Assembly: GCF_038025025.1 (NCBI RefSeq)
Contig: NW_027117347.1
Span: 124,001 to 188,000, forward strand
Origin: Phyllosticta citribraziliensis
Taxonomy: Eukaryota
Direction: 5' to 3'
Length of the DNA: 64,000 nucleotides
The notes beneath the pieces were generated by a model. The model saw only the letters and a list, made by a program, of their open reading frames with translations. It did not search any database and was not told the DNA's origin. A program made the position numbers and the translations under genes. The first letter of the stretch is position 1, and each line of letters begins with the position of its first letter. This document shows positions 1 to 64,000 of the stretch, piece after piece.

Positions 1-414
1 GAGGCCGAGGATATTTTCTGGTAGAGACACGGTATGCCTAGGGGGGCACGGCTGACGGGTTCCAGCAGCGACAGAGTGGAAACGGTGTTTTCGGCCTTGC
101 CATTGACGGCGACGAGGGTTCCACGGCGGGTGTAGAGGTTTTGAGAGGCGGAGAGAGAGACGGAGAGGAGCGAGTACGGGGCGCCGAGGACTTCGAACCG
201 AGCATCTGATTGTTCAGTATAGCAATTGAGGGGAGAAGGAAGACATACCCAATGTTGACTCTGCAGGCGAAACATCTTGGTCAAGGTTGGGCGAGGTCGT
301 CGACGGGGTCGCGCTAATGTGGATTTGGCGCTGTACGAGAGGAGAAGTGCGCGCCCAGCATGAGCGGCAGAGAGACCTTGAGCTCAGAGCTGAGCTTTGG
401 CGGAGCGGGCGCAT
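1..414 (-). CDS. AIM24: AIM24-family mitochondrial biogenesis protein (5' part; runs off window)
   Basis: ATG at 414 gives an Arg/Ser-rich presequence ([19 protein letters not shown]). After an intron (~207-248) the frame reads [50 protein letters not shown], which I recognise as fungal Aim24. Confidence 0.75.
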
Positions 415-665
415 GATGCAGATGAGGCGAGCTCGAAAGCTGGACGATGTCGAAATGATGCCGCGGCGGCTGACGGAGAGAAACACCGGCCCGACGCCAA
501 GCCCGACGCCAAGCGCGGCACTCTCACGGCATTGCGTGCGACTTGCACCATTGCCATCACCACTCGTCTCTCTTCTTCAATCACCTTCAATCCACTCCTC
601 CGCCTCTCCACCTCTCCACCTCATCGCTTGAGACATGGGGCAGCCGCTGTCGTAAGCTGAACAAA

Positions 666-2918
666 ATGCTGACGCGACAGCTGCTGAAAAGTGCCTGCGC
701 CCCGCGATGCTCCCCAACTCTCCTGGCAGCGCGCCACTCGCCCTTGGTCCGCTACGCTCAACCGAACCGCATCTTTGCAACCTCCCGCCCCCGCAAGGAT
801 GACACAAAGACAGGCCAGGCTGAAAAGGGCGTCACAGGGACCGTAAAGGCGAAACCCCATGACCCCCTGGCAGAAAAGACTGTCAGCAACAAGGAACAGC
901 GCAAAGCCGACTGGGCCATTATGAAGGAAATGTCAAGATATTTATGGCCAAAGGTGGGCAGCCAGCTGCATGTCTGAACAGAATTGACTCTGAAAGGACT
1001 CTCTCGACACAAGAGTACGGGTCGGCCTGTCTGTAGGCCTCCTGGTTGGCGCCAAGGTATTCATGTCATCCTACCATATATAGTCGTGCTCATAAACCCA
1101 GGTTCTCAATGTGCAAGTTCCTTTTTACTTCAAGAGCATTGTGGACTCTATGAACATTGACTTTTTGGCCGTGGGCGGCACTGCCTGGACGGTTGCCGGC
1201 TCTCTGATTGTCGCTTGTAAGCATCCGCCTGAATTAGAAAAACCCAACTAAGAAGAAAGATGGCGTCACCAGGATGGGATCCACCATGTTCCAAGAACTT
1301 CGCAACGCCGTCTTTGCCAGTGTGGCACAAAAAGCCATTCGACGCGTCGCATGCAGCGTCTACGAGCATTTGCTCAAATTGGATCTCAACTTTCATCTTT
1401 CCCGCCAGACCGGAGGCTTGACGCGCGCCATTGACCGCGGTACCAAGGGAATCAGTTTCTTGTTAACTTCCATGGTCTTTCACGTCCTTCCTACAGCACT
1501 CGAGATATCCCTTGTTTGTGGCATTCTTGTACGTCATTCCGGCTCTTTCTCCTCGCCTGCTAACCAGCCAGACATATCAATATGGCGCACAATTTGCATT
1601 CATCACGGCCGCGACAATGGTCGCATACACCGCCTTCACAATCACCACCACTTCATGGCGAACCAAATTCCGCAAGCAGGCCAACGCTGCCGACAACAGG
1701 GCTGCCACGGTCGCCGTCGACTCGCTCATCAACTACGAAGCCGTCAAGTACTTCAACAATGAAAAGTTTGAAGTCGCGCGGTACGACAAGGCCCTCAAGT
1801 CTTACGAGAATGCCTCCATCAAGGTTGCGACATCGCTCGCCTTTCTCAACTCTGGCCAGAACATGATTTTCAGCACTGCCCTCACGGCCATGATGTACCT
1901 GGCAGCCAACGGTGTGGCTGCGGGCTCGCTCACAGTCGGCGACTTGGTCATGGTCAACCAGCTCGTTTTCCAATTGTCTGTCCCCCTCAACTTCCTCGGC
2001 TCCGTCTACCGCGAATTGCGCCAGTCCCTGCTCGATATGGAGACGCTCTTCAACCTGCAAAAGGTCAACATTGCCGTCAGGGACAAGCCCAACGCGCCCG
2101 CTCTCGACCTGCACAAGGGCGGCGAGATTCGCTTCGAAAATGTCACGTTTGGCTACCGCCCCGACCGCCCCATCCTCGACAACATCTCCTTTACGATTCC
2201 CGCCGGAAAGAAGGTGTCGATTGTCGGACCAAGCGGCTGCGGCAAGAGCACCATCCTGAGACTCTTGTTCCGCTACTACGACGTCCAGTCTGGTAGGATC
2301 CTCATCGATGGCCAGGACATTCGCGACGTCAGCCAGGAGTCTCTGCGCAAGGCCATCGGTGTGGTTCCCCAGGACACGCCGCTCTTCAACAACACGATTG
2401 GCCACAATCTTCGCTACGGCAACTTGGAGGCGGGCGAGGAGGACGTCAAGGCCGCCGCGAAGAGGGCCAAGATACACGACATTGTCTCGTCATGGCCCGA
2501 CGGCTACGACACGATGGTCGGCGAGCGCGGCATGATGATATCGGGTAAGAATCTTTACCCTCCGTGAATCGACTAACACCCCGCAGGAGGCGAAAAGCAA
2601 CGCCTCGCCGTCTCGCGTCTCCTCCTCAAAGACCCGCCGCTCCTCTTCTTCGACGAAGCCACGTCGGCGCTGGACACGCACACGGAGCAGGGGCTGCTGC
2701 AAAACATCAACTCGATCCTCAAGGAGAAGAAGCGCACGTCCGTCTTCGTCGCACACCGGCTGCGCACCATTTACGACTCGGACCTGATCATCGTGCTGCG
2801 GGACGGGCATGTAGCGGAGCAGGGCACGCACGAGCGGCTGATCGATACGGGTGGGCTGTATGGCGAGCTGTGGAGTGCGCAGGAGACGCTTTTTGTCGAC
2901 GACAAGGAGAAGGATTAG
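666..2918 (+). CDS. ATM1: Mitochondrial ABC half-transporter (Fe-S cluster export), multi-exon
   Basis: Presequence, then [37 protein letters not shown], Walker A GPSGCGKS, signature ISGGEKQR (across the last intron) and Walker [13 protein letters not shown]. Five GT-AG introns; stop TAG at 2916-2918. Confidence 0.95.
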
Positions 2919-3385
2919 AGGTGTGATTAGATTTGGGCTCACAGCCGAATTGATTTGAATCCTATGCCGTAGTAGAGACTGACAGGGAGTATTCAAGTGT
3001 TGAGGTTGTATGCCATACATGTCACCGCCTGGGTCAGCTGTCATCATGAGTTCGGTCCACCAATCCCTGTCCTGGCCCGAGTTTCCTGATTCGTTTAGCC
3101 GCCCTCGGCTTTGGCCTAGCGTGCCTGGTGACGCGGGGTTGATCCGGACCTCACTCCCATCGTCAACTCTTAACGTCCATCGACTCGAAAGCAGTGTTTG
3201 ACATTAATGACGGCGGATACGTTTGAGACTGCAAGATTCAACTGGTCAGCTTCCAAAGATTCAAATATTGAGTCTGGCCGACGTTGGCTATCATCACGAC
3301 TCACCTCAGCTCGCATTCATCCCAGCCTCTCCGCCTCTCCACTGCATCAAACCATAACCTCAGAATCCGAATAGCTGTCTCTACC

Positions 3386-4368
3386 ATGGATACTCCAACC
3401 CAACACATCACCACCTCCCCCGGCACAACCCTCGCCTACCGCCAGCTCCCCGCTCTCTCTCCCTCTCACAACCTACCCCTCGTCCTCATCATGCACTTCC
3501 GCGGCACGCTCTCCCACTGGGACCCAACCCTCCTCTCCCACCTACGCACTCACCGCCCACTCATCCTCCTCGACAACGCCGGCATCGGCAGCTCAACAGG
3601 CGTCGTCCCACTCACCTTTTCCTCATGGGCCGCGCACGTGCTCGACCTCCTCATCGCGCTAGGCCACGCCTCAGGAGTCGACGTGCTCGGCTTCAGCATG
3701 GGCGGCTGCGCAGCGCAGATGGTCGCGCTGAATGCCGCGGCGCGCGGCGTGCGTGTGCGGCGCGTCGTGCTGGCGGGGACGACGGCGAGCGCGGGGCCGG
3801 GCATCAAGGTGCTGCGGAGCGAGCAGGAGCTGGGCCCATTCATGCGGCTGCGGTTTGCGGCGAGCGAGGAGGAGCAGCGCGCGGCGTTCTTGGAGTGTTT
3901 CTTCCAGCCGGGGGAGGCGGGGCGGCGCGCTGGCGGAGAGGTGTGGGAGCGGATATGCCGGGGGCGCGAGGACGGGAGGGCTGATGGAGGGCGCGCGCAG
4001 TACGTGGGCCAGGAGGCCGCGAAACGGCAGGCGATTGCGTATGCGCGGTTCATGGACGAGGCGGAAAGGGGCCAGGGGTCATTTGACCGGCTGGGCGAGT
4101 TGACAATGCCGGTCTTGGTTGCGAATGGTGAGTTTGGACACCTCTGCATGTGCCATGGTTGACGTTCTGCGTGACAGGGAGCGACGACGTCCTCATTCCG
4201 ACGGAAAACAGCGTCGTTTTGTGGAGGAATCTGGTCAATTCGAAGGCGCATCTGCATCTGTTTCCCGATTCTGGCCACGGTTTTCTGTATCAGTACGCGG
4301 AGATGTTTGCGCGGCTTGTTCATGACTTTTTGGATGCGCCGGACGTGGAGAGGGGGAGTCGGTTGTAG
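3386..4368 (+). CDS. Alpha/beta hydrolase
   Basis: MHFRGT oxyanion region, LDNAGIGSS, nucleophile elbow GFSMGG and catalytic His in FPDSGHGFLYQ. One intron (4128-4177). Ends in -SRL. Confidence 0.9.
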
Positions 4369-4982
4369 GTTTTGTCGTTTGAAGCCCCGGAAAGGATGCT
4401 AGCGCCGCGGGGATTCTTGGCTGATGTATCAATGCCAATACTGAGTGGGGTCTTGATACTGATCAGTCTCGCTGCTGCCATCAAATTCAAGAGGCAACGC
4501 ATGTGCCGAGTCGTGTTTGGTTCAGAAGAATTTGTCCTGGACTGCTTGTGTCGCTTGACGTCCAATCGACCACTGCGTTCTGACTGGCAACTGCACGCAA
4601 ACCTGGGTCCCGCATATAACAGGAGACGGTTCGCACTTGATGGACTCAGACGAGGTGGGAAGTGGAGCATCCAGGCTGCTCGGACTTGAGGATGGTGTAA
4701 GTGGTGACCCTCTTAAGACTTGTCAAGTTTGTGTCCTGATCAAAGTTAACACTTTCCCGTCCTAAGCCGGAACAGTCTTGTCGTGCCGGCGTCAAAGCTG
4801 CCACCGACAATGTGAAAGTACCAAAACGGATGGCGTGTGAATGCAAAGTGAACAGAGTTGGATAGCGGCCACACAGATATAGTCGTCTTCTTGCTCCACG
4901 CAACCTCCTCTCCACAACACTCTCCGGCGGTCGACCTACCTTGCCACCAACACTCGAAAGTACCCCTTATATACGCCTCAAG

Positions 4983-6129
4983 ATGTCTTCTTCGACTTCG
5001 TCTGCACAGACGCCCTCCTCCGGTGAGCTCATTCAGCTGGCGCAAGCTGGCGCGAACTACCGCCTCGCAAACTTGGACATCGGTGAAGACGTCCATCTCT
5101 TGGTTTCGCCAGAGTGCAACCCCAAGAATCACTCCAAAGGCATCATCACAACCCAGTCAGGCAGCGTCTTCCCTTTCGAACTGGGCCGAAACGCGCCTGC
5201 GGATGGCTCTTCTAGTGCGGTTGAGGGTACAACCGATCAAGGTAAGCAACATTCTCGCAAACACTGACGATTTGCTGACCTCGATTAGGAACAACACTCG
5301 CACGTACGACTGGCAACGCCGACACCGACAGCCGCAATGCAAACTCCAGTGTATATGCACTCTATGCCCAGACGGTGACGTCTTTGGCGACCGGAAGCCC
5401 GTTGCTTCTGTATTTCTCACCCGGGGGTTTCAATCTTGCCTCCGCCGGGTTCACTGTGACCCTGGGCCGGACCGTAAGTTCTCCATGCTCTTTGCCATCC
5501 AATCGCTGACGCAGGCGCTCAAGACTCCAAACCCATTTCGCCGAAAAAGGCCTGCCGTCGTCTCCTTCGCCGACCTTCCCGGAGAGATAAAGAACATGGT
5601 TTACGACTACAGCCTGGTGCCATACGACGATGATAGTCTGTTCATCAAGCCGTCGCCGAGGAACCGTAGGCTCGAAATGATCATGCCTGGAGGCCGACCA
5701 ATCGCACGCAACCTGCTGTGCGTCAACAAGCAGATCCATCGGGAGGCAGCACCATTCCTTTATTCCAAGAACAAGTTCGAGTTCATGTCAATGAGGGCGG
5801 TCTACCTCTTCATGAGGGAGATCGGGGCAACGAATAGAGCCATGGTCAGACACATCATCATCCAGCCGAGCTGGACGCCGACCGGGCTCACCGACGTCCC
5901 AGGCTTTGACTCGCTCGTCGGTGCCACTCGACTAGAGACTTTGACGTTCTCCATGCGCTACACAAGCACAAATGCGAAAAGGTCCCTTCTGCGCGCAGCG
6001 AGGTTCTGGTTTGAGGAGGTGGCCAGGAAAAGGGGCTCCAAGTCGGCCGCAGTTGACTTGATCCGGATCAAGAACCAGTCAGCCGATTTCCTGGACGAAA
6101 TGAGGCAGTTTTTGGAGGAGAACCTGTAG
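4983..6129 (+). CDS. Hypothetical protein with F-box-like (LPxEIKNMVY) motif
   Basis: Three exons join in frame through introns 5242-5288 and 5474-5514. SFADLPGEIKNMVYDYSL...LLCVNKQIHREAAPFLYSKNKFEF is typical of fungal F-box-like/2EXR-like orphans. Confidence 0.7.
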
Positions 6130-6789
6130 CTGAAAGTCATTGTGCCTGGGGTATTGGAGTCCTTGCATTGGCGTATGTACTTTGGAGTTTCAGGAAAGGC
6201 TTTGGGCGATGTTGGGTTCCAGGACAGTTCATCGATGTGGGACAAGAGCTGTGGTCAACATTGAAAGTCCGTATTGACTGCAGAATAGCCAACAACGATT
6301 AGATTTTCCTCTTGGCTCTTTAACCCAAGTCGTGGTGATTCGATTGCACTTGCTCTTGCGAAAGCAGGTCTCGAGAGGTATGGCGGCGCTCCGATTGTTC
6401 GAACAGATGATGCTCGCTGCTGTCACGCGTGGTTTTGAGGGTCGACTCCCCTCAGCTTCAGTACCGGGAATTGCCATCTCTTTTGACACCACCGTGTTGA
6501 AACCTCTCTCAAACGACCTGGGAAACGTGACAATGGCCAGTGTAGCGTGGTGAGAGGCAGTCGTGGTGAGGGGACAGGTGAGGTTGTTTCTCGGAGTTGT
6601 TCGGAGATGACGAAAGACGCCAAGACTGCACGTGATTTGGCGTCGGGCTGACTCAGCCGCCGGCGCCCGACGCGTCCACGCAGCCACAACAACGCGTTCC
6701 TTCACCACCATCCCCCATCGCCACCTCAGCTTCTCAATCCCGCGTCTTTCGTTCGAGCGTCGTCTGCTACATCACTTTGCTGTCCTTCA

Positions 6790-9358
6790 ATGTACGTCTC
6801 TCCGCACTTCAATCTACGTCCACGCAAGGCACGGTGGAACTAACGGACCAGGTATCGCTCGCGCACCGCCCCCGACGAGAATGCAACTCCAGCAGCGAAG
6901 AAAGTCTCAACCCTCTACGGTGGAACACCCCAATCCGTCGATCGACTCGTCAGACCCTTCAAATGCCCAGGCTCCGCAACACCGACACGCGTCTCCGAAA
7001 AGCCGTCGAGAAAACGAAGAAAGGTAGACTACAAGGGCGCGGACGGCGATGCGGAGGATGGCGACAAGCCGTACACCAACGATGATCGCCTCGCCCTCGC
7101 CACCCGCGACGTCAATCGATTCCCAGTCTTCAAAGTCAAGGACAAGGATACGGCGTTCAGGCAGAGGTTCGCGGTCCCGCTGTTGAACAAGGACACGGGG
7201 TACAATGCAAACAGACCAGCGCCTCTGCTGGGAATGAGGCAGGGTACAGTCTTTGTTGCAAAGCCGCTGCATGACCCCAGCGGAGAGTTCGCAATCGTCT
7301 TGTACGATCCCACGGTCGATGACAAGCCGCCACCCACCGAACAGAACGAGGCGGAATCCAAGGAGGAACCCCCAAAGATTGAAGGCCCCATCGCTCACAA
7401 GAGCTTGGCGGAGATATTGGGTTTGAAGAAGAAGGTCGAAGGACGACCGAGGGTGCCGGTGGTCATTGATCCACGACTCACCAAAGTCCTCCGGCCACAT
7501 CAGGTCGAGGGTGTCAAGGTAAGCCTCCTGACTTGCATGTGAGCACAATCTGACTTTTCAGTTTTTGTATCGGTGTACGACTGGCCTCGTCGACGCACAG
7601 GCACACGGCTGCATCATGGCAGATGAAATGGGTCTCGGCAAGACACTCCAGTGCATCGCCTTGATGTGGACCCTCCTCAAGCAGTCTCCCGATGCGGGCA
7701 AATCTACCATCCAGAAAGCCGTCATCGCATGTCCCTCCAGCTTGGTGAAGAATTGGGCAAACGAGCTAGGTAGGTCTTACGCCTTGACGATGACGTCGCT
7801 GACAACCACAGTAAAATGGCTCGGAAAGGACGCCATCGTGCCGTTCGCAGTCGATGGCAAGGCCACAAAGGAGGAGCTCATCCAGCAACTGCGCCAATGG
7901 GCCATTGCCAGCGGAAGAGCAGTCATCCGACCGGTTCTCATCGTGTCCTACGAGACTCTTCGCGCTTATGTCGATGAACTCAAAAACACTCCCATCGGTC
8001 TTTTACTTTGCGATGAAGGGCACAGGTTGAAAAACGACGAGAGTCAGACCTTTACTGCCCTGCACAGCCTGAACGTCACCCGCCGAGTGATTCTCTCTGG
8101 AACCCCAATCCAAAACGACCTGTCAGAGTACTTTGCTCTGCTCAACTTTGCCAACCCTGGCTACCTTGGAACGAAGAACGACTTTAGAAAGAAGTTTGAG
8201 ATTCCAATTCTTCGCGGCCGAGATGCAGACGGCACAGTGGAAGACCGCAAGAAAGGAGACGAACGCCTCTCGGAGCTTCTCACGCTCGTCAACAAGTTCA
8301 TCATCCGCAGGACCAACGACATTCTGTCCAAGTACCTACCCCGAAAGTACGAGCACGTCGTGTTTTGTCACCTCGCGCCATTCCAAAAGGATCTTTACAA
8401 CCTCTTCATCAAATCGCCCGAAATCCAGCAGCTGCTTCGCGGTAAAGGAAGTCAACCGCTCAAGGCAATCAACATTCTCAAAAAGCTCTGCAACCACCCA
8501 GACCTCTTGGAGCTTCCTTCAGACTTGCCAGGCTCGGAAGAATGCTACCCAGCCGATTTCGTTCCCAAGGATTCTCGCGGACGCGATCGTGACGTCAAGT
8601 CGTGGTATTCAGGCAAGATGGTCGTACTTGACCGCATGCTCGCTCGCATTCGACAGGATACAAACGACAAGATTGTGCTCATCAGCAACTACACCCAGAC
8701 ACTCGACGTGTTTGAGAAGCTGTGCAGGGCAAGAAGCTACGGCTCTCTCCGTCTCGACGGCACGATGAATGTCAACAAGCGACAGAAGCTGGTCGACAAG
8801 TTTAACGATCCAGAAGGCTCCGAGTTTGTCTTCCTCCTCAGCAGCAAGGCTGGTGGTTGTGGTATCAACTTGATTGGCGCCAACCGCCTCGTCCTCTTTG
8901 ATCCAGACTGGAATCCAGCGGCCGATCAACAGGCCCTCGCTCGTGTCTGGCGTGACGGACAAAAGAAGGACTGCTTCGTCTATCGCTTCATTGCCACTGG
9001 CACGATTGAAGAAAAGATTTTCCAGCGACAGTCCCACAAGCAATCCCTCTCGTCCTGCGTCGTCGACTCTGCCGAAGACGTTGAACGACACTTTTCCCTC
9101 GACAGCTTGCGAGAGTTGTTCCAGTACCGTCCGGATACCACGAGTGACACGCACGCCACTTTCAAATGCAAGCGGTGCAAACCTGATGGACGCCAGCATA
9201 TCAAAGCACCGGCGATGCTTTATGGCGACACGAGTACGTGGAACCACTTCATCAATGACGGCGGGGAGGGTCCGTTGGCAAAGATCCAGGACCTATTGCT
9301 TAGACAGGAGACGGCGGAGAAGGATGTTAGCGCCGTGTTCCAGTACATTAGCCATTGA
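6790..9358 (+). CDS. RAD54: SNF2-family DNA translocase Rad54
   Basis: LRPHQVEGVKF, GCIMADEMGLGKT, LCDEGHRLKN, LSGTPIQNDL, LLSSKAGGCGINL and QALARVWRDGQKK. Introns at 6792-6851, 7519-7561 and 7770-7811. Confidence 0.96.
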
Positions 9359-10401
9359 GTTCGGTGGTCACCGTTGGAGTTTTGGCGTTTTGCTGGTTCG
9401 CATGGCGTGGCGACGTCTTTTGGTCTTGAATGAATGTCTGAATTCGCTGCGCGTTACCGGGGCTTGCTCCAAACACTTGACGTCTTGGGATGAACTCTGA
9501 TCGTGGCGGTCGCATCGAATTTCAGGCAAGTCTTCTTGAATCCAAGTCAGAACTAATCTCGGCGCTTGACCAGCAGACGAGCTGCGGTCCGAAGACATCG
9601 CAGCACCAAAGCCAAGAAAAAGAAACTTTGAGCTTGATTTAAAGCTTATGTCGACGTGTCGCGCCGACGGCAATTTTCCAGGACCAGGACTGGCAATGTT
9701 TTTCCTTCGTCGATTATGCATCTCCGCATCTCCAATCCAGGCAAACTCGGTCAACAGCAATTTGCCGAAACAATGACCGACAGGAGTGCGCCAAGTTCCA
9801 GAACGACGCGCAATCGCAGAAGCAATGTGTCCCAAAGCGAGTTTGGTTGCGGCAATAAACGACTGCTTCTAGGCACCACTACAGTGGGAATGCTCCTTAG
9901 ATACACTGCCAGGATGTCTCGTTTCTTTCCCATTTTGCCGCCTTCTACGCTGTGCTCGGAGCCAACATGTCAGACACCATGAACGACGCCTACCACACCA
10001 AAATGGCGACATGCCTGGTCTCAAGCACATCCACCTATCGCGCCGCATAACTACCAGGTACAGGTACTGCACGAGCAGGTACAGCCGCCACCAGCTAAGC
10101 GCCCAACGCAATCCCACCAATGGCTGCTCGGTTCAAAGATAACGTTCTCACCAAAACGTGTCGGCCCGCCCTTGGCACGCCTGCGGCCTTCCCAAAGCTT
10201 CGCCTCCGCCGCTGTGATAGCCTCCGCTGGCTTGGCAAGACTTGGCTACTGAGAAGAGTGCCACCTTCCTGGAACGGAGTGGCATGGTGACTGCGGGCAG
10301 CGGTCGTGCGAGGATGACGCCTACCGGCTTGGTGGAACGAGAGACGAAGGTACTTATATCGCAAGCAGTGCAAGTCGTTGGGTCCCAGGAATACCTTCAA
10401 A

Positions 10402-12013
10402 ATGGCTTCGCACATCGTCAGCCTCATTGCTATTTTGGCGGTCTGCGCTCATGGCTCTCCTAGCCGGCACTCGACATTGCGGCGACAGGACAATGGCACA
10501 CTGGTAGATTCGGTGCGCATCTCCCTTCCCAATGTTGTATGCACTAACTCTTTTCAGTCAAGCCTTCAAGCAGCAATCAAGATTGACGCGCTGCTTGAAA
10601 AGTCCCAAGACCTGCAAGACATTGCCTACGCAACTCCAGGCCGCAACCGCGTCTTTGGCAGCCAGGGCCACAACGACACCGTGGCGTACATTGTTGAGCT
10701 GCTCTCGACGCCGCCGTTTGATGACTACTACGACGTCTCGACGCAGCCTTTTTCAGCCGAGTACAGCGCTGGTAATGCCAGCCTGACCGTCGACGGTGCA
10801 GACCAAGGTGCAAGCCTCATGACGTACAGCCCCAGCGGCACAGCCAGCGCACCCATTGTACAAGTCTCGAATCTCGGCTGTTCTGCCTCCGACTTCCCAA
10901 GCAACGTGTCTGGCGCCATTGCTTTGATCGAGCGCGGCACTTGCGAGTTTGGTCTCAAAGCGGCCTACGCGGGCGCTGCTGGCGCTGTGGGAGCAGTCAT
11001 TTACAACAACGCCGAAGGTAGCCTGTCTGGCACTCTTGGCTCGGTCACGCGGCCCGAGGGAGCATACCCACCGACCGTGGGCATCGATTTGGAACAAGGC
11101 CAGGCGTTGATAGAGCTACTAGCAGGCGGAGAGATTGTGGGGGATCTGGAAGTGGTGTCGATCATTGAGAATCGGACAACGTGAGTTGGAAGCAGATCGA
11201 GGCTGTTGATTTGACTGACGAACCAGCTACAACGTCATTGCGCAGACCAAAGGCGGCGACGCCAGCAACGTCCTCATGCTAGGCGGACATTCCGACTCGG
11301 TCGAGGCAGGCCCTGGCATCAATGACGACGGCTCAGGCAGCATTGGAATCCTCGAGGTGGCGCTGCAGCTGGCCCAATTCAGCGTCAAAAATGCAGTGCG
11401 CTTCGCGTGGTGGTCCGCAGAAGAGTTTGGCCTGCTCGGCTCCGAACACTACGTCGCTTCGGCGTCGGCAGACGTGTTGAGCAAGATTCGGCTATACCTC
11501 AACTTTGACATGATTGCGTCGCCCAACTTCATCTACGCCATCTACGACGGCGACGGATCTGCATTCAACATTTCTGGGCCAGCCGGATCCGCAGAAGCTG
11601 AGGCGTTGTTCGAGAAGTATTTCAAGGACAAGGGTCTCCCGTCGCAAGCAACCGAGTTTGACGGCCGGTCTGACTACGGACCTTTTCTCGACGCGGGCAT
11701 CCCAGCTGGTGGCCTCTTCACCGGAGCAGAGCAAATAAAGACGGCCGAAGAAGCAATCAAGTACGGTGGACAGGCCGGCGTTGCGACTGATGCCAACTAC
11801 CACGCGGCGGGCGACACGACGGACAATTTGAATGCCACGGCCTTTTTGGTCAACGCGCAGGGCATCGCTCATGCCGTCGCCACTTACGGCCGCTCGTTTG
11901 ACAGCCTGCCGGCTCGCAATTCGACGGCAAAGACCAAGCTGGCTAGAAGCCCGGTGCTCTCGCAGAAGCGGATGAAGGAACGAATGCTCCCGCACGCGTA
12001 TCTGCGAGCATGA
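10402..12013 (+). CDS. Secreted M28 aminopeptidase with PA domain (aminopeptidase Y-like)
   Basis: Signal peptide, PA domain IALIERGTCEFGLKA, and Zn-binding motifs GGHSDSV, GINDDGSG, WWSAEEFGLLGS, LNFDMIAS, RSDYGPF and NYH. Two introns. Confidence 0.93.
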
Positions 12014-12461
12014 ATGCTCGTATCGCCGGGTGGTTCAGGAGGTTGACCGACGACAAGCGAGCTCTGGAGTGAAGGCAAAGGGGCAGCTCTGGTGTAGCGA
12101 GCAGGCTAGTCCAGGCTCTGGTTGGAGGACGGCTGGAGAGTGCCGAGTGCTGGAGGCGACGCTGGAGGCGACCAGTCGCGTGCAAGACGATGATATGGGG
12201 TTGTGTGTTTGGTGCATGAAAAGTGCCACAGGGGGCCGCGCACGAGCCGCCGTTCTGGCCGGGCGCATCGCTTGCGAGAAGACAACACCATACTTGAAAC
12301 TTGACGATGGGCCTCCTCGCGTGCTCGGCCAATCTAGACGCATCGTCCACCACCCCGTTTTCGACCGCGTTTCGTTTCACTGACCGAGATGACGAGGGCG
12401 ACGTCTGCCCGGCGCTGAGAAATCATGCGCCGCCCATTGCTCCGTCCAAACCACTCAGTTG

Positions 12462-12468
12462 TATATAG
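12462..12468 (+). promoter_or_regulatory. Putative TATA box of the CDH gene
   Basis: TATATAG about 220 nt upstream of ATG 12688, followed by a pyrimidine-rich leader. Confidence 0.3.
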
Positions 12469-12687
12469 GTGCCCTGCTGTCCATCATGTCTTTCTTCGTC
12501 CAACGCGCAGAGCTGCCAGCAGCACCGCTTTCCTTCAGTCATTCTTTTGGCCTTGACGGCATCAATCTTTCCGTCGGCTGTTCACTCTTTTGGCCTGGTG
12601 CCAGTACCATTGCCTTCTCTACGTCTTCTACCGTCCTTGACCGTCCTTGACCACTTCTCCACTTCCTACCGTCCTTCATTCGATATC

Positions 12688-15600
12688 ATGCGCGCTTCCC
12701 TTGCCCTGGCCGCCCTCACGGGCGTTGCCTCGGCTGGCATGTCCACCACCGCCTACACCGACTCCAAGACGGAAATCGACTTTCAGCAATTCTCCGACGC
12801 CGACTCTGGCTTCGCCTTTGGTGTGGCTCTCCCCAAGAGCCCCGGCAAGGATTTCATCGGTCAGATTGTCGCCCCTGGAACCGGATGGGGTGGTGTTTCC
12901 TTGACCTCTTCCATGATGGCATCCGTCCTGATTGCCGCGTGGCCCAATGGAGACGACGTCGTTGGCTCCATCCGCAAGACCAACTCCTACGTCAACCCCA
13001 GCGTCGACTCCTCCGGCCCCGCCCTCTACCCCATCGCAAAGGGAACCTTTGTCAATTCCACCCACTATTCTTACACTTTCCTGTGCAAGAACTGCATTAC
13101 GGGTGACACCGACGCGTTCGACGTGAGCACCACCACGGCCGTCCTGGGATGGGCTCTCTCCGACACTGCCCCGAGCACCCCATCCAGCGCGTCGTCCGTC
13201 CTCAAGTACCACTCGACCGGTTTTGGAGAGTTTGGCCTCAAGGTTGCCGACGCCGAGTCTGCCAACTATGCCACTTGGGCAAAGATGGCTTCCACGACGA
13301 CCGCCACGACTGGCGGCAACGGCACCACCACCAACGGCACCACTTCCTCGACTCCGGTCAGCACGCCCCTCCCCTCGCCCATCACCCTCAACACCACCTA
13401 CGATTACATCGTTGTGGGTGCTGGTGATGCTGGTATTGTCGTTGCCGAGCGCCTTGCCGAGTCGTCCGCCTCCGTCCTCCTGATTGAGCGTGGTGGCAAG
13501 TCCATGGCTTCCACCGGCGGCTCCGACAAGCTGTCGTGGAACAGCAGCCTGACTCCTTACGACGTTCCCGCCTACGGATATGCCGTCGAGGACACGGCCG
13601 ACACCAGCTACTGCACCGACACGGCCTCGACTGCTGGCTGCATTCTCGGTGGCTCGACCATGATCAACGCCGAAATGTTTGTCCCTCCCCAGGAGGCCGA
13701 CTTTGAAAACTGGCCCCAAGGCTGGCAATGGTCCGACATCCAGGAATCTGCCACGTCCTTCTACGAGCGCAACCCCGGATCCACCAAGCCGTCTGCCGAT
13801 GGCAAGCGCTACTTCCAGGGCACCTTTTCCATCATCTCCAGCCTCCTCAAGGGCAACGGATGGGCCGAGGTCGACGCCATTGAGCAGCCCAACAAGAAGC
13901 ACATGGTCTACTCGCACCCCCCAATGAACATTGTCAACTCCACCCGTGCCGGTCCCGTCCTGACCTACCTCCCCCTGGCTGAGCAGTACAAGAACTTCAA
14001 GCTCCAGCTCAACACCAAGGTCCTCCGCGTCGTCCGCTCCGGCTCGTCCGTCTCTGGCGTCGAGATTCAGCTCAGCTCCGGCCAGACCGAGATTGTTCCT
14101 CTGAGCAAGAACGGCAAGGTCATCCTCGCTGGTGGTGCCCTCTCCACCCCCCGTCTCCTGATCAACTCTGGTATCGGTCCCCAAGACCAGATTGAGATTG
14201 TCAACAAGGGAACTTCGGGCATCTCCGTCAACACCTCGGACATTATCGAGCTCCCCGTCGGCAAGTCCCTCAAGGACCACCCCATCTTCACCATCACCGT
14301 CGACGTTGCCAGCAGCAACATTACCGTGTTTGACGCCACCGCTCCCTCCACCGACTACATCTCCATGTACGCCCAGGGTGCGGGTCCTCTCGCCGAGGGC
14401 ATGCAGCGTCTCAACTTTTGGTCCAGCGTAGAAGGCTCCGACGGCGTCACTCGCTTCATCCAGGGAACCGTCGCCACGGCCAGCGCTTCCTCCATCAAGA
14501 TCAAGGTCTACCTGACCCACGGTGCCACCTCTGAAGGTGTTCTTGGCATGTCTGCTGACGGCTCCACCACCTTCATCACCAAGCCGTGGCTCACGACCGA
14601 GGCCGACAAGGCCGCCATCACCACCTTCCTGACCGAGTTCATCGCCTACATCAACAAGTCGGGCTCCCTCACCATCGACTCGACCACGGGCGGCAACGTC
14701 ACGGCTGCGGACCTCATCTCCAACTACGTCACCGGCGACCACTTTGTCGGCACCGCCAAGATGGGCACCGATGACGGCCGCGAGAATGGCACTGCCGTTG
14801 TCGACACGGACTGCAAGGTGTACGGCACTGACAACCTTTACGTTGTTGATGCTTCGATTCACCCCGACCTGCCCACTGGTAACTCCCAGGCCATCATTGC
14901 TGTTATTGCTGAGCACGCGGCCAAGGTCATTAGCGGCGCCACGGGTGGTTTCTCTGGAACGGTCTCGGGCTCTTCGGGTTCCTCTACTTCTGGCTCTTAT
15001 GCTTCCAGCTCGGCCTCAGGTTCTTACTCTTCGGGCTCTGTTTCGTCTGGATCTTCTGGATCTGCTTCTGGATCTGCCGGCTCCAGCAACTCTGGCTCCG
15101 GATCGGACTCCTCGAGCGGGTCGTCGGTTGCCGCCGTTGGTGGTGGTATCTACACTGAGCTCGTCACTTCGACCATCGAGGGCCAAACCACCGTGTACAC
15201 CACCGTCCAGGGCTCAGCTACTGGCATTTCCAGCCAGGTCGCTGGCGGTCAGGCTGCTCCCAACGCCAGCAGCCCCGCTGGCACCCCCGCTGGCACCCCC
15301 GCTGGCATGTACACCCAGGTCGTGACTTCAACCATCAACGGCCAGACCACCGTCTACACCGCCATTCAGAGCGCTGCTACTGGCATCTCCAGCCAGATTG
15401 CCGGCGGCCAAGCAGCTCCCGACGCCAGCAGCCCCGCTCAGTCGACTCCTGTTGCTGCCGGCTCGAGCCCCATTGGCAGCGCCGCCCAGTCTGCCGTCAC
15501 CTCGGTCGTCTCCCAAGTCGTCTCTGCGTCTGAAATCGCCGTGACGTCCGTCTACACAATCTCGGCGTCCGCGCCCGCCCAGGGCTCCGGCCAGCAGCAG

Positions 15601-16936
15601 TCTTCTGCCGCAAGCGTCGTCACTTCGGTCTACACTTCCACGGCTCCTGCATCCACCCAGTACTCCACCACCACAATCTACGCCGTCGAGACGGCGGTTG
15701 CGGGGGGCAACGGGGGCAGCGTTGGTGGTTCTGGGCCTTCCGCTTCTGTTTCTGGCGATGCCTCTGGCGGCCAGGGCGTGGAATCGGGATCTCCGGCGCT
15801 TGCATCAGGCCAGGGACAGCAGCAGGCCACATCAGTCGTGACGCAGGTCCAGAGCGCCACTGAGACTGTTTTGAGCTCGGTCGTTACTGTTTCTGCTGCC
15901 GCTGGTGGCCAGGGTGAGGGTCAAGGTCAGGGCCAGGCTGGAAATGGCGGTGTTTCTGTCATCACTTCCGTCTGGACTTCGACTATCCCCGGGTCGACTG
16001 GCTACGTTACCAAGACTGTTTTCTCTGGTTCTCAGCAGACTGGCGCCGTTGGCGGTTCGGGATCGTCTTCCGGCCAGGCTTCTGGTGCTTCGTCCGGCCA
16101 GGGATCTTTCGGCCAGGGCTCTGGCGCTGCTTCCCCCGTCATTGCTTCTGTCAACGGCAACAAGGTGCGTGCATCCAACCTCAAACATACCTCATTGCTA
16201 ACTCCTCCAGCCCATGACGTCCATCTTCACCGTCATCGCCACGCCCCAGACGACCGTCTCAACCGTCTACGTCACCCAATCCGCTGCCGCTCAAGGTAGC
16301 GCCAGCCCCGGTTCTTCTGGCGCCGCGGGCTCTGACTCCGGCAACCAAGTCGAGGTCATCACTCAAATCCTCACCTCGACCCTCCCCGCCAGCACGTCAT
16401 ACTACACGACCATCATCGCGGCGTCGGCCACCATCCCGGCCTACACCACGTCGACCGTGTACGCCACGTCGGTCCGCACCGTGACGTCGTGCGCCGCCTC
16501 CATCACCAACTGCCCCGCGCGCTCGCAGTCCGTCGCCGTCGTCACCGACGTCGTCGCCGTCACCACGACCATCTGCCCCGTCACGGCAGCCCAGACGCCC
16601 GGCGCCGGCACGCCCCTCGGCACCCCGTACGCCACGCCCTACGCCACTCCCTTCAGCACGCTGCAGACGCTCGTCGCGTCCGGCTCGGCCCAGGTCGCGG
16701 CCGTCAGCGGCGTCCCCACGCCCGTTGCTGGCAGCTTCAACCTGCCCGCCAACTGGTCCAGCATCGTGCCGTCGAGCGCGCTCAACGAGACGATTGCCGC
16801 CACGCCGACGCCCATCGAGGGTGTTGAGACGCCCGAGGGCCAGCTCCCGGCCGGCTTCACGGTGCGCGACTTGCTCGAGTGGGTCACGTACGTGATTGAG
16901 AGCGTGTGGCAGAAGAAGGGCGGCGCCAAGGCGTGA
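12688..16936 (+). CDS. Cellobiose dehydrogenase (AA8 cytochrome + AA3_1 flavin domain) with long Ser/Thr/Gly-rich C-terminal extension
   Basis: Signal peptide; cytochrome domain (DFIGQIVAP, GWGGVSLTSSM, FLCKNC, LKYH); Thr linker; YDYIVVGAG, AGCILGGSTMINAEMF, DHFVGTAKMG, VVDASIHP and PTGN. Intron at 16165-16210. Confidence 0.92.
15145..15438 (+). repeat. Internal coding duplication (~135 bp x2) in the CDH tail
   Basis: GIYTELVTSTIEGQTTVYTTVQGSATGISSQVAGGQAAPNASSPA versus GMYTQVVTSTINGQTTVYTAIQSAATGISSQIAGGQAAPDASSPA, separated by (GTPA)2. Confidence 0.9.
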
Positions 16937-17406
16937 GCCAGCGCAAGCACGACGTGACGATACGATTCCATCGTCTTTGTTTTGATCTTTCCCCCTTTGC
17001 CAAGCATTTGGACAGCGTCGCATTTTCGGAGTGTTGCGGAGGTTTTGCATGAGGGGGTGAGAGGAGTCTTTCCTGTATATAGTTGTTTAACTGAGTTTGT
17101 ACATTGCTCGAATGCTCCCCATGCCTACCTGCGAGTGATGGCTCGTGTGCGCGCTCAGGGCCTTGGGTACGAATGCCTGAGGACGCTGGCGACGGTAATC
17201 CGGGGTGACGCTGCCGCTTGGGCAATCACTGCTTCAACAACACTTTGACCGAGGCGCCTTGCAGGTTTTGGATGAGAATGATGCTGATGTTTGAGAATTG
17301 TCAAGTTGTAGATCCAGGTATATAATCGTGCATCCTGATTGCACACTGCTGCGTCGAGATCTTTTCTGTCAGAACAGACGGCCAAAACTCCAGCCAGCGA
17401 GTGCTG

Positions 17407-18758
17407 TCAAACTCTCTCCCGAAAGACCAACCCAGTCTTGGATATTCTCGCACACACGAGAATCAAACTCCCCAGAAGCATGGTGCTCCCGGCAAATACT
17501 TGCGCGTAGAGATAACTGCCGCCTTTGCTTTCGATCAGCGCGCCCCCGATTGGGCTGCCCGTCAACGAGGCCACTCCGACGACGGTCAGACCCATTCCAA
17601 TCCTCACTCCAGCCTTCTTCATGTCGCTGTTGAGGCTTGCGAGAGCGGCTTGCAGCAGAGACTGCGTGCCGCCTCCGAAGAAGCCGTAAAAGGCGACCAG
17701 TATCCACATGCCTGAAGGTGTAGTCGTGGCGATCCAAGAAAAGAGACAGACGCCTGCAGAGAAGATGACGAAGATGAGGCTGTTGACTGGACCAAACCAG
17801 CGGTCGGAAAGCACTGCAGGGACAAGACGTCCGGGCACACCGATGCCGTTGACAAGTAGAATGAGGTCGAAAGAGGCATTGTCTGAAAACCCAAGCATGT
17901 CTCGAGCGTACGCGCGAACCTGTACTTGTCAGCAGGTCGACTTTTGTCACTTGAAGAACTTACGTAGTAGTATGCAATCCAGATACCCCAAAAGGCAAAG
18001 AACATGGACACGCAGTATAGAAGATATGGCATCTCCTTGAACGCAGTCCACTCAATCAGAGGACCAACCTCACGCGGCGGAAGTCGAGTGCGACCGAGAG
18101 ACAGAATGATGGTCGCGTTGAACAGAATGACAAACCCCATGACCCTCATCGTCCAAGGAAAGCCGATTCGGTGGAGCAGTGTCTGCGCAATCGCCGGAAA
18201 CACCATGCCACCTGTCCCTCCACCACATGCGACCGACGAGATGGCCAACGCACGCTTGCGCGAAAAGTAAGTCGCAGTATTGGCAATCGCCGGGCAAAAG
18301 ACCATTCCCATGCCGATGCCCTGACAGATTCCTTGTGCCAGAATCAATTGCCAGTACTCGGTGCAAAGGCTCGTCATAAAGGCACCAAGGACCTGCAGCA
18401 GCAGACCTATCGCCAGGACAGTACGGAAATACCCAGCGTCGAGCGCGCGACCAGAGAGCGTCCCGAGGAAATAGCAGAGAAAGACTTGGAGAGAGCCAAT
18501 CCAGGAAATATTCGAGGGTGGGAGGTTCAACGCGCTGGCGTAGTAGGCTTGGAAGATGCCGAAACTGTTGATGCAGCCGAATGAGTTGAACACGCAGAGG
18601 TGTCCTGCAAGCACCTGCAGCCAGGCTCGTTTGCCGCCATCGGGGGGTTCTCCAGGCTCAAGCGGCGCCTGTCGCTCACTGCCATCTTGCGCATTTGAGT
18701 TCGACGTTCCCTCGCGCGCTTTGGTTGTACCGTGCTCTTTTTCGCCTCCATGCGACAT
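17407..18758 (-). CDS. MFS monocarboxylate transporter (MCH-like)
   Basis: PPDGGKRAWLQV, NSFGIFQAYY, ISWIGSLQ, LAQGICQGIGMG and YFSRKRALAI. One intron (~17920-17963). Confidence 0.92.
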
Positions 18759-20422
18759 GTCCTGCCCGCGAAAACAAAGATCCGTCGTGTCACGCGATGC
18801 AACCAACAGGACTGACTTGACTGTGGACCAAATGTCTTCAGGGCAGTCGTAAGATGGGCAGCGCAGACTTGCAGACTGATGAAGCGATGAGGAATTTGTA
18901 ACGCCGAATGTCGTCCGGTCGCTTGACACACCCAAAACTGCGCGAAACACCTGGTCGCACTGATCTCGTGGCTCAAATCAGAAACAAGTGATTTGTGGAT
19001 GGAGGGAACCCCGGCTCAGGGGACAAGTTCGAAGCCCGAGGATTTTTTCGCCGCTCAGCGCCCGCGCCACCGCCCGATGTCGTGATCAGCTGGAATGGAG
19101 GCCGCGTCAAACCGCGACGGTCGCTTCTGCGCGTCTGCTCAACCGGAGAGGGAAGGTCGATAGCCAATGCGCATGGCATCCCGAGGTTTCATTCAGCTAT
19201 CATGTTGAGTGAGTCGTTGGTTTCGTCGTTTCGGCGTCGCGCAACGGAGCTTGTGGTCCGCTGGGCAGTCTCTCGACGGCGCTGCAGAGCGAGCCAGGGA
19301 TCCGCGTGGACGCGTCAGGATGAGGGTCGGCACTCAGGTTGGCTGTCAGCATCTCGATGGGGACTGCAGTGTGCTGTGAGTGTCGGGTGGGTGGTGTTTG
19401 GGGATGACGTCGCGTGTCAACATCACTGCTTGCTGACTAACGATCCCGCCTGCCGCTTTCCCGATTAGCCGAGCGCTGAAGAAATCACCACCTCACCACG
19501 CCTCAACTCTCACTCCCAACTTTCATCCCAAACCTGCTGTGTGCCTTGCTTCCTCCTGTCGATGCCGGTGTTGAGAGACGAAGCCCAGAGAAAAGTTCGC
19601 TGAGCCACCGATGTGGCGGAAGTTGACCGTGCGAGGCTTGGTGACCCTAATACTGATGACTGATAGGGAGCATTCAAGCATTGCGCTTGGAGGGCTGCAT
19701 GCTGCACTCACTGCATAATACCCCACAAGAGGACAAGAATCTGATTCCCAGGAGACTGGAAACTGTCTTAATTACGCACTCCTACTCGGTATGGCCCGCT
19801 CGACCTGATCCTGCACCAGCCGCCAAGCTCCGCTCCAAGCCGTTCCGTCTGCCATCCACGAGCATAGAAGATTCACACTTCTTGTTGCCAAATCCAAGCT
19901 CTGAAATCATGGCCAGTACATAGGTCATGCTCCTTTGTCCCCGAGTGTATTTCGACATCCTTAGATGCCCCACCGTAACTTCTTGACTGCATGCGCAGCC
20001 TCAGACGCTTGATGGTTACTAATCAAGTCCACGCTTTTCCCACAGTGGCATCGTGAAGCCAATTGGAGGAAAGCCATAGTAAGTGGTGAGACTGCCAGGA
20101 TTCCTGCATTGTTCCCGCCTAGCGCTCCCGAGACGAGACGCGGGGCCCCGCATTTCCTCAGAACCACATCCGCCGCGTCCCTCCCAGTCGGCATAAAAGA
20201 TGGCGTCTCCTCGGTCCGCGGGACAACTCCAGGTCAAAACTCCATCTTCGAATTGCAAGAATGAGATTGTCCGTCATTCTTTGGTACATTGGCGAAATGG
20301 CGCAGTTCCGGTCAACTGCTCAAGATCAGGAGACGGACAAGCAAGACTCAGTCCCTCAGCTCGCTCCAGCTTCTGGCCCTGTCGCAGCAGCAATGGTCAA
20401 TAAGTCATCAACTCGTGGAAAC

Positions 20423-21611
20423 ATGCGAGCATCTCAAGAGCGCCAGTCGCAACGAACTCGACCTTCTCTGCCAGTGGTTCTATTCGGCTACGAGGGTTCC
20501 ACCTTCACCCTCAAAGCCCGCCTTGCTCTGCGTCTCAAACAAATCCCCTACACGTTTGTCCCAGTCCCCGGATTGGCACCTCGTCCCATCTTCCGCAACG
20601 CATTCGCTCTCCCATATCGAAAAGTTCCAGTCCTGGCCATTGGACGAGATATTTACATCGACACGTTTCTCATTCTGGAAATCCTGGAGCATCGTTTCCC
20701 GGCCCCCGACTACCCCACTCTCTATCCTACTGCCGAGGATGGTCGCACAAATAGGGCCTTGACTCGACTGCTGACGGCATACTGGGCAGACCGACCGCTG
20801 TTCCGCGCCTCCGTCGGTCTCATGCCCGCATGGCTATGGCGTTCGCCGTTTGGGAAAGACCGTGGTCAGCTCATTGGCCATCCGCTTGATGCTGAAAAGC
20901 TGGCGCGGAAAATCCCAGAAAACCTGACGGCATTTGACGTACAACTGAACGTGGCTGAAGATTGGCTACGGGATGCAGAGCAAGCGTACAAATTACAGAA
21001 AACTAAAAAACCGTGGCTGCTCAACACACCAAAACCAAGCGCCGTGGACATTGCATTGTGGTATCAGCTAAAATGGGCTCGAGATGTTGCCCGTGGGGAG
21101 AACGCCAACGTCCTGGGATGCGAGCCGGAAGGAGAATCCACAACGGTGCCCATTGACGACGTCTTCAATTCCACAAGATATCCTTGCGTGTGGTCCTGGT
21201 TCGAGCGATTCGAAGTCTACGCCAATGCGCTCCCGAAGCTTGAGAAGAAGGTCGAGGATCCCATCGACACCCTACATGCCATCAAAGAGTGTGAGATGGT
21301 CAATATCAAAGAGTCCCAACTCCAATCAATCGCACCGCAGCTAGAGACTTTCGATTCCATCGGGTTGAAAAAGGGGGCGGAGGTTGTGGTGTCGCCCAAT
21401 GACACTGGGAGAGCAGAGTGAGTGCCTCGTGCGTTCTTCATTCCTCGCTAATATGTGTAGCCCAACAACCGGCACATTGCTCGACATTTCTGCAGAACAA
21501 GTGGTCATTCAGCCTGGGCGTCTGGATGGGAGACTGCCAGACATCCAAGTCCGCCTGCATTTTCCACGAGTCGGATTTGTAATTCGACCTTCCACAACTT
21601 CAAAACTATAG
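20423..21611 (+). CDS. Glutathione S-transferase-like protein
   Basis: VVLFGYEGSTF, YRKVPVLAIGRDIYIDT, PSAVDI, VSPNDTG and VRLHFPRVGF. Intron at 21418-21460. Ends in -SKL. Start codon uncertain. Confidence 0.85.
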
Positions 21612-21784
21612 GCGAGCTGCAAAAGAACGACATGACTATGAGGCTATGCTGTTCCATCGTCGTGCAATTAACAAAAGCAGTAAGCGCTGTCCCAATCGTG
21701 TTCAGCCCCCAACGGCCCCCATCCGTGCGCAAAGGCACAAAACCTGGGTGCGCCCGCTTCGAGACCCCTCATCAATCTGACAAC

Positions 21785-23552
21785 ATGCGTCATCAAACCT
21801 ACGAAGGAATCGAACTCGAGGAGAATTCGAAAACGGCACGTCGCCTTTCGACGGCGTCGTCGGCAATCAAGACATATGCCGGCACCACTCGACGCTTTGT
21901 GGCAAACCTCGGACCAACCACTCGACTCGCATGGAACTCTTCACCAGGCTTCAAAAAGATTGCGACAAATCCCCACGTCCTCCGCCATGTCACTGCATTT
22001 CTGGTCTTGTTGCTCTTTTCCTTCGCGCCCATATTCTTCTACTTCCGATTCGTCTACACCCCCTTCAAGACCATGCCCGTCACTTGTGGTAGCCACGAAG
22101 ACGACGACAGCATTACCGGCATCCAAGGCCTCTTCATGATCGACCGCACCACCGGCGCATTCGAATTCTGGGTTGTCAAGCTCATCGACATTCTTTGGGA
22201 TCTCTTCGTCGGCAGAGGACTACAGTGGCTGGCTGGATGGATTAGCTACGTCGTCTTTTCAAGCGCATTGCTCAGAGCGATTGAGGCCTCACCAATCCCG
22301 TATCGAACCTTTATTAGACTGTCGCTCGGAACCCCGTCAATCGCCTCGATCTGGTCGCTACTGGCAGACTTGTCGCGATACTCGCGAAAGCGCAGTACCT
22401 TGCTCTTCGTCTACGTCGCCCTGGCCTCGGCCTACGTCCTCGCCATGCCCACGCTGTTTGGAGCCATGACTGGGTACATCAACAAGTCAACCTCTTTTAC
22501 AAACCTGCCCGACAGTGGAGGACAGTTTGTGCACACGGATTCTTTGAGTTTGGGATTTTTGGCAGAGGGGTTGGATGGCTTTTCCAACAAGACTTGCGTT
22601 GAAACAACCGACGCTGTGGTTCGCAAGATGAGGGCTCGCCTGTACAATTGTAAGTGGTCGCCAGAGAGGCGTTCAAAGCTAATGTCTCTAGGTCCGGCCA
22701 AAACCTGCAAGGAAAGTCAACAAGCATTCTGTGAAAGGCTTGGATTGCCGCACGATTGCACAGTCACCCATTACAGCGGCTGGTACGACACCCAGCTAAT
22801 AGAAGAATGTCAGTTTGCGGCTCTTATTAATGGTTGAGAAATGATGGCTGCTGACAGATTCAGGTGGCTTTGCCAACGGAAGTTACACCTATACCTATGA
22901 TAGCCGAGAGATCAAGTGTAAGAGTGCTGTTTCATTCGCCACACTGTACTGATGGCTTGCAGGCTCAGAGGAAACGGGTTTCATGCTCGGTGGCCACAAC
23001 TACACTTTCTGGGAAATCTACAATGCCACTACGCACAGCAGATCGCTAAATATGGCCGGAGAACTCTACTGCTACGGGACAACGGCCTACGTATTTCCCG
23101 AAGGCATATCCAAAAGCTCTCAGTGTCTGCCCAACACGGACAATCCCGGATATCAGTGGGGCTTTTCCGCGCTACTGTCCTCGGTCGTGCTCATTGTCCA
23201 GCTCATCTGGGGGTGCACCATGTACATCGTCTGGGTCGAGGCGCAGGTAAACAGCAGACTGCTCCGCAGCGGCTACCGTCTGACCGAGCTTCGCGGCGCC
23301 TTTGCTTTTGCAGCCGCAGCCGAAGCAACAACGGGCATGGAAGCATCAGAACTCAAAGGATCGTCCGTCAAGTCGCTGGAAAAGTTCCTGTTCGACAAAA
23401 AGGCGGCCGTCGAGTATTCGCTCTTTTCAAAAGAACTTCCCTTGTCAGAAATGGAGCCCGTCGCACGACAGAGTGGAAACGATCGGAGCAGCTCCCCTCT
23501 CCCACCACCGCCCGCATACACGCGCTTGGCCGAAAACAGCAACTCCTCCTGA
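21785..23552 (+). CDS. Hypothetical multi-pass membrane protein
   Basis: Several hydrophobic segments, VKLIDILWDLFVGRGLQ, LAMPTLFGAMTGY and CLPNTDNPGYQWGFS, with a Cys-rich loop. About three introns between 22650 and 22962. Confidence 0.75.
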
Positions 23553-24627
23553 AAAGTGGAACGAGTTGATTTCGTCAGTCTGCATCGCATCGATGCGATC
23601 GAGGAATTCGATGCTGTCACTTCACCCGGGCAGGAAGCGGTATAAGATGGGAGCCTCGTCGCGTCCTCATCACCGGTCAGTTGGAATGCGTCTGAAAGGT
23701 CGTCCGAATATCGTCGTCCGGCCGTTTGCTGTTTGGCCCCCAAGTCAGGTCGGCGTGATCGGTCCATCGAATAATCATGTCCATCGAATAATGATGTACC
23801 GTCGTTGACAGGTCGTTCAGGCCTCAGCTTGAGAACAAATTCTTCAGGCTGACCAGGAATTAGCAAAAGCTGGTTTATCATCGATGCCAAGCTCGCGCTG
23901 ACCTCACTCTCTTTTACGCCCTGTCTTTACGGTGGCTTTGCGTGCGGATTCAGACCGAAGGACAGATCGTTGGAGGTGGGTCATTGGTACATGCGCGGCG
24001 CGGATGGTCATATGGGGTGTGTGGAGACACGAGTGCAGCGAGGCAGCTTCATCCAGCGAAATATCGCCCCGACGTATCCAACGACGTATAACGACGTCCA
24101 ACGACGTACAACACATGACTCGGCAGAGTTGCCTCTGAACATGACGATGCTGTTCCTTGCGCCACTCCCGCCGCGATCAGAGGTGCAAAGTTGCCCGAAG
24201 CGGCAAGGCTGACACGGAGCTTGAGCAACACCATGACGTCACGCACGCGCCCGACCCGCCCGGTTGCGTACCGCACCCCAATCCCGCATTGCTACACCAC
24301 GCCTTATCTCCAGTATGAAATCACTACACCCACAATTGGTCCGACTCGCTGCCATCGACAGCCCACTTCCCCTCACCGGAACTTTTGCCTTCTCCGCCCT
24401 CGTGGAGTTGGCTTCCCGTCGCGTCGGAGCCGACGCTTTGCCGCGCTGCAACCCTGGAAAAATTGTCAGACTTGATATCATCGCACTCCATCAGGGTCTT
24501 CCTTACGCTGTGGATATGTGGACCCCGGCTGCCTCCCACATTCTCCCCTTGGGGTATAAGATGGGGGTGTCCGCGTCGACTTGCATTCACTACAACTCGA
24601 ATCAACTGCCTGATCGTATCCATCATC

Positions 24628-26474
24628 ATGGGTTTCTCAGGGTTTGAACATACCGGCTTCCTCGGCGGGAAGATTGGCGGCAAGGCGCTGCAGATTGGCG
24701 TCTGTATCACGGCCGCGTCTGGATTCTTGCTTTTCGGGTACGTCTCACACTACTTGTGACTGTACGCTGCTGACGGTCGCAGTTACGATCAGGGCATCAT
24801 GTCGGGCATCATCTCCGAACCCTTGTTTCTCGAGGACTTTCCCTTGATGGACAGCAACTACAAGGACGGCGCCATCCAGGCCCTTGTCGTTGCCATTTAC
24901 GAAGTCGGCTGTCTCCTCGGTTCATTCTTCATCATCGCATACGGCGATAAGCTGGGAAGAAGAAAGTCTGTGTTGATCGGCACCGTGTGGATGTTGATCG
25001 GAACCGCAATCCAAGCCTCTGCCACGACCATGGGACAGCTCATCGTCGGTCGAATCGTCACGGGACTCGGAAACGGCATGAACACGTCGAGTATTCCAGT
25101 CTGGCAATCTGAAATGGCGCCGCCCAAGATTCGTGGCTTCCTCGTGCTATTCGAGGGTGCGCTGATCACCGGAGGCATCATGGTGTCTTACTGGTAAGTC
25201 CGAAATGCGACCTGCACGACAATCACTGACCGTTCAGGATCAACTACGGCTTCTGGTTCATCACGCAATACGGATCTTTCCAATGGCGCTTCCCCATTGC
25301 GTTCCAGGCAGTCTTTGGATTTCTCTTGATCGTCGGCGTCCTGGCCTACCCCGAATCCCCACGCTGGCTGCTCAAGCACAACAAGGACACGTCTGCGCTC
25401 CAGATCATGGCGCATCTGCGCGACACGAGCGTCGATGATGTGGAGCTGCTCGCCGAGATTGACGAGATGAAGAAGATTAACGCCATCACGGGCGGCAAGA
25501 AGCTCACCGTCAAGGAATTCTTCTCCAAGGGTCCCGAGATGAACCGCTGGCGTGCTCTGATTGCCTTCTCCTCTCAGGCGTTCCAGCAGATTGGCGGTCT
25601 CAACTTGGTTACCTAGTAGGTTGCCCCTCCCCCTTTTTGAAACACTCCTAACATTCACAGCTACGCCACCACCGTCTTTGAAGACTCTCTTGGGTTCGAC
25701 GCTGAGCTCTCTCGCCTCATGACTGGCTGCCTGGGAACCGAGTTCTTCATTGCAGCCCTCGCCGCCCTATTCGTCGTCGACCGCCTCGGCCGCCGCCGTC
25801 TCATGCTCTGGGGCGCCATGGGCATGGCAGGATCCCTCCTTATCGTCGGCGCTTGCCTGTCGGCCGGTACCAAGCCGCCGGCGTATGTTGCGACCGTTTT
25901 CATCTTCGTCTACAATTCGTGCTTCGCGTTAGGCTGGCTCGGGGTGACTTGGCTTTATCCTGCTGAAATTACACCCATAAGAATAAGGGCCGAGGCCAAT
26001 GGGTTGAGTACGAGCGCGAATTGGATATTTAATTATGCCGTTGTGCAATTGGCGCCCATAATGATCAACAAGGTACGTTGTTGTGGTTTTTCGGAGCCCC
26101 TGAAAACCCCCAGGACCCCCACCCCACCCCACGACCCCACGCTAACAAACACACTCCAGATCGCATGGGAGACGTACTTTGTCTTTATGTGCTTCAACTT
26201 TGCCTTCATCCCGATCGTCTACTACACTTTCGTCGAGACAAACGGCTACCCGCTCGAGAAGATGGACGCAATCTTCGCCGAGGCCTACGAGAAGAACGAG
26301 AACCCCGTCTGGACGGAGCGCCGCGTGCGCAAGGGCGAGGTCCTCGACGTCGAGAAGACTATTGCAGATGCGGAGCGCGTTGCGGAGGCCCGTCACGATT
26401 TTCCTGCTCGTACCAGCTCCGAGAGCAGCGACGCCGATGCGTTTAAGAGCGGTGCTCAGCGCAAGGAGGGTTAG
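24628..26474 (+). CDS. MFS sugar porter (STL1/hexose transporter-like)
   Basis: LFGYDQGIMSG, DKLGRRK, PVWQSEMAPPKIRG, WRFPIAFQ, PESPRWL, VDRLGRR, WLYPAEITPIRIRA and FVETNGYPLE. Four introns. Confidence 0.95.
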
Positions 26475-27169
26475 AAGGCCGCACCTTGCGCTGTCTTCTC
26501 TTGACCGGTCCATCTTCTGGAGGGAATATTGAAAGTGTTCCGCGCAGGAATTGGCCGTTGTTGGGGACCATGCAGCGAGCACTCCCTTTTCTCAACTTCT
26601 TTTATTTTCCTTTCCCTTGTTTTCGCTTTTCATGATACCACGAGACGCAACACGCATTGATGGAGTTGTTTGACATTGGACCAAATACCACTGTTTGTAC
26701 AAGACTGTAAGATAGATAGAGCTGGGGCTGCATTGTCATGACTTATGAGAGATCCCCCCACGAATCTTGGATACAAAAATCATTTTTTCTGAAATTGGCA
26801 CGGGCGGCATTGTTTGATTTGCATGGCTTCTCCCTGGATAACTGCGACAGCTGATGAATGCTCCGTCAGCGCAACTGGTGGTGGACGGACGCAGGCTGCA
26901 TAAGCTGCAGTGTTGTCCGGTTGCTCTGTAAGTACACGCACACCTCTGATCTGTTGCCAGCACTGATGAGGATTGCAGCCAACACTATCACCGCGATGCT
27001 TGGAGCATTCAAGCCCACCGTCGGGTCTCTGGTGTTGCCTGAGGAATTTCCCCGGTTTGGTGTTGAGCCGACCCGCTGAGGAAGTCGCGCCTGCCTCGAC
27101 GTCAACACCCGCCACCACCTCCCACTCCAACACCGTCCCCTCTGCATCGCCGCCTCGTCCTTTGGCCCA

Positions 27170-29097
27170 ATGGACCCGCCAGCCCCATTTGACTCGCTGA
27201 GGGGAGGCGACGTCGGCTCTCCACTCTCTCGCACAGCCCAAGATCGCTCGTCCTTCACGAACGCTCTCAACATGGCCTCGCAGACAGTCGCAGGTTCGTC
27301 TCCCACCGAATCCTCAAGCTCCGCTGACATGCGCAGATGAAGAGAGGCGCCTGGTCGCACAGGTCGTCTCCTCAGCCCAAAAGCTTCCAGCCCTTCGCGC
27401 TGAAAGATTCTCGACCGAGAGAGCCGTTGCACAGTTTTTGCTGGAAGCTCTGTTCAACAGTTCTGGACAATATGGGGCTGTTTGCCAGGATGCCGCGAAA
27501 GAACTTGTTTCCCAAGGCCACATTCGCTTCGAGGCGTCTTTCCAGGAACAAACTCCAGCTCAGGCCCCACAAACTTCTACGATTGAATGCTCCAATGCCG
27601 TCGCCCAGGTTCAGGCTCAGCCGCCTCCCCCCAATGCTCCGGGCAGCAGACCGGTAATCAAAGTCGAAGACCCCGAAGACGGCCCTCTCGATCTCGACAA
27701 TGGTAATCCACCTCACCAACACCAATGCGCATCGCTTACATTCGTAGACGCCGTCAAGAAGTTGTGGGTTCAGAAGGTCGTCTCCAAGTACGAAGAGCTG
27801 GGCTTTTCGGCTCCCGCACGCCACTTCCCTGACAGGTCTGAAGCCCACATCCACGTTCGCAACGCCATGATCGGTAAACTTCATTTACCCGTGTTCAAGT
27901 ATCACGACGGCTGGACGGCCTTCTCGATTCTCTGCCGAGGAGCCTTTGAAGAGCTTGTTCTCAACCGACACATTACCTTCCCAATTGTACCTGTGGAGCA
28001 AACGAGGCAGCCGGCCAAACCCGTCTCCAAACCCTCCCAGAAAAAGAAGGCGTTCACCGCCAAGGACAAACCCTCCAAAGAAGCCGACAAGCTTGCGGGT
28101 AATTTCTCTTGACTCTTGGAAGACCTGTACTGACAGCGAGACAGACGAGTGGATGGAGCGCCTCTTGAACAGTGTTACTTCTCAGCCTCCGCTACCTTCC
28201 CCCCGAACGTTCTTTGACCGAGACGCAGCATTGAACTTTCTAGTCCAGTCAGTGCGTGCCAGGTTCCAGCTCCCCTCTCTCGATAAGAAGACGGAGCAAC
28301 GGTGGGCAACTTTGTGTCAAGCAGCCTTGGACACGCTCAAGGCACAGGGTCACATTGACTTTCCGACAAGGAGGGAGGAGAGAGCGAGCCGTAGAGTGAA
28401 AAAGGCTGCGATCGGACACGAATGCTCCCCAGACGACACCAAATGGGTCGAAGCGTACAAGTCGGGATGGAACGAAGGCCATCAGCGTGGACGTTCAGAA
28501 GGCTACCAGGCCGGTCGGGCGGATGCATACGCAGAAGCAATGCAGCAGCTTCTCCAGAAGCGACCTGTCCATGGCCAGTATGAGCAAGGCACAGGTCATG
28601 CTCGCATTGCGGCAGCCCCCGTTCCTTCGCAGCAGATCGGCAATGGCACACTCGGAGCTCAACATCAGAGTGAGGCGATCAAGCTAGCCTCTGGCCCATT
28701 CATCGCAGGTGTGGGCAGTCGGCAGTCCACGGGTGCGAAGATCTTCAACGACCTTGCCAACACGAATCGGTATCGCTCTCCGGCCCTTGAGTCGCTGTCT
28801 ACTCACAGAGAAAGCCTGTCTCCGTCCCGCCCTCAGCGTCGTCTCGAACCACCGTATCCCAACCATGCCGTCCGGAATGCGATTGGCTTTACTCCCATCA
28901 ACTCTGGACAGGCTCCGTTCGGCCACCCGTCTCCCTCGAGATTCGTCCAGACGCCCCGCGGACTCTCGGTTTTGGCGTCGGGTGCGGAACAGGGAGCGTT
29001 CGAGCGACCTGACTCTACGTCGAGGAAGCGGGCATGGACGGAAATCGACGGCGGTACTCAAGCCAGCCAAGAAATGCAGAGGAAATTCCTGCGTTGA
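27170..29097 (+). CDS. Orphan protein with three copies of an unrecognised ~65-80 aa module, a GxxxG-repeat helix and a C-terminal basic NLS-like signal
   Basis: ATG 27170. Introns 27294-27336, 27703-27747 and 28099-28144 (all GT-AG, phase 1) give a continuous frame to stop 29097. Confidence 0.75.
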
Positions 29098-29718
29098 GAT
29101 GACAGCACCCCTTGGGAAAGGGAATGGTGTCCACGTTTGCGGTTTGATCTCAAGTGTATTGTACCGGTAGCATGGTTCTGATTGGGATGAGGGGCAGGAA
29201 GTGGGTGGTCTGATTGCTGAGCGTGGATGACAGGAGCAGTAAAGCATCAATATCAGAAATCCGAGTATTCTACCGTATGCGATATTCACCTGTCTCAAAT
29301 CGGGCGCAGTTTGCCGGCGACAGGTTGGTGTTTTGTATACATTTGCTTCAGACTTCTTTGAGGGCGGGATGTGTGTGAGAGTATCCAGGGAGCAAATTCT
29401 GAGCACCACTCGCATACAGGCAAGTCAGGTATGGGACAGTCAGACGTTGAAGACAATTCATACCTCATATTCAGTCTGTATGTCGTGTCGAGTTGAAGAA
29501 CGTACTCATCATGCCATCAATCAAGCAAAACGTCGCACATGCGGCCAGAATCATGTAGAAAACTCAGGAACAAAACACTGGAAAGCAAACTGCCAGCAAA
29601 CCCGAACAAGCTCCTTGCACTCCACCACGCACCGCCGACTGCTCAAACTCGAGCCACAAGAGCAAGGAAAACAAGAAAAGCTCAACCACACATGGTCCAT
29701 TCAGGAGATGCGCTACTG

Positions 29719-31068
29719 CTAGAGGCGGTTCCTCTTCTTCGCTTGCGGTTCCGTCTTGATCTCGCCTTCCTCCAACGACACGCTCCTCTTTCGTGCCATG
29801 GATGCCGTTTGCTGGCGGGTTCGGCCCAACGTATTAATTCCTGGAACGGCCGTAGTCTGAGCTTCACCACGAGAGTTGTTGCTGACAGAACTCAGACCTT
29901 CTCCAAGAGGAGGTGGTTCGAGAATTGGGGATCCACGAGGACTCTTGGGGAGCGTGCTGGTCCTCTCAAGTGCGTCGACTGACTCTGCTGCGTCCTCTAC
30001 AGAAAACTCTGAAAGCCCACGGGTGTGTGCAGTGCCAGAGTCCTCAGGTCCCGCTGAGTTGAAATGCTGCCTCAGAACCATTTCGGCTCTCATTTCAGCT
30101 CGTCCCGCGACGCGTCCGGCCTTGAAGCCGTCCGAATATCCGCTTCGACGGGCCTCGTTCACTGCCGCTTTGAACTCAGGTGTGTTTTCCACAGAAACAT
30201 TGACCGGGGGTGTCGGAGCTTCGGGTTTGACTGCGGGTGTCGGAGGGGTTCGTACGTGCTCGGCAGGCCATCGGAGGTGGCCTGCTCTCTCGAGGGCGTT
30301 GAGAGCTAGATCGCAGGCACTGTCGAACGATGACCTTCCTTGATCTCTTGCAGGAGTGAAAATATCAAACTTGTTGAAGACCTTGCTGACCAAGTAGTTC
30401 CTGGCGGAGCCCCGACCGACGAATTTCTTGGGGCGCTGTTTCTTTGGAACGGCAGCAGTGGCAAAGAACTTCTTGACCCAATCGTCTTTGTTGGCTAGGG
30501 ATGTAAGCAAGAATCACCTGGGGTGTCTCGATCGACCTACCTGCGTTCAAGGTTTCAAGGAGGACTTGAACTTCGTCTTCACCAGACTGCTGTCTATCAC
30601 GCAGGCTAGCCGTTGGGTAGCGTTGAACTGGAACCAGGTCCTCCTTCAGAGCGCAAGCTTCGCGTGAGTCCTGAGCATTCTCAAAACTGATGGATCCTCG
30701 AGTCATGAGCTCCTTGATGACATCTTCGCAAAGGATGCTCAAGGCAGCAGTTCTGCCATGGCCCTTGAAGACAGGAATATCGAGCTTCTCCTCAAGAGTG
30801 GCGATGATGTTCCCTTGGACATGCGCCTTGTTCGGAAATCGGCTTGCAGAGTCGCGAGGTAGCTTTTTCGCTGCTTCTTGGTAAGTCGTCAAGGCAAGAC
30901 CAGCCCAATGCTTTCGTACGGCTGTGTATGTCAGTACATGTCAATCAAGAGGCTGGATGGAGCAGAGGCACCTCCGCTCAGGTCGATGCGAACTTCATCA
31001 ACAGGATCCTCCAGTTTGACCTCGACGGAGTCTTCGAGCTTCACGGCAGGCTGCCCGTGTGAAGCCAT
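29719..31068 (-). CDS. Orphan protein paralogous to 27170-29097, with two copies of the module
   Basis: ATG 31068 in ACCATGG context. Phase-1 introns at 30922-30971 and 30495-30540. KLDIPVFKGHGRTAALSILCEDVIKEL aligns with KLHLPVFKYHDGWTAFSILCRGAFEEL. Confidence 0.75.
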
Positions 31069-31405
31069 GGTGAGAGCGGAGTGGAGGTAGTATCATGAGC
31101 TTGCAGAGGACGAGGAGGATGAAAGGGTTTGGAGGGTGTGGGAGAGAGAAGCCTTTCAGGTGGACGGGTGGCAGATGGCAGGCGCCCACACAGGCAGGCG
31201 CGACTTCCCCAGCACGCCGCTCGCCAAACCCACCACCCACAACACCACAACCCTCGACAAAACCCCACAACCTTTGCCTCTCTACGCCGCATCCAACGAA
31301 ACGCGGTACGCTGCTCCCTCGTCCTACGCTGCGCAATTTTGGAGTTCCGCCCGCCGTACCTTTGCTGACTCGACTTTGCAGCAGCTCGCGACCGGTGCAG
31401 CCACG

Positions 31406-32301
31406 ATGCCCCATCGGCAGGATTCCATGGAGCCTGAAGAGGCCCCGTCTCCAACGGCCTCTGGAGGCACCTTTGCCCTTCCGAGGTGAGTCACTTGCCC
31501 AGATCGTCGTGGTAGCAGAGTGCACAGCTTCACGCGGGTGACCGCTCCAACATTCGCTTCCGGTGCAATGACGTCACTGGTGACTGGTACGGTGCATGGG
31601 CACTTTTCGACGCTTTCTGGGCGCGTCATTTGCTGTGCATCGGGCTTCTCGTCTTTATGGCTTGATACTCGTCCAGACAGCCCCTCTCCCCTCCCCTTCC
31701 CTCTCTCTGTCCTTCCCGGCTTTTCAACTTTGTCGATGAAGCTAACTTGGGATAGTTGTTTTTTCACCAATGCCTTCCTCCTTGGTCTCGATGAAGACCA
31801 TACCGTGTCGTCGGGCCCCCTTATGCTCTTCAGCACTGGCAGCGGCAAATGCTCCTCTGTGCCGGCGCCTACCCCTGAGGAAGCCCGCATGCCGGCGCCC
31901 CAGGTCGACGAAGTAGAAGAAGACGCTGCTGAGGAAGAGGACGAGGAAGGCAATGGAGAGGAAGATGAAGAAGCTAAAAACAAGGGGGAGTACCATGACG
32001 CTCTTGTGAGCTGCTCGGCTCGTGTTGATTCGGTGGTGTGGTGGGAAGAGAAGCTGCGTGGCAAGGTCAATCCCAAGCACAAAATCTTCAAGATGGTGCT
32101 CGACATGGCCATCCTGGAAGAGTTCTGGACTCACAGGGGAGCGCCGGCGACATGCGAGTATGCCAACCCAAGTCCCTGCCATCGTCTAACAAACATGTTC
32201 CAACTAACAATCTCTCTAGGGGATGCGGCGAGCTTTCGGAGCAATACTTCGAAGAGGCCCCTGCTCATTTCTTCTGCCCTGCCTGTCTTCCAATGGTCTG
32301 A
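31406..32301 (+). CDS. Hypothetical small acidic protein with C-terminal CxxC..CxxC zinc ribbon
   Basis: Proposed introns 31486-31755 and 32158-32219 give ...DEVEEDAAEEEDEEGNGEEDEE...ATCEGCGELSEQYFEEAPAHFFCPACLPMV*. Confidence 0.5.
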
Positions 32302-33048
32302 TGCTCTCCCATCTCGCCCGGGCGTTGAGGACAGGGTGGTTAGTGCCAAGTGCAGCTGCTGTGGTCAATGGATGGCCCCAGCCGCGGGGAGGCGGCCGAA
32401 CCACTTGAGTAGGACAATCGGAATTCAGGACTCGTCGCCATCGCTTGCCTCCGCATAGCCCAAGAAGTCCAAACCATTCCAGAACATCGAGATCAAATTG
32501 ACCTTGGCGTAGCGCCCGCCATCTGAGGAGTGATTTGTCCGTCACCATTGTGGAGCATCCCTGCCCGAGTACGTAGAAGGATGAGGAGCATTCGTGTGCA
32601 GCTGCTGCGGTTCAAGTGTTCATTCCATCATTCATGAATCGTTGCGTTACTCGTCTCCCGTCCTGTCCTTTCTCTCATCACAGCCCGTCCATCCTGTCCA
32701 GTACTGTCCATTCGATTCAAACGCAAAGATCAAACGAGATAAAACCAAACGCCCCACCCTCTTTTCATTCCGTCGTGTTGTCGTCGTCGTCCGCTGGGTA
32801 TCGTATCTTCTGTTCGCTTGCTCGCTCTCCTCTCTTCCTGTTTCGTTGGGCTCTTCCTCTTGCTTCGTATGCACTCCGCTTCTCGCACCGACTCGGCACG
32901 GCTCGTCTCGTCTGGTCTCTTCCTTTGCGTCGCCAGCAAGTCGCTCATTGTAGAGCAGGGCCGGTCGACGTGGAGGACTGAAACTCGGTAGGCGCCCGCG
33001 TCCTCGTCCAAATGAACCTGACGGCAGCACCAATGCCACCAGCGCCAA

Positions 33049-35916
33049 TCAATCGCGATTGATAACCCGCAAGCTGCGCCGCGGATTCAGCAACACGCCG
33101 TGCGCGCCCCAGAAAGACGGCTCCTGGCCGGCGAGGAGGTCGTCCGTGCTGCTGGCGTTGCTGCGCGGCTGTGGCGGCATGAGGCCTGCACCGCTGCCGT
33201 ACCGCTCGCGTTCTCTTGCTCCACCACCAGCAGGCAACCCGTTGCCCGCCCACCCACTGTTGTTTACCGCCGCAGTCCCGCCAACAACGGCGCCCACGCC
33301 CTCGCCCTCGCCCCCGAGACTCGTCTGCGCGCTGTGCAGGGCGTTGTTACCGCCCGAACTCCCCGTAAACGTCCCCGTGCCGGTGCTGCTCCCCCACAAG
33401 CCGGCGCCGAGCCACTGCCCACTCCCACTGCCATACTTGCCGTGCGAGTGGCCAATGGCCGCGCCGGCCGCCAGCGCGCGCTCGCGGTCGCGCTCGTAGC
33501 TGGTCTTGCCGCTGGAGCTGGACATGTCGACGCTGCCGTGCGTGGCGGGCAGCATGGCGGCGGCGCCGAGCCCGCCCACGACGGCCTTTTCGTTGTTGTT
33601 CCCCGACCCGCCGGACGCCGAGTTGTTGATCGAGGCGTTGCGCCCGTGGTGGCTGGGGCTGCTGTGCGCCATGGCCATGTGCCGCTTGTACAGCGCGACC
33701 TGGCGGCGGTAGATCCAGGCGCAGAAGCCGAAATACGCAGCGCCGACGCCCGCAACGCCCGCAATGACGCCCGCGACGATGGCGCCGATGTTGGGCCCCG
33801 TCGACGAGTCGGTCGTGTTGTTGATGGTCGAAGTCGTGGTGGCCGTGGGCCCGCTGATGGTGTACGTCAGGGGCTTGCCCGTGGCCAGGGGGCCGGCGGA
33901 AGCACTCTGAGCCGGCGTCGTCGCCGTTGCGCCGCCCGTCGCGTTGCCCCCGACGACCTTGACGACGGGCGACGGGACGAGGTACGAGTAGGAGCCCTCG
34001 AGGCCGGCCGACACGTTGGACCCGGCCTGGTTGGGGTGCTGCGAGAAGGGATTGATCTCGCGGTCCGACAGCGCCGTAAACCGCGTCGCCCACTCCAAAC
34101 TCGACGTATTAAACACGTAGACGCCGGGCGAGTCGCACGACAACTCGGTCCCGACGTAGCCGCCGACCAGCACCAGCTGGCCGTCCCAGATGTTGCACGT
34201 GTGGCCGGCGCGCGCGTACGGGATGCTCTGGTCCGTCTGGTCGACGGCGATCCACGTGAACGACGGCATGGTCAGGATCCACATGTCGCTGTATTGCGTC
34301 TGGTCGTTGCCCAGGTCCTGCCCGCCGAACATGTACATGTTGTAGGAGGAGCCGTCGGCGGCGGCGGCCACGACGGCGCAGGGGTTGACGCGGATCTTGG
34401 GCGCCGTCCCTGTCGTTGCTTGCTTGTACCACGTCGACGAGGAGATGTCGTAGACGTCGAGCACGTTCATTTGCGTCTGGCTGCGTCAGTTCTGTTGCGT
34501 TGCCGGTTGGAGTGACTCACAAAAGTCGAATTGGTCCCGCCGGCCAGACCGACCAGAATGCCCTCGGGCCCAAAGCCCGGGACAAACACCAATATGCCAT
34601 CGGCGCGCTCGGGGAAGCCGCTGGTCTCCTGCAGGCCGCCCTCGGTGACGTTGCGCCACACGCCATCGGCGCCGGCCGTCTTGAGGTCCGCCACCTCGCC
34701 ATTGCCGTAGCCCGGAAAGGTGTACTCGACCAAGCTCTTGAGGTAGACGCGAGAAATCTGATTCGACCAGCCCTCAGTCGTCCACGTATCGAGGTGGCCG
34801 CCAAAGTAAAAGCCACGACCGAGCGAGGCAATGTTGACACCGGCGCCCTCGGCCGCGCGCTGCACGCTCTGCCCGGCACTCGCGGCGTGGGTGCCGGCCG
34901 ACGTCTTGGGGCTGGGATGCTCTGTCCACGCCGCCGAGCCGATGGCGTACTCCCACAGCGAAAAGGCCGGCGGGTAGTCGGGCTTGTTGCCGTTGGTCGA
35001 GTCCTGGAACTCGCCGCCGTACAGGAACAGCGAGGAGCGCGAATTCCAGAGGTACGCCAGCGAGACGGCCGGGGGCCCGGACGGCTTGGGGAGGCCGGTG
35101 AAGGAGGGGGACGAGATTTGCCACGACTTGGACAGGTCGAGGGAGAGGAAGTCGTTGTCTGGGGGCGTCAGATGTGGAGAAGTGGTTTTGATTTGGCGTT
35201 TGAAGTTGCTTACTCCATGTATTGCTCGACTGCGAGGCATCCGTCTTCGCCCTCCCACCATAGACATACAAGGTGCCATTGACAACGGCAGCTAAAGACA
35301 AACATCAGCACGGCGCGCCTCACTCTAGAATCTCAAAGAACTCAAACATACTGGCTTGGCTCCACCGCGTACAAACATCCGTCGGACTATTCTCTCGCTT
35401 GACGAGCAAGTCGTTTCTCCCCTTTGCGCCGCCGCTCCATTCCTTGTAGTCCACCCGCGGCACGCCGGCTTCTGCGCCCCACATGAACGTCCGCCTGGAG
35501 CCAGCCAGGACGGGCAGCAGCACGACGGCCAGCAGCACCATCAGCCCAATCTTGTAGCCGGTCCACCAGCCCGGCTGGTTGCGGACCGCCGCTATCCTCC
35601 GCGATCCTCTACCGAGCAGCTCATCCTCCTCTTCAGACTCTCCTCCTCTTTCTCGCCTCGCGCGGTTCGTGACGGCTCCCCCAAACACCTCGGCGTCGGG
35701 CGTAAACCGCACCTTGCCGCTGGACCTGCCCGCAGCCGCCACGACGGGCACGACGCCGCCTCCGGGCGTGGGAAAAGGCACGAGGGTGGCATCGTCGCCG
35801 TCCAGCAGGCCCACCTCGCGGAAAATGGATTTGCGCCGCGGATTGGCGGCGGTGATGGGCGGCAGCATTTTGGGCGGCGCGGCCACGGTCGACGTCGACG
35901 ACGAAGGCCGGCTCAT
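33049..35916 (-). CDS. Kelch-repeat membrane protein
   Basis: Kelch motifs LYVYGG, LFLYGGE, GFYFGGH, MYMFGGQ and ARAGHTC..VLVGGY; TM helix IGAIVAGVIAGVAG..WIYRRQ. Three introns. Confidence 0.88.
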
Positions 35917-36878
35917 GTCGTGTGGGGTATTTCGTAGTGAAGTGGGGGAAAGGAAGGGAGGGAGAGAGGATTCGCGAAGGAATGGCGTAGGTGTAGAGCA
36001 GTGAGTGTAGACGGAGCAGCAGCAAGGCGCATCGACGCCAGCCTGGGCAGATGGATGGACGTCGAGTGACGTAAGACGGAGCAGCAAGCAATCTAACGAG
36101 AGCAAGCAAGAAAAAAGGCGGGTGGGCGCGCGGGCGCGGCCTTGACGCTCGCAGCCTATGTCCAGAGTGCCGTCCAGGCAGTATCCAGCTCGCCGGGGAA
36201 TTCCTCTTCCAAACAAATCAGCGCGTCGACCAGCGAGCGAGCGTGATTTCGGGCGGGCGAATGGGGACGGCCCTTTTGAAGCGGTGCGGTTGATGCGGAG
36301 GGAGGGATTGCGATGCGCAATGTGCGTTTTCTTCTCTTTTGCCGAGCGGGCCTGCCGTCAGCTCTCTTTTCCCCGCAAGCTGGCGCACGGAGGAGATGAG
36401 TTGGTGGTTGGTGGTTGGAGCTGGTGGATGTCGAGATGACGTCGGGGATCGGTCGCCACCTGGCCGGGGCGCTGTGTGTGGAGAGGCCCGCAGCGAGTGA
36501 TGATGAGCGCGCCGATCAGCGACTGGCTGTGTTGGTGGATGATCGGCGAGGCAATGGATGGAATAGAGGATGAAAGCGACAGTCGAAGAAATGAAGGCGA
36601 TTCTCGTCGTTTGATCTCGTTCCTTTAAAAAGGCGCCGCAACCACAGCCAGAGAGCACAAAGCGACGGACGGACGTGGTGTAGCGAATGCAACGTCGATG
36701 GACAATTACACAAGAAGCGATTGGCAGAGAGACGATGTAGAGAGGGAGGAGGGTGAGCGAGAAACAGGAGGTGCTGTGGTTGTACATACATGCCATGTCA
36801 AATGTCACGGCGAGCCCAATCAGGCATAGAGTTTAGCTGCCGGTTTCGAGTACAGCAGGTGCGCGCCCTGTGGCGGTG

Positions 36879-36906
<28 letters not shown>
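36879..36906. repeat. (CT)14 microsatellite
   Basis: Read directly from the sequence. Confidence 0.95.
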
Positions 36907-36909
<3 letters not shown>

Positions 36910-38653
36910 CCTCCTCCCACTGCTGTGCCACACCTACACGCATGCATGCATCGACGGCTCGCGGCAGCAAATGACAGCTGAAACATGCGCCAACGCCTTG
37001 GTTTTTTCTTTCCTGTCTCCTTTTCCATCGTTCGCATCGCTCATCGGCAACCCGATACTCGACATCCGGATGAACAGCCAGCCGGCCGTCCAGCCATGCG
37101 CTGTTGCGTCGCGCTCGTCTTTCCTCGACTCCCGTCTCTCCCGCCCGCAACCCAGCCCAGCCTGCATCAAACAGACAACCCAACGACACGCGCTCCTTGC
37201 GTCAAGGCACCTCGACTCAAGCCCAGACGTGCCAACTGGCAGGCAGCGTGGGGTGTGGCGCGCCGCCGTTGGTGGTGGTGGTGTTGGCGTCTGCCTGCCT
37301 GTCTGCCTGTCTGCACGTCTTGTCTCGTCTTCCCGCGACAGGGAGGCTGATACACCAAACGGCTTGCGCTGCGCTGCCGTCGCCCACGACCGAGGACTAG
37401 CCAAGTCGCGCAGATCGCCCGCGCTGCGTCGAATCGACTCTGCATGCCGTGCGCTCTGTGGCTCTTCCTTGCTGCAAGTGTGCCCAACCAACCGACCGAC
37501 CAATCAACCCGCAGAAAACAAAAGACGCACCACCACCTCTACGTACCAGCGGGCGTTGTAGGTGGGATACAAGCCGTCAGAGGCGTCGACGTCGAGAGAG
37601 GTGAGAGGTACGAGTATCTCTTCAGCCCAGTCTCCGGCAGGCAGCGTGACAGACAAGACAAGACCGTCACCACATCACTGACCCTGCCCCTACCGCTCGT
37701 ACCTTAAGGGTCCCGCTATACCCCACGCATCCCTCCGCGCGTCAGGCACCCACGTCTCCCTCTCTCTCTCTCTCCCTACAGTACCCGGCCTGCATCGTCA
37801 CTCATCGTGCCTGGCTAGTGAGACGTTGAAACTAACCGTGACGTATGTCTAGTAGCAGCAGTAGTAGTAATGCATTCATTCAACCAATGACCAGGCAATG
37901 CACACACACAGAGAGATTTAATTCGGCCGGGACGGACGGGGGGGTATAGACAACTACACGGACAACAAAGGCCAGCCAGCCAGTATCAAACGAACAGCAA
38001 ACAGCAAACAAACAGCAAAATAGACCAACAAGAAGAAAAAGAAGAGAAGAGAAGAAAATGTTTCCACCACCACCTCCTCCTTTTCGTGTCTTCTCTCGTC
38101 TCGTCTCGTCTCGACCCGCTCAGACAGGGCGGTCAAAGATCTCAACCACGCAAACCGCTCTCGTTGATCCCCACTTTTTCGTCTTCTCCTCCTCCTCAGT
38201 CTCTGCACCTCCGTCTCTCCGACTTTCTCTTCAAAAGGGACGGCAGCCCATCCAGCCAAGAAGCCCTTCAACTGCCCTTCCCACTCTTTGGTCCCATCCC
38301 TCCCCTCCCCTCCCCCCATCATACAATCATCATTAGAAAAGAGGTGCAAAAGTGACGCGCCGCGACGGATCGAAACAAAAGAACAACGGGCTACACGAAG
38401 CCCGGCGGCCAAACGAAGAAAAAGAAAAGGGGAGCAACGACTAGCGCGCTCGCGCTCAAGCGTGAAAGAAATCAGGGGAGGCAGTGAAGAAGAGCAGAGT
38501 GATCGGGGAGAAAAGGGAGGGCAAAACAAGACAGAAGATAACTCAACACGAATAAATCAAGAGCGCCACCCAGCGCCTAGCACCAGCCCAGCCCAGCCAG
38601 CCCAGCCAAACCAAACTTTTGTCAAACCCCATTCACACGCCTTCTTTTTCTCT

Positions 38654-41600
38654 CTAAAAACGCCACCGCGGCCGCCCATCATCCCCGCGATAGCCCTGCC
38701 GACTCGCACTCCCCCTGAAGCCCGCACTGCTCAGACGGCCACCCGCGCGGCTGCTCGCCCTGCTATCGCGGCCACCATTGGTGCTCGCGACGCTGAGGCC
38801 GCCGTCGAGGCTGGGCCGGGGCGGGGGAGCACCACCCGTGCTGTTGCCACCAGGCACGACCGTCGGCTGCGGCAGCATGCTGATGCGCCGCGACCCCGTC
38901 GCCATGTCGGTGCCGGGCCGCGGGAGCGGCGTCTTGCGGCCCAGGACGGGGCTGTGGCAGTCCGAGTCGGGGTCGTCTTCGCCCGAGCGGCGCCGCGTGG
39001 GCCGGTGGAAGGACAGTTTGGATGACGACGCCGTGCGCATGTCGAGGCGCGTGTAGGCGTTGCGGGACGGCGTGCGCGGCGTCATGGTCGCGCGCTTGTT
39101 CTTCAGAGCACCATGTCCGGGCGTGGTGGATGCGGGCCGGGGGATGGACGATGCCGGCGGAGGCGACGGGGCGTCGCGGAGGTTGAGGGGGCTGCGCTTC
39201 AGGTTTGCCTGCGACGACACGGCGCGGAGGGAGCGCGGCGGAGTGGGGTCCTTGTGCGGTGAGGGGGTGGAGAGAGAGAGAGGTGTAAAATTGTGACCTA
39301 CTACCGTATCCTTCATGTTGGTCGAAATGTTCCAGCGGGGCTTGTTGGACGTGGGTTGGGGGAGCTGGCGGCGGACCGAGGGCGTGGGCGTGGCGGCCGA
39401 GTAGCGAGGACTGGGAGACTTTTCTTCCGAGGCGCTGGATCGCGAGACTTGCGTCTTGCGGGGGACGGTCGACGAGTGCGAGTTGGGCGTGGGCAGGCTG
39501 GACAGGCGCTTGGCTGCTGATCCGGACCGGGTGCTGTTGAAGCTGCTCTGCCGCGACTTGAAGGCCATCCTCTGCTCCCTCTCCTGCTCCTTGCGGCTCA
39601 TGACGACCGAAGAAGCCGGCGAGGTGCCCGGAGTGTCAATGACGCTGCCCGCAATGGACTGTCCATTGGAGAGGATGGTCGAAATCGAGTCCCGGAGCTG
39701 CGACGTCTGGTTGACATTGAGATCATCCACCCGCTCCTGCATCTCCTTCATCTGCTCTTCCAGAGAAGCCCACTCGCGTCGAATGTCGTGTTGCAGCCGG
39801 AGGATTTCGCCGTTGACGGTAAGCCGGTCCTTTACTCCCTTGTCAATAATGGTCAAGACGCGCTCGATCGCCGGGCCGTAGTGAATCTTTTTTGCCTCGA
39901 AACTCTCAATCTTCTTGGCCGTGGCATGGGCATCGGTGAAATACTCGTTCGTGTCCAGGGCTTCGTGCAGCTTAATCAGGCTCCGCTTGACGGACTCGCA
40001 CATTTTTCGTGCCTGGTTGCCGGCGTTCCTAAACACCAAGACCCACCTATCCTCGCCCAACTCCCTCCTCAGCGACTCTGCGTCCCGCTCGAGCCTGTTC
40101 CACTGGTTTTCGAGCGTGTCGCACCTGTTTTCCAATTCGCTGCATGCGCTGGGGAAGACGGGCTCCGCGCGGACCTGAAACTGTGACAGTCTCATGGGCA
40201 AAAAGTCGAGTGACGCACGCAGCGGCTGCATGCGGGCAAACAGGGCCAAGAGATTCGAGTCTTCTTGCTGCTGGCCGGGAGACTGGACGGGAGTCGGATT
40301 GGCCAGCGCGGGGGTAAGGCTGAAGCGGGTGGTCGAAAAGGCCTTGGTGTTGGGCGGGGTTTCTTCCACGATGGTCTCGAGGGCCTCGATGTCGACGCCG
40401 TGGTCCGTGGCGCTCTCGGCCATGAAGCTGCGGTGCCTGCGCTCTTCCATCTCAAAGACCAGCCTGCTCAGCGCTTCCATCTCCAGGCCAATGTCACCGA
40501 GCACCGTATTCCACAATTCCTCCCACTCCATGGCAATCTCCACCTGCTCCTTGACGCCCTTGAGCTTGTTCTTGATATCGCTCCACTCGTTGAGAATGTG
40601 CTCCATTGCGTCCACCAGCTTCGACAGTTCCTGCATCGAAATGTTCTCAATGTCAGGGCGCGTCTGCAGCTCTTCAATCGCCACGACAAACACCTTGATG
40701 AGCGTCTCAAACACATTGATTGCAGTGTCCACCTCGTCCAGACCCTCTCTTCCGGCCGCAGATGCCCACTCCACGTCGTCCTCGGCGTCCAGCCCATTCA
40801 ACACGTCCGCCGCCTTGGCCACCCACATTCGAATCTGACCAGAAGCATCGAAGAGGGCTCTCGATGCGCCTCGGGAGGTGGGGATGGCGGATATCTGCGC
40901 TTGCAACGACGTGGCGTCGGGCAGCTTGATGGACGTCAATTGTTGGATCTGGTTGGTAAACGACACGCGGGAGAGGGTGTAGACCGAGGGTGCGCGCGAG
41001 AGGTGCTTGTAAATGCTGTCGCTGCGGTCGTTGAGGTCGAAGTCGTCCATGGGGGGCGGCGTGTCTTTTGGGGGAGGCGTCGGCGGGGCCGACTCTGGAG
41101 CGGTGTCGGTCTGGCTGGATTCTGGCTCCTCGAGAGGCAAGTCGGGCAAGTCGGGGTTGGGCATGAGGTCGGGAAAGGCCGTGTCGCCCTTGGCCATGTT
41201 CTCCAGCTCGGGCAAGCTGTACTGGCGCACATACTCCTCAAAGGCGTCGGGCTCGCTGTCGTCGTCCATCCTCTCGCTGACGAGCGACGAGCGGTCGCTC
41301 AGCTCGGGCGCCAGCATGTGCGGGTCGGGCCCTTCTCCGGGCAAGCTGTTGTGGAGGTGTTGGTCCGGATGCAGGCGGGGAGGACGGGTGCCGCTCCAAG
41401 CCCTGCCTCTGCGCTGGATGCGAATGGAGCGGTCTTGGGCGTGGAGCCGCTCGAGCTCGCGGAGGTGATCTTCTGGAATGCGCCCCACTTCCGCGTCCTC
41501 CTTGGTGACGACGCTGTGCTTCTTGTGGTGCAGATCCAACAGCTTCATGCGGGCCAGCAGGCCGGGCGACAGCTTGCGCGCGGCCAGGCGGCCGGCGTTG

Positions 41601-41695
41601 GGGTCGACGGGCGAGAGGGACGGGTTGGGAGCGGCGTGGTTGACGGGCGAGCGGTGCGTCGCGTCGTGGTGGTTGTCGCGGTTGGGAGAGGTCAT
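38654..41695 (-). CDS. KAR9: Karyogamy/spindle-positioning protein Kar9
   Basis: 1013-aa ORF with MEWEELWNTVLGDIGLEM, ARMQPLRASLDFLPMRL and LRRELGEDRWVLVFR. Basic S/P-rich tail with SxIP (SSIP) and KPRW/RPRW motifs. Confidence 0.85.
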   Translation of the reverse strand: MTSPNRDNHHDATHRSPVNHAAPNPSLSPVDPNAGRLAARKLSPGLLARMKLLDLHHKKHSVVTKEDAEVGRIPEDHLRELERLHAQDRSIRIQRRGRAWSGTRPPRLHPDQHLHNSLPGEGPDPHMLAPELSDRSSLVSERMDDDSEPDAFEEYVRQYSLPELENMAKGDTAFPDLMPNPDLPDLPLEEPESSQTDTAPESAPPTPPPKDTPPPMDDFDLNDRSDSIYKHLSRAPSVYTLSRVSFTNQIQQLTSIKLPDATSLQAQISAIPTSRGASRALFDASGQIRMWVAKAADVLNGLDAEDDVEWASAAGREGLDEVDTAINVFETLIKVFVVAIEELQTRPDIENISMQELSKLVDAMEHILNEWSDIKNKLKGVKEQVEIAMEWEELWNTVLGDIGLEMEALSRLVFEMEERRHRSFMAESATDHGVDIEALETIVEETPPNTKAFSTTRFSLTPALANPTPVQSPGQQQEDSNLLALFARMQPLRASLDFLPMRLSQFQVRAEPVFPSACSELENRCDTLENQWNRLERDAESLRRELGEDRWVLVFRNAGNQARKMCESVKRSLIKLHEALDTNEYFTDAHATAKKIESFEAKKIHYGPAIERVLTIIDKGVKDRLTVNGEILRLQHDIRREWASLEEQMKEMQERVDDLNVNQTSQLRDSISTILSNGQSIAGSVIDTPGTSPASSVVMSRKEQEREQRMAFKSRQSSFNSTRSGSAAKRLSSLPTPNSHSSTVPRKTQVSRSSASEEKSPSPRYSAATPTPSVRRQLPQPTSNKPRWNISTNMKDTVVGHNFTPLSLSTPSPHKDPTPPRSLRAVSSQANLKRSPLNLRDAPSPPPASSIPRPASTTPGHGALKNKRATMTPRTPSRNAYTRLDMRTASSSKLSFHRPTRRRSGEDDPDSDCHSPVLGRKTPLPRPGTDMATGSRRISMLPQPTVVPGGNSTGGAPPPRPSLDGGLSVASTNGGRDSRASSRAGGRLSSAGFRGSASRQGYRGDDGRPRWRF

Positions 41696-42311
41696 GGGGA
41701 AGGAGTCGGTCGGGCTAGTGAGGGCAGAGGAAATGAGGCCGAGCGAGCGACGAGGCGGAGCTGTTGTTGTTTCTGATTGTTGACGCGGCGAGACTATGTG
41801 GTTAGACAGGCGTAGGGTGTGTAGGGTAGGGTAGGGTGCGGGAAGCGGACGGGAGGGTGGTGAGTGGCTCTGGCGGTCCCCTCAGCCTGGCCTGCAGCGG
41901 CCGCCCGATGGTTAGCGCTGGACATCAACACCTCTCACACACACTGGCCCAGCCCAGCCACATGCAGCTTACCTGGATGCTTTTTGCGTATATGTATGCT
42001 TTGCTGGCTCGGTCAGTGTCAGTCGGTCAGTCGGGGCCGAATCGCAGCACCAGGATTGCGGGACCCACGGCAGTACGGTAGACGCAGTGGCTTGCAGGGT
42101 GCGTGGAGCGCGTCTACAAGTGCGTGCAGCAGACAACTGAACAAGACTGTCCTGAGCAGCTCCGTTTGATTGCTGCTGGCGCCACGCCATGACGGATGCG
42201 GCGTGTAGATTGCTCCAGGGGCAGCCTGTTTACAAAACACTGCACATGTCGGCGTGCGCCCTTGCTTGTCGCGTCCTCAAGTAATGTACAGTGGGTATTC
42301 AATTCAGACGT

Positions 42312-43922
42312 CTACTCGATCCTCAGCGTCGGCATCCTCATGGTCCTCGTCCGCTGCTCCCTCCACTCGCGCGTAATCTCCTCGCGCACGCCCTTGCACC
42401 ACTTGAGCAGGGCGTCGTCAAACTGCACCCACGCCTCCGGCCGCTCGCCGTGCACCACCTCCATGACGTTGACCTTGAGCTTAATCTCCCACCGCAGCTC
42501 GGCCGCCTTGACCCAGTACCGCAGGTTCTCGGCGCAGCGGTACGGCAACGACGTGTCCGTGTGGAACGTCTTGATTTCTTCAAACTGCCGCCGCGACTGG
42601 TGCACCAGCTCGTTGTGCAGCGACACCAGCCGCAGCCCGCTGTGCAGCTTGTGCAGGAACGGCGTCGGCAGCGCGCCCGCCGACGCCGGATCCGTCCACG
42701 CCGGCAGCTCGTCCGTCGCGTCGTCGGCGTCGAACGACTTGAGGAACAGCCTCTCGCGCTCGCGCTCTCTGCCCGTCCAGTCGCCCTCTCGCCAGCTCCA
42801 CTTTTCGCGCTCCGCCTCCTCCGCCTGCTCCTTGGCCTCCTCCTTGTCCAGCAGGCTCTCAATGTCCTTGATCCACTCGTCAATCGCCTGCCGCTCGTCG
42901 TCCCTGATGCCGCCTTCAAAGTCGCGTCCTGCCATGCGCTTCAGCACCTCCAGCACCTGGTACAGCTCTTTCCGTATCGTCTTCTCCGGCTTGATCGAGT
43001 ACAGCATTTGAGGCTTTTCGTGCGCCGTGTAGTAGTTTTTGGCCGCCTTGATGGCCAGCGTGATGTTGTCGAGGATGTCCAGCCCCTGCAGCTCCGTCCA
43101 CTCCTGGCGTTGAGGAAGAGGTTCCTGCTCCAGCTCCGGCGTCATCTTGCCCGCTGCCTCGTACTGCTTCCTCTGCTCCAGCGCGCGCGCCGCAATCTTT
43201 TCCGTCTTGGCCGACTTGGTCTTGTACTTTTCCAGCGACTCGGCCGTCCGCGTCCTCTGCAAAATGTCGCGCGCGTCCTGCAGCGCCTCCCTGAGCTCCC
43301 TCCTCAACACGGCAATGGCCGGCAGCGGCGCGGTATACATGACCTTGTGTCGGTAGGTGCTGACGGTCGGCGGCAGCATGGGCGGCGGGGCATAGTCGAC
43401 GGGGCTGTCGACGAACGGAATGTCGATGCTCTCGTACGCGGAGCCGTCGTCCGAGACGAACGAGCTGCGCTTGCTGCCGTCGTCGAGGCTGAGGGAAAAG
43501 TCCGAGTGCGCCCTGTCGGCCGTCGTGTGAGGGCCGTCGGTGGCCTCTTCGGCCCTCTTCTTCTTGCGGCGCTCCTTGGCGACCCTGCCTCCCTTGTCGT
43601 CGAGCAGCCCCGTCCGAGCAAAGTAGTACTGCAGGTGCGAAATGGTGCCGAGGCTCTGCACGCTCTCTCTATTCTTCGCCGAGTCGGCAAACTCTGTGCC
43701 TTCTGGCCTCATGTATCCGCGGCGGCCGTTGGGGATGCCGCCCCACGACAGGCGCGAGCTCTTGGAGCTGCTGCCGCCGGAGCCCGAGCCCGAGCCAGAC
43801 GACGAGGCCGACATGGCCGAGACGGGGCGGTCGATGGGGGGAGCAGAGGCCGTCATGAAGGTGGGCGACAGAGCAGGGCCGGGGGAAACCGAACGCTCCG
43901 AGAGAGCTACATGGTCGTTCAT
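42312..43922 (-). CDS. Conserved fungal hypothetical protein
   Basis: Intronless ORF with strong codon bias; RRGYMRPEGTEFADSAKNRESVQSLGTISHLQYYFARTGLLD and PYRCAENLRYWVKAAELRW. Confidence 0.85.
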   Translation of the reverse strand: MNDHVALSERSVSPGPALSPTFMTASAPPIDRPVSAMSASSSGSGSGSGGSSSKSSRLSWGGIPNGRRGYMRPEGTEFADSAKNRESVQSLGTISHLQYYFARTGLLDDKGGRVAKERRKKKRAEEATDGPHTTADRAHSDFSLSLDDGSKRSSFVSDDGSAYESIDIPFVDSPVDYAPPPMLPPTVSTYRHKVMYTAPLPAIAVLRRELREALQDARDILQRTRTAESLEKYKTKSAKTEKIAARALEQRKQYEAAGKMTPELEQEPLPQRQEWTELQGLDILDNITLAIKAAKNYYTAHEKPQMLYSIKPEKTIRKELYQVLEVLKRMAGRDFEGGIRDDERQAIDEWIKDIESLLDKEEAKEQAEEAEREKWSWREGDWTGRERERERLFLKSFDADDATDELPAWTDPASAGALPTPFLHKLHSGLRLVSLHNELVHQSRRQFEEIKTFHTDTSLPYRCAENLRYWVKAAELRWEIKLKVNVMEVVHGERPEAWVQFDDALLKWCKGVREEITREWREQRTRTMRMPTLRIE

Positions 43923-44675
43923 GGTCGGCGGCGCGAGATAAGGTCGGTTGGAGACGAGGGGGATCAATCAGGAGACGATGCTGAAACGACAGTGCCGTGG
44001 ATGGAGTGGGTGTTCAAACGCAGGCAGGCAGGACAAAGAGTGGAACAAAGTTGTTGACAGGGTCTCGAGCAGGCGCGAAGATGAATGGCCCAAGGTCAAA
44101 TTATTCTGGAAGCTTTCTTGGGCTTGCCCCGGCCCAGCAACACGGACGGACAGAATGTCTATTCTCGGACGGCGGAAATTAGCCGCAGCCGAGAGCGGGA
44201 GGAGGCGATGGAGACACTGAGGCCGGGCGGCGGCCCCGTCTCTGTCTGGGAGCACGCGTTTCGGGAGGCGATGATGTGGTGTTGAGTTGTGAGCAGACAG
44301 AAGAGAGGACGCCGAACGGCCACATGGCCATGGACTTGATCCCTGAAGCTGCCAGCGGGACGGGCGGGCGGACTCCCGGGATCCAGCATGCGCCCCTGAA
44401 AGCTACTGTCCACTGCTGTCCCTACTGGGCTGGGCTGCGAGGAGCCTGTGCGGAGGCGCCACCAGTCACCACGCGTGCTGGGCCTCAATCTCAATAATGG
44501 CCATTGATGGTGGAATGCGTTGATGAGCGAACGAGTGCATGTCCTGAGCAATGCGCCGAATCCAGAGCGCCAAGACCTACGTCATCGTCAAGGAGCTCCC
44601 AGTGTGATGCCCAACCTGAACCCAGCGGCAAACCACAACACCAACCACATGAACAGCCTCTTCTCCACACTCACC

Positions 44676-45066
44676 ATGTCCAAACGCGTGCGCCCCTCCC
44701 TCCCTCCGCCTCTCCCCACTAACCACCGCAGATCTCCTTCCAAGTGTCCGGCCGCGTGCAAGGCGTCTTCTTCCGCGCCTTCACCATCGAGCAAGCCAAC
44801 GCCATGCACCTGACGGGCTGGGTCAAGAACGCATCCGACGGGACTGTCGTCGGCGAGGCGCAGGGCTCGGACGAGCAGCTGGCGCGCTTCGTGCAGCAGC
44901 TGCATCAGGGGCCGCCGGCGTCGCAGGTGGACAAGGTGGTGAAGAGCGAGGTTGAGGTGCGGAGTGGGGAGGGCGGGTTTGAGAAGTGAGTTTGCTGCTT
45001 TTTTCTGACTTGGTTGTCTACAAGTGGTCGGGCGACGACTAACCACTACCATACAGGCGGCGATGA
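44676..45066 (+). CDS. Acylphosphatase
   Basis: MSKR|ISFQVSGRVQGVFFR...GWVKNASDGTVVGEAQG. Introns at 44688-44731 and 44986-45056; ends FEKRR*. Confidence 0.92.
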
Positions 45067-45789
45067 ACGAGATCGCGCAGCTATCTTCTCTTCTTCCCTT
45101 GGCTCACCTCAACTACATTTGTTATCACGACTCACGACCTCCTAGAACACGACACCAAAAGAACAGACTAGACAAAATACCAAACTCAACTTGACCCACC
45201 AACTCCGCCCAATTCCTCCACACCTGGCACCAAATAAATCCAGCGTTTCACAAATCCCCAACCTGCAAAAAGAGCAAAAGGCAGCGCCGTCGTTGGCCAG
45301 CTCTCCGTTTCGCCAGCGAATAGAGTCAGGGATGAACCCTTCTGCGCGCGCGTGCTCCGCAACCTCACCCCTTCTTCCGTCCACAGTCAATTGACATTTC
45401 GACAACTCTCTGGGCACCTCATTTCCATTTCAACCTTTGACGCAAAGTGAGAATGGATCATTTGCGGTTGATGCCTCTTGCCATGACTTTTGCATGCCCA
45501 GCAGTGTCTGTCTAGCCCTTAGCTGCCGCCGCTAGTTGTCTGGCTGGCGCTTGGGCGCGGGCACTAGCTATGTAGTCAGTACACTACAGGTAGGAGGTAG
45601 ATGTCAGCCAGCCACGCAGAGGGCGGGTGGCCATTGGCAATAGAGCGTTGCTTGCTACCTAGCTATGAGATATCTCGTCATATGCGCTACATACAATTGT
45701 CTACGAAGATGAGATGCTATAGAACAGCCGTGCCGCCGTGCCGTCGCCCAACTCCAACCCAAAGCCACATGACAGGAAGAAAAGGCAGA

Positions 45790-46990
45790 TCAAGGAATCG
45801 TCACAATGAGCTTGCCCTTGGTGCGATTGCTCTCCATGAGCTGATGCGCCTCGACCACCTGCTCAAACCCAAACACGCGCTCAATGTACACGGTGAAGTC
45901 GCCGCTGCGGAACCGCGGCAGCGCGACCTCGACCAGCCGGTCGCGCAGCGCCCCCTGGTACGCCTCGTCGCGGCTGCGCAGGCTGCTGCCCTCGTAGCGC
46001 AGCCGCTTGGCGATGAACGCGCCGATGTCGACGCCCTGCCCGTCGAGTTGCGTGCCCCCGAGGAAGCCTAGGTTGACGATGCGCCCGTCGCGCGCGGCGG
46101 CGGCCAGGTTGGGCCCGAAGGTCGACGCGCCGACGAAGTCGATGATGACGTCGACGCCGCGGCCGTCCGTGGCCTCGCGCACGCCCTGCACCCAGTCGGT
46201 GGTCGTGGAGTTGAAAGCCTTGTCCGCGCCCAGCGTCTCCTCGATGAAGCGCACCTTGTCGTCCTGGCGCGCGGTGGCGTAGACAGCGGAGGCGCCGTCG
46301 GCGCGCGCGAGTTGGATGCCGGCGATGCTAACGCTGCTGGCGCCCGCGTGCCACAGGATGCTCTGGCCGGGCGCGAAGCCGCCGACCAGGTACATGGCCT
46401 GCAGGGCGGTAATCCACGTCTCGGGGATGGCGGCGCACTGCTCGAAGCTCAGCTCCGAGGGCTTGTGCACCAGCATGTGCGTCGAGACGGCAATATATTC
46501 AGCGTACGCGCCGCCATACGCCAGTCCGAAGACCGCGTCGCCGACCTTGAAGGACGACTCGGACGACGAGCCCAGCGACTCGATCGTGCCGCTGAACTCG
46601 ACGCCCAGCGTTTTCGGCGCTTGTGGGGGCACGGGGTATTTGCCTTCGCGCTGCAGCAGGTCCATGCGGTTGAGGCCGAAGCATTTCACGCGGACGAGGG
46701 CTTGTGAGGCCGTGGGGACGGGCTTGGGCGTTTGGGCGTTGATGTAGAGGGCCGTGGCCGGGCCGGTGCCGTTCTGGATGTCTGCGAGGCGACAGGGGAT
46801 TGTGAGTTAGCCTGTGCAACGAAGGGGACGTTGGAATGTGAATGCTTCAATCTGATGTGGCCGCCAGCGTAAATGACGTCTGTGACGTGAGGACAGGCGA
46901 CGTCGAGGACGTCGAGACAGCCGCCAAGCAGAGGGAGCCGCAGCCGCAGCCGCAGGGGAACACACCAATTGCTCGCATAGTCTCAGACAT
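45790..46990 (-). CDS. NADPH:quinone oxidoreductase (zeta-crystallin/PIG3-like, MDR superfamily)
   Basis: MSETMRAI|DIQNG, FGLNRMDLLQREGKYP, LGVEFSG, LAYGGAYAEY, LWHAGASSVS and AHQLMESNRTKGKLI. Confidence 0.93.
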
Positions 46991-47101
46991 CGTGAAGGCA
47001 GGCTGGCAAAAGCGGTGCGTTTCTCCTTGGTCGATGCAACAACAGCAGGCGACAGCGTCGTGTATCGTTTCTGGAGCCGCATGTGGGTGGGGTGGGCCGA
47101 G

Positions 47102-47109
47102 TATTTATA
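47102..47109 (-). promoter_or_regulatory. Putative TATA box (TATAAATA) of the quinone oxidoreductase gene
   Basis: Canonical TATAAATA on the minus strand about 110 nt upstream of the ATG. Confidence 0.4.
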
Positions 47110-47595
47110 CGATGCGACGAAATATGTACAAGAGCAACCGAAATTTACGACAAGAACATGTAATTATGCGATATGATGCAGACCGGAGACGGAGAAGAGG
47201 ACGACGGGTAGGCGGGTAGCGGATGGAATTGGCTTTGCCTGACCGACTAATGACGTGAAAAGGTGCCGTTTGCCGTGCGGGAGTTGGGTTGTCGCTCCGC
47301 CCGATTTCTAAGCTCCCCCGCCGTGTCCTGCATCCCGGTCCAGACCAGACCGCCTCCACTTCTTCTCGACAACACCAACGCTAGAGTATCAACTCCGCCG
47401 AACCAACAACGCATGCAAGCCTGCTTTTGACGCAACGAATCTCCTCGCCATGTAGAGCTTACAATCGACAGAAAGCCACATAAAAACAAGACAAATACCA
47501 CAACACGTTCCACGGCCGAACAAGCCGCAAACAAACCGCAACGAAGGAAAAAACAAGAATAAAACAACGTCTTCACTCCTTCTTTCCCCTCCCGC

Positions 47596-48954
47596 TCACG
47601 TCATGTTGAGAAAGTGGCCAAACGTCGCGTCGTCGAGCAGCAGCTCCTCCACCGTGACCTCCCTCCGCAGCGGCGACGCCCGGTCCGCCGGGTTCGCATC
47701 CTTGAACGAGCGCTTCTTCGCCCGGAAGGCTTTGACGCGCTGACGGCAGATGCCCACGCGCGAGGTGGTGCTGTTGCTGGTGCTGGTGTCCGTGCTGGTG
47801 TCGTTGCCGGTGATGGTGGTGCTGCTGATGCCCGTGACGGGGATGATGTTGCTGGCGGTGCTGGCCCTGCTGCTACGGCCTTGGCCTTCCGCCTTCCTCT
47901 TCGCCCGGCGGACTTCGTGTTGGATGTGCCGCGGGAGAGCAGGGTGTTCCTGTTGCTCTGCGGCCAGTGCTGCCTCTTTTGCTGCCGCTCTTGCTGCTCT
48001 TCTGGCTGCCGCTTTTGCCATTGCTGCCGCAAGTGCTGCTTCTGCTGCCGCCAGTGCTGCCGCCAGTGCTGCTGCTTCTGCTGCCGCCGCCGCCTCCCCG
48101 GCTGGGAAGATCAAGCGCAGCCGCTGGACGCGAAGAGGAGGAGGAGGCGTGGCCGGAGGCGTGGGCGGCGAGGCCGGGAGCGTGGGCGGGGCGCGGGGAC
48201 GCGGGGTCAGGTACAGTTTGAGTCTCTGCACCTTCTTGGTGCCTCCTGATGACAAGCAGGGAGGCGGGGCGGTCCTGGTAGTGGTAGTGGTCGTGGTGGT
48301 GGAGGCGCGTCGACATGGACATGGACGCTTTGCCTCTCTCTCCTGCTCTCCCTCGGGCTCTGCCCGCCGTTTGTGGCCGCGCGGAGCAGGGGCGGGATTG
48401 GCAGAAGACGAATGCAGCGGCGTCGGCGTGGCCGCGGTGGGAGCAGTCGTGGCCTTGGCCGTAGCCTTTGGCATGGTCAGGCGCAGGCGCAGGCGAGGCG
48501 TCTTGGAATCCTTCATGGCCGGGGCCGTGGCCGCGGGAAGGGTCTCGGGAGCGGCCGTGGGAGCAGTCGTGCCCTTGGCCGTGCCCATGGTCAGGCGAAG
48601 GCGAGGGGCCTTGGGAAGGGTCTCAGGGGTCTTGGGAGCAGCCGTGCCCTGGCCCATAGTGAGGCGAAGGCGAGGGGTCTTGGGAACAGTCGCAGGCGTG
48701 GCCCCAGCCGTAGCCATGGGAGCATTCGTAGCCGTAGCCGTGGGACCATTGGTGGGAGCATTCGCAGTCGCAGCCAAGATGGCCCTGGCCTGAGCTCTAG
48801 TCAGGGGATGACGGGGCTCGGAAGCATTCGTGGTCGTGGAGGTCAAGGGCGAAGGCCTATTACGCATGCCAAAGTACGCCTCGATGGCGGCGAGGACGTC
48901 GTCGGACAAGTTTGCGCGGGTGGTTTTGTTGGTGTTGGTGTTCTTGGAAGGCAT
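47596..48954 (-). CDS. Low-complexity basic Ala/Thr/Pro-rich orphan protein with repeated PRLRLTM motifs
   Basis: 452-aa ORF with GCCATG start, internal DNA-level repeats and a bipartite-NLS-like HKRR...AKRP. Confidence 0.55.
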   Translation of the reverse strand: MPSKNTNTNKTTRANLSDDVLAAIEAYFGMRNRPSPLTSTTTNASEPRHPLTRAQARAILAATANAPTNGPTATATNAPMATAGATPATVPKTPRLRLTMGQGTAAPKTPETLPKAPRLRLTMGTAKGTTAPTAAPETLPAATAPAMKDSKTPRLRLRLTMPKATAKATTAPTAATPTPLHSSSANPAPAPRGHKRRAEPEGEQEREAKRPCPCRRASTTTTTTTTRTAPPPCLSSGGTKKVQRLKLYLTPRPRAPPTLPASPPTPPATPPPPLRVQRLRLIFPAGEAAAAAEAAALAAALAAAEAALAAAMAKAAARRAARAAAKEAALAAEQQEHPALPRHIQHEVRRAKRKAEGQGRSSRASTASNIIPVTGISSTTITGNDTSTDTSTSNSTTSRVGICRQRVKAFRAKKRSFKDANPADRASPLRREVTVEELLLDDATFGHFLNMT

Positions 48955-49299
48955 GGCGATGATGCTGCTCGTCTCGTAAGCAAGGTAAGCAAGTACGTCA
49001 GTAAGGAGTAAGGAAGAAAGGCTTGGATGCTCCTTATGCTGCGACGATGCAATGCAATGCTGAGGACTGGATGCTCTTTGAAGCAGATTTCGAATCAGAC
49101 GAGATCAGAGGACGAAAGTGCGATGGAAAGAGCAGAGAAGCACAGGGCTATTGCGAACATTTAAACCCCGACGGCAGACACTCTCTGGGAGCTACTGCTA
49201 GTGATCCACGACAGTCCCCTAGGGAAGTACGGTACGGAGTGGTACGCCCCGAGGGCGAGGGCGACGCGGTATGGTAGATGATCGAATTTCAACGGACAA

Positions 49300-50500
49300 A
49301 TCGGGACAGGTGGGCAGGCAGACGGTGTTGAGAGCCCATCGTTGTGCCATGCGCCGCCCCCTGGACCAGAGAAATACGTTGTAGAAACGTAGGAACCGCG
49401 GTCGACAACCCCAACACCGAGCCAGTCGGGCTGGGTGACTCTGGTCGACTGGAGCGAGAAAAGGGGCGTCAAGATAGATGAAAGACGGGAGTGTTGTGAC
49501 TTTATTCGATTCACAAGTAAAAGAAGACATGAAGAGACACGCACATAGAGAGAGTGTGAGAGGTTGGGGAGAGATAGATAGGTACGGTTTCGAGGGGACA
49601 AATGGGCAGGCAGGCAGACGGATGGAGGGATCCCGAGGTTGAGACCCTGTGGTTGTCATGCAACGCCTGCTGGATCAAAGGAAGCAATACGTTGCATCCA
49701 TGGTAGAACCACGGTTGACGACCCCAACAGCAACAGTGGCCCTTATTTAAGAGCCAGGTCGGGCAGCGGGTGGGATGACTGTTGTTTTGCGGTTGGCTGG
49801 ATTGAAAAAGGGGACGTCAAGATAGAAAAAGGCTTTTGGAAAGAAAGAGAGACACACACAGGGAGAGAGGGTGGGGGAGATACAGAGGTGCGGTTTCAAA
49901 GGGACCAAGGGGCTGGTAGACAGACAGAACCCCAATCGAGCGTGTCGTTGTGCCATGCTTTGCCCCTGAACCAAAGAAAGACGTCATATCCGTGGTAGAA
50001 CAACCACAACCACGGTTGACGACCCCAACAACGACAACAGCAGCAACGGCCCTTGATGAAGACTCGCGCCGGACGGGATGGACGACTCTCATTCCATGGC
50101 TGGCAGCATGGTGGAAGATGAGTTTGGAACATGTGTTCGATTCACGAGTAAGAAAAGGCATTTGGAAAGAGACGCACTGAAGAGAGATGGGGAGAAACAG
50201 GGAGAAAGAGAAGGGAACGGCAGCATTGTCGTTCGATGGACGACCGAGCCGTGGGAACCATGGTTGATGAAGTCAACAACAATGGCTGCAATGATGGTTG
50301 ATGAAGAGCCACGCTGGGCGGTGACTGTTGAGTTGTGCTTGACTGGATCAAGGAGAGGGGCATCAAGAGACGAGAGACAGGAAGCATCGGAAGATAGATT
50401 CGGTTCATGAGCAAGAAGGAGAAGACTTTTGGAAAGAGACGCACACAGAGAGACGGAGAGACAGAGATGGGGGAAAGAAAAGAGAAATGCAGCATTACCT
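49300..50500. repeat. Degenerate tandem array, about four units of ~250-310 bp
   Basis: Recurrent blocks such as GAACCGCGGTCGACAACCCCAACA (49393), GAACCACGGTTGACGACCCCAACA (49706), AACCACGGTTGACGACCCCAACA (50008) and GAACCATGGTTGATGAAGTCAACA (50255). Confidence 0.85.
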
Positions 50501-50599
50501 GCAAGAAAGACAAAAACCCAAGTCTGGCTGGTTTTGGCGGAGGTCCGCGGTTCCCTGTGCCAGACGAGACTCCCGGTTCACCTCACCACCATTCTGACG

Positions 50600-50638
50600 C
50601 TACCCCATCTGCCTACCCCATCTGCCTACCCCATCTGC
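50600..50638. repeat. 13-bp tandem repeat (CTACCCCATCTGC)x3
   Basis: Read directly; overlaps the stop codon of the 50626-52895 gene. Confidence 0.95.
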
Positions 50639-52895
50639 CGCGCATGCACGTCAAAGACCTCATTCCGCCAACCACCATCCTCCCACTCGTCAACCCGCTC
50701 GGCCGCCTGCTCGGCCTCCTCATGCCACAACTTGACGACGCTGCCAGGAGCATACTTGCCCTTGAAGACGCCCTTGCCAGGCGCATCGACGCCGACGCGG
50801 ACGTCGAGATCCGGGTCCTCGCGCGGCTTGAGACGCGCCATGATGGCCTTGAAAAAGGTGCGCCAGTCCTGCGGGTCGGCGATGCGCGTGGCGCGCAGGC
50901 GCTCGCGTGCAAACAGGAGCTCGCGGTTGGCCGTGTGCAAAAAGTCGGCAATGGTGCTGGCGAGCTGCGCTTCCAGCGTCTTGCGCAGAATGGGCCGGAT
51001 GATTGGCTGCAGGAGCCACGAGAAAAAGGTCATTTTGGACTTGCTGAGCGAGTAGGACAGCTTGTGCACGTGCACGCGGACGGCGCGCAGAGAGAGGACC
51101 TTTTCGAGATGGTCGCGGCCCACCTCAATGTCGAGGTGCACGTCGATGCCGCGGTCGTCGAGGGCGAACGAAGCAATGCCCGAGTCGGTGAAGCGCAACA
51201 AGGGATGCGAGTGGAGGCGCAGCCAGTATCCCAATTCAGAGGCGCGAAAGGTGAGGCCGTCTAGTTTGACAGTGACGAGCGACGTCATCGACGAGGTGGT
51301 GCGGAAGCGGGCTTTGCGAATCTCCAAGTCGTTGTACGTCTCGACGCGGAGTCTATACGGAAGAAACGAAGTGTGGTTGACAGTCTTGCCCGGCTCAATG
51401 ATGAGGTTCTCCAAGAGCAGGTCCATGTCTGGAGTGGCGACTTCGAGACGAGGAATGGGCACATATTGGACGGCTTGGATGAGAAGAGGCACAAAGACGT
51501 TGATGGCATCAGTCAAGAGATCCGCGTTTGCGTAGTGGTGCTTCGGCGACAGGATATGCACAATGTTTGTCGTGGTCCTGAGGAGTTTTGAAATGTCCTC
51601 GTCGTGCAACACGGCCTGCAGCGTCGATTGTGCTTGACCGAGAAACTCGTCGACATCTTTGCGGAGCGAAGAGTCTGTTCCAACCCCACGAGCCCTTGCA
51701 CGGAGCTCCTGAAATTTTTCTTCAATGTGTTCGAGGAAATCGGGGTCCGTGAGCAGCTTTTGCAGGGTGTTGCCAATGTCAACCATTAGACTTTCGAATT
51801 CGGGGTCATTCTGACTGTGCTCCATGACTCGCTTGAACTTTTGCTCGAGCTCATCCCACTGCTTGCGATCCCCAAACGACGACAGGAGTTTCCAAAAGTT
51901 TTGGATGGCTCTGTCCATTGCAGCATTCTCGTGGACGCCGTCCTGGGCCGTTTCGAGCGTCTGCTCCACTGCGCGCGAGTAGACCATGGCATAGCGCTTG
52001 ACGAGCAAAGAGAGGGTGGAGACCGACTCGGAATAGTCGTCCCGTCTCCTCAGCTTCAGCACGGCCTGCTTGAGGCGGTGGACCATTGTGTCCCGCTCCT
52101 CACCACCCAAGTGTTCGACCAGACTGTGCGACGCATCCTTGGCAATGTCTGCGGCGCCGTTGCCGACAGCCTTGGAGACGTCGGCGACATCATCCTGCAA
52201 GTCTTGCTTGGTCGGCGCAGGGCCATCGTCGGCCCCAGGCTCCTTGAGCTGTTGCTGCTCCTCCTCCGAGGGCTCCAGCTTCTTCCCGACCTCTTCTGCG
52301 ACATTCGACAGGGAGAATGCAGTGTCCTTGAAGACCTCGCGGCCGACGACGTTGATGTCGGAAAGGAATCGGCGAAAGTCGGAGTTGGTCAGCAGCAGCG
52401 AGCCGACGGTCTGCAAGCTCTTGTAGGCTGCGCTGGTCAGCATGTGTCAGCGCAATATTGAGGCGACTTGCCTGCAGCAGTGTCGGCTTTGGACTTGGCC
52501 TTGGCGGCGTTGGCTGCGAGGTGGTCAACATCAAGCGAGACTCTCGACTTGGTCAGAAACCAGATGAAGTCTTGAATGTAGTCGTCGCTGTTCTTGTGCT
52601 GGAGCAATTCCATGAATTCGGTAAGCCATTGTCGCGTGTATTTTACGAGCAGACGTCCCGAGTCACTGAGGTCTGGATTGGTGGGGTTGAGGACGTCGGC
52701 GGCCAGCAGAGTGCGCAGATTTACAATGGCCTGTTCGTTGGATGGCATGTATCCTTTTCCGAGGGCTCTGATCATCTGGTACGAGTGCAGCTTCTGGTGG
52801 AGCTGCCTCTGAAGGGCCGTGTCATCATCGTACTGGGGCAACAAGGGCTCGCGGTCGGCGTCGCGCGAGCGGAAGAAGGGGAGGCAGGACGACAT
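50626..52895 (-). CDS. DUF4449/DUF5923-type (BPI/TULIP-like) conserved fungal protein
   Basis: QKLHSYQMIRALGKGYMPSNEQ, LLLTNSDFRRFLSD, YVPIPRLEVATPDMDLLLENL and GIASFALDDRGIDVHLD. One intron (~52428-52471). Confidence 0.75.
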
Positions 52896-54016
52896 GGTTG
52901 GGTGGAGGTGGAGGTGGAGGTGGAGTGGCGGTCATGGTGGAGGATGGGATGGGGTGCGATGGGATGGCGAACCAAGGAAGGGCGGCGGTCATCATGGGAA
53001 TCAATGTCGTGGGGGTGACGTCTTTTGTGCGGCTAGTGTGTGGCTGGTGGGGTAGAGGTGTGGCGGTGGGACAAGGTGTGGCGGTGCTTGGCGCCTGGCT
53101 TGGCAATTCAGCGATCGAGACGTTAGAGGAATTTTGCGGAGAAGCGCTAGCCATGGATCCTCTCCTCCAGTCCAGTCTGGTCCCTCTGCTGTCTGCACGA
53201 CTCGCTCCACGCATTCAACACTTCTGTTCACGTTCTAGCCCGGCTGCGGCAGTCTTGCATGGTCAGCACCGGTCGTGCGCCGTCGACGCCGTTTCATTTC
53301 GCGTTCCGTCGAATTGATCGTCTGCAGGGCCTCCACCCGACGCAAACGCGCCCTTAACGCCCGTTGAACCCATCTCAGCCCGACATCACGAGTTGGCCGC
53401 TCGGACGTACACAAATTCAACGCATTCCAGGGGCTCAAGTCCGGGCGTCAGCGGAGCACCCGCGTTGGTCTCCGTCTACGGCAGCGCAGCTGAAGAGTTG
53501 CAGCCGTCCGTATCCGCAGGCCGGAGGTGCAATGGCGGCATCGGACAAGACCAGAGTGAGTCAGCTTATTGCCCAACCAATGCCGGGGCGTCAATTATTA
53601 TTTTCGTCGGGGTGGGCGTGGATTGACGGTGGAGAGGCGGAGGAGACGATCTCGAAGCGCGTCGGCGGGAACCGGGAGCTAGGCCGGTTGGGGTAACCAG
53701 CTCCCTTGTCAGTGTCTTGCAGTGCCTGTCAGTCTCGCCGCAGCAGAGCGACAGGACCAGAAAAACAATGGCATAATCTGCTTCTCTGCATTGCCTCGCA
53801 TGCACACGCGACCTCGTCCTGAGTGGTGAGACGCACACCTCACGTCGGATCACTCTCTCATTTGCTGCCACGTAAAATTCCCGCCGGCCCTGCCCGCCCT
53901 GATCGCGCCCGGCTCCCCTCTCGTCACATCTCAAGACAAGATCCAGCTACCCTGGGACCTGTTTTCCGCCTTTGCCGTCCGCAACGCCAGTTTGCCTCGT
54001 CTCGGTTGCCTCCCTG

Positions 54017-56103
54017 ATGCCGTCGTCGATTCTTAAGCGGGCTGCCCGCCCACTTCTCTCCTCGTCGACCATCCCTCTGCGCCCCAAGCCGATATCTCGT
54101 CTCTACTCCACCATGACGGCCGCCGCCGAATACAACGACCAGCCCGTCCCCACGGGCAAGCCCGCTCACCCTCCCAACGCCCAGCCGAAACCAATTCTCT
54201 CGTCGTGAGTCACCAATTCCCCCAATTTTCACTCTACTAACACGCGCCAGCACCGGCGATTACGACACCTCCTACAGCCTGGAAGCCCGCCGCTATCTCC
54301 GAACATACGGCCTCATCCCACCCGCCGTCGAAAGCCATGAGATACAGCTAAAAAGATGTACGACAGACGCCCGCCTGAGCCCGGCTGAGCCACGCTAACA
54401 CCCGCAGGTTTGGCGCTGCTCGAAAGCAAGGCTGCCGAGCTGGAAAAGTACCAGTATCTGAGTCATCTGCGCGCCACAAACACCCACCTCTTTTACCGTT
54501 TGCTCGCAGACAACGTCAAGGTGCGGATCCTGCACGAACAAAATCTGCCCAGCTCACACCATCTCAGGAGATTACCCCCCTGGTATACACTCCGACAATA
54601 GGCGCTGCTTGCCTGGCATGGCACAAGCTGTACACGCACCCCGAGGGCATGTACCTGTCGTTCGAGGACCGGGGCAACCTGCGCGCCGTCATTGCCAACT
54701 GGCCGCACGATGTCGAAATCACCGTCGTCACCGACGGCTCGAGAATTCTTGGCCTGGGAGACATTGGCGTCAATGGCATGGGCATTCCCGTCGGAAAGCT
54801 GTCGCTCTACACGGCCTGCGCCGGCATCCGGCCAGACCGCACCCTGCCCCTCATGCTGGATCTGGGCACTGGCAACAAGGAGTTGCGGGAGGACCCGCTC
54901 TACATGGGCAGCCGCAGAGATAAGGTTACTCCCGCCGAGGAGAAGGAGTTTATGGACGAGCTCATGGCGGCGCTGACGGAGAGGTGGCCTGGGTGAGTGC
55001 TGGCCCTGCGTGACATGAAGCATCACTGACTGTCGCAGCATCGTCATTCAGTTTGAAGACTTCAAGAACCCCTTCCCCGCCCTCGAGCGCTACCAAAACA
55101 CATACACCTGCTTCAACGACGACATCCAAGGCACTGGCGCCGTCATCCTCGCCGGCTTCGTCAATGCCGTCAAGCACGCCGGCATCGACCTCCGGGATCA
55201 CCGGGCCATCTTCCTCGGCGCAGGCAGTGCCGGTGTCGGTGTCGCCAAGCAGATTGTCGAATTCTTCATCAAGGAGGGGCTCAGCGAGGACGAGGCCCGC
55301 AAAAAGTTTTGGTTCATGGACTCTCGCGTAAGTGTGCTCCCACGTTGCCTGACATGGTCTGACGTGTGCAGGGACTCGTGACTCTGGACCGCGGCGACAC
55401 GCTGGCGGACCACAAGGTCTACTTTGCGCGCGACGACAACGACGGCAAGCAGATCAAGACGCTGCCCGAGCTGGTCGAGTACGTCAAGCCGACCATCCTG
55501 ATGGGGCTGTCGACCATCGGCGGCGCCTTCACGCCCGCCATCCTCAAGCGCGTGGCCGAGCTCAACGAGCACCCCATCGTCTTCCCGCTGTCCAACCCGT
55601 CGTCCAAGTCGGAATGCACCTTTGAAGACGCCGTCAAGTACACGGACGGCCGCGTGCTCTTCGCCAGTGGCAGCCCGTTCCCGTCCATCGACTTTGACGG
55701 CAAGACCCTCACCCCCGGCCAGGGCAACAACATGTACGTCTTCCCGGGCATCGGCCTCGGCGCCATCCTCTCCAAGGCCGTCAACGTCACGCAAGACATG
55801 ATCTACGCGTCGGCCACCGCCCTCTCAACGGCCCTCACGCCCGACGAGCGCGCGCAAAAGTGGCTGTACCCCGACATCCGCCGCATCCGCGACGTGTCGG
55901 TGACCGTGACGCGCGGCGTCATTCGCGCCGCACAGCGCGACGCCGTCGACCGCGAGCTGGCCCTGCGCAACCTGCCGGACGACCAGCTCGACGCGTACAT
56001 CCGCGACCGCATGTACGATCCGTTTACCGAGGGCGACAAGATTGGCGACGAGGTGCGTGCGTTGACGGGTGGTGTCAATGGCGTGCGCAAGAGCCACTTG
56101 TAG
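54017..56103 (+). CDS. MAE1: NAD(P)-dependent malic enzyme
   Basis: PLVYTPTIG, VVTDGSRILGLGDIG, GIPVGKLSLYT, IQFEDF, FNDDIQGTG, FLGAGSAGVG, FPLSNP and GQGNNMYVFPGIGLG. Five introns. Confidence 0.95.
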
Positions 56104-56415
56104 ATGTGGAAAGAGGGGAGTGTGGTGAACCAAAAATGCGGGCCTGGTTTCTTTTCTTTCTTTTCTTCTTTCGTTGCTGCAGCTGGGACGGGCGCAGGCG
56201 TACCGGATGGCTGGATGAATGGCTTACGGGCACTGAGTGGGCAAGCGTCTCTAGAGCGCGCAACACACCACACCACACAACACAAGATGGGATACCCACA
56301 CACACACACTTCAATGTCTTACAGTACGTACACTGGGCTGTTGCGTACATGTGCAAAGGCAAGGCAAAGTAGATAACAGACATACGTGAGCGAGTAATAT
56401 GACGAGTTGCCACCA

Positions 56416-56511
56416 CCACCAGTGCCTCCACCAGTGCCTCCACCAGTGCCTCCACCAGTGCCTCCACCAGTGCCTCCACCAGTGCCTCCACCAGTGCCTC
56501 CACCAGTGCCT
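56416..56511. repeat. Perfect 12-bp minisatellite (CCACCAGTGCCT)x8
   Basis: Read directly from the sequence. Confidence 0.97.
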
Positions 56512-56939
56512 CCACCATCATCACAGCTGCTGCTGCCGTTCTAGAACTAAGACCTGTCTTGTCTTGTCGTGCAGCGGCAGAAGAGCGATGCTGTACAGCG
56601 TCGCCTGGCGCGATACCGGTGTGTGATGGTGGATGGCGCAGGGCTGTCTCGAACTAGATAGATAGGTGGGTTGTCTCATTGAGCATGTTCTGTCTGCCTG
56701 TCTCACCAGTCCATCTCTCATTCTTCAGCCTCACTCGCTGCCATCGCTTGACGCTCCCGCCCCAAACAGTCTCACGCCTCTATCTACGTACGGCGCTACA
56801 TAGCTCCCTACCGACACATCTACAGCACTGCATACGTACCACAATTCCTACCCCCATCCATCGATGCCCCGCGCAGATGGCAGCGTCATGCACTGGCCTT
56901 TCTTGGCTGTTTTGATTATTCGCGACGGCTGACTGGTCG

Positions 56940-59050
56940 GCCAGTTGCTTGCTTGGTTGGTTGGTGATCCGGGAACGAACGAACGAACAAACGAACGAAC
57001 GAACAAGCTTCCCCGCATTCTGCTCTGCTCCGCTCCGCATGTGCTCCGTCAATGGGTGGATGGAGCGCCGTATGTATGTATGTACCCCAGACGCCTCTCG
57101 CCTTTCTCGTACTGTACATGTCAGCGGACAGACAGGGCAGGGCAGGGCAGGGTACATAGACAAGGGACGGGTGGCGTACCGGACTTCCCGAGGAAACGAG
57201 GGAGGTGGGGGTGAGGGTCTGTCTGCCTCTCGTCTTCTCCAGAAGCTCATCCACCACACCACACCACACTTCTGTCCTTCTATCCTGTAGCTGACTGGCC
57301 TTTTGCTGCTACTGTGCAGTGTCTAACGACGTAGGTGGGTCTAGAGGTTTGCAAGGCGGGGTAGCTGCGCTGGCTGAGGCCGGTCAGGGACGATGGGATG
57401 GGATGATTACGTCAAGCCGCAGACGCAGACGCCCCGCGGCCTACATACCTACGGCACGCCCGCATGTGTACAGTATATGCATAGGTGGTCGAGACAACGG
57501 CTGTACTTACCTTACTGTGCTTCTATGGTGTGTATTTGAAGGACAGGACAGGACAGGAGGGAGGGAGAGTAAGACAGGCGGCGGTGGTGGCGGCGAACAG
57601 CTCCCTACATATTGATGTGAACTGTAGAGGAGAGACATGGCCAGTTACAGTTCTTCCTTGGTGATATACGTATCTAACTGTTTGTCCAAGGACATATCTC
57701 TTCTGCATTTTCGACTGACTGACTGACGCAACGCCACACGATCATTCATTCATTCCTCCCTGCCCCTCCCCGCTCCTCTCCTCGTGCTCCCCTCTCCCCT
57801 CTCCCCACACAACCAACCGACCAGCCAACCACACACGCGACAAGTCAATCAATCAATCCACCATCCACACCCATCACACACCCCGCATTCTTGGCTTTAG
57901 CCTTGGCTCCACACCACACCATCCATCCCATCCCATCCCTGCCCTTCCCTGGTAACCTAGCGTAGTAGCTTGGTAGTAGCCGCACCCCTTCCTCATGCAT
58001 GTGGGTACTCGACCCAAGTCAGCAGCGCAAATCACAAAGCGAGAAAAGAAAAAGAGAATTGTAGCCACACACACACACACACACACACAGGTGGTAGGTA
58101 AGTAGGTGTACCTGCACGACGGTCCGCCGCTACATGTATCCGCCTTTACTGTACGCATGTGAACCACGCCGGCACGCCACGCTACGCCAGGCACACACAC
58201 CAAGGGTCTGCGACTCGCCTCCGCCTCCGCCGTCTCTCTGTGTGTCTTGTCTCGTCTAGGTATATACATACACAGGTACATGCCACCCATGGCGTACCCT
58301 TCCCCTCTCCCCGCTCCGCTCATCGTCATCATCCGTCCGCGTGCCCGCTCTGTCCGTTTCTTAGGCTAGGTAGCTCCCATAAGTAAGCACGCGGCGCCAG
58401 CCAGGCAGTCTAGGCTGTCCTATCCTCCACCACAGCCGCAGCCGCCGCCGCCGCCGCCGCCGCCGCCAGCCGCCAGCATCCGTGCTCAGTTGACAAAGTC
58501 GGTCACGTCGCTGCCGGTCTCGAGAGAGAGACGGGAGACAGACAGACAGGCTAGACTAGAACAGGCTGATTAGTGTGCTGGTTCGCTTGGTCGCTTACTT
58601 ACCTACACGCCAAACTTACCGACCTACCGACCTACCTTGCCTACATCTTCGTCTTGCGTCCACTTTGCGTTGTTGGCTGAACGGACCGGCTAGCTCGCCA
58701 GCCAGCCATCGACACTTTCTCATTCTTTTCTCACCTCGCGCATCGTGGGCTTTTGCGCTGCCAATTCGGGGTCGAACGACATTGTCGCAGCGCTTGCTTG
58801 GTCGAGACGCCCAAACCGCGACGTGATACCCGGCTCTTAGACCTTTACTTCTCCTGTGGCGTACCATCGGTCGCGACGAGACGAGACGAGAAGAGACAGG
58901 ACGAACGGGGGCGGAATAACACGAGCAAGCAAAGCTTCAGCGTCAACTTACCTGCGTGTCGGGGTGCCAGCGAGAGCAAGACACAAACGACGCAAACGCA
59001 GTTCTTCGTCAGGCAGACGACACGACACGACACGACACGCAAACGCGCGT
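56940..59050. repeat. Intergenic region dense in short tandem repeats
   Basis: (GAAC)n 56973-57004, (GGCAG)n ~57135, (CA)12 58066-58089, (GCC)9 58441-58467 and (ACACG)n ~59020. Confidence 0.85.
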
Positions 59051-60525
59051 CCACCCATCACACCGACTCTTCTTCGCCAAACCTACTCTTCATCTCTTCA
59101 TCTCCTCGACGCTGCGACACCAGCCGCGCCCAAGGAAACCAGAAACATCTCACCTGGGCCGACATCATCGACGCGCAAACAAACCGCGCACGCCGACGCG
59201 CGGACGAGCCGACCGACAGGAGTGGCATCGAGGGTTGGCATCGGCGGCCCAACGAGACAAGCCTGGGCCAAGGCTGCTTCGGCTGGGCGATTGCGACGGT
59301 TGGGTTGGGTTGTGCGGTGCTCACACCGCTTTCCGTGTGTAGGCGCAGTGAGTTGGTGCGCTGTGGTTTGAAAGATTTAAGCAAGTGAGAGTCGGGAAAA
59401 GAGGAGAAAATAAGGAACGGAGAGGGGCGTAGGAAAGAAAACGCGAAGGTATTGAATGAGGAAAGACGATTGAACAACGGAAATAATCTTCGGTCTTGAA
59501 CTGCGGCTCTGACAAAGTTCCGCGAGGGCCCGAACGACGGGAATTCAGGACAACCACAGGTCCCTGAAGATTGCAAGCAAAACAACATCCAGGAAAGTTT
59601 GGAAACAGACGGACGGCGAAAGATTTCCTGGACCAGAAAATTCCGCGAGACGCAAGGACGAAAGCAAAAAACCAACGCGAAATCAGGGTTCAAGAGCGGA
59701 AGCAAGACGTGAAACGAGAGGGTAAACTTACCGACGCGAAAGAGGCTCAAGCAAAGACTACGCCCGACCGACCGACGACGCTTTGTCAGACCTCAGACCA
59801 ATTGGACAGGGACAGGAATAGCTCACGTCAGCCTCGAGTCCTGGGCTTCTTGGCGGGGAATACCAACCGCAAGCAAGGCGGACAGCGAATCCCAAGGAAT
59901 CGAGACGAGAATAGCGACGCGAGAGAGAGTCGAGATCGAGAGACGATTCGAAACAAACCGCCGCGCTGCGCCGCGCCAGACAGCACAACGCACGAGAAAT
60001 CCCAAGAGCGCGCCCGCTTCTTTCTTTGTCACAAGCCAGCCGGCAGCGATCGCGCGCAGCTCAAGACCCTGTCATTCACCTCAACTCTGACACCTTGCCA
60101 TAACCCTCTCAATCACACCCACCTCCCCCTATCCGTGCGGCTGAAAGTTGGCTTTGCGCGAAGCTTGCCGCTGTTTCTTCGAATCGGTCGGCCAAGTATT
60201 GCTGCGGCAACCCAGCTCTACCTGCCCAACCCAGAGCCCAGCCCAGAGCCGAACCCGTGTCCCAAGCCAAGGAAGCCAGGCCGAGCCAAGCTCAGGGCAA
60301 GCCGGAGCAAGGTAACCGCCGCCAGGCACGAAACCTTAATTGCTCGCGACGGGATCTGCAGACCCTCTGCGGGAAGTTCGTGTAGTGACGGCAACGGACG
60401 GCAGGGCAAAATACGGTGGTTGTGTTGACGGGTTGGTGCGAGACGCTGGTCAAAGAGATACAAAGAAGAGACGGCACGGAACGGGGCCTGTTGCTGTAGA
60501 AGGACAGCGGAACTGGAAAATTGAA

Positions 60526-61257
60526 ATGACAACGACAAAAACGTTGGAGTTGCGGCAGGTAGGCAGGGCGCCGGGACGGGAAAAGACGGCGGAAGACTCG
60601 CGTCTGTCGTTGCTGGGCCTGCCTGCCGAGATACGCAACCAGATTTGGGAATACGTCTTTCCGACGCACAATACGTCAACATGGCTCTCGCTCCTCCTCA
60701 CCAGCCGCCAGATCCATGCCGAAACGCTTCTCCTGGCATACTCGCGGACTCCGTTTGCGACACCGCTGTGCCGGCCGTCGGCGCTGACGCAACGTCTCAC
60801 GGTGCTCTCGCCGGCACAGGTGCGGGCGATTCGAAGCCTGACGTTTACGTACGCGCCGCGGACGGCGGCCAGGTCGTGGGATGGCGATTGGCGGCCGCTG
60901 CTCTTTCCCGTGTACGTGCAATGTCGCAAGTTGTTGTGGGAGGCGGTGCGGCTGCTGCCAGGGGTGCGGAGCGTCAGGTTTGTCTTGGATGGAGGCACGC
61001 AAGGGGGGGCAGCAGGGGGTGAGGGGGAGGGGGCCAAGGGGCCGAGCAGACGGCGGACGGTTGGAGGGACCAAATTCTTCTTCGACACGGTGATTGGGGT
61101 GGGGTTGACGGAGAGGAGCGGGCGAGGCGAGAGGCACGCGTGGGACGAGCGGTGGAGCGTCCTGCCAGGGGAAGAGGGCGACGAGAGAGCCGTGTGGCTG
61201 GTCGAGGGCGAGCGGTGGGTACGGGTCGAGGTCGCCCGGTTGCCGCTGGGAGGTTGA
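60526..61257 (+). CDS. Hypothetical protein with F-box-like motif
   Basis: RLSLLGLPAEIRNQIWEYVF...LLLTSRQIHAETLLLAYSRTPF. Start codon uncertain. Confidence 0.7.
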   Translation: MTTTKTLELRQVGRAPGREKTAEDSRLSLLGLPAEIRNQIWEYVFPTHNTSTWLSLLLTSRQIHAETLLLAYSRTPFATPLCRPSALTQRLTVLSPAQVRAIRSLTFTYAPRTAARSWDGDWRPLLFPVYVQCRKLLWEAVRLLPGVRSVRFVLDGGTQGGAAGGEGEGAKGPSRRRTVGGTKFFFDTVIGVGLTERSGRGERHAWDERWSVLPGEEGDERAVWLVEGERWVRVEVARLPLGG

Positions 61258-62175
61258 CGTGCCTTGCCTTGCGTCTGGGGGGATTTGACGTTGCGTCATT
61301 TGGTCCCTGATCGATCAATGTGGAGTGTGCGTTTTGGCGTTGACCGCATGGTGCATCATGGCTCCATCATTTTGCAAGTTTTGACGTTGCATGTTTCGGA
61401 TGGCGACAGATGGGATTGCATGACTTTTGATGAATTGCAGTCCCGGCGCATTTTCGCTTTGGTGGTCCTTGGGTGCGGGCACGGTAGATAGCGGAGCCGA
61501 GTAAAAACCCGTGGTAGCACAATGACAACGTCAGCGCTTCCTTTGAAAGTGGTGATGGCCAAGTCGATCAGGCTGACGGGCGGCGGCGTCGTGTCTTGGG
61601 TTACTGTAGCGGGAGTGAGAGGTCGCCTCCGCTCGCCTCCCCGCAAATTGGAGTGTGCCTGACTAGGAGTAGGAGTAGCAGCGGACCCGGGCCCATGACT
61701 TGGCCTGGTCCACGTGCGACGAGCCGTGGCGACGAGACCGGGACTGGGCGGTCTGGGCGACGGATTGGGGGCAGGGATTGAGAGGAGAGAGAAAGACGAC
61801 GAGTGCGGTGGTGCTGTGGGTAGAAAGTAATGTACTGTACTGTACTGTACTGTAGGTGTCGAGCTAGCTGCCCGCCAAGGCGCTAGCGAGAGACCAGTCA
61901 CTCAGGGCCCAAGTCCCGTCGGATCCCACTCGCAGCACTCGACACACCTCCACCTCACATACCCAACCCATCGCCCGACACACACGACCATTCCACCCCC
62001 ACGAACCACCACGGCTACCATCCCGCTCACCACCTTTGCCTCGTCCTCCAAACATTCAACCCCCTCCTCGTCCCACCCCGATCACCTCACCCGCCACGGC
62101 TCCTCCCAACCTTCGTCTCCCTTCCCCGGGGCTTCCGCCGACGGACTGCCCCCGTGGACCACGTCCACCGCCACA

Positions 62176-63954
62176 ATGGACAACAACACGACCACGACCA
62201 ACCACTCTCGACGGAGATCGACCTCGCTCATCGGTCCCGCCGCCACCGTCGGTCGCTCCAACTCGCTGCGCTCGCAAAAGGGCCACCGCAGGACCATGTC
62301 CGAGCACATCCCTGAGGCCGCCGAGGACAAGCAGGACCTCGACTACGGCGACAGCTCCAGCTCCGGCCTCGACGACGAAGAAGGCCTCACCGACGACGAG
62401 GAGACGGGCCTCACATCCAAGGACCGCCGGAAACGAAGAAGGAGAAAGAGGAGAAACACCCGCCTCGACGAGCGCATAGCCTCTGATGTCACCATCTCAA
62501 AGGAGGAGGAGAAGATTGCTACAGCCACCTTTGTCAAGGCCTCTCTCATCAACACTACTCTAATCGCTCTCTGGTTTGTGCTCCCTCCCCCTTTCTTGAG
62601 CCCTTCTAACCTCTGACCCAGGTACTTTTTCTCCATATCCATCTCAATCGTACGTAACCGACCCACTGCCCGTCATGGCTCGTGCTCACCATCAACAGTA
62701 CAACAAGTGGATGTTTGCAGCAAGCGAGGACGGTCAATCCAACCTCAACTTCCCCTTTCCGCTCTTCACGACGTGCCTGCACATGGTGGTCCAATTCACC
62801 CTCGCCTCGCTCGTCCTCTACTTCTTCCCGAAATTCCGACCGCGACACGACTCGCTCGACTCGCATCATGATTCCGCTCGGGCGCCCCCCCGGCGAGAAG
62901 AGCCGACGGATCCGAACAAACCGCTCATGACCAAGTGGTTCTACTGCACGCGCATCGGCCCGTGCGGTGCTGCCACCGGTCTAGACATTGGCCTGGGCAA
63001 CATGAGCCTCAAGTTTATTTCTCTCACCTTTTTCAGTGCGTAGCCCTCTTTTTTCCCTGCATCCAACTAACATGTCCAGCCATGTGCAAATCCTCCGTCC
63101 TCGGCTTCGTCCTCCTTTTTGCCTTTATTTTCCGCCTAGAAAAGCCGTCGTGGAAGCTTGGGGCAATCATACTGACCATGACCGTTGGTGTGATTATGAT
63201 GGTTGCGGGCGAGACGGCGTTCAACGCCCTCGGCTTCATTCTCATCATGTCGTCGGCCCTCGCGTCCGGCTTTCGGTGGTCGCTGACTCAGATTCTGCTG
63301 CTCCGGAATCCTGCCACGTCGAATCCCTTTTCTAGCATCTTCTTCCTCGCACCCGTCATGTTTCTCAGTCTTTTTGTCATTGCCGTGCCCGTCGAGGGCT
63401 TTGCGGAGCTCTGGGAGGGATTTGCCCAGCTCCGAGCCGCCAAGGGCCTGATGCTCAGCATCCTGATTCTCATGTTCCCCGGAACCCTCGCCTTCCTCAT
63501 GACGGCGTCCGAGTTTGCTCTGCTGAAGCGAACCAGCGTCGTCACGCTCAGCGTGTGCGGCATCTTCAAAGAAATCGTCACCATCACGGCGGCATCGCTC
63601 GTGTTTGACGACCGCCTCACGACCATCAACGTGTCGGGGCTGCTGGTGACGATTGGCAGCATCGCGGCGTACAACTGGATCAAGGTCAAGCAGATGCACG
63701 AGGACGCGCGGCTCGAGGCGCGCCTGGCGGCCGAAGAATACCAACCCGTGCTGAGCGCCGAGCCGGGGGATGAGTACCATGTGGATGGGCAGCGGGTAGG
63801 CCTCCCCGGTTCCAGCAGCAGTCGAGTGCGTAACAGTCTGAGCATTCAGCCAGTGCGCGATGCGGACCGTCTTTTGCTCGGCGAGACAGCGGCGCAGCAG
63901 CAATCAACACCGGTTCGGCAGAGTCCGGTCAAGAGACCGGAGGACTTGGATTGA
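62176..63954 (+). CDS. TPT-family nucleotide-sugar/phosphate transporter (Ymd8/SLC35C2-like)
   Basis: WYFFSISISIYNKWMF, FPFPLFTTCLHM, ATGLDIGLGNMSL, CKSSVLGFVLLFAFIFRLE, SGFRWSLTQ and TLSVCGIFKE. Three introns, including one around a 28-nt exon. Confidence 0.92.
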
Positions 63955-64000
63955 GCGGAATGAAAAGAGCGGTAGCGGTAGCATTTTGATTTCTTCTTCT

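Follow-up and report, generated by a model that had tools for sequence, protein, structure and literature searches.

Among described glycine-repeat (GX3) helices, that of FliH takes the form AxxxG(xxxG)mxxxA (PMC2674601), and GX3 motifs are needed for Yae1-Lto1 pairing (PMC4523923). Two further papers count 3,764 orthogroups unique to Phyllosticta (PMC9073689) and describe orphans as mostly devoid of known domains (PMC6965161). Here we analyse a 64,000-nt stretch of DNA (the window) from a citrus-leaf fungus, in which two convergent genes, A and B, match public proteins labelled Phyllosticta citribraziliensis. A sugar transporter gene lies on one side of the pair and a kelch-repeat gene on the other, with KAR9, RAD54 and cellobiose dehydrogenase close by. 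We tentatively propose, with a confidence just short of even, that A and B are Phyllosticta-restricted nuclear adaptor or chromatin-associated proteins carrying partner-docking modules. The functional steps of this proposal are all inferred, and they build on a demonstrated gene structure, repeated module, four-species family and set of conserved short motifs. A domain family without a Pfam model thereby gains a fold prediction and motifs open to testing; its genus contains the citrus black spot fungus as well as close endophytes.

Gene models of A and B

Gene A occupies four plus-strand exons (27170-27293, 27337-27702, 27748-28098 and 28145-29097) and gene B three minus-strand exons (31068-30972, 30921-30541 and 30494-29719), giving open spliced frames of 597 and 417 aa. 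Splicing was read from contigs of runs X1 and X2, which we call RNA-type since they skip GT..AG introns, none of the four listed runs being recorded as RNA. All three A introns are present as GT..AG joints in X1 contigs, the third in X2 as well, which bears out the exon joins of the original prediction for the plus-strand gene. For the minus-strand gene these joins held for intron 2, a joint in both X1 and X2, and less clearly for intron 1 (30922-30971; weak donor GTGCCT), which is retained in the spanning X1 contig though removed in the public 417-aa model P0004, which is identical to ours. The spanning contig measures 6133 nt, its span less six other introns, two joints of which are not shown; it is unstranded and continues into the tail of the next gene, so that read-through is possible. 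We accept intron 1 because of the open frame, the good branch site and acceptor, the identical public model, and a placement relative to a DL motif that matches that of A intron 2.

The same observations bear on whether B is decaying or mostly truncated, with intron 1 kept and the product either starting at Met105 without module 1 or not made at all. The weak donor, the retained intron, the missing ortholog (see below) and P0002, a truncated public form of B (310 aa) that begins at Met105, are what such decay would leave. Yet the module-1 exon is open, with its core residues kept and a pLDDT near 90 despite saturated synonymous sites; together with the placement of intron 1, its removal in P0004 and the possible read-through, this makes decay quite unlikely.

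B intron 2 has two acceptors 9 nt apart, of which 30495 is used in the RNA-type contigs and 30486, the position corresponding to A intron 3, in P0002. Three public models, P0001, P0008 and P0015, carry an in-frame insert at the A intron 2 site, an indication that P. capitalensis has this intron too. Two public models need correction: P0001 retains a spliced in-frame intron, and the P0002 acceptor lies 9 nt off that of the RNA-type contigs. Between the convergent stop codons (29098-29718), RNA-type contigs run without interruption in X1, and the X2 contig of B stops at 29447; the 3' ends of the two genes possibly overlap there.

A repeated, exon-delimited module

Three module copies had been predicted in A and two in B. 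We scored the 10 pairs among these five modules against 5000 shuffles. Five pairs were beaten by no shuffle (A2-B1, z 19.9; A3-B2, 13.4; A1-B1, 11.2; A1-A3, 9.3; A2-A3, 8.4), two were reached by 4-7 shuffles, and three were weak (51, 124 and 246 shuffles). Across the whole proteins, BLASTP aligned A with B at E 3e-25 (25% identity across 305 columns). Sequence comparison thus confirms the proposed paralogy and a real module common to both proteins. Types follow from the pairings and the module tree: A2 (27750..27989, +) and B1 (30671..30919, -) are type 1, and A3 (28147..28371, +) and B2 (30262..30492, -) are type 2. A1 (27339..27539, +) is a short, A-specific type 0, which the family profile, itself including A1, matches at iE 1.9e-15. 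With A2 the partner of B1 and A3 that of B2, B corresponds to A minus its first module.

The modules are exon-delimited, as anticipated. All five coding introns of A and B are in phase 1 and sited 2-6 codons before the conserved Trp position of a module, and each module exon comprises the module plus the linker after it. The repeating unit is therefore intron, module and linker, as would be expected if exons were duplicated symmetrically. The family may have grown through duplication of exons with phase 1-1 boundaries, early for types 1 and 2 and in the A line for type 0, which would make it an example of a repeat protein built in this way.

The window, read in all six frames, contains the end motif proposed for the modules five times, exactly in the five modules (0.007 expected, for a motif fitted to these same copies). 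It holds throughout A and B, whereas among 20 family modules its exact form fits just 8, namely these five and three of the closest ortholog. The columns conserved across family modules are W, F, A, P, L, C, A, L, L, G, I and F.

Predicted fold of the modules

Structure prediction gave the modelled modules B1 (pLDDT about 80-93 by block), B2 (mostly 83-94, loop 68) and A3 (80.6) three main helices each, with a helix-turn-helix (HTH) core. The models place one strand between helices 1 and 2 and another after helix 3, with predicted bridges one or two residues long at B residues 61/112 and 182-183/233-234, and also in A3. Neither predicted model contains a second strand after helix 3 to form a C-terminal β-hairpin wing; the sequence there runs into a Pro-rich linker. 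Each module is predicted to fold alone as α1-β1-α2-loop-α3-β2, a winged-helix-like HTH bundle without the wing. In the models, the suggested winged-helix resemblance thus extends to the three-helix bundle and its strands, but not to the wing.

In structure searches with the type-1 module, winged helices from many unrelated families crowd the match list, the STN1 C-terminal domain and the cullin WHB being the nearest folds for B1; with the type-2 module, STN1 is absent from the best 50. Pfam scans of 11 members returned no winged-helix family at E<=10. The module could instead be an independently arisen three-helix bundle whose likeness to winged helices is a common arrangement, an origin compatible with either an adaptor or a transcription factor. 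Against this speak the crowding of the type-1 list by unrelated winged-helix families, the L-x3-G-x-I ending, typical of the passage from helix 3 to a strand, and a weak profile match to eS25 (E 0.2), a protein with a winged-helix fold. We regard independent origin as a serious contender that nonetheless falls somewhat below even likelihood.

The models also bear on a reading of A and B as sequence-specific transcription factors, in which DNA is read by the tandem HTH modules, dimers form through the GX3 helix and a disordered tail activates; the 22-nt element shared upstream of both genes (see below) could then be their own binding site. However, in 17 of 20 modules the helix-3 region carries no net positive charge (<=0), with no conserved basic column, the conserved columns being hydrophobic core residues, and the wing is absent from the models. 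Paralog modules, moreover, are 21-52% identical once orthologs and one 71% pair are set aside. The neutral or acidic helix 3 and the missing wing weaken the case for sequence-specific binding, yet all eight type-1 modules are net basic, and we consider transcription factors unlikely rather than implausible.

A family restricted to Phyllosticta

We searched 1.84 billion representatives with the five-module profile. Ten matches reached the cut-off of E<=0.001, nine of them family members; the tenth, an ankyrin protein, was rejected. Named members come from four species, P. citribraziliensis, P. citrichinensis, P. paracitricarpa and P. capitalensis, in line with the lineage-specific family of the original prediction. 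That prediction had recognised no named family; likewise, Pfam scans gave no family match above cut-off, and we found no family model, fold match or publication for the module within the limits of the libraries searched. The domain seems not to have been described before. As a type of family it is familiar, genus-only orthogroups being already many in Phyllosticta.

The A ortholog P0005 shares 84% identity overall and 81-91% in the modules. Homology and five-module profile searches, the sister species included, found no ortholog of B, genome searches found no further family copy in the own genome, and copy number differs between species. In three strains of P. capitalensis the members carry neighbouring accessions (KAK8227075/77, KAK8237061/63 and KAL1384716/17) on contigs of 1.82-1.88 Mb, and A and B lie on contigs of 1.86-1.89 Mb, from which we infer a local cluster on a matching chromosome. 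A tree of 20 modules (near-duplicates P0009, P0014 and P0016 excluded) groups them by type, with support of 99/97 for type 0, uniting A1 with the P0005 and P0006 copies, 92/91 for type 2 and 85/81 for type 1. B modules are only 21-33% identical to every other module, which places the A-B split as early as the family's deepest. As far as alignments and trees can tell, A and B are confirmed as old, true paralogs, members of a family known so far from Phyllosticta alone.

Tightly linked, deeply diverged paralogs, copy numbers that change between species and a B not found in the sister species would also fit a genetic-conflict or self/non-self locus, such as a spore killer of the poison-antidote kind or a het-like pair, with nuclear products that neutralise one another; the pair's GC3 is low as well (0.61 and 0.56, versus 0.66-0.94 in five neighbour genes). 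But cell-death, HET and enzyme domains are absent from the Pfam scans, the neighbours are ordinary and conserved, a RIP signal is absent, and the close match of A and its modules to P0005 is at odds with such a locus, which we hold to be very unlikely.

Conserved short motifs

A carries a SUMO-type ψ-K-x-E site (IKVE; 27657..27668, +; regex and shuffle test), with acidic residues and then a short [VL]DL motif behind it, and B carries two (VKLE twice; 31009..31044, -; regex). The KxEDP noted earlier before the modules is this consensus with acidic residues behind. A SUMO-type motif lies <=45 residues before module 1 in six of eight proteins (chance 0.01-0.06 each); as these proteins are related, the recurrence shows conservation, not six independent trials. 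An [VIL][DN]L motif follows the site in 8/8 proteins and resembles a SUMO-interacting motif.

The GX3-repeat helix reported for both genes has five glycines in A (28453..28527, +), as AxxxG(xxxG)4xxxA, and four in B (30103..30153, -), within a predicted helix at residues 265-305 (pLDDT 65-72). In this region A is identical to P0005 at 34/34 residues; the P0013 helix has nine glycines, whereas P0007, P0008 and P0012 have a short helix or none. Pfam Yae1_N matches the GX3 helices at E 0.28-0.69 (A, 0.69), with 10-11 bits against a cut-off of 27.5. The shared C-terminal basic signal was likewise recovered by regex, as a bipartite NLS-like motif, in A (29023..29094, +) and B (29722..29793, -), and it ends 8 of 10 family proteins.

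Upstream regions and neighbouring features

A 22-nt element lies 74-95 nt upstream of the A ATG (27075..27096, +) and 124-145 nt upstream of the B ATG (31192..31213, -). The two copies form an inverted repeat (I1) matching at 21/22 positions (95% complementary). Its 17-nt core is exact only at these two sites in the 31-Mb genome; with <=2 mismatches it has 8 genome matches, versus 6 for a control. The A and B upstream regions align with a score of 72, against 21.9 +/- 3.4 for shuffles, the highest score among 1140 tiles, whereas agreement between the paired modules at third codon positions is only 0.34 and 0.38. Similarity kept despite saturated synonymous sites points to a cis-element under selection, or else to a recent, short tract of conversion; in the former case it would exemplify a cis-element retained after such saturation. 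The shared element also supports duplication of the whole gene including its promoter.

Upstream of A, X1 alone shows a GT..AG joint consistent with a leader intron (26928..26978, +) or, alternatively, with read-through from the sugar-transporter gene. Behind it lies a 27-codon upstream ORF (26997-27079, +) whose stop falls inside A's element; B's copy of the element does not contain that stop.

Gene C (31404-32300, +), divergent from B, belongs to a second family with relatives in the own genome at G000:C10:214133 (47%, L011) and C8:1864969 (35%, internal stop, L012). L011 ends in Cys motifs that we label GATA-like. Removal of an intron near 32166-32220 would give C itself a terminal C-x2-C-x16-C-x2-C finger; the main frame of C has no Pfam match above cut-off. 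A minus-strand intron (32054-32134) inside the C frame is spliced in X1 and X2, and C's own plus-strand introns are not removed in X1; the spliced intron probably reflects an extended 3' tail of the kelch gene, or read-through from it, that is antisense to C and heads towards B. Two weak DUF7730 matches (4852-6126 and 60340-61254, +; E about 1e-5, under cut-off) lie at opposite window ends.

Proposed role of A and B

We suggest that local gene duplication, with one copy inverted, gave rise to the pair, and that A and B act as nuclear adaptors or chromatin-associated proteins. They would be imported via the C-terminal bipartite NLS and co-regulated through the shared upstream element. Their two or three modules on flexible linkers may serve as docking domains for partner proteins, like the tandem winged helices of STN1, and the net-basic type-1 module might also make non-specific contact with nucleic acids. 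The GX3 helix could provide a dimer surface for self- or A-B pairing, and SUMO attachment just before module 1 may regulate both proteins. A bolder combination, which we rate as a long shot and the least probable of our readings, makes the wingless winged-helix repeat domain part of a SUMO-controlled, co-regulated Phyllosticta nuclear heterodimer that is joined by a FliH/Yae1-type glycine helix and binds its own 22-nt element, its paralogs turning over fast through conflict (sexual-cycle drive, self/non-self or genome defence).

Comparison with known systems

The C-terminal tandem winged helices of STN1 in the CST complex are among the closest known systems, at 10-12% identity. Unlike STN1, A and B lack the wing hairpin in the models, place their modules on long disordered linkers and are restricted to one genus; the N-terminal OB fold is absent from the model, and no member scanned has a Pfam Stn1 match. 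Compared with the winged helices of cullin/APC2 WHB, RPA32-C and MCM6-C, A and B have no cullin or helicase body, and a sequence signal is absent.

Like FliH among the FliH/YscL glycine-repeat helices, A has a glycine helix that fits AxxxG(xxxG)mxxxA, with m = 4, and like Yae1-Lto1, A and B are two related proteins each with a GX3 helix. They differ from the deca-GX3 proteins Yae1 and Lto1 in having 4-5 glycines rather than ten, a Yae1_N score under cut-off and different other domains. If the helix dimerises, it would be a further eukaryotic use of a motif described as confined to Yae1 and Lto1 (PMC4523923). The A/B family is unannotated, genus-only and locally duplicated, like other Phyllosticta-restricted orthogroups, and differs from them in that its repeated domain, its predicted fold and four conserved motifs are defined here.
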